Assembly: GCA_963739595.1 (NCBI GenBank)
Contig: CAVUBA010000013.1
Coordinates: 335 to 64,334, forward strand
DNA from: an uncultured Thermoleophilia bacterium
Lineage (GTDB): Bacteria; Actinomycetota; Thermoleophilia; UBA2241
DNA: 64,000 nt
Direction: 5' to 3'
Made by a program: the position numbers and the translations under genes. The notes under the pieces were generated by a model that saw nothing but the letters and a program-made list of their open reading frames with translations, was not told the DNA's origin and searched no databases. Positions 1 to 64,000 of this stretch are shown here, one piece after another. Numbering within the stretch: position 1 is the stretch's first letter; every line of letters begins with the position of its first letter.

Positions 1-800
1 AACCGGTGTCGCCGGGAAGCGACTGTGGCGTGTTTTTCTTCATAACGAGGGGTTCAGCACGATGTGCGGGCACGGGATCATCGGCCTCGGCAAGGTCCTC
101 GTCGAGACCGGCATGGTCGCAGCGACTCCGAGCCCCACCGACCATCCGCATCGACACGCCGGCCGGACTCGTAGTGGCGCACGTGTCACATGATGGAGGA
201 GTCGGTGCGGCGGTGGCGTTCGAGAACGTCCCCTCGTTCGTATATCGGCGAGGCATACGGTGGTCTTCCGGCATCGGACAGGCCGCCTGTGATGTCGCCT
301 TCGGTGGGGCCTACTACGCGTTCTGTGAAGGCGGGGACCTGGCCTCTCGCTCCAGCCGTCGCAGCACGATCGCCTGATCGAGGTCGGCCGGCTCGTCAAG
401 GCGGCTGTGCTGACCCAGACCTCGATCGATGACCCGCTGACGCCCGATCTGGGGTTCCTCTACGGGGTCATCTTCACCGGGCCGCCCCTCGTGCAGGGGC
501 ATCACAGCCGCGCACGTGTGCGTCTTCGCCGAGGGAGAGGTGGACAGGTCGCCGACGGGCACCGGCGTGAGCGCCAGGGCCGCGCTGCTTCACGACGCCG
601 GGCGCCTGCGGGACGGTGAGACCATCGTGATCGAGAGCATCCTTGGGACCTGTTTCTCCGTGACCGTCGAGGGACGGTCCCAGGTCGCCGACTTCGAGGC
701 AGTGCTCCCGCGGGTCTCCGGCGAGGCCTACTTCACCGGCACCAGCTCGTTCGTTCTCGAGCCGGGCGACCCGATCGGCGATGGCTTCATCTTCCGCTGA
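1..800 (+). pseudogene. proline racemase superfamily enzyme (Cys/Thr type, trans-3-hydroxy-L-proline dehydratase-like); 5' end outside window; at least 3 frame changes
   Basis: Family motifs are spread over several frames. [20 protein letters not shown] lies at nt ~50-115 in frame 2. [34 protein letters not shown] lies in ORF 6..377. LIEVGRLVKAAVLTQTSIDDPLTPDLGFLYGVIF lies in the frame of ORF 407..619. VFAEGEVDRSPTGTG..GDPIGDGFIFR* lies in ORF 516..800. Frame changes fall near 130, 340 and 512. Confidence 0.75.
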
Positions 801-845
801 AGCACTGGTGCCCAGATGACGAACGACTGAAGGCGCATCTGGTAC

Positions 846-865
846 GCACAGTGTATACACTGTGC
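846..865. promoter_or_regulatory. perfect 20-bp palindrome GCACAGTGTATACACTGTGC, candidate operator upstream of the BKACE/aminotransferase/MttB genes
   Basis: Read directly at 846-865 in the 141-nt, AT-richer gap between 800 and 942. The centre TATACA could double as a -10 element. Confidence 0.5.
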
Positions 866-941
866 ATCTACGAGTGGATGCGAAACAGCGGGGCCCTGAG
901 CCAGCACGCCTGTGGCCGCGTCCGGATCGGGAGACGAGAGA

Positions 942-1899
942 ATGCAGGACTACATCTGGGACTACCGCGATCCACACGTGTGGATGGATCGGACCGCCAA
1001 GTTCCCACCCATGATCATCACCTGCGCCGTGGACGGCGGCATCCAGGGCAAGGAAAGCCATCCGGCGCTGCCGGAACTACCGGGGGAGCTGGCCCTGGAG
1101 TGTCAGGCGGCGTATGAGGCGGGCGCGTCTGTCGTCCACATCCACGGACGCGACCCGGGCAACTTCACGAACTGCACCGACGACCCCGAGGTCTACCGGG
1201 AGATACTCGGCCTGGTGCGAGAGAAGAGCCCGGAGTTGATCCTCAACATCACCACGGGCGGTGGCCCGACGACCACGGACGAGGGCCGCATCGCGGTCCT
1301 CGACGCCGGTCCGGAGATGGCGACTCTGAACCTGGGTCCGGACATGGAGCGCTTCGAACTCGCGGCGCGCAAGCCGCCATTACCGCACCCCCGCGAGGCG
1401 ATGGTGGTCGACATGGTCATGCCTTTTACCTACGGCTTCATCGACAGACTCGCTGGACTCATGCTCGAGAAAGGCATCAAGCCCGAGCTCGAGATCTACC
1501 AGCCCGGCCAGTACTGGGTGAGCAGGGGCCTGGCCGAACGCGGGCTCATCAAACCGCCGTTTGCGCACCAGTTCGTGATGGGCGTGCAGACCGCGATCGT
1601 ACCCCACGCCTTGGAACGTGCTGAACATGCTCCAGGAGCTCCCCGACGACTCCCTGTTCACGGTCGCCGCGATCGGCAAGTTCCAGTGGCCGCTGATCAC
1701 CATGGGCATGATCCTCGGGGGCAACGTCCGCGTCGGTCTCGAGGACAACCTGTACGAACGCAGGGGTCGCAAGCTGACCGGGAACGGCGAAGCGGTGGAG
1801 AAGGTGGTCCGCCTCGCCAAGGAGCTCGGACGTGAGATCGCCACGCCGGCCCAGGCGCGCGAGATGCTCGGCCTGTCGGCTATGCCAAGCAGCTACTGA
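942..1899 (+). CDS. beta-keto acid cleavage enzyme (BKACE/DUF849, 3-keto-5-aminohexanoate cleavage enzyme family); one frame change near 1600
   Basis: ORFs 912..1835 and 1618..1899 join into one BKACE-like protein (MQDYIWDYRDPHVW..ITCAVDGG..SVVHIHGRDP..; tail NVLNMLQELP..GGNVRVGLEDNLYE..). ATG 942 is preceded by GGAGACGAGAG. Confidence 0.8.
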
Positions 1900-1912
1900 G
1901 CAGGGAGTCTCG

Positions 1913-3154
1913 ATGAACCATCAGAAGTCGCGCGAGCTGTTCGAGCGCCTCGCCAAAGTCATGCCGGGCGCCAACACACGGACGGTCACGCACTACGACC
2001 CGTTCCCCGTAGGCATCGACCACGGCGCAGGGTGCCGCCTGTGGGACGTGGACGGCAACTCGTACATCGACCTGCTGAACAACTACACGCCACTGGTGCA
2101 CGGGCACGCCCACCCGCGGATCGTCGAGGCCATCACGCAGGCGGCGGCCCGAGGGATGGCATCTGCCGTACCTGCGCCGTTCGCCCTGCAAGGTGAGCTG
2201 GCGGAGCGACTGTGCGCACGCACGCCGTCCATCGACCTCGTGCGCTTCACCAACTCTGCGAGCGAGGCCGTGATGATGGCGGTGCGCGCCGCGCGCGCCT
2301 TCACCGGCAGGGACGAGATCATCATGCCGTCCAACGGCTATCACGGCAGCTGGGAACAGGTCTCACTGGCTGGCGCCGACGAAGCTCATCCGGACGGCGC
2401 GCAAGGCGTCGTTCCACCGGGCATCCCGGCAGTGCTCGCAGACCTCGTGCACTTCGTGCGCTTCAACGACGTCGGTCATCTCGAGGAGCTCGTGCGGGAG
2501 CACGGCTCGTCAACGGCCGCGATCCTGCTCGAGCCTGTCCTCGGCCACATCCTCGAGCCCGGCGACCCCGCATTCTTCCGCGCCGCCCTGCGGCTCGCTC
2601 ACGAGTCTGGCGCCTTGCTCATCCTGGACGAGACGATCACGTATCGCCTGCACGTCGGCGGGTGGCAGGCCGAACATGGTATCCAGGCCGACCTGACGAC
2701 GCTGGGCAAGACCATCGGCGGCGGGATGCCCGTCGGTGCGTTCGGCGGCCAGGAGCATGTGATGCGGATGTTCGATCCGCGCACGGCAGATCCGCTCTCC
2801 GCACATGGCACCATGAACGGGCACGCTCTGTGCATGGCTGCCGGGTGCGCCAGCCTCGACCTGCTCGACCAGCCGGCCATCACTCGCATCAATGCTCTTG
2901 GGGAGTCGCTGACCGCGCAGCTCGATGCAGCCGGCAGAGAGACCGGCATGGAGGTCCGCGTGCGCAGCTGTGGTTCGCTGCTGCAGGTGGCCGCGCCGGA
3001 TCCGCTGGCCTTCCACCGGGCCTGCCTCGAGGAAGGGCTCTACATCGCGCCGCGCGGCAGCATGAACGTATCGACACCCATGGACGACGAAGTGGTCGCG
3101 GAGATCGTGGCCGCGTGGAAGCGCGCACTGGAGCGGATCACCGTCGCCGTCTGA
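1913..3154 (+). CDS. class III (fold type I) aminotransferase, glutamate-1-semialdehyde 2,1-aminomutase-like
   Basis: ORF 1832..3154. The internal ATG at 1913 (MNHQKSRELFERLAKVMPGANTRTV) is preceded by CAGGGAG. Motifs: GNSYIDLLNNYT, SEAVMMAVRAARAFTGR, LILDETITYRL, LGKTIGGGMPVGAFGG. Confidence 0.85.
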   Translation: MNHQKSRELFERLAKVMPGANTRTVTHYDPFPVGIDHGAGCRLWDVDGNSYIDLLNNYTPLVHGHAHPRIVEAITQAAARGMASAVPAPFALQGELAERLCARTPSIDLVRFTNSASEAVMMAVRAARAFTGRDEIIMPSNGYHGSWEQVSLAGADEAHPDGAQGVVPPGIPAVLADLVHFVRFNDVGHLEELVREHGSSTAAILLEPVLGHILEPGDPAFFRAALRLAHESGALLILDETITYRLHVGGWQAEHGIQADLTTLGKTIGGGMPVGAFGGQEHVMRMFDPRTADPLSAHGTMNGHALCMAAGCASLDLLDQPAITRINALGESLTAQLDAAGRETGMEVRVRSCGSLLQVAAPDPLAFHRACLEEGLYIAPRGSMNVSTPMDDEVVAEIVAAWKRALERITVAV

Positions 3155-3212
3155 CGGTCGCTGGCTTGCTCCGGCGACCGTCTCCGGAGCCGACAAAGGA
3201 GCACACGAGAAG

Positions 3213-4658
3213 ATGGCGACAAAGCCCGTGACTCTGCTCGGCAGGGAAGCCTTGGACCGCATCCACGCGGAGTCCTTGAGGATCCTGGAGAACATCGGCG
3301 TGCGCGTAGAGAACGCGGGGTGTCGCGAGGCGCTGCTTCGCGCCGGCGCCAGGGGCGTAGGGCAGACGGATGTCGTGCGTCTGCCGGCGACCATGGTCGA
3401 GGAGGCCATGGCACAGATCACCAAGAAGTACGACCTCGTGCATCCCGGGGGACAGCGGTTCACGATCCCCGACGGCAGGCAGCGTGCCGGTGTGCGCGTG
3501 AAGATGCCGAAGGTCCTGGACTATGGGACCGCGGAGTTCAGGCCGCCTCGCCGCCAGGACGTCATCGACCTGTGCCGCATTACAAATGCTCTGCCCGCCG
3601 CGGAATTCACCGTGGCGATCCAGTACCCGTCCAGCGACGTACCGCCGGAGATCGACGTGGCCGACACCCTCGGCCTCGTGTTCGCCATCACCGGGCATCT
3701 CAGCCTGTGCGCTCCGCAGGATGTGAGCGACGCCCGCACTTCGCTCGACCTCGCGATGGTCGCGGCCGGGACGGACAGCCTGGACGCGGCTCCAGGCACG
3801 TGGGTGGAGATCAACACGACGACCCCCCTGGTGCTCGGTCGTCGGGAAGGGGACATCATCCTGCATGTCGTCGGGCGTCACTGTCCCGTCGATGTCGGGC
3901 CGATGCCCATTGCCGGTGTGGCGACGCCCGCCACTCTTGCCGGCAATCTGTTGCTGGGCAACGCGGAGTCGCTGTTCCTCTGCACTCTCACCAATGTCAT
4001 CTGGCCGGGCGCCAAGGTGCTCCACGCGACGACCGGCTCCTTGATGAACATGCGGACCGGGTACCTCTCGATGGGCTCGGCGGAAACGTGTCTGCTCAGC
4101 AGCGGAGAGATGGCTCTGGCCAAGTACTACGGGTTGCCCACCACGCGCATGGGGGGGTACAGCGACTCGCAATGGCCGGACGTACAGGCAGGCATCGAGA
4201 AAGCCATGGCGCTGCTCATCCTCGCCCAGAGCGAGGCCGACTTCGTCACGATGGGTGGTCCCCTGGACAACGCCGCCCACCACAGCTACGAGCAGGTCGT
4301 GATCGACCATGATATCTGGGAGATGGCGCAGCGTATCTCGACCGAGATCGTGGTGGACGACAACACGCTCGCCTATGACGTCATCGAGAAGGTCGGCATC
4401 GGCGGCTCGTTCCTCGGCGACACACACACCAGGCGCGCCGTACAGGCTGGCGAGCACTACTACGGCGGCTCGTTCAACCACATGGGGCGCACAGCGCAGG
4501 AGTACACGATGCTGGCGCGGGCGCATCAGCGTGTGGAGGCTATTCTCACGCAGCCGCTCGTGTACCGCGCCCCCGCGGACGCCGTTCGGCGCGTGAAGGA
4601 CTACGTACGCGAGCACGCGGTTGAGAAGCACGTGCCGCCGCCGGAGTGGACGGAGTGA
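3213..4658 (+). CDS. MttB-superfamily (trimethylamine methyltransferase family, non-pyrrolysine) methyltransferase
   Basis: Intact 481-aa ORF 3213..4658. The N-terminus LLGREALDRIHAESLRILENIGVRVEN, the length and the C-terminal GGSFLGDTHTRR block are typical of MttB-family quaternary-amine methyltransferases. There is no in-frame stop, so no Pyl codon. Confidence 0.8.
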   Translation: MATKPVTLLGREALDRIHAESLRILENIGVRVENAGCREALLRAGARGVGQTDVVRLPATMVEEAMAQITKKYDLVHPGGQRFTIPDGRQRAGVRVKMPKVLDYGTAEFRPPRRQDVIDLCRITNALPAAEFTVAIQYPSSDVPPEIDVADTLGLVFAITGHLSLCAPQDVSDARTSLDLAMVAAGTDSLDAAPGTWVEINTTTPLVLGRREGDIILHVVGRHCPVDVGPMPIAGVATPATLAGNLLLGNAESLFLCTLTNVIWPGAKVLHATTGSLMNMRTGYLSMGSAETCLLSSGEMALAKYYGLPTTRMGGYSDSQWPDVQAGIEKAMALLILAQSEADFVTMGGPLDNAAHHSYEQVVIDHDIWEMAQRISTEIVVDDNTLAYDVIEKVGIGGSFLGDTHTRRAVQAGEHYYGGSFNHMGRTAQEYTMLARAHQRVEAILTQPLVYRAPADAVRRVKDYVREHAVEKHVPPPEWTE

Positions 4659-4724
4659 CCGGGCCTCGCCGTCGTCGGCCGGCCCGCGAGCAAGAGACGT
4701 TGGTCGCGTGGACCGGGAGGACCG

Positions 4725-5956
4725 ATGACCATGCGCTCCGTCGCTCCGGGCTTCCTCGCCGCGGAGCGTGTGGACCAGCTCGGCACCGAAGCAGGTGTTC
4801 CAGGTCGCAGTCGAGGCACGCGAACTGGAGGCAAGCGGCCGGACCGTCTACCCGTTCCACATGGGCGAGCTCGACTTTCCCACCCCGCCGAACATCGTCG
4901 AGGCATGCGCCAGGGCGCTCCGCGACGGCAAGACCAAGTACACGCCAAATGGTGGGCTGCCGGAGCTGAGGGAAGCGCTGGCGCTGGACGTCGGACGCGA
5001 GCGCGGCGTGGAGTACAGCAGCGAGAACGTGGCCATCCAGCCGGCCGGCAAGCCGGTGATCGGCAAGTTCCTGCTCGCGCTCATGGACCCCGGCGACGAG
5101 GTGCTGTTCCCCAACCCCGGCTTTCCCGATCTACAGCTCGCTCATCGGGTTCTTCGGCGGGGTCGCGGTGCCGTACCCCTACCGTGAGGCGCCCGATGGG
5201 TTCCACCTCGATCTCGAGAGCATCGAGCGTCAGATCACACCACGGACCCGTCTTCTCATCCTCAACGACCATCACAACCCGACCGGCGGCGCATGCACGA
5301 TGGATGAGCTCGCAGCGGCTGGCTCATATCGTGCGGAGGCATAACCTGTTCGTACTGAGCGACGAAGCCTACTTCGCCGTCCGGTACGCGGGGGAGAGCC
5401 TCTCCCTCGTGACGCAAGCCGGGCATGCAGGAGCGCACGGTCATCCTGTACACCTTCGGCAAGAAGTACGCGATGACGGGGTTCCGTCTGGGCGCCGCCA
5501 TCGGCCCGAAAGCCGTCATCGATCATCGTGGTCCGTCTCAACGTCAACTGGGAGTCGTGCTGCAATCATTTCGCGCAGTATGGCGCCGTGGAGGCGCTGA
5601 CGGGCGACGACGACGGCCGCCTCGCGATGCTCGAGGCACTGAAGGAGCGACGTGACGCCGGCGCCGGGATCCTGAACGCCACGCCGGGCGTGAGCTGCCT
5701 GTCGCCGGAGACCACGTTCTACCTCTACCCGAACGTCACCGGAGCGGTCGGGCTGACGGGGTGCACGGACCACGAGAGCTTCCGACGCCTCGTTCTTGAG
5801 CGCACCGGAGTCTCGTTCTGTACGCGGCCGCAGTTCGGCGAGCCGCTGCCGGGCGAGACGGACTACTACCTGCGGGTGTCCTACTCCGGCCTGCCCAAGA
5901 CACAGGTCATCGAGGGCCTGGGCTCGTTCAGGGAGTTCGTGGCGCAGTACACCTGA
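4725..5956 (+). pseudogene. class I/II (aspartate-type) aminotransferase; at least 5 frame changes
   Basis: Fragments lie in ORFs 4725.., 4768..5187, 5425..5655 and 5528..5956, plus unlisted frames. Recognisable blocks: VYPFHMGELDFPTPPNIVEA, NPGFPIYSSLIGFFGGVAVPY, LLILNDHHNPTGG, LFVLSDEAYF, RTVILYTFGKKYAMTGFRLGAAIGP, YYLRVSYSG. Frame changes fall near 4790, 5135, 5300, 5415 and 5525. Confidence 0.75.
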
Positions 5957-6026
5957 GCCATCTCCGCCGCGTACCCACCGGGTCGCTTCCGGCGCCCGCC
6001 GGTCGCGTTCGCACCCCGCATCGCCC

Positions 6027-6056
6027 TTGTCCGGCCCTCGTCCCCACTGCTACAGT
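6027..6056 (+). promoter_or_regulatory. candidate sigma-70-type promoter of the pyr operon (TTGTCC-18 nt-TACAGT)
   Basis: -35 at 6027-6032 and -10 at 6051-6056. It sits in the 187-nt gap upstream of pyrR and would give a leader of about 80 nt. Confidence 0.4.
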
Positions 6057-6065
6057 ACGACTCGA

Positions 6066-6096
6066 CCTTTAATCCACGTCCCGAGAGACGGAAAGG
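6066..6096 (+). promoter_or_regulatory. PyrR-binding loop-like RNA element
   Basis: CCUUUAAUCCACGUCCCGAGAGACGGAAAGG. The outer CCUUU/AAAGG pairing and inner CGUC/GACG stem present a CCGAGAGA loop. This resembles the conserved UUUAA..UCC(A/C)GAGAGG..AAGG PyrR binding site. Confidence 0.55.
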
Positions 6097-6102
6097 GGGT
6101 GC

Positions 6103-6143
6103 AGCGTTGCCGTACGCCATCAGGTGCCGGCGGCGCTATTTTT
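6103..6143 (+). terminator. intrinsic attenuator hairpin of the pyr leader
   Basis: AGCGUUGCCG (6103-6112) pairs with CGGCGGCGCU (6128-6137): 10 bp with two G-U pairs. An inner CGCC/GGUG pairing is possible. The stem is followed by A-UUUUU (6139-6143), directly abutting the pyrR ATG at 6144. Confidence 0.55.
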
Positions 6144-6728
6144 ATGCCTGAACCCAGACCCGCCAGTGAGACCGTCGTCCTGACGGCCGAGCAGATGTCG
6201 CGCACCATCACGCGCATCGCCCACGAGATCCTCGAGAAGAACCCCGGCGGGGAGAAGCTCGCCGTCGTGGGCATCCACACGCGCGGCGCCTTCATCGGCG
6301 CGCGCATCCACAAGCTGCTCTGCGAGGTCGGCGGCCGCGAGTACTCCGCCGGCAACCTCGACATCTCCTTCTACCGCGACGACGTCGCCGCGCGCGGCGC
6401 GGTCGGGGTCATCCCCAGCACGCCGCAGCCGGTCGTCAAGGACACCGACCTCCCGTTCACCATCGACGGGGCGCGGATCATCCTCGTCGACGACGTCCTC
6501 TACACGGGGCGCACCATCCGCGCCGCCATCGACGCCCTGTTCGACTACGGGCGGCCGTCGGCCGTGCAGCTCGCGGTCCTCGTGGACCGCGGCCACCGCG
6601 AGCTGCCCATCCGGCCCGACTACGTCGGCAAGAACCTGCCCACGGCCCCGCGCGAGCGCATCAGCGTGCGGGTCGAAGAGTGCGACGGCGTCGACGAGGT
6701 CGTTCTCGTGCGCTCCAAGGAGGCGTGA
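6144..6728 (+). CDS. pyrR: bifunctional pyrimidine operon regulator / uracil phosphoribosyltransferase PyrR
   Basis: Tail of ORF 5796..6728 from MPEPRPASETVVLTAEQMSRTITRIAHEILEKN. PRTase motif ARIILVDDVLYTGRTIRAA. 194 aa. Confidence 0.9.
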   Translation: MPEPRPASETVVLTAEQMSRTITRIAHEILEKNPGGEKLAVVGIHTRGAFIGARIHKLLCEVGGREYSAGNLDISFYRDDVAARGAVGVIPSTPQPVVKDTDLPFTIDGARIILVDDVLYTGRTIRAAIDALFDYGRPSAVQLAVLVDRGHRELPIRPDYVGKNLPTAPRERISVRVEECDGVDEVVLVRSKEA

Positions 6729-6730
6729 CC

Positions 6731-7672
6731 ATGCCCAAGCGAGACCTGATCAGCATCGAGGACCTCTCGCGGGCCGACGTCGAGCTGCTGCTCGACACGG
6801 CCGAGAGCTTCCTGCCGGTGCTGGAGCGCGACATCAAGAAGGTCCCGACGCTCCGCGGGCGCACGATCATCAACCTCTTCTGGGAGGCCTCGACGCGCAC
6901 CTCGTCGAGCTTCGACCTCGCCGCCAAGCGTCTCTCGGCCGACACCCTGGCCCTCAAGGCCAGCGGCTCGGCCGTCGAGAAGGGCGAGACGCTCAAGGAC
7001 ACGGCGATCACGCTGAGCGCCTACTCGCCCGACATCATCGTCATGCGGCATCCCTCGGCCGGCGCCTGCCAGACGCTCTCCGCCAATACCGAGGCGAGCG
7101 TCATCAACGCCGGCGACGGCAAGCACCAGCACCCCACGCAGTGCCTGCTCGACCTCTTCAGCATGCGCCAGAACCTGGGGCGCGACCTCGACGGCCTCAA
7201 GGTCTTCATCATCGGCGACATCCTGCACAGCCGCGTCGCGCGCAGCGACATCATGGGCTTCCAGATGCTGGGCATGGACGTCACGCTGGTCGCGCCGCCG
7301 ACGCTCATGCCGCGCGGCATCGAGGAGATGGGCGTCAAGGTCGAGTACGACCTCGCCAACCTCAAGGACGCCGACGTCATCTACCTGCTGCGCATCCAGA
7401 AGGAGCGCATCAAGCCCGGAGCCGCCTACCTGCCCTCGCTGCGCGAGTACAGCCGGCTCTGGGGCATCTCGCAGGCGCGGCTGCGGCCGGGGCAGCGGGT
7501 CATGCACCCCGGCCCGATCAACCGCGGCGTCGAGATCGCGTCGGACATCGCCGACGACGACGAGAACCTGATCGCCCACCAGGTCTTCAGCGGCCTCGCG
7601 GTGCGCATGGCGATCCTGTACCGGACCATCGTCGGCTACAGCGACGGTGCTGCGAGTGGGGAGGTGCTCTGA
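6731..7672 (+). CDS. pyrB: aspartate carbamoyltransferase catalytic subunit
   Basis: ORF 6680..7672 from ATG 6731 (MPKRDLISIEDLSRADVELLLDTAE). Motifs: FWEASTRTSSSFDLA, HPTQCLLD, HPGPINRGVEI. Confidence 0.92.
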   Translation: MPKRDLISIEDLSRADVELLLDTAESFLPVLERDIKKVPTLRGRTIINLFWEASTRTSSSFDLAAKRLSADTLALKASGSAVEKGETLKDTAITLSAYSPDIIVMRHPSAGACQTLSANTEASVINAGDGKHQHPTQCLLDLFSMRQNLGRDLDGLKVFIIGDILHSRVARSDIMGFQMLGMDVTLVAPPTLMPRGIEEMGVKVEYDLANLKDADVIYLLRIQKERIKPGAAYLPSLREYSRLWGISQARLRPGQRVMHPGPINRGVEIASDIADDDENLIAHQVFSGLAVRMAILYRTIVGYSDGAASGEVL

Positions 7673-8988
7673 TGGAACGGACGTGGTGCAAGCGCCTCCC
7701 GGCCGCCGAGCTGCTCATCAAGGGCGGCCGCGTCGTCGACCCTGAGAGCGGCGTCGACGCCGTCCAGGACGTGCTCGTCAAGAAGGGCAAGGTGGCCGAG
7801 GTCGGCAAGGACCTCAAGGCCGGCAAGAACACGCGCGTGGTCGACGCCGCCGGCATGCTCGTCCTGCCGGGCTTCGTCGACCTGCACGCGCACTTCCGCA
7901 CGCCGGGTCGCGAGGACGAAGAGGACATCGCGACCGCCTCTGCGGCCGCCGCGGCCGGCGGGTACGTGGCCGCCTTCGGCATGGCCAACACCGACCCGGT
8001 GATCGACAACGCCGGCCTGCTCAAGGGCCTCGCCCTGCAGGCCACCGTCGACGCGGTCATCCCGGTCGGCTTCTTCGCCGCGGTCACCAAGGGGCTCGAG
8101 GGCCAGGAGCTCACCGAGATGGGCGAGCTCGGCGCCGCCGGCGCCGTGGCCTTCAGCGACGACGGCATGCCGCTGCCGACGGCGGCGATCACCCGGCGCG
8201 CGCTCCAGTACGTCAAGGTGAGCAAGCGCTTCGTCGCCATCCACGCGCAGGACGCCTCGCTCTTCAAGGGCGGGCAGATGCACGAGGGTCCGGCGTCCGC
8301 CCGGCTCGGCCTCACCGGCATCCCGTCGCTCTGCGAGAGCCTCGACGTCTCGCGCACGCTCGACATCGCCGCCTACGAGGACGCCGACCTGCACGTCTGC
8401 CACGTGAGCACCGAGGCTTCGCTCGAGGCCATCGCGCGCGCCAAGGAGGCGGGCGTCAGGGTCACGACCGAGGTCACGCCGCACCACCTCACGCTCAACG
8501 ACGAGTGCGTCGCCTCGCTCGACCCCAACCTCAAGATGAACCCGCCGCTGCGCGCCGAGAGCGACCGCAAGGCGCTCGTCGAGGCGCTCAAGAGCGGCCT
8601 CATCGACTGCGTCGCCACCGACCACGCGCCGCACGTCTCGGAGGAGAAGGACGTGCCCTACGAGGAGGCGCCCTTCGGGTGCATCGGCCTCGAGACGGCC
8701 TTCAGCGTGCTCAACAAGGAGCTCGTCGACACCGGTGAGCTCGACCTGGCCACGCTCGTCACGCGCATGAGCGCGGCCCCGGCCCGCATCGCCGGCCTGG
8801 ACGCGCCGGCGGTCGCCGCCGGAGCCACCGCCGACCTCTGCGTCGTCGACCCGGCGGCCGTCTGGACGGTCACGCCGGAGGCCCTGCAGTCGCGCTCCTG
8901 GAACTCCCCGTGGCTGGGGCAGGAGCTCACCGGCAAGGTCCGCCTCACGGTGGCCGCCGGTCGCGTCGCCTGGGATGACCTTGCCTAG
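7672..8988 (+). CDS. pyrC: dihydroorotase
   Basis: Tail of ORF 7141..8988 from ATG 7672 (ATGA overlap with the pyrB stop). Motifs: LVLPGFVDLHAHFRTPG, VATDHAPH. Confidence 0.9.
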   Translation: MERTWCKRLPAAELLIKGGRVVDPESGVDAVQDVLVKKGKVAEVGKDLKAGKNTRVVDAAGMLVLPGFVDLHAHFRTPGREDEEDIATASAAAAAGGYVAAFGMANTDPVIDNAGLLKGLALQATVDAVIPVGFFAAVTKGLEGQELTEMGELGAAGAVAFSDDGMPLPTAAITRRALQYVKVSKRFVAIHAQDASLFKGGQMHEGPASARLGLTGIPSLCESLDVSRTLDIAAYEDADLHVCHVSTEASLEAIARAKEAGVRVTTEVTPHHLTLNDECVASLDPNLKMNPPLRAESDRKALVEALKSGLIDCVATDHAPHVSEEKDVPYEEAPFGCIGLETAFSVLNKELVDTGELDLATLVTRMSAAPARIAGLDAPAVAAGATADLCVVDPAAVWTVTPEALQSRSWNSPWLGQELTGKVRLTVAAGRVAWDDLA

Positions 8989-10091
8989 CCCCGCCGTCAT
9001 CGTCCTCGAGGACGGCGTCACCTTCGCCGGCGAGGCGCTCGCCGGCTCCGGGTCCGTGGGCGGCGAGCTCGTCTTCAACACCAGCATGGCCGGCTACCAG
9101 GAGATCGCCACCGACCCGTCCTACTGCGGCCAGCTCATCACCTACACGTTCCCGATGAACGGCAACTACGGCGCCGACGCGGACCGCGACGAGTCCGGCA
9201 AGGCGCACGCCCGGGCGATCATCGCCCGGGAGCTCACCAACTACCGCTTCAACCGCGCCTCGCGACAGACGTGGCTCGACTGGCTGGCCGAGCACGGCGT
9301 GCTGGCCGTGAGCGGCGTCGACACGCGCGCCCTCACGCGGCACATCCGCGACGCAGGGCGCGCTGCGCGCGGTCGTGAGCACGGACGTGCGGGACGTCAA
9401 GCACCTGCGCAAGGCCGCCCAGGGACTGCCCGCGATGGGCGGCCTCGACCTGGCCAAGGTCGTCACCTGCGAGAGCGCGTACGAGGCGCCGGCTCCCGAA
9501 GGGGCGCCGGCGCCCGACCTCCACGTCGTCGCCTACGACTACGGCATCAAGCGCTCGATGCTCGGCTACCTCGCCGGGTGCGGGTTCCGCGTCACCGTGG
9601 TGCCCGCCAACACCAGCGCCCAGAAGGTGCTCAAGCTGGCGCCGGACGGGGTGTTCCTCAGCAACGGGCCCGGCGACCCGGCGGCCGTCACCTACGCCGT
9701 CAAGGCCATCGAGCGCCTGCTCGGCAAGGTGCCCGTGTTCGGCATCTGCCTCGGCCACCAGCTCCTGGCGCAGGCGCTCGGCCTCAAGACCTTCAAGCTC
9801 AAGTTCGGCCACCGCGGCGCCAACCACCCGGTCAAGGACCTGCGCACCGGCGTCATCGAGATCACGACCCAGAACCACGGGTTCGCGGTGCGGGACGAGG
9901 CCGTCCCCGGCGCCGAGATCACCCACGTCAACCTGAACGACGGCACCGTCGAAGGCGTCGCGGCGCCGCGGCAAGTTCGCGTTCTCGGTGCAGTACCACC
10001 CCGAGTCCACGCCGGGGCCGCACGACTCGCTCTACCTGTTCGACCGGTTCCGCGACGAGATCGACCGGTTCAAGCGGGGAGGGGAGGCCTG

Positions 10092-10092
<1 letters not shown>
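8975..10092 (+). CDS. carA: carbamoyl-phosphate synthase small (glutaminase) subunit; 2 frame changes
   Basis: N-terminus in ORF 8975.. ([34 protein letters not shown]). Middle in ORF 9375.. ([22 protein letters not shown]). C-terminus [23 protein letters not shown] in a third frame, ending at TGA 10090-10092. Frame changes near 9360 and 9970. Confidence 0.88.
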
Positions 10093-13285
<3,193 letters not shown>

Positions 13286-13287
13286 GC

Positions 13288-14079
13288 ATGAGCGGCGCTG
13301 ACGCACAGACCTCGGCGACCACTCGCAGTGGGCGGAGACGTCCCACTGCCGGGTCGCCGGCGTGCGTCACTTCGGCGCCTTCGCCGCGCTCGAGCTCATC
13401 GCGCCGCGCGTCGCGCGGCGCGCGGCCCCCGGGCAGTTCGTCATGGTCACCGTGCCCGGGGGAGGCTTCCTGCTGCGCCGTCCCATCTCGCTGTTCGCCG
13501 CGCACGGTGACCGGATCAGCCTGCTCATCGAGGCGCGCGGCGCCGGCAGCGAACGGCTCACGCAGCTCGACGTCGGCGACGCGGTCGATGTCGCCGGTCC
13601 GCTCGGCAGCCGCGTTCCCGACGGAGGGCGTCACCAACGCGCTGCTCGTCGGCGGCGGCATCGGCTGTGCGCCGCTCCAGTACCTGGCGGACGAGCTGGC
13701 GGCGGCGGGCGCCCACGTCACCGCCGCCTTCGGCTTCCGCGACTTCCGCGCCGCTCGCGCGGCCGGCGCCTTCAGCATCGAGCGGCTCTGGGTCGCGACC
13801 GAGGACGGCAGCGTGGGGAAGGCCGGCACCGTGCTCCACCTGCTCGCCGCGCTCGACGTCGCGCCCGGGACCACCGTGTACACCTGCGGTCCCAACCCCA
13901 TGATCGCCGCCATCCAGCGATGGACGTTCGCGGAGGGGCTGCGCGGCTACGTCTCGCTCGAGGCCCACATGGCCTGCGGCACCGGCTCGTGCCACGGCTG
14001 CGTGGTCGACACGGCGCGCGGCAAGCTGCGCGTCTGCAGCGAGGGCCCGGTCTTCAGGCTCGACGAGGTGACGCCGTGA
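13288..14079 (+). CDS. pyrK: dihydroorotate dehydrogenase electron-transfer subunit (type 1B); 2 frame changes
   Basis: ATG 13288. [30 protein letters not shown] lies in ORF 13362... [17 protein letters not shown].. and the 2Fe-2S motif [13 protein letters not shown] lie in the tail of ORF 10657..14079. Frame changes near 13310 and 13615. Confidence 0.85.
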
Positions 14080-15046
14080 ATGACCGCCGCGGCGCGCTCG
14101 ACCTCGTCCGTGCGGCTCGGCCCCCTCGTCCTCGAGCACCCGCTCGTCGACGCCTCGGGCACGTTCGACCTGCTCGAGTACGCGCGCCGCTACGACGGCG
14201 ACTACTTCGCCGACTTCCCGTACGCGGCGTACGTCCCCAAGACGGTCACCGCCGACGCGCGGACCGGCAACCCGGCGCCGCGCGTCACCGAGACGCCGGC
14301 CGGCATGATCAACGCCATCGGCCTCGAGAACCCGGGCATCCACGCGTGGATCGGCCAGCTGCCCGAGTGGGCGACGCTGCGGCAGCCGGTGATCGTGAGC
14401 GTCGGCGGCAACGAGCCCGGCGCAGTACGCGGCCGTGGTCGCAGCGCTCGAGGCGCACCTGGCCGAAGCGCCCGCCGGCACGGCCCCGCGCATCGAGGGC
14501 TACGAGCTCAACGTCTCCTGCCCCAACGTCTCGAGCGGCCTGCAGATCGGCGCCGACCCGGCCGCCACCGCGGAGGTCGTCGCCGCCTGCCGCGAGGCCA
14601 CGGACCGGTTCCTGCTCGCCAAGCTCACGCCCAACGTCCGCGACGTCACCGAGGCCGGCGCGGCCGCGCTCGGCGCCGGCGCCGACGGCCTCTCGCTGGT
14701 CAACACCTTCAAGGCGCTCGTGCTCGACCGGCAGACGCTGAAGCCCTTCCTGGGCAACCGGACCGGCGGCCTGTGCGGCCCTGCGATCAAGCCCATCGCG
14801 CTGCGCATGGTCGCCGAGGTGGCGCAGGCGTTCCCGGACACGCCGATCGTCGGCATGGGCGGCGTGATGACGGGTCAGGACGCGCTCGAGTTCATCGCCT
14901 GCGGCGCCACGGCCGTGGCGGTGGGCGCCGCCAACTTCACCGCCTTCGAAGCGCCGCAGCGCATCCTGGCGGAGCTCCGCGACGAGCTCGAGGCCCACGG
15001 CTTCTCGTCCGTGGCCGAGGCGCGCGGCGCGGCGCTGCGCGCCTGA
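14080..15046 (+). CDS. pyrD: dihydroorotate dehydrogenase catalytic subunit (type 1B); 1 frame change
   Basis: ORF 14080.. (LGPLVLEHPLVDASGTF..TETPAGMINAIGLENPG) joins ORF 14435..15046 (YELNVSCPNV..GGLCGPAIKPIALRMV..IVGMGGV). Frame change near 14420. Confidence 0.88.
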
Positions 15047-15113
15047 TCGCCGCGCGCGGTCCGGCCGTCCAGGAAAAGTCCAGCTAGTCTACGCTTTTCC
15101 TGCCGCGGTCCTG

Positions 15114-15143
15114 TTGAACTGCGCGCGCGGCATCACATATACT
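15114..15143 (+). promoter_or_regulatory. candidate promoter TTGAAC-18 nt-TATACT giving a leaderless mihF mRNA
   Basis: -35 at 15114-15119 and -10 at 15138-15143. The mihF ATG (15152) lies 8 nt after the -10 element and has no SD. Confidence 0.5.
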
Positions 15144-15151
15144 CTCGCGCG

Positions 15152-15484
15152 ATGTCCGCCTCTTCCAAGCAGTTCAATACGGCTCCCGCGCGCTCGCTCG
15201 GCCAGCGCATGGACGCCCTCGGCAGGGCCAACGAGGTCCGCAGCCGCCGCGCTGCGCTCAAGTCCGACCTCAAGCACGGCAGCGTGAGCATCAACGAGAT
15301 CCTCGCCGCGCCGCCGGAGTTCCTGCTCACGGCCAAGGTCGCCGACCTCCTCATGGCCGCGCCCAAGTGCGGCCGCGTCAAGTCGGCGCGCATCATGGAG
15401 CAGTGCCGCATCAGCCCGAGCAAGACCGTCGGCGGTCTCTCGGAGCGCCAGCGGCACGAGCTGCTCGCCTACTTCGGAGGCTGA
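15152..15484 (+). CDS. mihF: actinobacterial integration host factor MihF
   Basis: Intact ORF 15152..15484, 110 aa (..RANEVRSRRAALKSDLKHG..ISPSKTVGGLSERQRHELLAYF). Canonical position upstream of gmk-rpoZ-coaBC. Confidence 0.85.
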   Translation: MSASSKQFNTAPARSLGQRMDALGRANEVRSRRAALKSDLKHGSVSINEILAAPPEFLLTAKVADLLMAAPKCGRVKSARIMEQCRISPSKTVGGLSERQRHELLAYFGG

Positions 15485-16049
15485 CGCATCCCCGCTGTCT
15501 TCGTCATCTCGGGGCCCTCGGGCGCCGGGAAGGGGACCGTCATCGCCCTCGTCCGCCAGCGCCTCGACGCGCGTCGTGACGTCCGTCTCGGCGACGACGC
15601 GCGCGCCGCGGCCCGGCGAAGTGGACGGCCGCGAGTACCACTTCCTCGACGAGGAGACGTTCCGGCACGCGGTCGCGTCGGGCGACTTCCTCGAGTGGGT
15701 AGAGTACAGTGGGAACCTGTACGGCACGCTCCGCAGCGAGGTCGAGGCCAAGCTGGCGGCGGGCGACGACGTGATCCTCGAGATCGAGCTCATCGGAGCA
15801 CGCGCGGTGCGCAGGACGATGCCAGAGGCGATCTCGGTGTTCATCGCACCGCCGAGCATGTCCGAACTCGCGGAACGGCTTCGCGGGCGCGGCACGGAGA
15901 CGGCGGCGGCCATCGCGAAGCGGCTGGACAGGGCGGAGACCGAGGTCGCCGCAGCAGAGGAATTCGACCACGTCGTGGTGAACGACGAGGCCGGGCGCGC
16001 CGCCGACGAGGTGGCCGCCATCATCGAAGCACAGAGGAGAGAAGACTAG
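15485..16049 (+). CDS. gmk: guanylate kinase; 1 frame change; start codon not resolved
   Basis: P-loop VFVISGPSGAGKGTVIALV is in frame 2 (15497..). SATTRAPRPGEVDGREYHF..FLEWVEYSGNLYGT is in ORF 15576..16049. Frame change near 15575. No ATG/GTG/TTG lies between the stop at 15482-15484 and the P-loop. Confidence 0.82.
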
Positions 16050-16291
16050 TGGACAAGCCCCGCATCGACGAGTTGCTGCCCCACGCGGACGGCTCTCGCT
16101 ACGAGCTGGTCATGATCGCCGCCAAGCGCGCGCGGCAGATCAACAACTACTACCACAGCCTCGGCGAGAACACCCTTGGGCTCGAAGAGCTCACGCCGCC
16201 GCTGATCACGACGCGCAGCACCAACCTGCTCACGATCGCCTTCGAGGAGATCGTCGACAACAAGATCGACCACGAGAATCCCGCCGACTGA
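16049..16291 (+). CDS. rpoZ: DNA-directed RNA polymerase subunit omega
   Basis: GTG 16049 overlaps the gmk stop. VDKPRIDELLPHADGSRYELVMIAAKRARQIN.., 80 aa (tail of ORF 15695..16291). Confidence 0.88.
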   Translation: MDKPRIDELLPHADGSRYELVMIAAKRARQINNYYHSLGENTLGLEELTPPLITTRSTNLLTIAFEEIVDNKIDHENPAD

Positions 16292-16298
16292 TCGAGCC

Positions 16299-17512
16299 GT
16301 GAGCGAGGCTCCCACCATCCATGCCGCCCGCACCGTGCTCGTCGGTGTCACGGGCGGCATCGCCATCTACAAGGCCGTGGAGCTCGTGCGCGGCCTCGTC
16401 AAGGACGGCTTCCAGCCGCTGGTCGTCACCACGGAGGCCGCCCAGCGCTTCGTGATGCCCCTGACGTTCGCGGCCGTCTCGCAGGCGCCGGTGCTCGACG
16501 ACCAGAGCGCCTGGCAGGCCAGCGGCGGCTGGTTCCAGCACATCGAGGCTGCCAGGAAGGCCAGCGTCATGGTCGTCGCTCCGGCGACGGCGAACACGCT
16601 GGCCAAGATGGCTGCCGGCATGGCCGACAACCTGCTGACGGCGATCTACCTCGCCTTCCGCGGTCCCGTGATCGTCGCGCCCACCATGAACTGGGCGATG
16701 AACGAGCATGCGGCCACGCGCGAGAACGTCCGCGTGCTCGCGGAGCGCGGGGTGGAAGTGCTGCCCACCGAAGAGGGAGAGCTCGCCTGCGGCGAAGAGG
16801 GCTCGGGCCGGATGGCCTCTCCCGACGCCATCCGCCTCGCCGTGCGCCGGGCGCTCGCCCGTTCCTCGTCGGGCGCTCTCGCCGGCAAGAAGGTCGTGGT
16901 CACCTCCGGCGGCACGCGGGAGCGCATCGACGCGGTGCGCTTCATCGGCAACCGCTCCAGCGGCAAGATGGGCCGCGCGGTCGCCGACGAGGCCTACCTG
17001 CGCGGCGCCGCGCGTCACGCTCGTGACGACGCAGCCGGCCGAGGGCGACGTCCTACGACGTCGTGCGCGTCGAGAGCGCAGCCGAGATGGCCGCGGCGGT
17101 CGGCGAGCAGGTGCGCGACGCCGACGTGCTCGTCATGGCCGCGGCCGTCGCCGACTTCCGGCCCCGGGACGAAGAGGGCGGCAAGATCGAGCGCGGCGAG
17201 CGCGAGTCGCTCACTCTCGAGCTCGTGCGCACGGTCGACGTGCTCGCCTCAACGGCCAGGCCCGGCCTGTACCGCGTCGGCTTCGCCGCCGAGGCCGGCC
17301 CGCGGCTCGACAGGGCGCGGGCCAAGAAGGCGGCCAAGGGCGTCGACCTGCTCGTGTTCAACGACATCCTCGCCGAGGGCGTCGGCATCGGCTCGGACGA
17401 GAACGAGATCACCATCCTCACGCCGGCCGGCGAAGTGCACGTGCCGCGGACGACGAAGACGGCCTGCGCGGCCGCCATCGCCGACCAGATCGAGGCGGGG
17501 CTGGCCCGATGA
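16299..17512 (+). CDS. coaBC: bifunctional phosphopantothenoylcysteine decarboxylase / phosphopantothenate-cysteine ligase; 2 frame changes
   Basis: ORF 16299.. (VLVGVTGGIAIYKAVELVR..VVAPATANTLAKMAAGMADNLL..TSGGTRERIDAVRFIGNRSSGKMG). Then RVTLVTTQPAE in the frame of ORF 16708... Then ORF 17063..17512 (VLVMAAAVADFRP..). Frame changes near 17010 and 17050. Confidence 0.88.
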
Positions 17513-18066
17513 CCATCGACCGCGCCCCCGTGCTCGCCGAGGTGCAGGCGCACGTGCAGAACGAGAACCTGCGCCGCCACATGCTCGCCACCGAGGCGAT
17601 CATGCGCGCGCTCGCGGCGCGTCTCGACGAGGACCCGGACGTGTGGGGCCTCACCGGCCTCGGCCACGACCTCGACGCCGAGGAGACGGAGCACGACATC
17701 GCCCGCCACGGCGCCCAGGCCGCCGAGACGCTTGGCGCGCTCGGCCTGCCGGAAGCGGCCACGCACGCCGTCGCGGCCCACAATCCGGACACGGGAGTCG
17801 TCGCGACGGAGCGCATCGACGTCGCGCTCATCGCCGCCGACCAGCTCAGCGGCCTCATCACGGCGGCGGCGCTGGTGCGCCCCGACAAGGACCTCGCCGG
17901 CGTCAAGGTCAAGTCGGTGCGCAAGCGGTACCGCGAAGGCGCCTTCGCGCGCGGCGTGGACCGGGAGTCCATCGCGCGCTGCGAGGAACTCGGCCTCGAG
18001 CTCGACGAGTTCTTCGCCCTCGGCCTCGAGGCGATGCAGGCCATCGCCCCCGAGCTCGGCCTCTGA
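17509..18066 (+). CDS. HD-superfamily phosphohydrolase (COG2316-like)
   Basis: Tail of ORF 16708..18066 from ATG 17509 (ATGA overlap with the coaBC stop). LRRHMLATEAIMRALA..GLTGLGHDLDAE..AVAAHN. 185 aa. Confidence 0.6.
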   Translation: MTIDRAPVLAEVQAHVQNENLRRHMLATEAIMRALAARLDEDPDVWGLTGLGHDLDAEETEHDIARHGAQAAETLGALGLPEAATHAVAAHNPDTGVVATERIDVALIAADQLSGLITAAALVRPDKDLAGVKVKSVRKRYREGAFARGVDRESIARCEELGLELDEFFALGLEAMQAIAPELGL

Positions 18067-18077
18067 GGGACCTGCTC

Positions 18078-18467
18078 GTGGAGCCGTCCGACCGTCCCAT
18101 CCCCGATTTCTGCGCCGAGAGCGAGGCCTACACGCTGTTCCGGCGCGGGGTCGACTTCCTCGAGGACGGGCATCCCGCGCAGGCCGCCATGTATCTCTCG
18201 CGGGCGCTCCGGCTGGAGCCCGGACGCAACTCGATCCGGGAGACGCTCGGGCGGGCGCAGTTCGCGGTCGGCCACTTCGAGCAGGCGGCCGAGCTGTTCG
18301 GCGCCGTCGTCGACGACGTGCCGGACTGCGACTACGCGCACTACGCGCTCGCCAGATGCCTGAAGGCCATGGGGCGCGGGGAAGAGGCGCGGGGACACCT
18401 GCGGCTGGCCCGCGCCCTGCACCCCCGGAGCGAGACCTACCGGCAGCGCCTCGACGGCGTCGACTGA
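18078..18467 (+). CDS. TPR-like repeat protein
   Basis: Tail of ORF 16299..18467 from GTG 18078. AEAYTLFRRGVDFLEDGHPAQAAMYLSRALRLEPGRNS..GHFEQAAELF..YALARCLKAMGRGEEA. 129 aa. Confidence 0.55.
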   Translation: MEPSDRPIPDFCAESEAYTLFRRGVDFLEDGHPAQAAMYLSRALRLEPGRNSIRETLGRAQFAVGHFEQAAELFGAVVDDVPDCDYAHYALARCLKAMGRGEEARGHLRLARALHPRSETYRQRLDGVD

Positions 18468-18471
18468 GCGA

Positions 18472-19558
18472 TCAGCCGGGCGGCGCGGGAGGTCCGGCGC
18501 GGCGCGGGGGCGGCGGCGGCGTCGGCGTGACCGGCTGGGCGGAGCGCCTGGGCGGCCGCGCCGCCCGCGGCCCTCCCGGGACCTGGGCGCCGGCGGGCCT
18601 GCGGCGGCCGGCCCCGCCCCCTCCGCCAGCGCTTCCGGCCCGACGTGGGCCATCTCCAGCAGGACGGCGATGCGCTGCTGGATGGGCGGGTGCGTGTCGA
18701 AGACGCCGGTGACTTCCTTGGTCTTCTTGAGCGGGTTGGCGATGTAGAGATGCGCCGTCGCCCGGTTGGCGTGGCGCAGGGGCGCCGGGTCTGAGGCGAT
18801 GCGTGTGAGCGCCCGAGCCAGGCCGAGCGGGTTGCGCGTGAGCTCGACGGCCGAGGCGTCTGCCAGGTACTCGCGCCGCCTCGACACCGCGAACTGCACG
18901 GCGTAGGCGGCCAGCGGCGCGAGGATGGCGAGCACGATGGCGACGATCGCGAGGATCGCCCCGGCCTGGTCGTTGCCGGAGCTGCCCCCGCGGCGGCGGC
19001 CCATGCCGCCCCAGAAGCTCCAGCGCAGGAAGAAGTCGGCGATCAGCGCGATCATCCCGACGAGGATCCCGACGAGCGTCTCGAAGCGGATGTCGTAGTT
19101 GCGGATGTGCGACATCTCGTGGGCGACGACGCCCTGGAGTTCCTCGCGGTCGAGGCGCTCGAGCAGGCCCGCGCGTCACCGCGATGGAGGCGTGCTGCGG
19201 GTCGCGCCCCGTGGCGAGCGCGTTGGGAGAGGCCTCGTCGAGGATGTACACGGCCGGCACCTGCGGCAGGCCGGCCGCGATCGTCATCTCCTCGACGACG
19301 TTGTAGAGCTGCGGCGCCTCGGTCGTGCGTCACCTGGCGGGCGCCGCTCGCGGTGAGCACGATCTTGTCGCCGGTGTAGTAGCCGATGATGCTCCAGGCG
19401 ATGGCGACGATGCCGAACACGCCGAGCAGCCCGATGCCGCCGGAGGTGCCGCCCATGGTGGCGTAGCCGATGGCGAAGCCGAGCATGGCCAGCAGGGCCA
19501 CGACGAGTCCCGCCAGCAGCCAGGAAGCCCGGCGGTTCTTGGCGATCTGTTCGTACAT
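18472..19558 (-). CDS. htpX: M48 family zinc metalloprotease HtpX-like; 2-3 frame changes; 3' end uncertain
   Basis: N-terminal TM part in ORF 19052..19558(-). [35 protein letters not shown] in ORF 18472..19287(-). HEXXH block [14 protein letters not shown] and [13 protein letters not shown] in ORF 17418..19115(-). Frame changes near 19322 and 19165, and probably one more in the C-terminal low-complexity tail. Confidence 0.82.
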
Positions 19559-19586
19559 GCCGGTCCGCGGCCGACGGGCCGCGCGC

Positions 19587-20147
19587 CTACCTCAGGTCGA
19601 CGGTCGGGACGGCCTTGTCGGTCTCCGGGACCTCGAAGAACTGCCGCGTGGTGAAGTTGAACATCCCGGCGATGAGGTTGGACGGGAACATCTGGATCTT
19701 GTTGTTGTAGGTGAGCACGCTGTCGTTGTAGAACTGCCGCGCGAAGGCGATCTTGTTCTCCGTGGAGGTCAGCTCTTCCTGAAGCTGCATGACGTTCTGG
19801 TTGGCCTTGAGGTCCGGGTAGTTCTCGGTCACGGCGAACAGGCTCTTGAGGGTGCCGGTGAGCGCGTTCTCGGCCTCAGCCACGGCCTGGGGGCCCTTGG
19901 CGCCGGCGTCGATGGCGGCGGCGCGCGCCTTGGTGACGTTGGTGAGCGTCTCCTGCTCGAAGGACATGTAGTCCTTGACGGCCTCGACCAGGTTGGGGAT
20001 GAGGTCGTGGCGGCGCTTGAGCTGGACGTCGATCTGGCTCCACGAGTTGTCTACCTGGTTGCGGCGCTTGACGAGGCTGTTGTACATCCCCGCCAGCACG
20101 GCCACGATCACGACCACGATGACGATGAGGACGATGACGGCGATCAA
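19587..20147 (-). CDS. lemA: LemA family membrane protein
   Basis: Intact ORF, 186 aa. N-terminal TM, then [46 protein letters not shown]. Upstream of htpX in the same orientation. Confidence 0.88.
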
Positions 20148-20221
20148 CCGGCGCTCCTTTCGTTGCTGCCACTACGTCCGTATTAGTGTACGCCACTGAA
20201 GGGAATCGACCACATGCTCGT

Positions 20222-20250
20222 TTGTACCTGTTGCAGCGGCTCACTATCCT
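20222..20250 (+). promoter_or_regulatory. candidate promoter TTGTAC-17 nt-TATCCT (leaderless start at 20258)
   Basis: -35 at 20222-20227 and -10 at 20245-20250. ATG 20258 lies 7 nt downstream with no SD. Confidence 0.4.
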
Positions 20251-20257
20251 TGGACCG

Positions 20258-21061
20258 ATGAACTCACGCGTGCGCAGACATCCTGCTCCTGGTCGCCGGC
20301 CTCGCCGTCGTGCTCGCGGCGGCCTTCGGCGGGTACGCCGCCGTCCGCGCCCGGGCCGCAGGGGTCGGGCACCAGCCAGGCGCTGGCGCCGGTGGCCAGG
20401 CCGACGCCGCCTCGCGCCCGGTGCGGTCGCGCCGCAGTACGACCGCTGGACGGTCGGCAAGGCCGTCAGCGCCCGTCACCGTGTACAAGCGCGCCGAGCG
20501 ACGTCCGCGCCGGTCCGACGCCAAGCTGGCGAAGGTCAATCAGAACGGCTACCCCACGCTCGTGCTCGTCGACTCCATCAAGGACGTCGGCGGCAGCGAT
20601 CTGGTACCGCGTCTGGCTGGCGGTACCACCCAACGAGACCCGCGGGTGGGTGCGCGGAGGGCAAGCTGGCCTTCTACACGACGACCGCCAAGATCGTCGA
20701 TCGACCTCTCGCAGCGCAAGCTCTCGCGTGTATCGCCGGGGGAGCCTGGTCGGAGACCTTCCCGGTCGCCGTCGGGCAGGCCCGGCCTGACCACACCCAC
20801 CGGGTCCTTCTTCATCAACCAGAAGCTCCGGCCGCCGACGCCGAGCGGCGCCTACGGCGTGCTGGCGCTCGGCATCAGCGCGTTCCAGCCCAAGCTGGCC
20901 TACTGGGCCGCAGGGCGGGCCGGTGGCGTATCCACGGCACCAACGAGCCGTGGCTGATCGGCAAGGCCATCAGCCACGGGTGCGTGCGCATGCAGAACAA
21001 GGACGTGCTCGAGGTGAGCAGGCTCGTGCCGGCGGGCAGCCCGGTCGAGATCGTCAAGTAG
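20258..21061 (+). pseudogene. YkuD-type L,D-transpeptidase; roughly 7-10 frame changes
   Basis: Conserved blocks alternate between the frames of ORFs 20186.., 20310.. and 20392... Blocks: [19 protein letters not shown]; [17 protein letters not shown]; [14 protein letters not shown]; IDLSQRKLS; VYRRGSLV; ETFPVAVGQ; [14 protein letters not shown]; catalytic [20 protein letters not shown]. Confidence 0.8.
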
Positions 21062-21076
21062 CGCCGGCCGCCGCTT

Positions 21077-21361
21077 CTACCAGTACTCTCCCTGGTGCAG
21101 CTTCATGTCGTGCGCCTTGCACTTGGGGCACGTGTAGGAGGCGGCCTTCTCGAGGAAGAAGAGCTCGCTGCCGCAGACCACGCAGCGGAACTCGTCCACG
21201 TGGATGTCGGCGCCGGTCATGTCGACCTCGACGATCGTGCCGCACTCCACGCAGTAGCCGGGCATGAACCGCTTGCGAGGGTCATACACGCTCACGCCCC
21301 AGCGGATGCGCTCGGCCTTGTAGCTGCACTGGCTGCATTCGAACGTGGTGTACTCGCCCAT
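21077..21361 (-). CDS. small double zinc-ribbon protein (four CxxC pairs), function unknown
   Basis: Part of ORF 21077..21601(-) from the internal ATG at 21361 (MGEYTTFECSQCSY..YCVECG..FRCVVCG..YTCPKCK..), 94 aa. SD GAGAGG upstream. Intact. Confidence 0.6.
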   Translation of the reverse strand: MGEYTTFECSQCSYKAERIRWGVSVYDPRKRFMPGYCVECGTIVEVDMTGADIHVDEFRCVVCGSELFFLEKAASYTCPKCKAHDMKLHQGEYW

Positions 21362-21438
21362 CGCCTGCCTCTCGCCCGGTCTGCCGTCTGTCAGTCTCCC
21401 TATCGGCAGAAACGGGCACGGCCTGAGCCGGCGCTCCC

Positions 21439-21468
21439 TTGGACGCCTTTCGAAACGGGTGCTATACT
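21439..21468 (+). promoter_or_regulatory. candidate promoter TTGGAC-18 nt-TATACT of the rimP-nusA-infB operon
   Basis: -35 at 21439-21444 and -10 at 21463-21468, in the divergent 190-nt gap. Confidence 0.45.
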
Positions 21469-21509
21469 TCTCGGGCTGTACAACACACCACGAGGCGGAC
21501 TCTTGCGTC

Positions 21510-21540
21510 AAAAGTCGGTGGCAACCGACTTTTCTCGTGT
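21510..21540 (+). promoter_or_regulatory. leader hairpin / possible attenuator upstream of rimP
   Basis: AAAAGUCGGU (21510-21519), loop GGCA, ACCGACUUUU (21524-21533): a perfect 10-bp stem running into UUUUCUCGUGUU, 12 nt before the rimP ATG. Confidence 0.45.
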
Positions 21541-21551
21541 TAGGGGTCGGT

Positions 21552-22013
21552 ATGAGGGAGAAGAGAGAGGAACTGGAAGCCGTCATCGAAGCCGCGCTCA
21601 CCGAGCGGCACCCCGACGTCGAGCTCGTGGACTTCGAGGTCCGCGGTCAGCCGCCGATCCTGACGCTGTTCATCGACCGGCCGGGCGGGGTGGACCTCGA
21701 CCTGTTGGCCGCGGTGAGTCAGTCGCTCGAGGAGCTGCGTGAGCGCTACGCGCTCGAGGTGTCGTCGCCCGGTCTTGACCGGCGGCTGCGCAAGCCGAAG
21801 CACTTCGCCGCGCAGCTCGGCCGCGAGGTCGCAGTGACCATGACACGGCCCATCGAGGGCCGCCGCAACTTCCGCGGCATCCTCGCGGGGGCCGACGACC
21901 AGTCCATCACCCTCACCCTCGAGGGCGGGAGCAGCGCGACGCTGCCGCTCGACGCCCTCGGAAAGGCCCACGTGGTCTACAACTTTGAAACCGACGGAGG
22001 CCAACGTGAGTAG
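21552..22013 (+). CDS. rimP: ribosome maturation factor RimP
   Basis: ORF 21345..22013 from ATG 21552 (MREKREELEAVIEAALTERHPDVELVDFEV..LEVSSPGLDRRL), 153 aa. Upstream of nusA. Confidence 0.85.
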   Translation: MREKREELEAVIEAALTERHPDVELVDFEVRGQPPILTLFIDRPGGVDLDLLAAVSQSLEELRERYALEVSSPGLDRRLRKPKHFAAQLGREVAVTMTRPIEGRRNFRGILAGADDQSITLTLEGGSSATLPLDALGKAHVVYNFETDGGQRE

Positions 22014-23313
22014 AGAGATCATCGAGGCTCTGCGCCAGATCGAGAGCGAGAAGGGCATCGCCTTCGAAGCTCTTGTCGAGGCTCTCGAGGACGCGCTGCT
22101 GTCCGCCTACAAGAAGTCGCCCGACGCGGCGGAGTACGCCGCGGTGGAGATCGACACGGAGACCGGCGACATGCGGGTCTTCGAGCTCATCTTCCCGGAC
22201 CACATCGACACCGAGTCCCTCAAAGTACTCGACGAGGAGACCGGAGAAGAGGTGGGCCTCGACCTCAGCGGCGTCGACATGAGCGAGGTCGAGCGCATCG
22301 AGGTCACTCCGGACGACTTCGGCCGCATCGCCGCGATGACGGCCAAGCAGGTCATCCTGCAGCGCATCCGCGAGGCCGAGCGCGACCTCATGTACGACGA
22401 GTACATCGACCGTGTCGGCGAGCTGGTGACCGGCATCGTGCAGCAGAGCGACCCGCGCCACAACACGCTGGTCGAGCTCGGCCGCGTCGAGGCCGAGCTG
22501 CCGCGCGGCGAGCAGATCGAGACCGAGCACTACGAGCACGGCGCCCGCATCAAGGCCGTGATCATGCGCGTCGAGGAGTCGGCCAAGGGCCCGCAGGTCA
22601 AACTCTCGCGCCGCAGCGAGGAGCTCGTGCGCAAGCTGTTCGAGCTCGAGGTCCCCGAGATCGCCGACGGCCTGGTCGAGATCCGCCAGGTGGCGCGCGA
22701 GACCGGCTACCGCGGCCGCGACGGCAAGCCCGTCCCCGGCCGCTGCAAGATCGCCGTCATCTCCCATGCCGACGGCGTCGACCCGGTCGGCGCCTGCGTG
22801 GGCCCGCGCGGCTCGCGCGTGCGCATGGTGGTCAGCGAGCTGCGCGGCGAGCGCATCGATATCATCCCCTACAACGAAGACGCCGCCAGATTCGTCGCCA
22901 AGGCTCTCTCGCCCGCTCGCGTGCGTGAGGTCATCGTCGACGACGACGAGAAGACGGCCACGATCATCGTCCCCGACGACCAGCTGTCGCTGGCCATCGG
23001 CAAAGAAGGCCAGAACGCCCGGCTGGCGAGCAAGCTCACCGGCTGGCGCATCGACATCAAGAGCCAGCAGCAGATGGCCGAGGCCGAGAACAGCCTCGAG
23101 TTCAGCGACGAAGAAGGCGTGGACGGCCAGTGCATGGCGATCATGCGCACCGGCAAGCGCTGCCCCAACCAGGCCGAGCCTGGCTCTCGCTACTGCAGCA
23201 TCCACGCCGACTACGTGCCGGCCGAGCCGGCAGCTCCGGCGGCCTCGGAGGCCGTCGAGAAGCCGGCGGACGCCGGTGAGCCGGCCGAGGCCACGGAGGC
23301 GAACGAAGAGTGA
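22006..23313 (+). CDS. nusA: transcription termination/antitermination factor NusA with Cys-rich C-terminal tail
   Basis: ORF 21985..23313. GTG 22006 follows GGAGG. Motifs: SREIIEALRQIESEKGI.., S1 block GELVTGIVQQ, KH blocks VDPVGACVGPRGSRV and LAIGKEGQNARLASKLTGWRIDI. Confidence 0.9.
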   Translation: MSREIIEALRQIESEKGIAFEALVEALEDALLSAYKKSPDAAEYAAVEIDTETGDMRVFELIFPDHIDTESLKVLDEETGEEVGLDLSGVDMSEVERIEVTPDDFGRIAAMTAKQVILQRIREAERDLMYDEYIDRVGELVTGIVQQSDPRHNTLVELGRVEAELPRGEQIETEHYEHGARIKAVIMRVEESAKGPQVKLSRRSEELVRKLFELEVPEIADGLVEIRQVARETGYRGRDGKPVPGRCKIAVISHADGVDPVGACVGPRGSRVRMVVSELRGERIDIIPYNEDAARFVAKALSPARVREVIVDDDEKTATIIVPDDQLSLAIGKEGQNARLASKLTGWRIDIKSQQQMAEAENSLEFSDEEGVDGQCMAIMRTGKRCPNQAEPGSRYCSIHADYVPAEPAAPAASEAVEKPADAGEPAEATEANEE

Positions 23314-23685
23314 TCGCCGTGGCGACGCCGGAGAGGACGTGCGTCGGCTGTCGCCGCAAGCGCGGCCAGGACGAGCTCGTGCGGCTCGTGGCTTCGCACG
23401 GGCGAGGTCGTCAAGGCCTGGCCCGGCGCTCCCGGCAGGAGCGCCTATTTGTGTCCACAAGAGAATTGTCTCGAGGCCGCGGAGAAGAAGCGCGCGTTCG
23501 CGCGCGCCTTCCGCGGCCCGGTGACTCTCGATCCCGCGGTGCGTGCGGTCTTCGCGGGACCGGGGAAGATGCGGTTCAATCACGACAGCCCGCATGACTA
23601 TGAGCCTGCGGCGACCAAAGTGCGGCGCAGCTGCGCCGCCCCGCACCATAGCGTGCCTGCGGCGACTATCGACGAAAGGCGGTGA
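23310..23685 (+). CDS. ylxR: YlxR/RnpM (DUF448) family RNA-binding protein; 1 frame change
   Basis: ORF 23310.. (PERTCVGCRRKRGQDELVRLV) joins ORF 23449..23685 (YLCPQENCLEAAEKKRAFARAFRG). Frame change near 23405. Confidence 0.75.
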
Positions 23686-23690
23686 GGTGA

Positions 23691-25772
23691 ATGGCGAAAC
23701 GTAAAGTGTCGGACATCGCGACTCAGAGAAAGACCAGCGTCGACGATGTGCTCGCCCACCTCAAGAAGGCGGGCATCGAGGTCGTCGACGGAGAGGTCAA
23801 CGTCGACGACGAAGCGATCGAGAAGGCCTACACGGCGGCCGCGGGCGGCGCCGTTCGCCGGCGTTCCGGCGGCGGAGCGCCGGCCGGCAAGAAGCGCCGC
23901 GTCATCATCGACGCCGGCGCGTCCAGGCGTGGCGGCGGCCCGGGCGACCGGCGCCGTGGCCGTGGCCGCGGCCGCGGCCGTGACCGCGAGGAGCAGCAGA
24001 CCGCGCCGGTCGTCCCGACCGGCCTGGTCAAGGTCCCGTCCGGCTCGAGCGTCAAGGACATCTCCCAGCTGCTGGGCATCACCACGTCCGACATGATCAA
24101 GGCCCTCATGGGCTACGGCGAGATGGTCACCATCACGCAGACCCTGAGTGACGAAGCCATCGAGGTCCTGGCCACCGACTTCAACCGCGAGGTGGAGATC
24201 ACCCACGCGGCCGACGAAGAGGCCGAACTCGAGAAGGAGGCCGTGGACGATCCCAAGGACCTCCAGCCGAGGGCCCCGGTCATCACGGTCATGGGCCACG
24301 TCGACCACGGCAAGACCAGCCTCCTCGACGCCATCCGCGACACCGCGGTGGCGGCCGGCGAGGCCGGCGGCATCACGCAGCACATCGGCGCCTATCAGGT
24401 GAAGCACAACGGCCACCCGATCACGTTCATCGACACGCCCGGCCACGCCGCGTTCACCGCCATGCGGGCGCGCGGCGCCAAGGTCACCGACATCGCCGCC
24501 ATCGTCGTGGCCGCCGACGACGGCGTCATGCCGCAGAGCGTCGAGGCCATCGACCACGCCAAGGCGGCGCAGGTCCCCGTCGTGATCGTCATCAACAAGA
24601 TCGACAAGCCCGACGCCAACATCGAGCGCATCAAGCAGCAGCTCGCCGAGCACGGCATCGTGCCGGAGGAGTGGGGCGGGGACAACATCTTCGTCGAGGC
24701 CAGCGCGAAGCAGCGCATCGGGCTCGACAACTTCCTCGACACGCTCCTGCTCGTGGCAGAGGTCAGCGACCTCAAGGCGAACCCCGATGCGCCCGCCAGC
24801 GGGTTCATCATCGAGTCCAAGGTGGACCCGGGCCGCGGCGTCGTGGCGACCATGCTCGTCAGCCGCGGCACCATCCGCGTCGGCGACGCCGTCGTCGCCG
24901 GCGAGGCGAGCGGCAAGGTGCGCGCCATGCGCGACTTCCGCGGCGGGCCGCTCAAGGAGGGTGGTCCTTCGACGCCGGTGGAGATCATCGGCTTCGACGA
25001 ACTGCCGGTGGCCGGCGAGTTCTGCCGCGTCGTGAAGGACGAGCGCGCCGCACGTACGCTCGGCCAGAAGCGCTCCAACCGGATCAAGACGGAGGCGCTC
25101 GCCAAACAGCACGCGCTCACGCTCGACGACGTCTTCGCGCGCATCGCCGCGGGCAAGGTCCTCGACCTCAACCTCGTGGTCAAGGCCGACGTCCAGGGCA
25201 GCCTCGAGGCGCTCAGCGACGCGCTGCTCAAGATCCAGCACCCCGAGGTCAAGGTGCGGATCATCCACTCGGGCGTCGGCGGCGTGAACGAGTCCGACAT
25301 CATGCTCGCCGCGGCTTCGACGGCGATCATCATCGGCTTCAACGTGCGCCCGAGCCCGCAGGCGACGGCGCTTGCCGAGACCGAAGGCGTCGACATCCGC
25401 ACGTACCGCGTGATCTACAAGGTCACCGAGGACATCACCGCCGCCCTGGTCGGCATGCTCAAGCCGACCATCGAGGAGGTCGTGCTCGGCCAGGCCGAGG
25501 TGCGCACCACGTTCAAGGCGTCCAAGCTCGGCACCATCGCGGGCTGCATGGTCACGCACGGGAAGATCGTGCGCAACGCCAACGTGCGCGTCCTGCGCAA
25601 CGACGTGGTGGCCTACGACGGCAAGATGGGCTCGCTCAAGCGCTTCGCCGAAGACGCGCGCGAGGTCCTGGAAGGCTTCGAATGCGGCATCCTGGTCGAC
25701 GGCTTCAACGACCTCAAAGAAGGGGACGTGCTGGAGGCGTACGAGACCAGAGAAGTCGCCCGTGAAGCATGA
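23691..25772 (+). CDS. infB: translation initiation factor IF-2
   Basis: Intact 693-aa ORF. G domain [32 protein letters not shown]-rich N-terminal linker. Confidence 0.95.
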
Positions 25773-26085
25773 CGCCTGCCTCGGCGTCTATCTAGCAGAG
25801 CTGCACTTCCCCGAGGCGCGGACGCTGAAGGAGAAGCGCGCGCCGCTGGCTTCGCTGCGTGATGTGCTGCAGTCCCGGTTTCGCGCCTCGTTCAGCGAGG
25901 TAGGACTGCAGGATGCGTGGCAGCGGGCGAGGGTGCTCGTGGTGATCGCCGCTTCTTCGCTCCAGCAGACTCGCGAGCGCCTCGACGATATCGATCGCTA
26001 TCTTCACGCGCAGGCCTTCGAGGTCGCGCGCGTGCTGCTCAAGACAGCCGACCCAGTGGATACGGTATGGGACATCGACTCCTGA
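25762..26085 (+). CDS. DUF503 (YlxP-like) protein
   Basis: Intact ORF, 107 aa (GVYLAELHFPEARTLKEKRAPLASLRD..). Canonical position between infB and rbfA. Confidence 0.7.
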   Translation: MKHDACLGVYLAELHFPEARTLKEKRAPLASLRDVLQSRFRASFSEVGLQDAWQRARVLVVIAASSLQQTRERLDDIDRYLHAQAFEVARVLLKTADPVDTVWDIDS

Positions 26086-26523
26086 AGATCAACGAAAGCA
26101 TCAAGGAAACGCTCTCCTCGGTCATCACCGTGGAGGGGCTCAAGGACCCCCGCATCGGGTTCGTGACCGTGACCGGCGTCGAGACGTCGTCGGACCTGCG
26201 GCACGCCAAGGTCTTCGTGAGCGTGCTCGGAAGCGCCACGGAGCGCGACTCGACCATGACGGCGCTGGAGAAGTCGCGCGGCTTTCTCCAGGGCAAGATC
26301 AATGCCTCGCTCCACATGAAGCGCACGCCGCAGCTGCACTTCTTCTACGACGACACGCTCGACAACGCCCTGCGCATCGAGCGCGCGCTCAAGCGTGAGG
26401 CGGAGTTGCTGGGCGAGGAAGCGCACGAGATCCTCGTACCCGGGGTGGACGACCCGGATGCACCCGCGCCGGCTGACGGAAGATGCGGGAGCCGGCGAGA
26501 CCTCCGGCGAGGACGAGGCGTGA
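26067..26523 (+). CDS. rbfA: ribosome-binding factor A; tail probably frame-shifted
   Basis: ATG 26067 within ORF 25917..27491 (MGHRLLKINESIKETLSSVI..DPRIGFVTVTGVETSSDLRHAKVFVSV..). An alternative frame gives an acidic tail ..EDAGAGETSGEDEA* ending at TGA 26521-26523. Confidence 0.8.
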
Positions 26524-27491
26524 AGGCGCTCGCCGCCGACCTCGACGAGCTGTGCCGGCGCATGCGCGGCGAGGCCCGCGTGGCGCTCGCCGTCCACGAG
26601 AAGCCTGACTCCGACGCGCTCGGCGCGGCGGCGGGCATGCTCGACCTGTTCGCGCAGCTCGGCGTCGACGCCGAGCTCTACGTCTCCGAGGACGAACTGC
26701 TGCCGCTCGGCGACGTCCTGCTCCCGGCCGCACGCGTCCGGCGCGGCGCGCCGCCGGCCGACGCCGCGCTCTACGCGCTCGACTCCGGGAGCCCGGACCG
26801 CCTGGCGCTGCCCACCTGGGGCGACGTCGCCGTGAACATCGACCACCACCACGACAATCCGCGCTACGGCGAGCTCGCCTACGTACGCGGCGACGCCAGC
26901 AGCACGAGCGAGCTCGTGTGCGATGTCGCCCGCGCGCTCGGGCTGCGGCCCTCTCGGGAGGCCGCCGCCGCCCTGTACGCGGGCATCTCGTTCGACACCG
27001 GCCACTTCCACCACGACAGCACGTCGCCGTCCACGTTCCGGACCGCGGCCTGGCTCGTCGAACTGGGCGTGGACGTCACCGGCATGTACGCGCTGCTCTA
27101 CGAGAGCCGCTCGGAAGCGTCGCTGCGCCTCTGGGCGCGTGCCGTCGCCGGCGCCACGTCCGTGGCCGGCGGCCGCGCGCTGCTCGCCGCCGTCACCCGC
27201 GAGGACTTCTCCGAGACCGGCGCCGGACCCGAGGAGACCGACGGCATCGTCGACAGCCTGCGCGGCGTCGACGGGGTCGAGGTCGCCGCCCTCGTCAAGG
27301 AACAGACGGGCGGCGCGCCCGTGCGCGTCAGCCTGCGCTCGGAGACCATCGACGTCAGCGCCATCGCCGCCCTGCGGGGCGGGGGCGGCCACAAGCTGGC
27401 CTCCGGGTTCTCCAGCGACGACAGCACCGAGGAGGTGATCGCGTGGCTCAGTTCCGAACTCGAAAGACGCCTCTCGACGGCGTCCTCCTGA
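26520..27491 (+). CDS. nrnA: DHH/DHHA1 phosphoesterase, NrnA/CnpB-like (nanoRNase / pAp phosphatase)
   Basis: GTG 26520 (GTGA overlap with the inferred rbfA stop). VALAVHEKPDSDALGAAAG, NIDHHHDN, DTGHFHH, GGGHKLASGF. Same position as mycobacterial cnpB downstream of rbfA. Confidence 0.8.
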   Translation: MKALAADLDELCRRMRGEARVALAVHEKPDSDALGAAAGMLDLFAQLGVDAELYVSEDELLPLGDVLLPAARVRRGAPPADAALYALDSGSPDRLALPTWGDVAVNIDHHHDNPRYGELAYVRGDASSTSELVCDVARALGLRPSREAAAALYAGISFDTGHFHHDSTSPSTFRTAAWLVELGVDVTGMYALLYESRSEASLRLWARAVAGATSVAGGRALLAAVTREDFSETGAGPEETDGIVDSLRGVDGVEVAALVKEQTGGAPVRVSLRSETIDVSAIAALRGGGGHKLASGFSSDDSTEEVIAWLSSELERRLSTASS

Positions 27492-28354
27492 TCGACAAGC
27501 CGGAGGGCTTCACGTCCCACGACGTCGTCGCCCGCGTGCGGCGGAACCTGCGCCCGAACGTCAAGAAGGTGGGCCATGCGGGGACGCTCGACCCGTTCGC
27601 GACCGGCCTGCTGGTCGTGCTCGCCGGTCGCGCGACCAAGCTCGCGCGGTTCTTCGTCGACCTGCCCAAGGAGTACGAGTGCACGGTCAGGTTCGGCGTC
27701 CGTTCGGACACCGGCGACCTGACCGGAGACCTCACGGAGACGGGCGTGGCCACGACCCGCGCCGCCGTCGACGCCGCCATCCCGGAGTTCCTCGGGCACA
27801 TCATGCAGAGCGTGCCCATGACCTCGGCGGTCAAGGTCGACGGCGAGAGGCTCTACAAGAAGGCCCACCGCGGCGAGGTCGTGGAGACGCCGGTCAAGGA
27901 AGTGGAGATCGAGGCCATCGACGTGCTCGACTTCGATGAGGCGGCGCAGACCATGCGCTGCCACATCGCCTGCTCCAAGGGCACCTACGTGCGGCAACTG
28001 GCCATCGACCTCGGCGAGGCCGTCGGCGCCGGCGCCCACCTCGAGCAGCTCTCGCGCACCGCGGTGGGCGACCTGCTGCTGGACGAGGCGCAGACGCTGG
28101 CGGAGTTCGAAGAGTCGATCGAGGAGCGGGAGGCCGGCGACGAGCACATCCCCGGCCTCATCCCGCCGGCTGTGGCGCTGCAGTTCATGCCCGGCATCGA
28201 GCTTTCGGCCGCCCAGGTGACCGCCGTGCGCAACGGCGCCCGGCTGCCCGGCGGCCCGCAGGAGCCGGTGCGCCTCACCTTCCGCGGCGAGCTCATCGCC
28301 ATCTACGGGCCGGCCGAGGAGGGCAACGCCCTGAAGCTGCTCGTCAAGGTGTGA
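27443..28354 (+). CDS. truB: tRNA pseudouridine(55) synthase
   Basis: Tail of ORF 26918..28354 from GTG 27443, after GAGGAGG. LDGVLLIDKPEGFTSHDVV..VGHAGTLDPFATGLLVV. Confidence 0.88.
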   Translation: MAQFRTRKTPLDGVLLIDKPEGFTSHDVVARVRRNLRPNVKKVGHAGTLDPFATGLLVVLAGRATKLARFFVDLPKEYECTVRFGVRSDTGDLTGDLTETGVATTRAAVDAAIPEFLGHIMQSVPMTSAVKVDGERLYKKAHRGEVVETPVKEVEIEAIDVLDFDEAAQTMRCHIACSKGTYVRQLAIDLGEAVGAGAHLEQLSRTAVGDLLLDEAQTLAEFEESIEEREAGDEHIPGLIPPAVALQFMPGIELSAAQVTAVRNGARLPGGPQEPVRLTFRGELIAIYGPAEEGNALKLLVKV

Positions 28355-29322
28355 TGCAGGTCGTCTCCGATATCGCGTCGCTGCCGTCGCGCCCTCGCGC
28401 GCTCGCGCTGGGGACGTTCGACGGCGTGCACGCCGGGCACCGCGCGGTCATCGGCCGCGCCGTCGAGCTCGCGGCCGAGCGCGGCCTGACGAGCGCCGTG
28501 GTCACGTTCGACCGGCACCCGCTCTCGGTGGTCGATCCCACGCGGGCGCCGCGCCTCCTCACCTCCAACGAGGAGAAGGTGCGGCTGATCGCCGACCTCG
28601 GCCCGGACGAGCTCATCATGCTGCCGTTCGACGAGAAGATGGCGGCGCTCACGCCGGCCGAGTTCTGCGCCGGACTGCTGGCCGACGGACTCGAGGCCAA
28701 GGCAGTCGTCGTCGGCGAGAACTTCAACTTCGGCGCCCGCGGGGCCGGCGACGCGGCGCGACTGCGCGCCTGCGGCGCGGCCAACGGCTACGACGTCGAG
28801 GTCTGCCCGCTGGTCACCGAACACGGCGAGCCGATCAGCTCCACCCGCATCCGGCGGCTGCTGCACGACGGCGAGCTCGAGGAGGTGCGGGAGATCCTCG
28901 GCCGGCCGCCGTCGGCCGCCGGCCTCGTCGCTCACGGAGACAAGCGCGGCCGCACGCTGGGCGTGCCGACCGCCAACGTCGACGTCGAGGCGGGCACGAT
29001 CTTCCCGGGCCGGGGCGTGTACGCCGCCCGCGCCCACGTGGCGGGGTCCTGGTACCGCGCGGCGGTCAACATCGGCCACAACCCGACCTTCCAGAGCCGC
29101 GACGAGCCGACGACTCACGTGACCGTCGAGGCGTTTCTCCTGGACTTCTCGGGGGACATCTACGAGCGTGAGATCCGGCTCGACTTCCTCCACAAGATCC
29201 GCGACGAGCGGCGCTTCGACAGCGTCGACGCGCTCGTCGTCCAGATGCGCCTCGACATCGAGGCGGCCGCCTCGCTCACGGACCCGGCGCTCGACGCCGT
29301 GGGTCTGGGCGGCGGCGCCTGA
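28354..29322 (+). CDS. ribF: bifunctional riboflavin kinase / FMN adenylyltransferase
   Basis: Intact ORF 28351..29322 (start GTG 28351 or ATG 28354). [16 protein letters not shown].., [28 protein letters not shown]. Confidence 0.9.
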
Positions 29323-29395
29323 CCGCGCTCCGGCGCGCCGGGCACGGTTTCTCGCCGGACGCCCGCTGTGCTACCCTAGCGCGACCGCTTTCTCG

Positions 29396-29418
29396 GTCAC
29401 GGGCCGCCATCCCGTGAC
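29396..29418 (+). promoter_or_regulatory. rpsO leader hairpin (possible S15 autoregulatory element)
   Basis: GUCACGGG (29396-29403), loop CCGCCAU, CCCGUGAC (29411-29418). The stem ends 22 nt upstream of the SD AGGGAGG. A candidate extended -10 TGCTACCCT lies at 29369-29377. Confidence 0.35.
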
Positions 29419-29455
29419 TGGGTTCCCGGATACTCCCCCGAGGGAGGTGAACCAC

Positions 29456-29725
29456 ATGGCAACCACCAAGGACGTCAAAGAGACCATCATCGCCAAGCAC
29501 GCCAAGCACGAAGGCGACACTGGCTCCCCCGAGGTGCAGATCGCGCTCCTCACCGAGCGCATCACGACTCTCACCGAGCACCTCAAGACCCACAAGAAGG
29601 ACCATCACAGCAGGCGCGGCCTGCTCAAGATGGTCGGTCAGCGTCGTCGCCTGCTCAACTACCTGCAGGCGCGTGACCTGGAGCGCTACCGCGCGCTCGT
29701 CAAGGAGCTCGAGCTCCGCAAGTAA
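29456..29725 (+). CDS. rpsO: 30S ribosomal protein S15
   Basis: ATG 29456 after [55 protein letters not shown].., 89 aa. Confidence 0.95.
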
Positions 29726-29838
29726 CCACCACTTCGGCGCCAGACGCGTCGATGACAATCGTCCCCGTGCCAACCCCACGCCGACGACAGAGTACCCGAG
29801 CGCAATGGGGCGCCGGGTCGAGACAGACGAAGGAACAG

Positions 29839-31935
29839 ATGAACACGATTCAAGTAGAAGTCGGGGGTCATACCATCACCCTCGAGACCGGTCGCCTCGC
29901 CAAGCAGGCCAATGGGTCCGTGCTGGTGACGTGTGGCGACACGGTGGTCCTCGTCGCCGCGACGGCGCGCGAGACCGCGAAGGAGGGGCAGGACTTCTTC
30001 CCCCTCACGGTCGACGTGGAAGAGCGCCACTACGCTGCCGGCAAGATCCCCGGCGGCTTCATCAAGCGTGAGAGCCGTCCCAGCGAGAAGGCCATCCTCG
30101 CGGCGCGACAGATCGACCGGCCGATCCGGCCGCTCTTCAAGAAGGGCTTCATGAACGAGGTCCACGTGGTCGCGACGACACTCTCCGTGGACTTCGAGAT
30201 CCCCTACGACATCCTCGCCACGCTCGGCGCCTCCGCGGCGCTGACGCTCAGCGAGATCCCGTTCCTCGGCCCGATCGGCTCGGTGCACGTCGGCCGTATC
30301 GACGGCCAGCTGGTCATCAACCCGACGCTCGAGGAGCTCCAGGACGAGTCCGACCTCGATCTCGTGGTCACCGGCACCGCCGACGCCATCGCCATGGTCG
30401 AGGCCGGCGCCCAGGAAGTCTCCGAGGCCACCATCGTCGAGGCCCTGCGCCTTGCGCACGACGAGATCAAGAAGCTCGTCGACGTGCAGCTCGAGCTGCA
30501 GAAGCTCGCCGGCAAGCCGAAGTGGGACGTGCCCGAGTACACCGTCGACGAGGCGATCCTCGAGCAGGTCCGCTCCGGCTTCGGCGCGGCGTTCGACGCC
30601 GCCACCCAGGTGCACGACAAGAAGGCCCGCCAGGACGCGACGTCTGAGGTCAAGGAGTCCGCGTACGCTCAGCTTCTGGGCGAGGATCCCGACCCCGAGC
30701 GCGTCGTCCAGGTGCGCCGCGCCGTCGCCAAGTTCGAGAAGGACATGATCCGCGAGCGGATCGCCGTCAAGAAGATGCGCCCCGACGGCCGCGCCGTCGA
30801 CGAGGTCCGGCCGATCACGTGCGAAGTGGGGCTCATCCCGCGCACGCACGGCAGCGGCCTCTTCACGCGCGGCGAGACGCAGGCCCTGAGCATCGTCACG
30901 CTGGGCGGCACCGGTGAGTTCCAGCGCATCGACGGCCTCGGCATCGAGGACAAGAAGCGCTACATCCACCACTACAACTTCCCGCCGTACTCGGTGGGGG
31001 AGACCGGCTTCATGCGCGGCCCCAAGCGCCGTGACATCGGCCACGGCGCTCTCGCCGAGCGCGCCCTGGTGCCGGTCCTGCCGGACGAGGTCGAGTTCCC
31101 CTACACGATCCGCGTCGTCTCGGAGATCCTCGAGAGCAACGGCTCCTCCTCGATGGCGAGCGTCTGCGGCAGCACCCTGTCGCTCATGGACGCCGGCGTG
31201 CAGATCAAGCGTCCGGTCGCCGGCACCGCGATGGGCCTCATCAAGGAGGGCGATGACTACGTCGTCCTCACCGACATCGCCGGCGTCGAGGACCACCTCG
31301 GCGACATGGACTTCAAGGTCGCCGGCACCGCCGAGGGCATCACCGCCCTGCAGATGGACATCAAGATCACCGGCGTCACGTTCGAGATCCTCACGGAGGC
31401 GCTCGAGCAGGCCCGCAAGGCCCGGCTCCACATCCTCGGCAAGATGCTCGAGGCGATCGCGGAGCCGCGCAGCGAGCTCAGCGAGTGGGCGCCGCGCATC
31501 TTCTCGATCCAGATCAACCCGGATCAGATCGGGCTGGTCATCGGCAAGGGCGGCGAGACCATCCGCGGCATGACCGAGGAGTTCAGCGCCGACATCGACA
31601 TCCAGGACGACGGGACGATCTTCATCTGCGCCCCCGACGAGGAGGCTGCGGAAGGCGTCAAGAACCGCATCCAGTCGATGACCAAGGAGGTCGAGGTCGG
31701 CGACGTCTTCACCGGACGCGTCGTCAAGACCACCGACTTCGGCGCCTTCGTCGAGCTCAAGAAGGGCACCGACGGGCTCCTGCACATCTCGCGTCTGGCC
31801 CCCAAGGGCGAGCGCGTGAAGAACGTCGAGGACGTCGTCAAGCGCGGCGACACCGTGACCGTCGAGGTCGTCGAGATCGACAAGGCGCGCAACCGCATCG
31901 GGCTGACGCTCCTCACGACGCCCGAGGGCGACTAA
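29839..31935 (+). CDS. pnp: polyribonucleotide nucleotidyltransferase (PNPase)
   Basis: ORF 29752..31935 from ATG 29839 (MNTIQVEVGGHTITLETGRLAKQANGSV). Intact, 698 aa. KH and S1 tail (GRVVKTTDFGAFVEL). Confidence 0.95.
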   Translation: MNTIQVEVGGHTITLETGRLAKQANGSVLVTCGDTVVLVAATARETAKEGQDFFPLTVDVEERHYAAGKIPGGFIKRESRPSEKAILAARQIDRPIRPLFKKGFMNEVHVVATTLSVDFEIPYDILATLGASAALTLSEIPFLGPIGSVHVGRIDGQLVINPTLEELQDESDLDLVVTGTADAIAMVEAGAQEVSEATIVEALRLAHDEIKKLVDVQLELQKLAGKPKWDVPEYTVDEAILEQVRSGFGAAFDAATQVHDKKARQDATSEVKESAYAQLLGEDPDPERVVQVRRAVAKFEKDMIRERIAVKKMRPDGRAVDEVRPITCEVGLIPRTHGSGLFTRGETQALSIVTLGGTGEFQRIDGLGIEDKKRYIHHYNFPPYSVGETGFMRGPKRRDIGHGALAERALVPVLPDEVEFPYTIRVVSEILESNGSSSMASVCGSTLSLMDAGVQIKRPVAGTAMGLIKEGDDYVVLTDIAGVEDHLGDMDFKVAGTAEGITALQMDIKITGVTFEILTEALEQARKARLHILGKMLEAIAEPRSELSEWAPRIFSIQINPDQIGLVIGKGGETIRGMTEEFSADIDIQDDGTIFICAPDEEAAEGVKNRIQSMTKEVEVGDVFTGRVVKTTDFGAFVELKKGTDGLLHISRLAPKGERVKNVEDVVKRGDTVTVEVVEIDKARNRIGLTLLTTPEGD

Positions 31936-32019
31936 GAGAAGAAGCGGAGCAGGGAGCAGGCCACGGAGGCCTACCGCCTGTCAACGCTGGAGAACGGGCT
32001 GCGAGTCGCCACCGAGCGC

Positions 32020-33231
32020 ATGGACAACGTGCGCTCGGTGGCCCTCGGGGTCTGGATCGCCGCGGGCTCACGGCTCGAGCCGGTCGAGCTCGGCGGCATC
32101 TCGCACTTCATCGAGCACCTGATCTTCAAGGGCTCGGACAAGTACTCGGCGTCCGACATCGCGCACATCTTCGACGACATGGGCGCCGAGCCCAACGCGT
32201 CGACCTCCAAGGAGCACACGCTGGTCAACGCGCGGCTCCTGGACGAGGACCTCGACAGGGCGTTCGAGATCATCGCCGAGATGGTCGCGCGGCCGACCTT
32301 CGCCGACCTCGACGACGAGCGCAAGGTCGTCCTCGAAGAGGTCGCGATGTACGAGGACTCGCCACCCGAGCTCATCCACGACGACCTCACCGAGGTCGTC
32401 TTCGGGGAGCACCCGCTCGGGCGGCCGATCATCGGCAACAGCGAGACCCTGAGCGGGCTCGACCTCGACACCGTGCGTGACTATCACGACGCCCACTACG
32501 TGAACCCCGGCATCGTGATCGCCGCCAGCGGACACGTGGACCACGAGCGACTCTCGGAGCTGGCGGCGAAGCACTTCCGTCCGGAGCCGGGAGCGGTGGT
32601 CCGCCGCGCCGACCTGAGCGTGCCCGAGACCCGGCACATCGCGCGCTTCACGCAGAAGGACACCGAGCAGTACAACATCTGCCTCGGTGGTCCGGGACCG
32701 AAGCGCGGCGACCCCGACCGCTACGCCGTGTTCGTGGTCGACACGATCCTCGGCGGTTCCTGGAGCTCGCACCTCTTCCAGGAAGTGCGCGAGAAGCGCG
32801 GCCTCGCGTACTCCGTGTACTCGTACACCAGCCTCTACGCCGACGCCGGCCTCACGGCCGTGTACTTCGGCTCGCGCGAGGAGGCGGTCGAGGAGGCGAT
32901 GCGTGTCATCCTCGACACGCTTCGCGACCTGGAGGCCGACATGGCCGACAGCGCCATCGACCGCGCCAAGAACCACCTCAAGGGGCAGCTCGTCCTGGGC
33001 ATGGAGAGTCCCGGCAGTCGCATGCAGCAACTGGGGCGCGCCGTGCTTCTCGAGCAGCCGGTCCTCACGGTGGACGAGGTGCTCGAGCGCATCGACGCCG
33101 TCGACCGGGACGCGGTCATCGCCGCGGTGCGGCGGTACTATGACCCTGAGACGTGGTCGACGGCCTGCATCGGCTCGCACCCGGAGCCGTTCCGGGCCGT
33201 CACGCAGGACTTCGCCCTGGAGGAACGATAA
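32020..33231 (+). CDS. M16 family zinc peptidase (pitrilysin/PepR-like); true start probably upstream
   Basis: ORF 32020..33231. HxxEH motif GISHFIEHLIFKG. The same frame is open from 31936 and encodes the conserved AYRLSTLENGLRVATERMDNVRS, but no ATG/GTG/TTG lies there. Confidence 0.85.
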   Translation: MDNVRSVALGVWIAAGSRLEPVELGGISHFIEHLIFKGSDKYSASDIAHIFDDMGAEPNASTSKEHTLVNARLLDEDLDRAFEIIAEMVARPTFADLDDERKVVLEEVAMYEDSPPELIHDDLTEVVFGEHPLGRPIIGNSETLSGLDLDTVRDYHDAHYVNPGIVIAASGHVDHERLSELAAKHFRPEPGAVVRRADLSVPETRHIARFTQKDTEQYNICLGGPGPKRGDPDRYAVFVVDTILGGSWSSHLFQEVREKRGLAYSVYSYTSLYADAGLTAVYFGSREEAVEEAMRVILDTLRDLEADMADSAIDRAKNHLKGQLVLGMESPGSRMQQLGRAVLLEQPVLTVDEVLERIDAVDRDAVIAAVRRYYDPETWSTACIGSHPEPFRAVTQDFALEER

Positions 33232-33280
33232 GCGGTATGTCTACGTTGTCCCGCTTGTGTACGCCGGAAGAGGGGGCGTC

Positions 33281-34039
33281 ATGATCGACGTCCTCGTGAC
33301 CGGCGCGGCCGGCAAGATGGGCTCGCTGAGCGCCGCGACCATCGCGGCGCAGAAGGACCTTCGCCTCGCCGCTCTCGTGGACCCGCACAAGGGCGACGGG
33401 GGAGAGGTGCCGTGGTTCGGCGACGTCGTCTCGGCGCTCGCACTGACGTCGCCCACGGCCGCGCTCGAGTTCAGCGTCCCGGGCGCCGTCTACGACAACG
33501 CCGCCGCGCTGCTCGAGGCCGGCGTCCCGACCGTGGTCGGCGCCACCGGTCTGGACGACGCCCAGGTGGACGACCTGTCGGCCAGGGCGCAAGCGTCCGG
33601 CGCCGGCCTGGTCATCGTCCCCAACTTCGCGCTCGGCGCCGTGCTCGTCATGAAGTTCGCCGCCGAGGCGGCGCGTCACTACACGCACGCCGAGATCATC
33701 GAGACTCACGAGAAGGGCAAGATCGACGCGCCTTCCGGGACGTCCCTGCGCACGGCCCGGCTGATGGCGGAGGCGCCGGGGTCCGCCCTGACGGCCCCGC
33801 CCGGCGCCGGCCAGACCTCGCGCGGGCTCGTCGCCGACGAGCGCGTCACCATCCACAGCGTGCGCCTTCCCGGCGCGGTGGCGCACCAGGAGGTCGTCTT
33901 CGGCGGAGAGGACGAGCTGCTCACGCTGCGCCACGACTCGCTGTCGCGGCGCTCGTTCATGGGTGGCATGCTCCTGGCCCTGCGCCGCGTCGGCGCTGTT
34001 GAAGGGACCGTGATCGGCCTCGAGAATCTGCTGGACTGA
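33281..34039 (+). CDS. dapB: 4-hydroxy-tetrahydrodipicolinate reductase
   Basis: Tail of ORF 32687..34039 from ATG 33281 (MIDVLVTGAAGKMG..). EIIETHEKGKIDAPSGTS. 252 aa. Confidence 0.9.
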   Translation: MIDVLVTGAAGKMGSLSAATIAAQKDLRLAALVDPHKGDGGEVPWFGDVVSALALTSPTAALEFSVPGAVYDNAAALLEAGVPTVVGATGLDDAQVDDLSARAQASGAGLVIVPNFALGAVLVMKFAAEAARHYTHAEIIETHEKGKIDAPSGTSLRTARLMAEAPGSALTAPPGAGQTSRGLVADERVTIHSVRLPGAVAHQEVVFGGEDELLTLRHDSLSRRSFMGGMLLALRRVGAVEGTVIGLENLLD

Positions 34040-34157
34040 TGCCCGTGGAGTCACGAAGTGTACGGAGTGCTCGTGAGCGGCCGCCGGCCCGCAGGGCGCA
34101 GCGGCGGACGGACTGACCTGACGAACCTGCGTGACCAGACGACTGGAGAGGAGCGAC

Positions 34158-35042
34158 GTGACAGACAGCCTCGGGACCATCCTCACCGCGATGGTGACGC
34201 CGTTCGACGCGGCTGAGGCCGTCGATCTCGGGCGCCTTGCCGAGCTCGCAGAGTTCCTGCTGGCGAACGGCTCCGACGGGCTCGTCGTCGCCGGCACCAC
34301 CGGCGAGTCGCCGACGCTCAGCGACGACGAGAAGCTCGAGATGTTCCGCACCGTGGTCGCCGCGGCCGGTGGCCGCGCCCCCGTCGTGGCCGGCACGGGC
34401 TCCAACGACACGAGGCACAGCATCGAGCTCACGCGAGCAGCCGAGGCCTGCGGCGTCGACGCCGTGCTCGCAGTGGTCCCCTACTACAACAAGCCGCCGG
34501 AGCGCGGGGTCCTCGCGCACTTCCGCGCCATCGCGGCCGCCACCAGCCTGCCGGTGATCGTCTACAACATCCCCGGCCGCTGCGTCATCAACCTGTCGCC
34601 CGAGGCGCTGGCCGAGCTGGCGCGGACGGAGAACATCGTCGCCGTCAAGCAGGCCAACCCGGACCTGGCGGAGACCGACCGGTTGATGGAGCTCAGCGAC
34701 CTGGCCGTCTACGCCGGCAACGACGACATGCTCTGCGACGTCATGTCGCGCGGCGGCGCCGGCGGCATCTGCGTCGCCAGCCACGTCGTCGGGCCGCGGA
34801 TGGCCGAGGTCGCCCGGCTCTGCCGCGAGGGCGACAGCGAAGCCGCCGCGGCCGAGGACGCCGCGCTGCACGGCCTGTACGAAGCGCTGTTCGTGACCGC
34901 GAACCCCATCCCGGTCAAGGCGGCGCTCAACCTGCTCGGGCACGAGGTCGGAGGCTTGCGCCTCCCGCTCGTGCCCGCCACACCAGAAGAGACTGCAGTG
35001 GTGGCCGCCGAGCTCAGACGGCTCGGCTTGATCGGCGCCTGA
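34158..35042 (+). CDS. dapA: 4-hydroxy-tetrahydrodipicolinate synthase
   Basis: ORF 34131..35042. GTG 34158 follows GGAGAGGAG. Motifs: GTILTAMVTPF.., VVAGTTGESPTLS, YYNKP, VAVKQA. Confidence 0.9.
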   Translation: MTDSLGTILTAMVTPFDAAEAVDLGRLAELAEFLLANGSDGLVVAGTTGESPTLSDDEKLEMFRTVVAAAGGRAPVVAGTGSNDTRHSIELTRAAEACGVDAVLAVVPYYNKPPERGVLAHFRAIAAATSLPVIVYNIPGRCVINLSPEALAELARTENIVAVKQANPDLAETDRLMELSDLAVYAGNDDMLCDVMSRGGAGGICVASHVVGPRMAEVARLCREGDSEAAAAEDAALHGLYEALFVTANPIPVKAALNLLGHEVGGLRLPLVPATPEETAVVAAELRRLGLIGA

Positions 35043-35072
35043 GCGCCGCCACCACTCGAAGAGAGGCTTTCC

Positions 35073-36737
35073 ATGACTGAAGACGCCGTACGTATCATCC
35101 CCCTCGGGGGACTCGGCGAGATCGGCAAGAACATGACCGCCGTCGAGTATCGCGGCAAGATCGTCGTCCTCGACTGCGGCGTCGAGTTCCCCAGCGAGGA
35201 CATGCTCGGCATCGACCTCGTGCTCCCCGATATCCGGTGGCTGATGGAGCGCCAGCAGGACGTGCTCGCCTTCGTGATCACGCACGGTCACGAGGACCAC
35301 CAGGGGGCGCTGCCGTTCGTGCTCCGGCGGCTCAACCGGCCCGTCTACGGCAGCCGCTTCACGCTCGCGCTCATCAAGTCCAAGCTGGAGGAACACGGCC
35401 TGCTCAAGAGCGTCGAGCTGAACGAGGTCAGCGACAAGTCGCACCTGCAGCTTGGGCCCTTCGACCTCTCCTTCATCGCCACCAGCCACAGCATCCCCGA
35501 TTCGCTCTCGATCGTGCTCGGCACCGATCTCGGCGCTGTGGTGCTCACCGGCGACTACCGCTTCGACCACACGCCGATCGACGGCCGCGTCACCGACGTG
35601 GACGCGTTCGCGCGACTCGGCGAGAAGGGCGTGCTCGCGTTGCTCGGCGACTCGACCAACGCCGAGGCTCCGGGACGACCGCCTCGGAGAGCACCGTCAG
35701 CCACGCCTTCCACCAGATCTTCGCCGAGGCCGAGGGCCGCGTGATCGTGGCCAGCTTCGCCTCGCACATCCACCGCATCCAGCAGGCGATCACCATCGCC
35801 CATCTGCACGGGCGCAAGTTCGCGCTCTCCGGCCGCTCGATGGTCAAGAACGCCAACATCGCCCGCAACCTCGGCTACCTCAAGGTGCCGGAGGGGGCGA
35901 TGATCAAGCTCACGCAGATCGACGACTACAGGCCCGAGGAGATCCTCATCCTCTCCACCGGCAGCCAGGGTGAGCCGCTCTCGGCGCTGACTCGCATGGC
36001 GTTCAACGACCATCCGCAGGTCGAGCTGCACGAGGGCGACACGGTGGTCATCTCGGCCAAGGCGATCCCGGGCAACGAGCGCAGCGTGACGGCCACGATC
36101 GACCGCCTGCTCAAGGTCGGCGCGACGGTGATCTACGGCGAGCGCAGCGGCATCCACGTCAGCGGCCACGCCGCCCAGGAAGACCTCAAGATGATGCTCA
36201 ACCTCACGCGGCCCCGGTTCCTGGTCCCGGTCCACGGCGAGTACCGCATGCAGCACATGCACGCCGAGCTGGCCCGCCAGTCGGGCATCCCCGACGAGGA
36301 CATCTTCATCCTCGAGAACGGCGACGTGCTCGAGCTGGAGGCCGACAACGGCGAGATCGTCGACAAGGTCGCGACCGGCATGGTGTTCGTCGACGGCTCC
36401 GAGATCGGCGACCCCGAAGGCCTCGTGCTGCGTGACCGCCAGCAGCTGGCTGCCGACGGCATCCTGATCGCCGTCGTGACGGTCGACGCTCAGACCGGCG
36501 CTTCGGTCGCCGCCGCCCGAGCTCGTCGCCCGAGGATTCCTCCACGACGACGAACGTCTCAAGGACATCCTCGACGAGTGCGGCGTGGCCCTCGACGCTC
36601 TGATGGACGAGCTCGGCGCCGAGCACGTCACCGGCCAGCACCTGATCCGGGAGGACATCACCCAGCGACTCGCGGAGCTGGTCTTCCGGCGCACCAAGAG
36701 CCGGCCGCTGATCATGCCCGTCGTCGTCGAGGTCTGA
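35073..36737 (+). CDS. rnj: ribonuclease J; 2 frame changes
   Basis: ORF 35073.. (IIPLGGLGEIGKNMTAVEY..ITHGHEDHQGALP). Then ORF 35237..36754 (..STGSQGEPLSAL..HVSGHAAQEDL..). The tail ..RRTKSRPLIMPVVVEV* is in a third frame ending at 36737. Frame changes near 35665 and 36505. Confidence 0.88.
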
Positions 36738-36817
36738 GGCCGGGCGCGGACTGACCTGGCGCCGGGGCACACTCGCCCGGCGCTAGGGATTCGCCCCCGG
36801 GCGTCGAACAACTCCCC

Positions 36818-39407
36818 ATGGCGACTGCACGCCCGAAACAGGCTCGTCGGCGCGCGGGCGCCGCGTCACGGACGCGACCGCGCTCAGCCGCAGCCTCTCC
36901 CAAGCCCAAGCAGAAGGCCCCGGCCTCCCGGCATCGCCGCGAGCTCGGGGCGATCGCCTGCCTCGCCATCGCCGTCTTCCTGGGCTTCGTGCTCTACCTC
37001 GGCTGGGACGGCGGCTCGGCGGGCCGCTGGCTCGGCGACGTCGCCCGCTGGCTCGTGGGCATCCTCGCCTTCGCGCTGCCGTTCCTCCTCGGCTTTCTCG
37101 CGTACCTGCTCGTCGTCAAGGAGGAGAGCCGGCCGCGCCGCGGGATGAGCTGGGGGATCGCCTTCATCGTCGCCGGGGTGGCGCTGGCCGCCGCCGCCGA
37201 CGCCTTCGGCATCTTCTCCGGAGACCGCCCGGCCGCCCTGTTCCGTGACGCCTACATGAGCGCGCACGGCGGCGTCCTCGGCGAGATCCAGTGGGCCGTG
37301 CTCAGCCCGTTCATCGGCCGCGTCGGCGTCGACGTGCTCGTCATCGCGCTCATCGTCGCCGGCGTCCTTCTCGTCACCGGTTCGTCGCTCCGCCAGTGGG
37401 CCACGCACTCGAAGCAGGGCGTCGCCAAGGCCGGCAGGGCGGCGCGCAGCCAGGCGGAGTCGCTCGGCGCGCGCCGCAGGGAGGCCAGCGACACGCGCGT
37501 CGTGGAACCCTATGAGTCGCAGACCATCGACGCCGGCGACCTCATGCGCACCTCCATCACGCCGGCGGCGACGCCGGAACTCGATTTCTCCCGCCCGCAT
37601 GCCGGCCGCCGGGCCGCACCTCATCGACGGCGTCTCCGAGGCGCCCGAGATCTTCGGCGAACCCACGCCGCTGCCCGACGAGCCGGCTCCCGAGCCGATC
37701 GTGGCGGCGGATGACGGCGTGCAGCTTTCGCTCGCCGCTGCGGCCGCCGCCGCGGCCGAGAAGGGCGAGGAGAGCGACGCGGCCGTGGCGCTCGCCTTCG
37801 CGGACGCCGAGCGGCGGCAGTGGTCCCTGCCGGACCCGGCGGTCCTGCGCCGCCTCGCGCAGGGCAACGGTGAGGCCCCGGAGGCCGTCGCCCGCGTCTC
37901 CGAGCGCCTGGTGTCCACGCTGGCGAGCTTCAACATCCCGGCCCAGGTGATCGGCACGGTCTCCGGCCCGCGCGTGACGCGCTACGAACTGCAGCTGGCG
38001 CCCGGCATCAAGGTCAACAAGGTGGCCAACCTCAAGGACGACCTCGCCTACGCGCTCGCCGCCACCGATGTGCGCGTCCAGGCGCCGATCCCGGGCAAGC
38101 AGGCCGTCGGCGTCGAGGTCCCCAACATCCAGGCCAACTACGTGTCACTCGGCGACATCCACGGGCTGTTCCCGCCGCACGCCTCGCCGATGGCGTTCTG
38201 GCTGGGCAAGGACGTCACCGGCAAGGCCATCCTCGCCGACCTGGTGCGGATGGTGCACCTGCTCATCGCCGGCACCACCGGTTCCGGCAAGAGCGGCTGC
38301 CTGAACGCGCTCATCACGTCGATCCTGCTGCGCGCCACGCCCGACCAGGTGCGCATGATCATGATCGACCCCAAGAAGGTCGAGCTCAGCAACTTCAACG
38401 GTGTGCCGCACCTGCTCGCCCCGGTCGTGACCAACATGAAGCAGGCGACGTACGTGCTCGACAACATCTGCCGCGAGATGGACCGGCGCTACGACGTCCT
38501 CTCGCGCAACGGCTGCCAGGACATCCGCGCGCTCAACAAGAAGCTGGTGCGCGCGGGCGAGGACGCCATGCCGTACACGATGGTGATCATCGACGAGCTG
38601 GCCGACCTGATGATGGTGGCCCCGTCCGAGGTCGAGGACTCCATCATCCGCCTCGGCCAGCTGGGGCGCAGCTGCGGCATCCACCTCGTGGTCGCCACCC
38701 AGCGCCCGTCGGTCGACGTGGTCACGGGCATGATCAAGACCAACATCCCGTCGCGCATCGCCTTCGCCGTGAGCTCGCAGACCGATTCGCGCATCATCCT
38801 CGACCAGGGCGGCGCCGAGAGCCTCCTGGGCATGGGCGACATGCTGTTCAGCCCGATGGGGAGCAGCAAGCTGCTGCGCGTGCAGGGCGCGCTCGTGACC
38901 AGCGCCGAGATGAAGCTCATCACCGAGCACTGGCGCCGGCAGTCCAAGCCGGACTACCACGAGGAGCTTCTCGAGAACCCGGCCGGCCCGGACGCCGAGC
39001 AGTCGCAGCAGGCCGCCGGCGGCGACGAGCTTCTCGCCGAGGCCATCAAGACCGTGGTCAACACCGGCGCCGCCAGCGTGGCCCTGCTCCAGCGGCGCCT
39101 CCGCGTCGGCTACGCCCGCGCCGGCCGCCTCATCGACATCATGGAGGAGATGGGCATCATCTCCGGCTACGACGGCAGCAAGGCCCGCTCGGTGCTCATC
39201 GACGAGGCGGGACTGCCGACGGCGCTCGCCCGCCTGCACGGCGACGTGATCGACCCGGCGCCTCTGCCGGACGAGCCGGCGCCGAAGCGCCGGAGGGGCC
39301 GCCTGCGGCGGCCGAGCCGGCGCCCGCGGACTTCTAGGGCCCGGCCTCTCGCGCCGCGCCTCGTTTGTCTTCGCACGACCCGGTTACTAGACTGTACGTT
39401 CGGGTGA
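36818..39407 (+). CDS. ftsK: DNA translocase FtsK; 1-2 frame changes; 3' end 39336 or 39407
   Basis: TM N-terminus in ORF 36818..37714. Motor domain in ORF 37512..39407 (LLIAGTTGSGKSGCLNA, VIIDELADLM, HLVVATQRPSV, winged-helix gamma LLQRRLRVGYARAGRLID). Frame change near 37600. An alternative frame gives the tail ..EAPEGPPAAAEPAPADF* ending at 39336. Confidence 0.88.
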
Positions 39408-39455
39408 CCGCCGCGACCTGACCCCCTGCGGCGAGCGAGGAGAACGGCATCCACC

Positions 39456-40230
39456 GTGTTTGAGATCGGCAACACGCTGCGCGAGGCCCGCGTTCGTCGC
39501 AACCTGACGCTGCAGCAGGTCGAAGAGGACATCAAGATCCGGGTCAAGTACGTCCAGGCCATGGAGAACGAGGACTGGGACGTCATGCCCGGCGTCACCT
39601 ACGTCAAGGGCTTCCTGCGCACCTACTCGACCTATCTCGGCCTCGACCCCGACGTCATCATCGGCGAGTTCCGCACGCGCGCCATGGCGCCTTCGGCGGA
39701 ACACCACGAGCCGTTCGGCGGCTCGTCGGTCATCGGCAAGCCGCACAGCCACCGCGGACGCAACACCATCGTCATCGTCGCCATCGTGTGCCTCATCGCC
39801 CTCGCGGCGATCTATGCGCTGGGCATGCTGAACGGCGGCGGAGGCAACGACGAGCCGACCACCAAGCCGGGCGCGCTCGGCATCGGCAGCCCGTCGCCGT
39901 CGGCCAGCAAGACGCCGAAACCGGGTGCGTCGAGCACCGCCGTCCCCGCGTGGCAGAAGAACCTCGTCAAGATCTCCGCCGTGGACGGCGACTCGTGGAT
40001 GGAGATCCGGCGCAACAACAGCACCGGCGTCGTCCTCTTCTCGGGCACACTCAAGAAGGGCGACAAGAAGAAGTTCAAGGGCAAGGACATCTGGATGAGC
40101 CTCGGCGCACCGGGCAACGTCCGGCTCGAGGCCGGCGGCAAGAAGGTCGAAGCTCAAGAGCGACGTCGGACCGTGGACCGTCGAGATCATCCAGGGGCGC
40201 GTCGTCCAGGGCTCCAACGTACAGGGGTAG
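39456..40230 (+). CDS. RodZ-like HTH (XRE) - TM - DUF4115 protein; 1 frame change near 40150
   Basis: GTG 39456. FEIGNTLREARVRRNLTLQQVEEDIKIRVKYVQAMENEDWD..YVKGFLRTYS, TM IVIVAIVCLIALAAIYAL, DUF4115-like ..DSWMEIRR... Tail LKSDVGPWTVEIIQGRVVQGSNVQG* is in another frame (TAG 40228-40230). Confidence 0.7.
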
Positions 40231-40232
40231 AC

Positions 40233-40724
40233 ATGGCCAAGGAATTCTCGTTCGACGTGGTCTCCAAGGCGGACATCAACGAGGTGCGCAACGCCGTGAA
40301 CATGGCGCAGAAGGAGATCGCGACCCGCTACGACTTCAAGAAGAGCGTGAGCGCGGTGACCCTCGAGGGCGAAGCGCTCGTGCTCGTCTCCGACAACGAG
40401 GGCAAGCTCAAGCAGGTCGTCGATGTGCTGGAGGACAAGCTGGTGCGGCGCAAGGTGCCGCTCAAGGCCATCCAGTACGGCAAGGTCGAGGAGGCCCTCG
40501 GCGGCACCGTGCGCCAGCACGCTCCCATCGCCCAGGGCATCCCGGACGAGAAGGCCAAGGCGATGAACAAGCTCATCCGCCAGCAGTTCAAGAAGGTCAA
40601 GGTCCAGATCCAGGGCGACAGCCTGCGGGTGTCCTCGGGCAGCAAGGACGAGCTCCAGGCGGCCATGGGCGCCCTGCGCGACGAGGACTGGGGCGTCCCG
40701 GTCCAGTTCGTCAACTACCGCTGA
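40233..40724 (+). CDS. yajQ: YajQ family nucleotide-binding protein
   Basis: ATG 40233 inside ORF 39456..40724. MAKEFSFDVVSKADINEVRNAVNMAQKEIATRYDFK..DWGVPVQFVNYR*, 163 aa. Confidence 0.85.
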   Translation: MAKEFSFDVVSKADINEVRNAVNMAQKEIATRYDFKKSVSAVTLEGEALVLVSDNEGKLKQVVDVLEDKLVRRKVPLKAIQYGKVEEALGGTVRQHAPIAQGIPDEKAKAMNKLIRQQFKKVKVQIQGDSLRVSSGSKDELQAAMGALRDEDWGVPVQFVNYR

Positions 40725-42046
40725 GGCGTCGCACGGGCAGCACGTTCTTCATCCAGACGCTCGGCTGCCCCAAGAACGAAGCCGACTCCGACGCGCTCGA
40801 GGCGCGGCTCCGCGCCGAGGGGCACGCCCCCGCGGCGCCCGGCCGCGCCGACGTCGTCGTGGTCAACACGTGCGGCTTCATCGACGCCGCCAAGGAGGAG
40901 TCGATCGAGGCCATCCTGGACGCGGCCGAGGCGGCGCACGCCCGCGGCGCCCGCGTGGCGGCCGTCGGCTGCCTCGTCGAGCGGTACCGCGACGAGCTCG
41001 CCGCGGAGCTCCCCGAGGTGGACCTGTGGTGCGGCCTCGACACGGCGCCGCTGCTGGCGGCGCTCGGCGAGGCCGGGGGAGAGGCGCCAGCGCGGGAGAG
41101 CGCACAGGGCGCCGGCGCATCCCTGCCCGTGCCGCGCCGGCCGCGCCCGGTCAGCGCCTACGTCAAGATCTCCGACGGCTGCGACCGTCGCTGCTCGTTC
41201 TGCGCGATCCCGCTGATCAAGGGCGACTACGAGACCGTCGCGGCCGCCGAGGTGCTGCGCTCGGCCCGGGCGGCGCTGGCCGCCGGCGCCCGCGAGCTCG
41301 TGCTCGTCGGCCAGGACACGTCGCGGTGGGCGCAGCCCGGATGGGGCGGGGTGAGCCGCCTGCTCGGAGAGCTGGCGGCGCTCGAACCCGCCCCGCTGTG
41401 GCTGCGCCTCCTCTACCTCCAGCCGGAAGGCATCGATGACGGCCTTCTGGAGGCCCTTGCGGCGCACGCGGTGCCCTACGTGGACGTCCCCCTCCAGCAC
41501 GCCTCCGGCGCCGTCCTGCGCCGCATGCGGCGCTCTGGGGACGGCGCGGCCCACCTTGCCCTGCTCGACCGCGTCCGGGCGGCGCTTCCGGGCGCCGCCG
41601 TCCGCTCCACGTTCATCACCGGGTTCCCCGGCGAGACGGACGCCGAGTTCGAGGAGCTCGTCTCCTTCGTCCGCGCGGCGGACCTCGCCGTGGCCGGCGT
41701 CTTCGTCTACGACGAGCAGGAGGGGACGGCCGCTGCGGGCCTGCCGGACGCCGTCCCGCACGCGCTCGCCTTCGCGCGCGCCGCCCGCCTCGGCGAAGTC
41801 ATCGACAGGGAGGCCGAACGCTTCTGGTCCGAGCTCGCCGGCCGCGAGGTCGACGTCCTCGTCGAGCAGGGCGCCTCGCGCCCGGACGGCACCGCCGCCG
41901 GCCGCATCGCCCTGCAGGCGCCCGACGTCGATGGCCGTACGGCGCTGACCGGCGTCCGCACCCGGCGTGGCGACGTCGTGCGTGCCGTCGTGCGTGACAG
42001 CCTCGGGTATGATGTTGAGGCCGTCGCCACGACAGGGGGAAAGTGA
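40721..42046 (+). CDS. rimO: ribosomal protein S12 methylthiotransferase RimO; start codon unresolved
   Basis: Tail of ORF 39788..42046. FFIQTLGCPKNEADSDAL.., radical-SAM CDRRCSFCAIP, TRAM tail. No canonical start lies between the yajQ stop and the conserved GCPKN block. Confidence 0.82.
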   Translation: MRRRTGSTFFIQTLGCPKNEADSDALEARLRAEGHAPAAPGRADVVVVNTCGFIDAAKEESIEAILDAAEAAHARGARVAAVGCLVERYRDELAAELPEVDLWCGLDTAPLLAALGEAGGEAPARESAQGAGASLPVPRRPRPVSAYVKISDGCDRRCSFCAIPLIKGDYETVAAAEVLRSARAALAAGARELVLVGQDTSRWAQPGWGGVSRLLGELAALEPAPLWLRLLYLQPEGIDDGLLEALAAHAVPYVDVPLQHASGAVLRRMRRSGDGAAHLALLDRVRAALPGAAVRSTFITGFPGETDAEFEELVSFVRAADLAVAGVFVYDEQEGTAAAGLPDAVPHALAFARAARLGEVIDREAERFWSELAGREVDVLVEQGASRPDGTAAGRIALQAPDVDGRTALTGVRTRRGDVVRAVVRDSLGYDVEAVATTGGK

Positions 42047-42634
42047 GCAGCCAGCTCAATCTCGCCAACAGCATCACCATCGCGCGGATCCTGCTCGTCC
42101 CGGTGTTCCTGGTGATACTCCTCTCGGGCATCCCGCAGCCGTACGGCGACCTCCTCGCGGCGGCAGTGTTCATCCTCGCCGCGGCCACCGACAAGCTCGA
42201 CGGCTACGTGGCGCGGCGGAGCAAGCAGGTCACCACGCTCGGACAGTTCCTCGACCCCCTGGCCGACAAGCTGCTCATCGCCGCCGCGCTCATCGCGCTC
42301 GTGGCGCAGGACCGCGTGGCCGCCTGGGTCGCCATGGTCATCATCGGGCGAGAGATCGCCGTGAGCGTGCTGCGCATCATCGGCGTCTCGCAGGGCGTGT
42401 CGCATCCCCGCCGACAAGTACGGCAAGCTCAAGACGGTCCTGCAGATCGTGTACGTCGTGTACGTGCTCTTCCCGACGGCCGACATCGCCGAGTTCATCC
42501 ACGTCTCCACCGACGTGGCCGTCATCATCCAGTGGATCCTGGCCGTCGTCGTCGTCGTCGTGACCCTGGCCAGCGGGATCAACTACTTCCGCAACGCCCG
42601 CGGGCTGATCCACATGCCGGGGACCAGCAACTGA
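42043..42634 (+). CDS. pgsA: CDP-diacylglycerol-glycerol-3-phosphate 3-phosphatidyltransferase; 1 frame change
   Basis: GTG 42043. NSITIARILLVPVF..AAATDKLDGYVARR..GQFLDPLADKLL in ORF 42043... Tail IPADKYGKLKTVLQ.. in ORF 42449..42634. Frame change near 42404. Confidence 0.85.
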
Positions 42635-43883
42635 TGCCACCGGGAGCGCCGCGCGCGGCCGTGGTCCTCAGCGGCAACGAGCTGCTGGACGGCCGCACGC
42701 GCGACACCAACGGGGCCTTCGTCTGCGACGACCTGAGCCGGAGGGGCGTCAAGGTCACCGAGCTCCTCACCGTCGCCGACGATCGCGCGCGGCTGGTCGC
42801 CGCCCTGCGGCACGCGCTCGGCGGCGAGCCCGACCTGCTCGTGGTCGGGGGCGGGCTGGGCACCACGCACGACGACCTCACGGCCGAGTGCCTCGCCGAG
42901 GTGCTCGGCGTGGACCTCGTCGAGGATCCGGACGCGCTGGCCTTCGTCGAGGAGCGCGTCCGCGTCGTGGCGGAGCGCCGCCACCTCGACTACCGCGAGA
43001 CCTTCGGCCTCGCGCGGCGCCAGGCGAAGCTCCCGGCCGGCTCCACTGCCGTGCCGCCGGCCGGCGTCGCCCCCGGCATCGCCGCGCGCTCCGGGCCGAC
43101 GCGCATCTTCGCCTATCCGGGCGTTCCCTACGAATTCCGTCAGATGTGGCTCGAGACGGCCGCGACGCTCGAGCGCGAGCACTTCTTCCCGGACGTCGCC
43201 GTGCGCATCGTGCGCGTGTTCGGCGTCGGCGAGCTGCAGGTCGGCCCCGTCCTCGACGCGCTGCCGCACGAGCTCGTGGAGCTCGGCATCAACGTCGGCG
43301 GGGGAGAGGTGGTGGTGCGGATCCGCCATCGCCGGGAGTCCGGCGCCCAGGCGCAGGCAGACACGCTGGTCGCCGCCCTGGAGGCGGACGTGCCCGTGTA
43401 CTCGGTGGACGGCCGCGCCATCGACGACATCGTCGCCGACGAGCTCCGCGGCCGCGGCCTCATGCTCGCGGTCGCCGAGTCCTGCACGGGCGGGATGCTC
43501 GGCGCGCGGATCACCGCCCGGTCCGGCAGCTCGGACTACTTCGCCGGCGGAGTCATCAGCTACGCGAACCAGGCCAAGATGGACCTCCTCGACGTGCCGT
43601 CCGGCATGCTCGCGCAGTACGGCGCGGTCTCCGAGGAGGTCGCGGGCGCGATGGCGGAGGGAGCGCGCGCCGCGCTGCGCGCCGACTTCGCGCTCTCCAT
43701 CACCGGCGTGGCCGGTCCGGACGGGGGCACCGCCGAGAAGCCCGTCGGGCTCGTCTACCTCGGCTGCGCCGGCCCCGGGGCACGCGCGTCCGCAGAGGCT
43801 CGTTCCCCGGCGACCGCGACAGCGTGCGCACGTTCGCCGCCACCTCCGCGCTCCACCTGTTGCGCGCGGCGCTGCCCGCATGA
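42634..43883 (+). CDS. cinA: competence/damage-inducible protein CinA (MoCF-like domain + NMN deamidase PncC domain); 1 frame change
   Basis: ATG 42634 within ORF 42043..44082 (AAVVLSGNELLDGRTRDTNG.., LAVAESCTGGMLG.., SITGVAGPDGG). The tail ..[26 protein letters not shown] is in the frame of ORF 42888..43883. Frame change near 43778. Confidence 0.85.
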
Positions 43884-44443
43884 GCGGCGGAGAAGCGGAG
43901 GCCAAACCGGAGCGCCTGCGGCTCTTCGTCGCCTGCGACCTGCCCCAGGACGTCGAGCGCGCGGTGATCGCGTGGCAGCGCAAGCGGCTCGGCGGGCACG
44001 AGGACCTGCGCATCGCGCCGACGCTGCACCTCACGCTCGCCTTCCTCGGCAGCCTGGACGCCGCGCGCGTGCCGGACCTTGAGCGCGTCCTCAAGGGGAT
44101 CGAGTGGACGCGCGCCGAGTGCCGGTTCAAGGAACCGCTCTTCCTGCCGGCGCACGGCCCGCGACGGGTCGTCGCCCTGGAGCTCGACGACCCGTCGGGC
44201 GAGCTGCGCCGGGTGCAGTCGGAGGTGTCGGCCGGGCTCGCCGCCGAAGGCCTCTACGAGCCCGAGAAGCGACCCTGGCTGCCCCACGTCACCGTGGCCA
44301 GATTCCGCCGTCCAGGTCACCCCTTTTCCCTGCAAAACGTGAACATCGGACGATTTGGTGTCGTCCGGATGGTCTTGTATAGTAGCCACCTGGAACGGGC
44401 TGGAGCAGTTCACACCCCCGTAGCAGACTTTCCCGCGTCCTGA
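43880..44443 (+). CDS. thpR: RNA 2',3'-cyclic phosphodiesterase (2H phosphoesterase, ThpR/LigT)
   Basis: Intact ORF, 187 aa. Two HxTx motifs ([17 protein letters not shown]). ATGA overlap with the cinA stop. Confidence 0.8.
44355..44383 (+). promoter_or_regulatory. candidate recA promoter TTGGTG-17 nt-TATAGT inside the 3' end of thpR
   Basis: -35 at 44355-44360 and -10 at 44378-44383. It would give a 5' UTR of about 70 nt before the TTG start at 44463. Confidence 0.4.
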
Positions 44444-44462
44444 GCAAGAGAGGAGCGCTACC

Positions 44463-45611
44463 TTGGACAAGGACAAAGCCCTCGAGGCCGCCATGACACA
44501 GATAGACCGCCAGTTCGGCAAGGGCAGTGTCATGCGTCTTGGCGACCACCCCGTGAGCGACGACATGCAGTTCGTGCCGACCGGGTCGCTGGCCCTCGAC
44601 ATCGCCCTCGGCGTCGGCGGCATCCCGCGCGGCCGCATCATCGAGATCTTCGGGCCGGAGTCGTCGGGCAAGACGACCATGGTCTACCACCTCATCGCCC
44701 AGGCGCAGAAGCTCGGCGGCCAGGCGGCGTTCATCGACGCCGAGCACGCCATGGACCCCATCTACGCCAAGGCCATCGGCGTGGACGTCGACAATCTGCT
44801 GGTCTCGCAGCCGGACTACGGCGAGCAGGCCCTCGAGATCGCCGAGATGCTCGTGCGCAGCGGCGCCCTCGACATCGTCGCCATCGACTCCGTGGCCGCG
44901 CTCACGCCCAAGGCCGAGATCGAGGGCGAGATGGGCGACAGCTTCGTCGGCCTGCAGGCGCGGCTCATGAGCCAGGCGCTGCGCAAGCTGAACGGCAGCC
45001 TCAGCCGCTCGGGCACCATCTGCTGCTTCACGAACCAGCTGCGCGAGAAGATCGGCGTCATGTTCGGCAACCCGGAGGTCACCACCGGCGGCAAGGCGCT
45101 CAAGTTCTACGCCACCATCCGGCTCGACATCCGCCGCATCGAGACGCTCAAGGACGGCACGGAGGCCGTGGGCAACCGTGTCCGCGTCAAGGTCGTGAAG
45201 AACAAGGTCGCCCCGCCGTTCAAGCAGGCCGAGTTCGACATCACCTACGGCCTGGGCATCTCGCGCGAGGGCACGCTCCTCGACCTCGGCGTCTTCTACG
45301 ACGTCGTCGCCAAGAGCGGCGCGTTCTTCAGCTACAACGACGAGCGTCTCGGCCAGGGCAGGGCCAACGCCAAGGTGTTCCTCTCGGAGAACCCCGACAT
45401 CGCCGACGCCATCGAGGTCCAGATCCGCGCCAAGGCCGGCCTGCCGGCCAGCGCAGCGCTTGCCGAAGCGAGCGCAGCGTTCGCGGACGCCACGGCAAAG
45501 GCCGACGCCGCCAAGGCCGAAGCCGCAGCGCCCGAGCGGCGTCGATCCCGTCACCGGCGAGGTCCTGAAGGCGTAGTGAACGGTGTGCCTTCGGAACCCC
45601 GTTCGCTGTAG
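44463..45611 (+). CDS. recA: recombinase RecA (TTG start; extreme C-terminus possibly frame-shifted)
   Basis: ORF 44463..45611. AGGAG lies 7 nt upstream. Motifs: [47 protein letters not shown]. An alternative frame gives ..[13 protein letters not shown] ending at 45576. Confidence 0.93.
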
Positions 45612-45629
45612 CGCCTGCGGTCGCTGGTC

Positions 45630-46279
45630 GTGCCCGTCGTCACCGCCCTGCGCGCCACCCGCCGCGGGGGAGTGGCGCTGCACGTCGACGACGAATACGC
45701 CTGCGTCGTCAGCGAGTCCCTCGTCGCTCGCTGGCGCCTGTTCAAAGGGCGCGAGCTCTCCGAGGGGGACGTGGCCGAGATCCGCGCGGCGTCGTCCGGC
45801 GAGCGCGTCATGGGCGACGCCTACCGCCTGCTCGGGCACCGCGCCAGGAGCCGGGACGGAGCTGCGTCGCCGGCTCCTGGCCAAAGAACACGACGAGCAC
45901 GCCGTCGAGGCTGCCCTGGAGCGGCTCGCCGCGGACGGGTTCCTCGACGACGCCGCGTTCGCGCGCAGCTACGTCGCCGACAAGCGGCAGCTGGCGTCCT
46001 GGGGCGTCGAGCGCATCCGTCGCGGGCTGCGAGAGCTGGGCGTCGACTCGCTCGTGATCGACGAGGCTCTCGGCGGCCGGCAGCGGAGGCGGCGGGGAAG
46101 AGGGCGAAGAGCTCGACCGCGCCCTCGCCGTCCTGCGCCGCCGTGGCGCGCCGGAGCAACCGCTGGACGCGGCCCGCCGGCGCGCCTTCCAGGCCCTTCA
46201 GCGCCGCGGCTTCTCGTCGTCGGTCGCGTACGCCGCCGTGCGCCTGTGGATCGAAGGAGAGCCGCCCCGCGCGAATTGA
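45630..46279 (+). CDS. recX: recombination regulator RecX; 2 frame changes
   Basis: GTG 45630 (VTALRATRRGGVALHVDDEY..). Middle ELRRRLLAKEHDEHAVEAALERLAADGFLDDAAFARSYV in ORF 45583... Tail ..RRAFQALQRRGFSSSVAYAAVRLW.. in the third frame, ending at TGA 46277-46279. Frame changes near 45845 and 46085. Confidence 0.8.
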
Positions 46280-46305
46280 CTCCGCGCGGCGGCGTCACGT
46301 ACTAT
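46276..46305 (+). promoter_or_regulatory. strong sigma-70-type promoter TTGACT-18 nt-TACTAT
   Basis: -35 at 46276-46281, overlapping the recX stop. -10 at 46300-46305. Predicted TSS near 46312. Confidence 0.55.
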
Positions 46306-46311
46306 CCAAGC

Positions 46312-46545
46312 ACGCGACGTTTGCGCGTGCTTTGTGTATTCCACTTCTCGCTCTTGCATAGCGATACCGACGGCGCTACTGCGCCGATGAAGCTGAACCG
46401 ATCGACCAGGGGTCACCGATGAGAGCTTTGGGAGGTTTTGCGAACCTACATTCGTCCTGACCCCTGGACGCAGTCACAGCTGGATCACCGTATCGTCGTG
46501 CACGTGCGAGCGTGGCACAGGCCGGGCGCGTTGCCCGGCCTTTTT
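46312..46545 (+). ncRNA. unclassified structured RNA of about 235 nt (sRNA or rny 5' leader/attenuator)
   Basis: AT-richer gap with no credible ORF. Stems: 46308-16/46324-32 (9 bp), CGGCGC/GCGCCG 46371-76/46381-86, CCAGGGGUCA/UGACCCCUGG 46407-16/46458-67 (10 bp). It ends at an intrinsic terminator. Confidence 0.5.
46519..46545 (+). terminator. rho-independent terminator
   Basis: AGGCCGGGC (46519-27), loop GCGUU, GCCCGGCCU (46533-41), then a U-run to 46545. It lies 29 nt before the rny ATG. Confidence 0.65.
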
Positions 46546-46573
46546 CGTGCCGCGCGACCTGTGAAGGGACTGG

Positions 46574-48108
46574 ATGATGATTGCGGTCTATATCGTTGTT
46601 GGCCTGGTGGTCGGCATCGCGGTGGGGTACTTCATCCGCCGCAACCTCGCCTCGAGCAAGCTGGCGGGGGCCGAGCGCGAGGCCGAGAAGCTCCTCAAGG
46701 ACTCTCGCCGTGAGGCGGAGACCATCGTCAAGGAGGCCCGCCTCGAGGCGAAGGAAGAGGTCCACCGCGTCCGCAGCGAGGTAGAGAGCGAACTGGGGGG
46801 CCGGCGCGAGGAGCTCAACAAGGCGGAGCAGCGCATGCTGCAGCGCGAAGAGGCCATCGACGCTCGCGCCGCCGAGCAGGACCGCCGCGAGCAGTCCATC
46901 CGCGACCGCGACGCGAACAGCCAGCGCGATCTCCGACGAGACTGCAGAACGCGCACGCCGAGGCGATGATCCAGCTCGAGCGCATCTCCGGTCTCAGCGC
47001 CGCCCAGGCGAAGGACATCCTCCTCAAGCAGACGGAAGAGGAAGCCCGCCACGAGATGGCCAAGCTCGTCCGCCAGATCGACGAGGAGGCGCACCGGGAG
47101 GCCGACCGTCGCGCCCGCAACATCCTCTCGCTCAGCATCCAGCGCACCGCCGCCAATCACGTCGCCGAGACGACCGTCTCGGTCGTGAACCTGCCTTCAG
47201 ACGACATGAAGGGCCGGATCATCGGGCGCGAGGGCCGCAACATCCGCACGCTCGAGAACGTCACCGGCATCGACTTCATCATCGACGACACGCCGGAGGC
47301 CGTCGTGCTCTCCGGCTTCGACGGTGTGCGCCGCGAGACGGCGCGCCTCACGCTCACCAAGCTCATCACCGACGGGCGCATCCACCCGGCGCGCATCGAA
47401 GAGACGTACACGGCCGCCAAGGCCGAGGTCGAGGCCGCGATGGAAGAGGCCGGCGAGCAGGCCTGCTTCGACACCAACGTGCACGGTGTGGCGCCCGAGC
47501 TGGTCAAGGTCCTCGGGCGCCTCAAGTACCGCACCAGCTACGGCCAGAACGTCCTCAACCACTCCATCGAGGTCGCGCACCTCGCCGGCATCATGGCCGC
47601 CGAGCTCGGCGCCAACGTCAAGATCGCCAAACGCGCCGGCCTGCTGCACGACATCGGCAAGGCCATCGACCACGAGGTCGACGGCTCGCACGCCGTCATC
47701 TCGCAGCAGCTCTGCAAGAAGTACCGCGAGTCGCAGAGCGTGTGCCACGCCATCCAGGCGCACCACCAGGACGTGGAGCCGCAGACCGTGGAGGCCGTGC
47801 TCGTGCAGGCGGCCGACGCGATCAGCGCCGCCCGTCCCGGCGCCCGCCGCGAGTCGCTCGAGAACTACATCAAGCGGCTGGAGTCGCTGGAGCGCATCGC
47901 CGAGGCCAAGAAGGGCGTCGAGAAGTGCTTCGCCATGCAGGCGGGGCGCGAGGTGCGCGTGATGGTCAAGCCGGGCGAGATCGACGACGACGCGACCGTG
48001 CTGCTGGCGCACGAGATCGCGCGCGACATCGAGGACCAGCTCGACTACCCGGGCCAGATCCGGGTGACCGTCATCCGCGAGAGCCGCGCCGTCGACATCG
48101 CCAAGTAG
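46574..48108 (+). CDS. rny: ribonuclease Y; 1-2 frame changes near 46920-46945
   Basis: ORF 46574.. (N-terminal [23 protein letters not shown] and coiled coil) joins ORF 46966..48108 ([32 protein letters not shown]). Confidence 0.9.
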
Positions 48109-48154
48109 CGGGCGCGGCGCCCGTGCGCCGTCCCGCGACCGCGACGAGATCGTC

Positions 48155-49477
48155 ATGACCGGCCGCTACTACCTGCGCTCGTTCGGCTGCCAGATGAACG
48201 AGCACGACGCCGAGCGCATCCGCGCGCTGCTCGAGGCCGAAGGCCTGGAGCGCGCGGCCGAGCCCGACGATGCGGACGTGCTGGTCTACAACACGTGCAC
48301 CGTGCGCAAGAGCGCCGACGACCGCCTCGCCGGGCACCTGGGCACCGCGGCGAGGCTCAAGCGCGAAGATCCGGCGCGCGTCGTCCTCGTCACCGGCTGC
48401 CTGCCGCAGGCGGAGCAGGCGGAGTTCTTCGCGCGCTTCCCCTTCGTGGACGGCGCGCTCGGCCCGCAGAACCTGCATCGGCTGCCGGAACTGCTGCGCG
48501 TGGCGGTGGAGCCGGCCGGCGGCAGCCCCGCCGGCTTCTTCGACGACGGGCCGCACTTCAGCGGCAGCCTGACCGCACGCCGCGAACGGCCGTTCCAGGC
48601 CTGGGTGCAGGTGATGAGCGGCTGCACCAACTTCTGCTCGTACTGCATCGTCCCGTTCGTGCGCGGGCCGGAGCGCAGTCGCTCCGTGGAGGAGTTGGCG
48701 GCCGAGGTCGAGGCTCTGGTGGGGGACGGGGTCCGCGAGATCACTCTGCTGGGTCAGAACGTCAACGCCTACGGGCGCGACCTCCGGGGCGGGGGAGACG
48801 CGACGACCCCGAGCTTCGCAGGGCTGCTGCGACGGCTCGACGCGATCGACGGCCTGGAGCGCGTCCGGTTCATGACCTCGCATCCCAAAGACCTCGGCGA
48901 CGACCTCGTCGCCGCCATCGCCGAGCTGCCGAGCGTGTGCGAACACGTGCACCTGCCGGCCCAGGCGGGCTCGGACCGCGTGCTCCGGGGGATGCGGCGT
49001 GGCTACACGGCCGCCGAGTACCTGGACCGCGTCCGCGCCCTCCGCGCGGCCGTGCCCGACGTCAGCATCACGACCGACCTCATCGCCGGCTTCCCCGGCG
49101 AGACCGAGGGCGAGTTCGCGGAGACGCTCGCCCTCGTGCGTGAGGCCGCGTTCGACGCGGCGTTCACGTTCGTGTTCTCGCCCCGCCACGGCACCGCGGC
49201 CGCCGACCTGCCCGGCCAGGTGCCGCCCGACGTCCGCCGGGAGCGCGTGGAACGCCTCATCGCGCTCACGCAGCAGCAGGCGCTGGCCTCCCGCCAGGCG
49301 TGGGTCGGACGGCGCGCCGAAGTCCTCATCGAGGGCGCCAGCCGGGACGGCGTGCAGCACCGCGGGCGCTCCCGTCAGAACGTCACCGTCAACGTCGCCG
49401 GAGCCGTGGAGCCCGGTGCTATAGTGACGGTGGATATCACCGCAGCGACCTCCACCACGCTGCGCGGTTCGGTCTGA
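48155..49477 (+). CDS. miaB: tRNA-2-methylthio-N6-dimethylallyladenosine synthase
   Basis: Intact 440-aa ORF. YYLRSFGCQMNEHDAE, radical-SAM SGCTNFCSYCIVP, TRAM tail. Confidence 0.9.
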   Translation: MTGRYYLRSFGCQMNEHDAERIRALLEAEGLERAAEPDDADVLVYNTCTVRKSADDRLAGHLGTAARLKREDPARVVLVTGCLPQAEQAEFFARFPFVDGALGPQNLHRLPELLRVAVEPAGGSPAGFFDDGPHFSGSLTARRERPFQAWVQVMSGCTNFCSYCIVPFVRGPERSRSVEELAAEVEALVGDGVREITLLGQNVNAYGRDLRGGGDATTPSFAGLLRRLDAIDGLERVRFMTSHPKDLGDDLVAAIAELPSVCEHVHLPAQAGSDRVLRGMRRGYTAAEYLDRVRALRAAVPDVSITTDLIAGFPGETEGEFAETLALVREAAFDAAFTFVFSPRHGTAAADLPGQVPPDVRRERVERLIALTQQQALASRQAWVGRRAEVLIEGASRDGVQHRGRSRQNVTVNVAGAVEPGAIVTVDITAATSTTLRGSV

Positions 49478-49500
49478 GCCGGCGACCAGGAGGCATCGTC

Positions 49501-50295
49501 ATGCAAGGCTGCATCTGCCCTCACCCTCCACTGCTCATCCCCGAGGTCGGCGGCACCGCGCGCGGCAAGATCGCCGCCACCGTCACCGCGATGGAGAAGC
49601 TGGCGGCTTCCGTCGGCGAGCCGGAGACGATCGTCGTCATCTCGCCGCACGCCGACGACTTCGGCTCTTCGCACGCGGTCAAGACCGCGCCGCGCCTGCA
49701 CGGCGACTTCGGCCGGTTCCGCTGTCCGGACGCGGCGTTCAGCTACGACAACGACGTGCAGTTCACCGAGTTGCTGCTCGCCCTGGCCGGAGACAACCGC
49801 AAGCTTCGCCTCATCCCCGACGACGGCGACGTGCTCGACTGGGGCGTGCTGGTCCCCTTGAGCTTCCTGCGACCCGATCGCATCGTCAGCCTCTCGGTGG
49901 TCGGGCCGTACGCCGAGCACCGCACGCTCGGCCAGCTCGTGCGCCGCTGCGCCGAGGAACTGGGCAGGGACACGCTGTTCCTGGCCTCCGGCGATCTCTC
50001 GCACGCGCTCATCCACGGGGCGCCGGCGCCGTACGACCCTCGCGGCAAGCTGTTCGACGACGAGGTCGTCAGCCTGCTGGGCGTCGGTGACTTCCCCGGC
50101 CTCATGCGCATCGAGCCGGTGCTGCTGGACGGGGCCGCCGAGTGCGGCCTGCGCAGCCTCGTCGCGCTCGGCGGCTTCCTCGGCGACGACGCGACCGTCG
50201 ACCCTGAGATCTTCAGCTACGAGGGCCCGTATGGGGTCGGGTATCTCGTGGCGCGCTTCGGGCCTCGCCCGGTCGCGGCGGACGCCGAGGCGTGA
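49501..50295 (+). CDS. LigB/Memo-like class III extradiol dioxygenase-fold protein (COG3885-like)
   Basis: ATG 49501 after CCAGGAGG, within ORF 49300..50295. MQGCICPHPPLLIPEVGG..VVISPHAD..LASGDLSHAL... 264 aa, intact. Confidence 0.6.
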   Translation: MQGCICPHPPLLIPEVGGTARGKIAATVTAMEKLAASVGEPETIVVISPHADDFGSSHAVKTAPRLHGDFGRFRCPDAAFSYDNDVQFTELLLALAGDNRKLRLIPDDGDVLDWGVLVPLSFLRPDRIVSLSVVGPYAEHRTLGQLVRRCAEELGRDTLFLASGDLSHALIHGAPAPYDPRGKLFDDEVVSLLGVGDFPGLMRIEPVLLDGAAECGLRSLVALGGFLGDDATVDPEIFSYEGPYGVGYLVARFGPRPVAADAEA

Positions 50296-50876
50296 GCGAA
50301 GCGTGCGACGGGGGCGCCGGTCCGGCACCTGGCCCGGCGGACTACGCGTTCGCCTGCGTCGGCGCCTACGTGGCCGGCGGCCGCGCTCCCGAGCCGCCCG
50401 AGGACGCTTTCTACGAGCGCCGGGCGGCGTGCTTCGTCACCCTCAAGAAGCACGGCGAGCTGCGCGGCTGCATCGGCACCCTGGAGCCGGCGGAGACGTC
50501 GCTGGGCCGGGAGATCGCCCGCAACGCCCACTCGTCGGCGATGCGCGACCCTCGCTTCCCGCCGGTGACCGGCGACGAACTCGAGGCCCTCACCTGCTCG
50601 GTCGACGTCCTCGACCCCAGTGAAGCCTGCGAGCTGACCGACCTCGATCCGCAGGCCTACGGCGTGATCGTCGAGGCCGGGTTCAGGCGTGGCGTCCTGC
50701 TGCCCGCCCTCGCGGGCGTGGACACGGTCGACGCGCAGGTCGGCATCGCCTGTCAGAAGGCGGGCATCGCCGCCGACCAATCGTTCGACGTGCGGCGGTT
50801 CAAGGTCACCCGGTACCGGCAAGGCGACGCGCCGGCCGTTCACGACGACGACGGCTGCGCTCCCGGGGATGACTGA
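50292..50876 (+). CDS. AMMECR1 domain protein
   Basis: GTG 50292 (GTGA overlap with the preceding stop). ACFVTLKKHGELRGCIGTLEP..RDPRFPPV..GVLLP... 194 aa, intact. Confidence 0.8.
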   Translation: MSEACDGGAGPAPGPADYAFACVGAYVAGGRAPEPPEDAFYERRAACFVTLKKHGELRGCIGTLEPAETSLGREIARNAHSSAMRDPRFPPVTGDELEALTCSVDVLDPSEACELTDLDPQAYGVIVEAGFRRGVLLPALAGVDTVDAQVGIACQKAGIAADQSFDVRRFKVTRYRQGDAPAVHDDDGCAPGDD

Positions 50877-51805
50877 CGCGCCGCCGGTGGTCGCCCTCTT
50901 CGGCGCCACCGCCCTGGGCAAGAGCGACGTGGCGCTGGAGCTCGCCGCGCTGCTGCGAGGCGACATCGTCGTCGCCGACTCCATGCAGGTCTACGCCGGG
51001 CTGCCGATCGTCACCAATCAGCCCGGCGCGGAGGCCCGCAGCCAGAGCGAGGTACCACCTCGTGGGCTGGGCGTCTCCGCAGGACGAGTGCACCGTGGCG
51101 GAGTACTCGGGCCTGGCGCACGAGATCGTCGACGGCCTTCTCGCGGCCGGACGGCCGGTGATCGTCGAGGGTGGCTCCGGGCTCTACCTGCGCGCCGTGC
51201 TCGGCGACCTCGCCTTCGGGGCCGAGCCCGATGCGGCGCGGCGGCGGGAGCTGGAAGAGCGCTGGGAGCGCTCACCCGGGGAGCTCCGGGCGGAGCTTCA
51301 GCGGCGCGCGCCCGACGTCGCGGCGCGCATCGACCTGCAGAACGGGCGCCGGGTGATCCGCGCCCTCGAGGCGCTCGAAGGCGGGGGAGAGGGCGGAGCG
51401 CAGACGGGCGAGCTCTGGAGCGCCGGCGGCCGCTACGCGCACCGGCTCGTCGCCCTCGACCCCGGCGACGACCGCGCCGCGCTCAAGGAACGCATCGAGC
51501 GGCGCGTGGACGAGATGCTCGCCGCCGGCGCCCTCGAGGAGGTGGCCGCGGCGCGAGCGGCCGGCCCCTTCTCGCGCACGGCCGGCCAGGCCATCGGCGT
51601 GCGCGAGCTCTGCGCCGTCCTCGACGGCGACCTCGCGCTCGAGGAGGCCGCGACGCGCATGAAGGCGCGCACGCGCGCACTGGCGCGCCGCCAGCTCACC
51701 TGGATGCGCAAGCTGCCCGATGCGGCCAGGATCCCTGCCGCGGGACGCTCCGCAGCCGCCGTCGCCCACGACGTCCTGAGCATCCTCCGAACCGCGTCGT
51801 GGTAG
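50869..51805 (+). CDS. miaA: tRNA dimethylallyltransferase; 1 frame change
   Basis: ATG 50869 (8-nt overlap with AMMECR1). VVALFGATALGKSDVALELA..DSMQVYAGLPIVTNQP in ORF 50689... YHLVGWASP..VIVEGGSGLYLRAVL.. in ORF 51062..51805. Frame change near 51050. Confidence 0.85.
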
Positions 51806-51867
51806 GATTTCGGTTCCGGCGCGGTGCACCACGCTTCGCGCTGTACGCTCACAGGGGGTCATGACGG

Positions 51868-52740
<873 letters not shown>

Positions 52741-52774
52741 GGCCTACGACCAGGACCCGCATCTCCGGAGGACC

Positions 52775-53938
52775 ATGAGGATCGCAGAACGCGTGCGCAC
52801 GCTGCCGCCCTACCTGTTCGCCGCCATCGAGCGCCAGATCGCCGAGCGCAAGGCCGCCGGCGTCGACGTCATCAGCCTCGGGATCGGCGATCCCGACCTG
52901 CCCACGCCGCCGCACATCGTCGAGGCGCTCGCGGCCGGTGCGGCCGATCCGGCGACCCACCAGTACCCCAGCAACCAGGGCGAGCTGGGCTTCCGCGAGG
53001 CCGTGGCCGGGTTCTACGCGACGCGCTTCGGCGTCACGCTCGACCCGGCCGACCAGATCGTCCCGCTGCTCGGCGCCAAAGAGGGCATCGCCCACATCTG
53101 CCAGGTGCTGCTCGACCCGGGCGACGTGGCCCTCGCGGCCGACCCCGGCTACCCGGTCTACGTCACCGGCCCGACGCTGGCGGACGGTTCCGCCGTGCAC
53201 CTCCCGCTCGTGCCCGGTCTCGGGTTCCAGCCCGACCTCGAGGCCATCCCGGCAGAGACGCTGGAGCGCGCCAAGATGATCTTCGTGAGCTACCCGAACA
53301 ACCCGACCGGCGCCGTGATCGAGGACGACTTCTTCGCCCGCCTCGTCGACTTCGCGAGAGCCAACGACATCGTCGTGGTCCACGACAACGCCTACGCCGA
53401 CATCACCTACGACGGGTACGTGGCGCCGAGCTTCCTGGCGACCCCCGGCGCGTCGGAGGTCGGCGTCGAGATGTTCAGCCTCTCCAAGAGCTACAACATG
53501 ACCGGCTGGCGCGCCGGCGCCATCGTCGGCGACCGCGAGGTCGTCGACGCGTACTGGCGCCTCAAGACCAATCTGGACTCCGGCATGTTCGGCGCGGTGC
53601 AGCGCGCCGCCGCCGCGGCGCTCTCCGGCTCGCAGGAGTGCGTCCACGAGATGTGCCGCGTCTACCAGCACCGCCGCGACCTTCTCGTGCACGCACTGCG
53701 CACGGTCGGCATGCATGTCGAGCCGCCCAAGGGAACCATCTACCTGTGGGTGCCCGTGCCCGACGGCTACACCTCCGCCAGCTTCACCCAGCAGGTACTG
53801 GAGCAGGCGGACGTCGTGGTCACGCCGGGGGCGGCCTACGGGCCGTCCGGCGAAGGCTACGTGCGCCTCTCACTGACACTGCCGGACGACCGCCTCGAAG
53901 AGGCCGTGCGGCGCATCGAGGAGCGAGTACGACTCTAG
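52775..53938 (+). CDS. dapL: LL-diaminopimelate aminotransferase (DapL-type class I aminotransferase)
   Basis: Intact 387-aa ORF. RTLPPYLFAAIERQIAERKAAGVDVISLGIGDPDLPTP, SYPNNPTG, FSLSKSYNMTGWRAG. Adjacent to dapF. Confidence 0.72.
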   Translation: MRIAERVRTLPPYLFAAIERQIAERKAAGVDVISLGIGDPDLPTPPHIVEALAAGAADPATHQYPSNQGELGFREAVAGFYATRFGVTLDPADQIVPLLGAKEGIAHICQVLLDPGDVALAADPGYPVYVTGPTLADGSAVHLPLVPGLGFQPDLEAIPAETLERAKMIFVSYPNNPTGAVIEDDFFARLVDFARANDIVVVHDNAYADITYDGYVAPSFLATPGASEVGVEMFSLSKSYNMTGWRAGAIVGDREVVDAYWRLKTNLDSGMFGAVQRAAAAALSGSQECVHEMCRVYQHRRDLLVHALRTVGMHVEPPKGTIYLWVPVPDGYTSASFTQQVLEQADVVVTPGAAYGPSGEGYVRLSLTLPDDRLEEAVRRIEERVRL

Positions 53939-53966
53939 ACAGCCGCAGCGCAGGAAGAAGGACGCC

Positions 53967-55322
53967 ATGATGGACGCTGAGACCGGTCAGGAGACCGGCG
54001 CCACCGTCGTCCGCCCGCGCTCGGTCGTGTTCGCGGTCGTTCCCGGCGGCGGTCGCGCGGACCCCGGCGAGGACGAACAGCTCAGCGAGATCAAGGAACT
54101 CCTGCGCTCGGCGGACATGGACTGGGTCGCCGACGTGATCCAGCACCGGGACTCGCCCAACCCGCGCACCTATCTCGGCAAGGGCAAGATGGGCGAGCTC
54201 AAGGAGACGATCGTGGAGAACGCGGCCACCGTCGCCGTCTGCGAGGACGATCTCTCGCCGGCGCAGGTCGCCTCCGTCCTCGACGCGGTCGACGCCGACG
54301 TGCTCGACCGCACCGAGCTCATCCTCACGGTGTTCAGCAAGCACGCGCACTCGCTCGAGGGCACGATGCAGGTGCACCTGGCCCAGCTCGAATACGAGCT
54401 CACGCGGATGCGCGGCAAGGGCCTCGTGATGAGCCGCCTGGGAGCCGGCGTCGACATGCGCGGCCCGGGCGAGACCAAGATGGAGGTCGACCGGCGCGTG
54501 GTGCGCAAGCGCATCCAGACGCTGCGCAAGCGCATCGAGCAGATGGCGCGCACTCGCCGCACGCAGCGCGCCAAGCGCCTGCGCACCGGTGTGCCGCTCG
54601 TCGCGCTCGCCGGCTACACCAACGCCGGCAAGTCCACGCTCCTCAATGCGCTCACCGACGCTGAGGTCTCCGTGCGCGACCGCCTCTTCGAGACTCTGGA
54701 CCCGACCTCGCGGACCTTCCGCTATCACGACCGCGACTACGTGGTCACGGACACGGTCGGGTTCATCCGCAAGCTGCCGCACCAGCTCGTCGACGCCTTC
54801 GCCAGCACGCTCGAGGAGACGACCCTGGCCGACGTCGTCCTCGTGGTCTCCGACGCCGCCCTCGATCCGTCCGAGATCGCCGTGCGCGAGAAGACGGTGG
54901 CCGACGTGCTCGACATGATCGGCAGCACGGCCCCGAGGATCATGGTCTTCAACAAGATCGACCGGCTCGACGAGGGCAAGCTCACGCGGCTGCGCGCCCT
55001 GTACCCGGAGGCCGAGTTCATCGCCGCGGGCGCCGGCCAGGGACTCGACGAGCTCCAGGCCCGCCTGGCGCGCTTCTTCGACCGCGCGCTGCGGCCCGTC
55101 CGCCTGCTGTTCCCGTACAACGCGGCCGGCGAGATGCACCGCCTGCGCGGTGTCGCCAGCGACGTGCAGGAGGAGCACACGCCCGACGGCGTGATCTTCG
55201 AGGCCCGGCTGCCCGCCGCGGAGGCCGGGCGCTACGCACGCTTCCGTCTGGATCCCGAGATCCCGGATGAGGACGAGGACGCTGCGACTGGTGGACGAAG
55301 ACGACGACTTCGAGGTCCTTGA
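53967..55322 (+). CDS. hflX: GTPase HflX
   Basis: Intact 451-aa ORF. LAQLEYELTRMRG..GPGETKMEVDRR, G domain ALAGYTNAGKSTLLNAL, DTVGFI, NKID. Confidence 0.9.
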   Translation: MMDAETGQETGATVVRPRSVVFAVVPGGGRADPGEDEQLSEIKELLRSADMDWVADVIQHRDSPNPRTYLGKGKMGELKETIVENAATVAVCEDDLSPAQVASVLDAVDADVLDRTELILTVFSKHAHSLEGTMQVHLAQLEYELTRMRGKGLVMSRLGAGVDMRGPGETKMEVDRRVVRKRIQTLRKRIEQMARTRRTQRAKRLRTGVPLVALAGYTNAGKSTLLNALTDAEVSVRDRLFETLDPTSRTFRYHDRDYVVTDTVGFIRKLPHQLVDAFASTLEETTLADVVLVVSDAALDPSEIAVREKTVADVLDMIGSTAPRIMVFNKIDRLDEGKLTRLRALYPEAEFIAAGAGQGLDELQARLARFFDRALRPVRLLFPYNAAGEMHRLRGVASDVQEEHTPDGVIFEARLPAAEAGRYARFRLDPEIPDEDEDAATGGRRRRLRGP

Positions 55323-55345
55323 AGATGCCGAGGAGGCCGGCGACG

Positions 55346-55801
55346 ATGCCTGACGCCGGCCTGCCCGTGCCCGTGAGACTCCTCAGCCCGGCCGCACGCC
55401 TGCCGGAGCGCGCCTACGAGCACGACGCCGCCTGGGACCTGTGCGCCGCCGAAGAAGCCACGCTGCGGCCGCTCGAACGCGCAGTCGTCGGCACCGGCAT
55501 CGCCCTCGGGCTGCCGAGCCACCTTGCGGCGCTCACTCTGCCGCGCTCAGGACTCGCCGCCCGCCACGGCATCTCGATCGTCAACGCGCCCGGCCTCATC
55601 GATCCGGGATATCGTGGCGAGGTGCGCATCATCCTCCTGAACACCGACAAGACCGCGGAGTTCCACGTGGCCGTCGGCGACCGCATCGCTCAGTTGCTGT
55701 TTCTCCCGCTCACCGCGGTCGATCTGGTCCAGTCCGACGCGCTCGACGACACGCACCGCGGGGAGCGCGGGTTCGGCTCGAGCGGCACGGGGGGGAGGTG
55801 A
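55346..55801 (+). CDS. dut: dUTP diphosphatase
   Basis: ORF 55319..55801. ATG 55346 lies 10 nt after GAGGAGG. Motifs: AAWDLCA, LPRSGLAARHGISIVNAPGLIDPGYRGE, RGERGFGSSG. Confidence 0.88.
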   Translation: MPDAGLPVPVRLLSPAARLPERAYEHDAAWDLCAAEEATLRPLERAVVGTGIALGLPSHLAALTLPRSGLAARHGISIVNAPGLIDPGYRGEVRIILLNTDKTAEFHVAVGDRIAQLLFLPLTAVDLVQSDALDDTHRGERGFGSSGTGGR

Positions 55802-55802
55802 C

Positions 55803-56303
55803 ATGCCGGACGTGACTCCAGACCCCGAGGCCGCCGGCGTCATGGACGACGCCGCGGACCCGGGAGACAAGCCTACTATTCGCGTCGCAGGTCTGCTCAT
55901 CCATGAGGGTAGTATCTTGATGGTAGAGCAGGGGAGAGGCGACGAGCGCTACTGGCTCCTGCCCGGCGGCGGCGTCCAGTTCGGTGAGACGCTGTCCGAC
56001 GCGCTGCGACGCGAGCTCCAGGAGGAGCTCGGCCTGCGCGTCGGCGTCCAGCGCCTGGTCGCGATCGTCGAGTCGATCTCGCCGGAGCCGGACTACGCGA
56101 AGCACGTGATCCACCTGATCTTCGAGATCTCCGCGCCGGCGGAGGCGCTGCCGGAGCCGCAGGACGTCAAGGTCCTCAACGCGCGCTTCCTGAGCGAGTT
56201 CCAGCTCCAGTCCGCCGACGTGCGCCCGCCGATCTCCGAGTTCCTGAGCGCGTGCGTGAGGGAGATGCCCTCGTCACCGCAGTTTCTCGGGCGGCGCTGG
56301 TAG
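55803..56303 (+). CDS. NUDIX hydrolase
   Basis: Intact 166-aa ORF. Nudix box GGGVQFGETLSDALRRELQEELGL. Confidence 0.85.
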   Translation: MPDVTPDPEAAGVMDDAADPGDKPTIRVAGLLIHEGSILMVEQGRGDERYWLLPGGGVQFGETLSDALRRELQEELGLRVGVQRLVAIVESISPEPDYAKHVIHLIFEISAPAEALPEPQDVKVLNARFLSEFQLQSADVRPPISEFLSACVREMPSSPQFLGRRW

Positions 56304-56920
56304 CCGCTTGCGAGCGGTTCTTCCCCTGAAAGGCCGTCGTTGGCCGCCGATCGGGCTCAGAGAGAACACGCGATAATCTCCGTTATGTAAAGCTAGCCGT
56401 TTGGCGAACGGCCACGAGTCCATCCCCGACCTCCGGTGTCCAAGTCGCGCCACCGCTCCCTCCCCCGTCGGCGAAGAAGCCAGCACGTCCTGCCTCGTCT
56501 TCGGCGACGTTGGCGGTCGCGCGCACTCTTCGCCTGCAGTCGCGCTCGCGCCGCGCGCCTGCACCGTGGCCGTGGCGTATCGGCCGTGCGACGTGCCGCC
56601 GGCGCGTTGTGCGGGCTCCCCGGACTGCCGTCGACGCGTCTCCCGTGATCCGCCGCACGATCCGCGTGGCCGCCCTGTGCTACGCTCTTTCGTCGGCCGA
56701 CGGGGCAATGAACGCTTTGCCGACGGGCGTGCAAATGGCGCACGGCCTTGTCGGAACCCGGTGAGTACTGCTCGACGTGCGTGAAGGAAGCGACAGACGA
56801 GCCGCCGCAGACGAACAGGTGTTCGTGCACGGCGCTCGGTCCGACTCGACGGGCGCCCGGCGGTCAGCTCAGGCGCGACGAACGGCGGCGGGCCGGCGAA
56901 GCGCCGCCCGCCCTGCGCCG

Positions 56921-57448
56921 TCAGTACGTGATCAGGCTGTAGACGTCGTAGCCCTCGAGCTTCTTGCGGCCCTCGAGGCCGGCGAGCTCGATGATGAAGG
57001 CGACGCCGACGACCTTGCCGCCGAGCTTCTCGACGAGCTCGACCTTGGCCCTGGCCGTCCCGCCGGTGGCCAGAAGGTCGTCGTGCACGAGCACGTTCTG
57101 CCCCGGCTTGATCGCGTCGGCGTGGACCTCGAGCTTGTCGGTGCCGTACTCGAGGTCGTACTCGGCGGAGATGGTCTCGTGCGGCAGCTTGCCGGGCTTG
57201 CGCGCGCAGACGAAGCCGGCGCCGAGGCCGTAGGCCACGGCGGCGCCGAGGATGAACCCGCGCGCCTCCGCCCCCATCACGACGTCGACGTGCTTGCCGA
57301 CGCCGTACTCGACGAGGCGGTCGACGGCCTCGTGCAGCGCCTTCGGCTCCTGCAGCAGCGGCATGATGTCGCGGAACAGGATCCCCTCCTTGGGGAAGTC
57401 CGGGATGTCACGCACGTGGGCGGCGAGGTCGAAGCCGGCGTCAGTCAT
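56921..57448 (-). CDS. apt: adenine phosphoribosyltransferase
   Basis: ORF 56921..57613(-) from the internal ATG at 57448, after AAGGAG. DIPDFPKEGILFRDIMPLL.., VLVHDDLLATGGTA. 175 aa. Confidence 0.9.
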   Translation of the reverse strand: MTDAGFDLAAHVRDIPDFPKEGILFRDIMPLLQEPKALHEAVDRLVEYGVGKHVDVVMGAEARGFILGAAVAYGLGAGFVCARKPGKLPHETISAEYDLEYGTDKLEVHADAIKPGQNVLVHDDLLATGGTARAKVELVEKLGGKVVGVAFIIELAGLEGRKKLEGYDVYSLITY

Positions 57449-57506
57449 GGGATCTCCTTGTGAGTGCGGATGCGGCGGCGCCGCTGTGGGTGACGGGACC
57501 GCTCCC

Positions 57507-58235
57507 TCAGCGCGAGTCGCTGCCGGTGAGCCGGCGGACGCCGCGGGCGAGCAGAAGCTGGCGGAGCTGGGCCGAGGCCTGGACGATGTCGTCGAGCTGG
57601 TCCAGGCCCTCACGGCGCCGCTCGGGCCGGTTGGAGCGGAGCGCCGGCAGGAGCACCTGCTCGATGAGCCCGATCTCGCGGTCGACGGCGCTCTTGACGA
57701 CGCGGAGGTTCTTGGGGCGCAGGCCCAGCTGCGCGAGCTGCGCCGCGGCCGCCACGATGCCGGCGTCGGTCTCGGTGTAGCGCTTGACGCCGCTGACCTG
57801 GCGGCCGTGGATGAGCTCGTAGTCCTCGAGCTCGTCCAGCAGGGCGACGTCGGCGCCGGTGAGCTGGATGACCTCCTCGGAGGTGTACTCGCGCCCGTCC
57901 GCCGTGCTCAGCAGGTCGGTCTTGCGCAGTCCCTGCCGCGCAGTCGGCAGCGGGCTCGCGGGGCTGCGCTCGAGCTCGCGGCGGATGACCTTGAGCGGCA
58001 GGTACTCGTCCCGCTGCATGCTGAGCACGCGCACGAGACGCGAGAAGTCGTCCTGGGAGTACAGCCGGTACCCGGACTTGGTCCGCCTGGGCGTGACCAG
58101 GCCCTGCTCTTCGAGGTAGCGCAGCTTGCTGACGCTGATGTCGGGAAACTCCCCGCGCAGGCGATCGACCACCGTGCCGATGGTGAGCAGACGCTCGTCG
58201 CCGACGTCGAACAGCAGTTCCGCGGTCTCGGACAC
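57507..58235 (-). CDS. MerR family transcriptional regulator (FtsR/Rv1828-like)
   Basis: Intact 242-aa ORF. HTH LLTIGTVVDRLRGEFPDISVSKLRYLEEQGLVTPRRTKSGYRLYS. Directly downstream of the FHA gene, as in other actinobacteria. Confidence 0.85.
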   Translation of the reverse strand: MSETAELLFDVGDERLLTIGTVVDRLRGEFPDISVSKLRYLEEQGLVTPRRTKSGYRLYSQDDFSRLVRVLSMQRDEYLPLKVIRRELERSPASPLPTARQGLRKTDLLSTADGREYTSEEVIQLTGADVALLDELEDYELIHGRQVSGVKRYTETDAGIVAAAAQLAQLGLRPKNLRVVKSAVDREIGLIEQVLLPALRSNRPERRREGLDQLDDIVQASAQLRQLLLARGVRRLTGSDSR

Positions 58236-58253
58236 GTCGCCCCCCGGCGCCCG

Positions 58254-58715
58254 TCAGGTCCCCGCCGGGGCGAGGAACGTGAGCTTGTACTTGCCGATCT
58301 GGATCTCGTCGCCGTCGCTGAGCACGGTGCGCTCGCCGCGGCGGCGGTTGATGAACGTGCCGTTGAGGCTGCCCTCGTCGACGATCACCCAGGAGTCCCC
58401 GTCGCGCATGACCACGGCGTGGTTGCGCGAGACGGTGACGTCGTCGAGGAAGATCGCAGCGTCCGGATGCCGGCCGATGGCGACGCGCTCCCCGCGGAGA
58501 ACGTACGTCTCCCCCGCCCTGCCGCCACCGCTGCGGACGACCAGGCAGCCCTCGTCCGAACAGGCGGCGAACGGCGTCGTCTCGCCGTCCTCCTCGCCGG
58601 GCACGTAGCTGAGCGTGGTCGCCGACTCTGGCTGGTCCGCGAGGAGGCTGGCTCCGCAGCGGAGACAGAAGCTGGCGCCCTCTGAGTTGCGGATGCCGCA
58701 CTCGGGGCAGAACAC
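58254..58715 (-). CDS. FHA domain protein with N-terminal zinc ribbon (GarA/OdhI-like)
   Basis: Intact 153-aa ORF, GTG start after GGAGAA. CPECG..CLRCG ribbon, GETTPF segment, FHA core IGRHPDAAIFLDDVTVSRNHAV..GSLNGTFIN. Confidence 0.85.
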   Translation of the reverse strand: MFCPECGIRNSEGASFCLRCGASLLADQPESATTLSYVPGEEDGETTPFAACSDEGCLVVRSGGGRAGETYVLRGERVAIGRHPDAAIFLDDVTVSRNHAVVMRDGDSWVIVDEGSLNGTFINRRRGERTVLSDGDEIQIGKYKLTFLAPAGT

Positions 58716-58793
58716 GCTACTTCTCCGCCTCGCCCGATGCTTCGCGCGGCGAGTCGCTCACTAGCACTCCGTTCACTGCGTGCACTGCGGGCA

Positions 58794-59081
58794 TCAGTCG
58801 GCGTCCTCGTCATCGCCGGGCTCGGCGGCGGGAGCGTCGCTGGTCGGCACCTTGCCGGCCAGGATCTGCGACAGACCCGCCACGTCGTCGGCGGAGATGA
58901 CGGACTCGCCCTTGGCGTGCTTGCGCTGCAGGCGCATCACGAGTTCGGCGCGAAGGATGTCGAGTTCGCCGTGCAGGATGCGCCGGCGGCGGGAGATGTC
59001 GCGCTCCTCGGCCTCGAGCTCCGCGATGAGCGCGCGCAGGTCGTCGTCCGAACGGGACACCAGATCGACGATGTCATCCAT
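58794..59081 (-). CDS. small coiled-coil protein with an RsiG-type c-di-GMP-binding-like motif
   Basis: Intact 95-aa ORF. Residues 26-41, ERDISRRRRILHGELD, fit E-x3-S-x2-R-x3-(Q/H)-x3-D. Acidic C-terminal tail. Confidence 0.55.
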   Translation of the reverse strand: MDDIVDLVSRSDDDLRALIAELEAEERDISRRRRILHGELDILRAELVMRLQRKHAKGESVISADDVAGLSQILAGKVPTSDAPAAEPGDDEDAD

Positions 59082-59138
59082 GGCGCGACTCCTCTCCGTG
59101 GGTAGAGGGCTGGATTGTCGATGCTACCGGACCCCGCC

Positions 59139-59738
59139 TCAACGTTCAAGCTCAGGTTGAGGTGGTCTGCCGGCGTGCAGGTCTCCCCCGTCGGCCAGCT
59201 GGGGGCGCTCGACGCGCACGACCTCGCGGGACGCGAGGCGGCGCAGCGCGTGGAGCGCGTCGTACTCGTCGGCGTCGCCGCCGACGAGGATCCCCTCGAC
59301 GACGTCCCCGACCGTGCGCGCGCCCGGACCGAGGTAGCCGAGGACGCGCGCCTCGAGGGCGTCGTCGGGCTCGCCGCCGAGGTACCGCACGACGGCCGGC
59401 GCCGGCAGGCGCCGGCGCAGCCTGTAGGTCTCGTCGAGGCGGCGCATGCCCTCGATGAGCAGCGACTCGGTCGGCAGATTGACCTCGTCGTCCTCGAGCT
59501 CGGCAGTCGGGTCGAAGTCGAACGATCCGGTCTTGAGTCCGAGCAGTGCGTAGAAGGCCTTCTCGGCCGTGAGTTCGCCGCTGCGCGCGCCGACCAGGCG
59601 GCCGCCGCGGAACATGAGCACTCCGGCGACCACATCCTCCTCGTCGAAGAGGACGAGGCGGCCGGTCTTGCCGCCGACGGACGTCATCTCCACGAGGTCC
59701 GCAAGGGGAAGTTCACCGAGGTCGCCTTTCAGGCCCAT
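59139..59738 (-). CDS. DUF4388 / PATAN domain protein
   Basis: Intact 199-aa ORF. MGLKGDLGELPLADLVEMTSVGGKTGRLVLF..GARSGELTAEKAFYALL.., typical PATAN N-terminus. Confidence 0.7.
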   Translation of the reverse strand: MGLKGDLGELPLADLVEMTSVGGKTGRLVLFDEEDVVAGVLMFRGGRLVGARSGELTAEKAFYALLGLKTGSFDFDPTAELEDDEVNLPTESLLIEGMRRLDETYRLRRRLPAPAVVRYLGGEPDDALEARVLGYLGPGARTVGDVVEGILVGGDADEYDALHALRRLASREVVRVERPQLADGGDLHAGRPPQPELER

Positions 59739-59936
59739 GCCGGGCCTCGCTCGCCTCGTGTGGTCATGCGCTGGCGTCTTCCATACTTGTGACAGCTTCG
59801 CAGCCGGCGCCCGGCTTCCTGCCCGGAGACGGGCGCCCTCTCAGCCTCTCGCTCCCGCGCTCGGCCCCCTCATGCTTTCCCCCGAACGCGACGATACAGG
59901 GTGCAGCGCCGGCCGGACGCGGGCCCGCGGCGGCGC

Positions 59937-59947
59937 TGATATATACT
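59937..59947 (+). promoter_or_regulatory. candidate extended -10 element TGATATATACT for mglB-mglA
   Basis: The only AT-rich element in the 243-nt divergent gap. It lies about 35 nt upstream of the mglB GTG (59982), which follows GGGAGGAG. Confidence 0.35.
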
Positions 59948-59981
59948 TCGGCCACCGCGGGCGTCTACGGGAGGAGCGTGC

Positions 59982-60467
59982 GTGGCTCGTCGCAAGGGAC
60001 TCGTCATCAACGATCGTCAGCTGGACCGCTGCGACGACCTCCTTCAGAAGCTCAAGGAGGTCTCCGGGTCCAGCTTCCTCGCGCTCATCAGCACGTCGGG
60101 CCAGCCCATCACCACGGCCTCCGACGAGTACCACCCCGAGACGCTCTCCCTGGCCTCGCTCGCGGCCAGCTCGTTCGCGGCCACCCAGCAGCTCGCCAAG
60201 ATCCTCGACGAGAACGAGTTCACGCTGCTCTTCCACGAGGGCAAGGCGCTCAACCTGCACGTGTCGCAGGTCACCGACCAGGTGCTGCTCATCGTCACCT
60301 TCGGGCGCGAGACGCAGGTGGGCAAGGTGCGCCTCTACACGCAGCGCGCCATCGAAGTGCTCCGGCAGATCTTCGAGGGGCCGGAGGACGAGACCACGCC
60401 GGAGATGGACGCCGACTTCGAGGCGGCCGCCGGCACTGCCATGGACGACCTCTTCAAGGACATGTGA
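59982..60467 (+). CDS. mglB: Roadblock/LC7 domain protein, MglB-like GTPase-activating protein
   Basis: Intact 161-aa ORF (GTG). LLQKLKEVSGSSFLALISTSGQPIT..EFTLLFHEGKALNLHVSQV..LLIVTF. Immediately upstream of mglA. Confidence 0.75.
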   Translation: MARRKGLVINDRQLDRCDDLLQKLKEVSGSSFLALISTSGQPITTASDEYHPETLSLASLAASSFAATQQLAKILDENEFTLLFHEGKALNLHVSQVTDQVLLIVTFGRETQVGKVRLYTQRAIEVLRQIFEGPEDETTPEMDADFEAAAGTAMDDLFKDM

Positions 60468-60476
60468 GACAGCCCT

Positions 60477-61055
60477 ATGCCCCTGATCAACTTCGCCGCC
60501 CGCGAGATCAACTACAAGATCGTCTACTACGGATGCGGCCTCTGCGGCAAGACGACCAACCTCCAGTACATCCACCGCAAGATCAATCCGGACGCGCGCG
60601 GCAAGCTCGTCAGCATCGCCACCGAAGAGGAGCGCACGCTCTACTTCGACTTCCTGCCGCTCACGCTGGGCACGGTCAAGGGGATGCAGACGCGGTTCCA
60701 CCTCTACACGGTGCCGGGCCAGAGCTACTACAACGCCAGCCGCAAGCTCGTGCTGCAGGGCGTCGACGGCGTGATCTTCGTCGCCGACTCGCAGATCACG
60801 CGTCTCGACGAGAACGTGGAGAGCTACCTCAACCTCTGGGACAACCTGCTCAGCCAGGGCGACGACCTCAGCAAGCTCGGGTTCGTCATCCAGATGAACA
60901 AGCGCGACCTCACCGAGGTCTTCTCGGTGGAGGACCTCAACGAGCTGCTCAACCACACCGACTCGCCGGTGACGGAGAGCAGCGCGGTCACCGGCCAGGG
61001 CGTCTTCGAGACGCTCAAGGTGGTCTGCAAGCAGGTCATCGCGAAGACGGGCTGA
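60477..61055 (+). CDS. mglA: MglA-type Ras-like small GTPase
   Basis: Intact 192-aa ORF. Strong resemblance to Myxococcus MglA along its whole length: INFAAREINYKIVYYGCGLCGKTTNLQYI, RTLYFDFLPL, RFHLYTVPGQ, DGVIFVADSQ, QMNKRDL. Confidence 0.88.
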   Translation: MPLINFAAREINYKIVYYGCGLCGKTTNLQYIHRKINPDARGKLVSIATEEERTLYFDFLPLTLGTVKGMQTRFHLYTVPGQSYYNASRKLVLQGVDGVIFVADSQITRLDENVESYLNLWDNLLSQGDDLSKLGFVIQMNKRDLTEVFSVEDLNELLNHTDSPVTESSAVTGQGVFETLKVVCKQVIAKTG

Positions 61056-61104
61056 GGCCGGCGGCGCGGCGGCGCGGACTCTCCCCCGCCGCCTCACGAG
61101 CGCG

Positions 61105-62924
61105 TCAGGTCCCGACGCGCTTCACCCAGTCCAGCGGATCGTAGTGCGACACGAACGTGTCGCGGAACAGCACCTTGCCCTCCGCATCCTTCACCGTCCG
61201 CTCGACCTTGACGCTGCGGCCGTCGATGCCCTTCTCCCAGCGGATGACGCCCGGGCCGAGGTCGCTGTCGTAGATCACCCTCGGGTTCGACTTGCCGTGC
61301 GCAGGCTTACGAATATCGTAGAAGTCGCTGGTCTTGTACTCGACCGTGCGCCCCGTCTTGCCCACCAGCGCCACCGTGAGCGCGCCGCCGTCGATCCAGC
61401 TGCGGATCATGATGCTCTTGCCGGTGTCGTTCTTGAACTTGAAGTCGGCGCTGCCCCACGACACGGTGGCGTCGCGGCCGATCGGGTAGTGCGAGATGTA
61501 CAGCGAGTGCGCGTCACGCTCCACGATCGGGAGTCCGGCGAAGAACACGGCGTTGAAGAGCGTCGTCGCGTACTGGCAGATGCCGCCGCCGACACCCTGG
61601 CGGAGCACGTTGTCCGAGGCGATGACCGGCGCGTAGTCGAACCCGCGGTTGGCCGTGCGCGGCCCCATCGTGGCGTTGAGCGAGAACGTCTCCCCCGGCT
61701 GGACCACCGCGCCGTCCACCAGCTTGGCCGCGAGCGCGATGTTGCTGGCCCTCGAGACGTTGCGCGGGTCGAAGTAGGTGACGAACTGCGAGCCCAGAGA
61801 AGCGAGCCCCATGCTCTCGACGTCGGCGGTGCTCAGCTTGGGGAACGCCGGCGTGAGCGCGACGAAGATCGTGCGCATCCCGCCGCCGGTGGCGGCGTCG
61901 TCGAGCTCGTCCATGAGCACCGGCATGTCGAGCACCATCCCCGACTGGCTCTGGGTCACGTGCACGGTGCCGTCGTCGTTGACCTCGACGGTGGCGTCCA
62001 CCGGGGGCGTCTCCGCGAACGCGAAGATGCGGTGAAGCTCCTTGGCCGCGTGGTCGTTGTGGAACGTGAGCGGGTACTGGTCGGCGTCGTCACCCTTGTT
62101 GACCGACAGCATGTCGGCCATCTGGGCAGGCGTGAGGGCGACCTCCCTGGAGCGATAGCGCAGCGTGATCGGCCGCGCGAGGTACTCCACCGCGGCCGAG
62201 GCCCGCGCCTCGGCGTCGACGGTGCTCACCTCGGGCGCGACGACCCTGGTCGGGACCGGGCCGGCGTAGCTTCGCCCGGCAGCCAGGGCGCCGAGGACGG
62301 CGCGCTCGAGCGCGACTGCATCCAGTTCGGTCCCTTGCCTCGCCGGCACGACGGCGACGCGCTCGCCGCTGAGCTTGAGCCGCGCGTCCTGCGCCGGCAC
62401 GTCCGTCTGGGCGCGCACGGCCTCGAGGCCCTTCTTGTAGGCGGTCGCATCGACGTGCACGACCGGCGACACCGTCGCTCGTCCCGCCCGGCAGCCAGAC
62501 GCTGAGGCCGAACGGCAGGTCGTGGCGGCCCGCGGCCAGTGGCCGCCGCCGGCCGTCGCCGTCGGCGTCGAGCGCTGATGCCGAGCTGCCGCAGCGTGAG
62601 CGTGAGCGGCCCGTCCTCGCCGGTGTCGAGCTGCACGTGCCGACGCGTGGCAGCTGCCCGTCGACGGCGTCCGCCACGGCGCGCAGCCGCCGTCGGTCGA
62701 GTCCCGCCCAGGGGCACACCGGCGACGGAGACGCCGTCGCCGACGCGGTCCCAGGTGAGCGCCTGCACGGCCACGAACCCGGCGACCGCGAGCACGACGA
62801 TGAGCAGCGCGGTCGCCACCCACACATGGCGGCGGTACCAGGAGCCGAGCCGCCGCAGCGGACCTCGGCGTGAGACGGCGGCGGGCTGCCCGGCCCCGGG
62901 CGAGAGTGCGTCCATACGTTCCAT
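61105..62924 (-). pseudogene. VanW family protein (N-terminal TM); at least 3-4 frame changes in the N-terminal third
   Basis: C-terminal 470 aa in ORF 61105..62823(-) (..GETFSLNATMGPRTANRGFDYAPVI..GGGICQYATTLFNAVFFAGLP..). N-terminus MERMDALS..WYRRHVWVATALLIVVLAVAGFVAV in ORF 62226..62924(-). Intermediate pieces in ORF 62090..63220(-). Frame changes lie between about 62460 and 62700. Confidence 0.75.
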
Positions 62925-62958
62925 TCTACGGCAGCGTTCGCCGCCCGCACCCCGCGTC

Positions 62959-64000
62959 CTACTCGGCGTTCTCCCGGATGACGCCGCGGACGACCTCGAG
63001 GAAGCTCTCCGCGAGGCGCTCGGAGTCCTGGCGGTCGGCCCCTTCGGCGTACACGTGGAAGACCGGCTCGTCGGCGTCGGGAAGCAGCTGCACCCAGCCG
63101 TCGTCGCGACGCAGCTGGATGCCGTCCACCATGCCGATCTCGGCGTCGCTCGACGCGGCCTCGCGCTGCAGGTGCTCGGTGGCCGTGCGCATGACGGTGC
63201 CCTTGAGCGCCCACGGGCACGCCACCGTCTTGTGGACGAGCGTGCTGACCGGGATCTCCTTGAGCTGCTCGCTGAGCGGCCGCGCCTGTGGCGCCAGCAG
63301 CTCGAGCAGCTTGCCCAGGCTCATGACGGCGTCGAACGCCGGCAGGAACCGCGGGAAGATGTAGCCGCCGCCGAGAGAGCCGGCGAAGACGACGTCCTCC
63401 TCCGTCGACGAGAGCGCGAGGGCGGGCAACGAGACCTTGGTGCGCACGACCTCGACGCCGAACGGCTCGGCAAGCTCCTCCGCGAGGTGCGTGACCGTGA
63501 GCGGCAGGACGACCTTGTCGCCGCGCGACGCGTGCTGCGCCACGAGCTTGACGTACAGCAGCAGCGCCTTCTCGAGCGGCACCTCGGCGCCGGTGTCGTC
63601 GACGATGTACAGCCGCTCCGCGCCGGGGCCGATGACGAGCCCGAGGTCGGCCTCCATGGTCCGCACCAGGCGCTGGACCTCCTGGATGTTCGCGCCGAGC
63701 TCCTCCGCGCCCATGCTGACGTGGTTCTGCTCGTTGAAGGCGCGCACCGAGAGCACCTCGGCGCCGAGGTTGCCGAGCAGGTAGGGCAGCGTCAGCGACG
63801 CCGGCGAGTACGAGTAGTCGATCACGAGCCGGTAGGCGCGGCTGTGGATGCGCTCCACGTCCCAGGACCTGAGCAGGCCGCGCACGTACGTCTCCATGGC
63901 CCTGTCCGGGAACTGGAGCTCCCCGAACTCGCTGTAGAAGGCGCGGCGGAAGTCCTGGCGGCCGTAGTACTTCTCGATGTCCTTCTGGCGCGACTCGCTG
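62959..64000 (-). CDS. phosphoglucomutase/phosphomannomutase-family protein, C-terminal part (gene continues beyond the window)
   Basis: ORF 62959..63897(-). The frame stays open upstream to 64000 (..SRQKDIEKYYGRQDFRRAFYSEFGELQFPDRAMETYV..). Alpha-D-phosphohexomutase domain II-IV-like blocks (GLVIGPGAERLYIVDDTG, GGYIFPRF). Confidence 0.65.
   Translation of the reverse strand, partial: SESRQKDIEKYYGRQDFRRAFYSEFGELQFPDRAMETYVRGLLRSWDVERIHSRAYRLVIDYSYSPASLTLPYLLGNLGAEVLSVRAFNEQNHVSMGAEELGANIQEVQRLVRTMEADLGLVIGPGAERLYIVDDTGAEVPLEKALLLYVKLVAQHASRGDKVVLPLTVTHLAEELAEPFGVEVVRTKVSLPALALSSTEEDVVFAGSLGGGYIFPRFLPAFDAVMSLGKLLELLAPQARPLSEQLKEIPVSTLVHKTVACPWALKGTVMRTATEHLQREAASSDAEIGMVDGIQLRRDDGWVQLLPDADEPVFHVYAEGADRQDSERLAESFLEVVRGVIRENAE

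Follow-up and report, generated by a model that had tools for sequence, protein, structure and literature searches.

A probable new control leader with its own promoter and terminator upstream of the RNase Y gene in uncultured Thermoleophilia

The gap between recX and rny in an uncultured Thermoleophilia bacterium contains a promoter, a strongly folding RNA and an intrinsic terminator (positions 46276-46573 of the window, the whole 64-kb stretch of DNA analysed here). Conservation of this RNA in at least 22 relatives, with compensatory changes, and the absence of a match to any described family make it probable that rny, the gene for the key RNA-degrading enzyme RNase Y, carries a new control leader. 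With a probability of roughly one half, we read the element as a 5' leader of rny of about 235 nt, equipped with its own promoter, a conserved fold and a strong terminator 28 nt before the start codon, that acts in cis as an attenuator-type leader under RNase feedback. Among the bacteria examined so far, RNase Y sets off the decay of a large part of the mRNA, and the amount of the enzyme itself needs tight control; to our knowledge, how this is achieved has been worked out in outline for Bacillus subtilis alone.

Results

A complete transcription unit between recX and rny

Pfam confirms the identities of recA, recX, rny and a miaB-like gene. The recX-rny gap has a GC content of 0.57-0.62 versus 0.70-0.79 in its flanks, a difference already pointed out in a sequence-only reading of this DNA. 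The same reading had proposed a promoter, TTGACT-18-TACTAT at 46276-46305, which the promoter scan recovers as the sole sigma-70-like match across 44000-49000 (shuffles give 0.1). Among related leaders (see below), TTGAC is kept in 21 of the 21 members checked, the 17-18 nt spacer is variable in sequence, and the -10 pattern TA(C/G)NAT is present in every member checked. The -35 hexamer also contains the stop codon of recX, TGA at 46277-79. Judged from these elements, transcription would start at about 46311-46313 and the leader RNA would end at about 46545, with a length of roughly 235 nt.

A second rny promoter, which the sequence-only reading had failed to see downstream of the terminator, is also missing from the scan, and the 28-nt gap between terminator and start codon is too short for one. 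With no other rny promoter, every rny transcript from the leader promoter must pass the terminator. As that reading had likewise stated, the gap holds no credible ORF: frames are not conserved, and three overlapping ORFs give no Pfam match. A small protein or leader peptide was rejected on indels of 1, 2 and 4 nt among close relatives and on stop patterns that differ between members, and an antisense ORF on frames that are not conserved and yield nothing in Pfam.

Table 1. Features of the rny leader region, in window coordinates.
Feature	Position	Strand	Sequence	Basis or remark
-35 hexamer	46276-46281	+	TTGACT	promoter scan
-10 hexamer	46300-46305	+	TACTAT	promoter scan; distance constant among members
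P0, GC-rich 5'-terminal hairpin	46308-46332	+	AAGCACGCG / CGCGUGCUU	fold; predicted in 21/21 members
Single-stranded U/A-rich linker	46333-46340	+	UGUGUAUU, with YUGUGY motif	unpaired in predicted folds
P1, 5' strand	46341-46367	+	CCAC extension, CUCGC, C, UGCAU, GCG, AUAC	MFE folds
P2 hairpin	46371-46386	+	CGGCGC-UACU-GCGCCG	6 pairs, 98.4% paired, 3 compensatory
P3, 5' strand	46391-46395	+	AGCUG	pairs with 46477-46481
P4, enclosing apical P5 and P6	46406-46467	+	CCAGGGGUCA (46406-15) / UGACCCCUGG (46458-67)	
P5	46418-23 / 46451-56	+		within P4
Shine-Dalgarno-like motif, apical region	46431-46436	+	GGAGGU	near-invariant in 22-member alignment
P6	46433-38 / 46442-47	+		within P4
P3, 3' strand	46477-46481	+	CAGCU	
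P1, 3' strand	46490-46515	+	GUAUCGU, GUGCA, G, GCGAG, GUGG	MFE and comparison; ends 3 nt before terminator stem
Intrinsic terminator	46519-46545	+	AGGCCGGGC-GCGUU-GCCCGGCCU + U5	terminator scan
Terminator-flanking helix, 3' strand	46547-46555	+	GUGCCGCGC, complementary to GCGUGGCAC at 46510-18	MFE
rny ribosome-binding site and start codon	46563-46576	+	GAAGGGA (46563-69), ATG (46574-76)	

Predicted fold of the leader RNA

The region 46306-46573 has an MFE of -129.6 kcal/mol, compared with -100.0 ± 5.0 for shuffles (z = -5.97), and none of 200 shuffles is as stable. The body alone (46333-46518), taken without the 5' hairpin and the terminator, reaches z = -4.65, compared with 0 to -1 for three coding controls. 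Read from the 5' end, the P0 hairpin comes first, then a single-stranded U/A-rich stretch, a three-way domain with P1 as its closing helix, and finally the terminator (Table 1).

Several of the stems had been proposed by inspection of the sequence. The stem AAGCACGCG/CGCGTGCTT at 46308-32 and the hairpin CGGCGC-TACT-GCGCCG at 46371-86 are present as described, and the AGGTT/AACCT sub-stem falls at 46433-37/46443-47. The stem CCAGGGGTCA/TGACCCCTGG is present as well, at 46406-15/46458-67, its start having been placed one position too late at 46407. The complementary segments CACG/CGTG (46501-04/46511-14) are in place, but the local hairpin drawn from them is rejected, as the consensus assigns its bases to P1, to the 3' strand of that long-range helix. 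Three features were absent from that reading, namely P1 (46341-67/46490-515), P3 (46391-95/46477-81) and a terminator-flanking helix (46510-18/46547-55).

A weak U-rich run follows P0, so P0 may also terminate recX transcripts. The linker between P0 and P1 is short. Its YUGUG motif and the U/A/C-rich stretch after it are kept across the family. P1, the long-range closing helix, comprises about 22 bp; of its pairs, 18 were modelled, and these are 92.5% paired across 21 sequences, with compensatory changes in 8, whereas its CCAC/GUGG extension is predicted only. All five P3 pairs show compensatory changes, one of them being AU in 6 sequences, GU in 5, GC in 4, UA in 2 and CG in 1. The P4/P5 helix (16 pairs, 80.8% paired, 8 compensatory) has an invariant GGGG/CCCC core, and a small intermediate stem and P6 are weaker (57-79% paired).

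The GGAGGU motif of the apical region raises the alternative that the element is a ribosome decoy or stabiliser, with 30S subunits bound at 46431-36 without initiation, 5'-to-3' decay blocked and rny mRNA stability coupled to ribosome availability, after the manner of the STAB-SD of cryIIIA. The near-invariance of GGAGGU without a conserved start codon after it in the family (an ORF from TTG 46438, 2 nt past the motif, is not conserved and has no Pfam match) is consistent with such a role, as are the weaker true rny Shine-Dalgarno sequence (SD), GAAGGGA, and the finding that ribosomes bound at the B. subtilis rny SD block RNase J1 (PMC10303841). However, half of GGAGGU is paired in P6 in most members, some 120 nt separate the motif from the 5' end, with the terminator still to come downstream, and it is not unusual for purine-rich loops to contain GGAGG-like runs, all of which makes this reading very unlikely.

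Conservation and covariation in a family linked to rny

The family comprises 22 members in uncultured Thermoleophilia, each directly upstream of rny and scoring 53-228 bits; this count is a lower bound, as a protein search lists more than 100 RNase Y clusters at 75-96% identity, and 11 of their contigs were sampled. Over the whole model, 87.6% of cells are paired. Compensatory changes are found in 31 of the 62 pairs (shuffles 18.0 ± 2.6) and in 88 cells (shuffles 26.1 ± 4.4), and 0 of 500 shuffles reach either observed value, while slid controls give 10-18 compensatory pairs. In the first, 12-sequence alignment, the compensatory changes came from six sequences. The many G-U pairs, together with reverse-strand scores of 11-22 bits, fix the RNA strand. 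Sequence is also retained: leader identity averages 0.76 versus 0.61 at fourfold-degenerate sites of rny and is the higher in 36 of 36 pairs, and the P1 base is sequence-invariant like the P4 core. The sequence-only reading had suggested a structured RNA tied to rny, with a terminator to be read through, and had called for a search for conservation and covariation of its stems in relatives; the 22 members and the covariation in P1-P4 bear this out.

The same data bear on whether the RNA serves rny at all. Another possibility, also raised by the sequence-only reading, is a small RNA in its own right, about 235 nt long, that acts in trans or binds protein and leaves rny to terminator-escaping transcripts (in E. 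coli, ygfA lies behind 6S RNA in this way). It would account for the conserved promoter of its own, the strong and conserved terminator and the compact closed fold, bounded by a hairpin at the 5' end and the terminator hairpin at the 3' end, as is typical of stable sRNAs, and it would sit well with the lack of any regulatory alternative structure among those sought. We nevertheless consider it unlikely. The spacing between element and rny start is fixed at 28-35 nt in all 22 members, and the sequence after the terminator is conserved, as is a helix that can form only upon read-through. Even in the two loci with a different gene upstream instead of recX (L178 and L222), the element still adjoins rny. 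Its body turns over fast between sister lineages, and no second or unlinked copy is seen in the window, which holds one, or among 303 loci.

The family is confined to one clade, the only one found by the core HMM and the covariance models (CMs). The leader body is undetectable in the sister lineages L002, L083, L298, L303 and the L003 clade, in which the identity of RNase Y is similar, and these lineages score no better than terminator-only controls. CM matches of 28-38 bits to L002, L003-type, L298 and L303 leaders were rejected as homologues because unrelated loci sharing only the terminator hairpin reach 22-40 bits. By-eye motif likeness (YUGCAU, GAACCGAUCGAC, GGRGG) to Gaiellales, L003-type and L086-type leaders was likewise discarded, since a terminator-less HMM finds none of them and Smith-Waterman comparison gives z < 2. 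A class-wide structured rny leader has no thermodynamic support either, several other lineages having z near 0. As a caution, a common GC-rich terminator hairpin alone can give seemingly significant covariance-model matches.

Terminator and read-through helix

The sequence-only reading had placed an intrinsic terminator at 46519-45, with a 9-bp stem and a start codon 29 nt further on. The terminator is indeed there, as a stem of 9-10 bp at 46519-41 followed by T5 at 46542-45, but the distance from the U-run to the rny ATG (46574) is 28 nt. In 21 sequences, 6 of the 9 stem pairs are invariant and the loop is variable.

Partners that could switch this hairpin or the rny SD were sought among alternative pairings. 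With the 3' half of the terminator forced unpaired, no conserved partner emerges for the 5' half, and no conserved pairing partner of the rny SD is found among family members. A candidate anti-SD segment, 5' UCCAC(U)UC, was rejected as the SD partner varies by member, and a helix between CACAGG (46516-21) and CCUGUG (46558-63) as doing no better than shuffles (66/500). Given that no antiterminator or anti-SD pairing was found to be conserved, the terminator may simply be a leaky barrier of fixed strength, with no regulation.

What is kept is the terminator-flanking helix, which would lengthen the terminator hairpin to about 19 bp in the read-through RNA, just upstream of the SD. It is 91.7% paired in 20 sequences, a level reached by 1 of 500 shuffles, with 3 compensatory pairs, and slid controls are 15-51% paired. 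Maintenance of a helix that is possible only in read-through RNA indicates that this RNA matters.

These results also weigh on an orphan riboswitch or protein-binding attenuator, in which a small-molecule or protein ligand of the P1-P4 domain (maybe RNase Y, binding here instead of cutting) would shift termination efficiency at 46519-45. A multi-helix domain closed by P1 directly upstream of a terminator invites such a reading, as do the several sequence-invariant segments (the P4 GGGG/CCCC core, GGAGGU and the P1 base) and the precedent of the E. coli rne 5' UTR, where RNase E binds a stem-loop, at least as far as this is discussed in PMC10303841. We judge it quite improbable, because no conserved pairing that competes with the terminator was found; P1, ending at 46515, has no overlap with the terminator stem, which begins at 46519; the apical part is structurally poorly conserved; the domain, unlike metabolite aptamers, is limited to a narrow clade and undetectable where RNase Y is equally similar; and no Rfam riboswitch model matches the region even at E up to 10. 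Of the riboswitch or attenuator leader that the sequence-only reading had put forward, the structured RNA with conserved promoter and terminator stands, and the riboswitch part is weakened, as no conserved antiterminator or SD-sequestering partner was found.

Comparison with known RNA classes

No match to any RNA family had been expected, and at gathering scores Rfam 15 gives 0 matches in the whole window and 0 in the loci of 11 relatives. At E up to 10, the leader region yields sub-threshold matches only, mostly to the terminator hairpin, among them CC3513 (21 bits, threshold 40) and SorX (19 bits, threshold 46.6). A T-box is not indicated: RF00230 is missing both from the window at gathering scores and from the matches to the region with E values as high as 10, no antiterminator was found, and the downstream gene is rny.

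In size (170-235 nt), in its rod-like P1-P3-P4-P5-P6 shape with a side hairpin at the central junction and in having a co-transcribed gene downstream, the leader resembles 6S RNA, and one could suppose that this or another described class was overlooked by the models. That is extremely improbable. Models of 6S, SRP, tmRNA and RNase P fail to match the window at gathering scores, the leader region with E allowed to reach 10, or the relatives' loci, ARAGORN finds nothing either, the consensus is a three-way junction lacking a large two-sided central bubble, and the distribution is narrow.

Discussion

The locus combines an attenuator layout, with its own promoter, a GC-rich hairpin and U-run before the start codon and no promoter between, and a ribonuclease-leader layout, with a structured 5' UTR that adjoins rny and is co-inherited in 22/22 members. 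In the reading that we favor, the leader would set or regulate the amount of RNase Y as an attenuator-type leader, and gene context and analogy suggest RNase-mediated feedback as the most likely signal. The cut, made by RNase Y and possibly RNase J or RNase III as well, would fall in the exposed U/A-rich linker or in the long helices and alter the fate of the read-through mRNA, much like the action of RNase Y on its own 5' UTR in B. subtilis. The idea of a leader that senses RNase Y activity, voiced in the sequence-only reading, likewise draws on gene context and on this B. subtilis precedent (PMC10303841). By analogy with RNase Y preferences (PMC4608709, PMC10303841), the linker at 46333-46340 is a candidate endonuclease entry site. 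The Staphylococcus aureus enzyme cleaves its own transcript and has a preference for positions that follow a G (PMC4608709); RNase Y sites are not predictable from sequence (PMC11780869). The internal GGAGGU may in addition capture 30S subunits, which would protect downstream RNA from 5' exonuclease.

A more far-reaching version, to which we give little credence, is that the leader senses the condition of the machinery for RNA decay or translation and, through a mechanism not yet described, adjusts the synthesis of RNase Y to it. As an RNase Y- or 30S-responsive attenuator, cleavage or binding of P1-P4 or 30S capture at GGAGGU would decide terminator passage or the survival of read-through mRNA; alternatively, an orphan riboswitch for an unknown ligand would control a global RNase.

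The leader adds an RNA family absent from the current Rfam library and indicates that rny leaders can evolve fast yet keep their layout. It also provides a second, structurally defined system for testing RNase Y feedback, in an uncultured actinobacterial class.

Among known systems, the STAB-SD of cryIIIA likewise has an SD-like GGAGGU within the 5' UTR that no start codon follows, although here the motif lies deep in a folded domain rather than near the 5' end and is partly paired. With attenuators and terminator-type riboswitch leaders, the rny leader has in common the order of promoter, P1-closed domain, terminator, ribosome-binding site and gene; unlike them, it has neither a detected antiterminator pairing nor a conserved leader peptide, and its domain is clade-restricted and fast-evolving.

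Characterised leaders of ribonuclease genes mediate autoregulation through hairpin recognition or cleavage. The rne 5' UTR (RF00040), the pnp and rnc leaders and the Actino-pnp motif are, like the present element, structured 5' UTRs of genes for major RNA-decay enzymes. They differ in the enzyme encoded and have no Rfam match in the window, in the relatives or, at E up to 10, in the region; the rny leader moreover contains a terminator, for which those leaders are not known.

The closest comparison is with B. subtilis, where RNase Y controls its own synthesis through cleavage of the first 50 nt of the 160-nt 5' UTR, a segment that is AU-rich and contains a hairpin (Korobeinikova et al. 2023, PMC10303841). 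That leader is thus the target of feedback by the encoded enzyme, which for the present leader we infer only; it has no described intrinsic terminator or conserved multi-helix domain (PMC10303841), and no sequence or model similarity between the two was detected. Both are nevertheless long untranslated leaders before the same gene, with a 5'-proximal A/U-rich single strand and stem-loop and with strong structure beside the ribosome-binding site.

Architecture of the rny leader

Between recX and rny, the RNase Y gene, lies a genuine leader RNA that is conserved and structured and has no entry in Rfam. The promoter, the stems (P0, P2, P4 and the stem at 46433-37/46443-47) and the terminator described in a sequence-only reading are all present, with one start coordinate off by one base, and the gap is less GC-rich than its surroundings (0.57-0.62 versus 0.70-0.79), as that reading had claimed. 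The promoter is the sole sigma-70-like match in 5 kb (0.1 expected from shuffles), and rny starts 28 nt beyond the terminator. The fold of 46306-46573 gives z = -5.97 against shuffles, and the body without the 5′ hairpin or the terminator gives z = -4.65, with three coding controls at 0 to -1. Because sequence features, GC drop and z-scores agree, the observation is confirmed. A local CACG/CGUG hairpin proposed in the same reading is unsupported, since its bases are part of P1 in the consensus.

Features of the rny locus and its leader, in window positions
Feature	Position	Basis or remark
recA	44463-45576	Pfam-confirmed
recX	about 45630-46279	Pfam-confirmed
recX-rny gap	294 nt	holds promoter, stems, terminator
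Promoter TTGACT-18-TACTAT	46276-46305	promoter scan
P0, 5′ hairpin	46308-32	
Linker, short YUGUG + U/A-rich	46333-40	
P1, long-range closing helix	46341-67 with 46490-515	
P2, hairpin	46371-86	
P3	46391-95 with 46477-81	
P4, capped by P5 and P6	46406-15 with 46458-67	
Stem	46433-37 with 46443-47	
Intrinsic terminator	46519-45	terminator scan
Helix flanking terminator	46510-18 with 46547-55	read-through RNA only
rny	46574-48108	Pfam-confirmed
miaB-like gene	from 48155	Pfam-confirmed

The -35 hexamer overlaps the recX stop codon TGA (46277-46279), and P0 with the UUUGUGU after it could form a weak terminator of recA-recX transcripts. Compared with the closest genome locus, L001 from an uncultured Thermoleophilia MAG (RNase Y 94% and gap 96% identical), the window carries small indels at 45857, 46047-46087, 46345, 46398, 46928 and 46942, by which recX is frameshifted twice, rny is frameshifted (net +2 nt near 46928-46942) and the leader gains an extra T at 46345. 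The intact recX and rny of L001 and other relatives point to assembly errors or recent pseudogenisation in the window.

Rfam 15 at gathering thresholds returned no match in the whole window, nor did Rfam in the loci of 11 relatives, in keeping with the sequence-only reading, which had recognised no RNA family and proposed this search. A permissive scan of 46150-46700 gave sub-threshold matches only, mostly due to the terminator hairpin; ARAGORN found no tRNA or tmRNA, and in a full-text literature search no publication on an RNA motif associated with rny in Thermoleophilia came up. The leader has no conserved reading frame, because close relatives differ by indels of 1, 2 and 4 nt, stop patterns vary between family members and Pfam matches none of the three overlapping ORFs, which bears out the earlier view that the gap lacks a credible ORF.

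Family boundary and other rny leaders

Loci were gathered by scanning genome and metagenome collections for RNase Y, by DNA-pattern scans, by a protein search and from 11 contigs yielding DNA. A covariance model (R1) made from 11 close sequences and our own structure was rebuilt twice (R2, R3). R2 recovers 22 sequences at 53-228 bits over the full model, all directly upstream of rny, and the RNase Y of members is ~78-96% identical to that of L001. In two close relatives (L178, L222) a gene other than recX lies upstream, yet the leader is still on rny; recX was not found in the 8 kb covered there, the recA-recX-rny synteny being broken and the leader kept. The window holds one copy.

One hundred unrelated loci sharing only the hairpin GCCGGGC-NN-GTTGCCCGGC score 22-39 bits (up to 40 bits with R3), so the 25-38 bits of L002, the L003-type leaders, L298 and L303, within the range of these controls, are not evidence of membership, and these candidates were rejected. 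Followed by a T-run, the hairpin GCCGGGC-N1-2-GTTGCCCGGC serves as a terminator in over 120 unrelated genomes (L161-L280), including Proteobacteria and Bacteroidota; since it alone reaches 22-40 bits (E around 1e-6), it can easily mislead claims of homology. Among 292 loci, a terminator-less sequence HMM picks the window's close clade and L084/L288, and also finds five of the six intermediate loci added later. Aligned locally, pair by pair, with other rny leaders, the window's leader stays below z = 2. Sister lineages L002, L083, L298 and L303 (RNase Y ~79-81%) and the L003 clade (~76%) have the same leader layout with an unrecognisable body. The family is real but narrow.

Other leaders precede rny elsewhere. 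The L003 type (L003:2664-2944 and eight relatives: L253, L259, L230, L267, L286, L287, L290, L292) combines a promoter of its own, TTGACAG-N17-TACAAT, with a 5′ hairpin, a long closing helix, the same terminator hairpin as the window's leader and long invariant stretches (GUGGCAYCUGAAGGCCAUGCACUCCGG..CCGGCCUGUCGAACGAGCGACGUAGGGG), with compensatory change in 3 pairs only. A different, widespread leader occupies the 330 nt upstream of rny in 47 Gaiellales-type loci (e.g. L008, L021, L034; rny starts near 2929-3001), with a -10 box TAGGAT or TACGAT, a conserved 5′ motif CAUYCGACRUUUUGCCUGCA..UUUUCCGAA, whose CCUGCA pairs in the MFE fold with UGCAGG or UGYGGG ~145 nt downstream (32/47 loci), and an internal GGAGG (33/47); it showed no terminator or Rfam match and was not detectably homologous to the window's leader. 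Several Clostridia-type loci (L025, L029, L059, L030, L138, L142, L150, L153, L049, L047) also have a terminator-like hairpin with a U-run 30-95 nt before rny, which may belong to a leader or to the upstream gene, and by strict criteria 30 of 141 loci overall carry such a hairpin.

Covariation and selection

Six members of an initial 12-sequence alignment contributed compensatory changes; intermediate sequences were added because 15 of the 25 changes stemmed from L084 alone. In the resulting alignment of 21 distinct sequences, fitted to the model and thereby favouring structure, 87.6% of cells are paired (shuffles 80.1 ± 0.5%; slid-partner control 35-40%), 31 of 62 pairs show compensatory change (18.0 ± 2.6; 10-18) and so do 88 cells (26.1 ± 4.4; 17-35), values that 0/500 shuffles reach; the slid-partner control retains relatedness yet stays far below the observed. 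Support is best for P1 (8 pairs), P2 (3), P3 (all 5) and P4/P5 (8), and lower for the small intermediate stem and for P6 (57-79% paired). Covariation, a check proposed in the sequence-only reading, is thus seen for P1-P4. The strand of the RNA is set by its G-U pairs and by scores of 11-22 bits on the reverse strand.

Mean identity is 0.76 in the leader versus 0.61 at rny fourfold-degenerate sites, the leader being higher in 36/36 pairs. The promoter hexamers are retained while the spacer sequence varies, the predicted 5′ hairpin occurs in 21/21 members checked, usually followed by the YUGUG linker, and 6/9 terminator stem pairs never vary, whereas the loop does. The helix flanking the terminator is 91.7% paired in 20 sequences (1/500 shuffles reaches this), with three pairs showing compensatory change. 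A stand-alone sRNA, ending at its own terminator, is a serious rival reading; a cis role is favoured, as judged from sequence, by the constant distance to rny, by conservation of the sequence after the terminator and by this helix specific to read-through RNA.

Discussion

The most fitting description is an attenuator-type leader of rny that is specific to one clade. The gene is predicted to have a dedicated promoter, the transcript from which would first fold into the conserved leader and would then have to read through a strong terminator; we infer that the amount of RNase Y made is set or regulated by this leader. The earlier proposal of a riboswitch or attenuator-type leader stands as regards a conserved structure tied to rny. 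Folding with the terminator 3′ half blocked gives no consistent antiterminator partner and no conserved pairing partner was found for the rny Shine-Dalgarno sequence. Together with a body that changes rapidly from one sister lineage to the next, these negatives argue against a classic metabolite riboswitch. GGAGGU at 46431-36 is near-invariant with no conserved start codon after it, and could act as a 30S-binding stabiliser.

A leader before a ribonuclease gene is in itself unsurprising; this one provides a defined system in which to study how RNase Y is controlled outside Firmicutes. By analogy, RNase-mediated feedback on RNase Y synthesis would be the most likely route. S. aureus RNase Y cuts its own mRNA and favours sites after G (PMC4608709). 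Because RNase Y sites are not reliably predictable from sequence (PMC11780869), the cleavage step here is one that we infer. B. subtilis RNase Y cuts within the 160-nt 5′ UTR of its own mRNA, chiefly in the first 50 nt, an A/U-rich region with one stem-loop, after which RNase J1 degrades the RNA until ribosomes block it (PMC10303841). The P0 hairpin and UGUGUAUU linker, in a genome of 70% GC, resemble that 5′ UTR.
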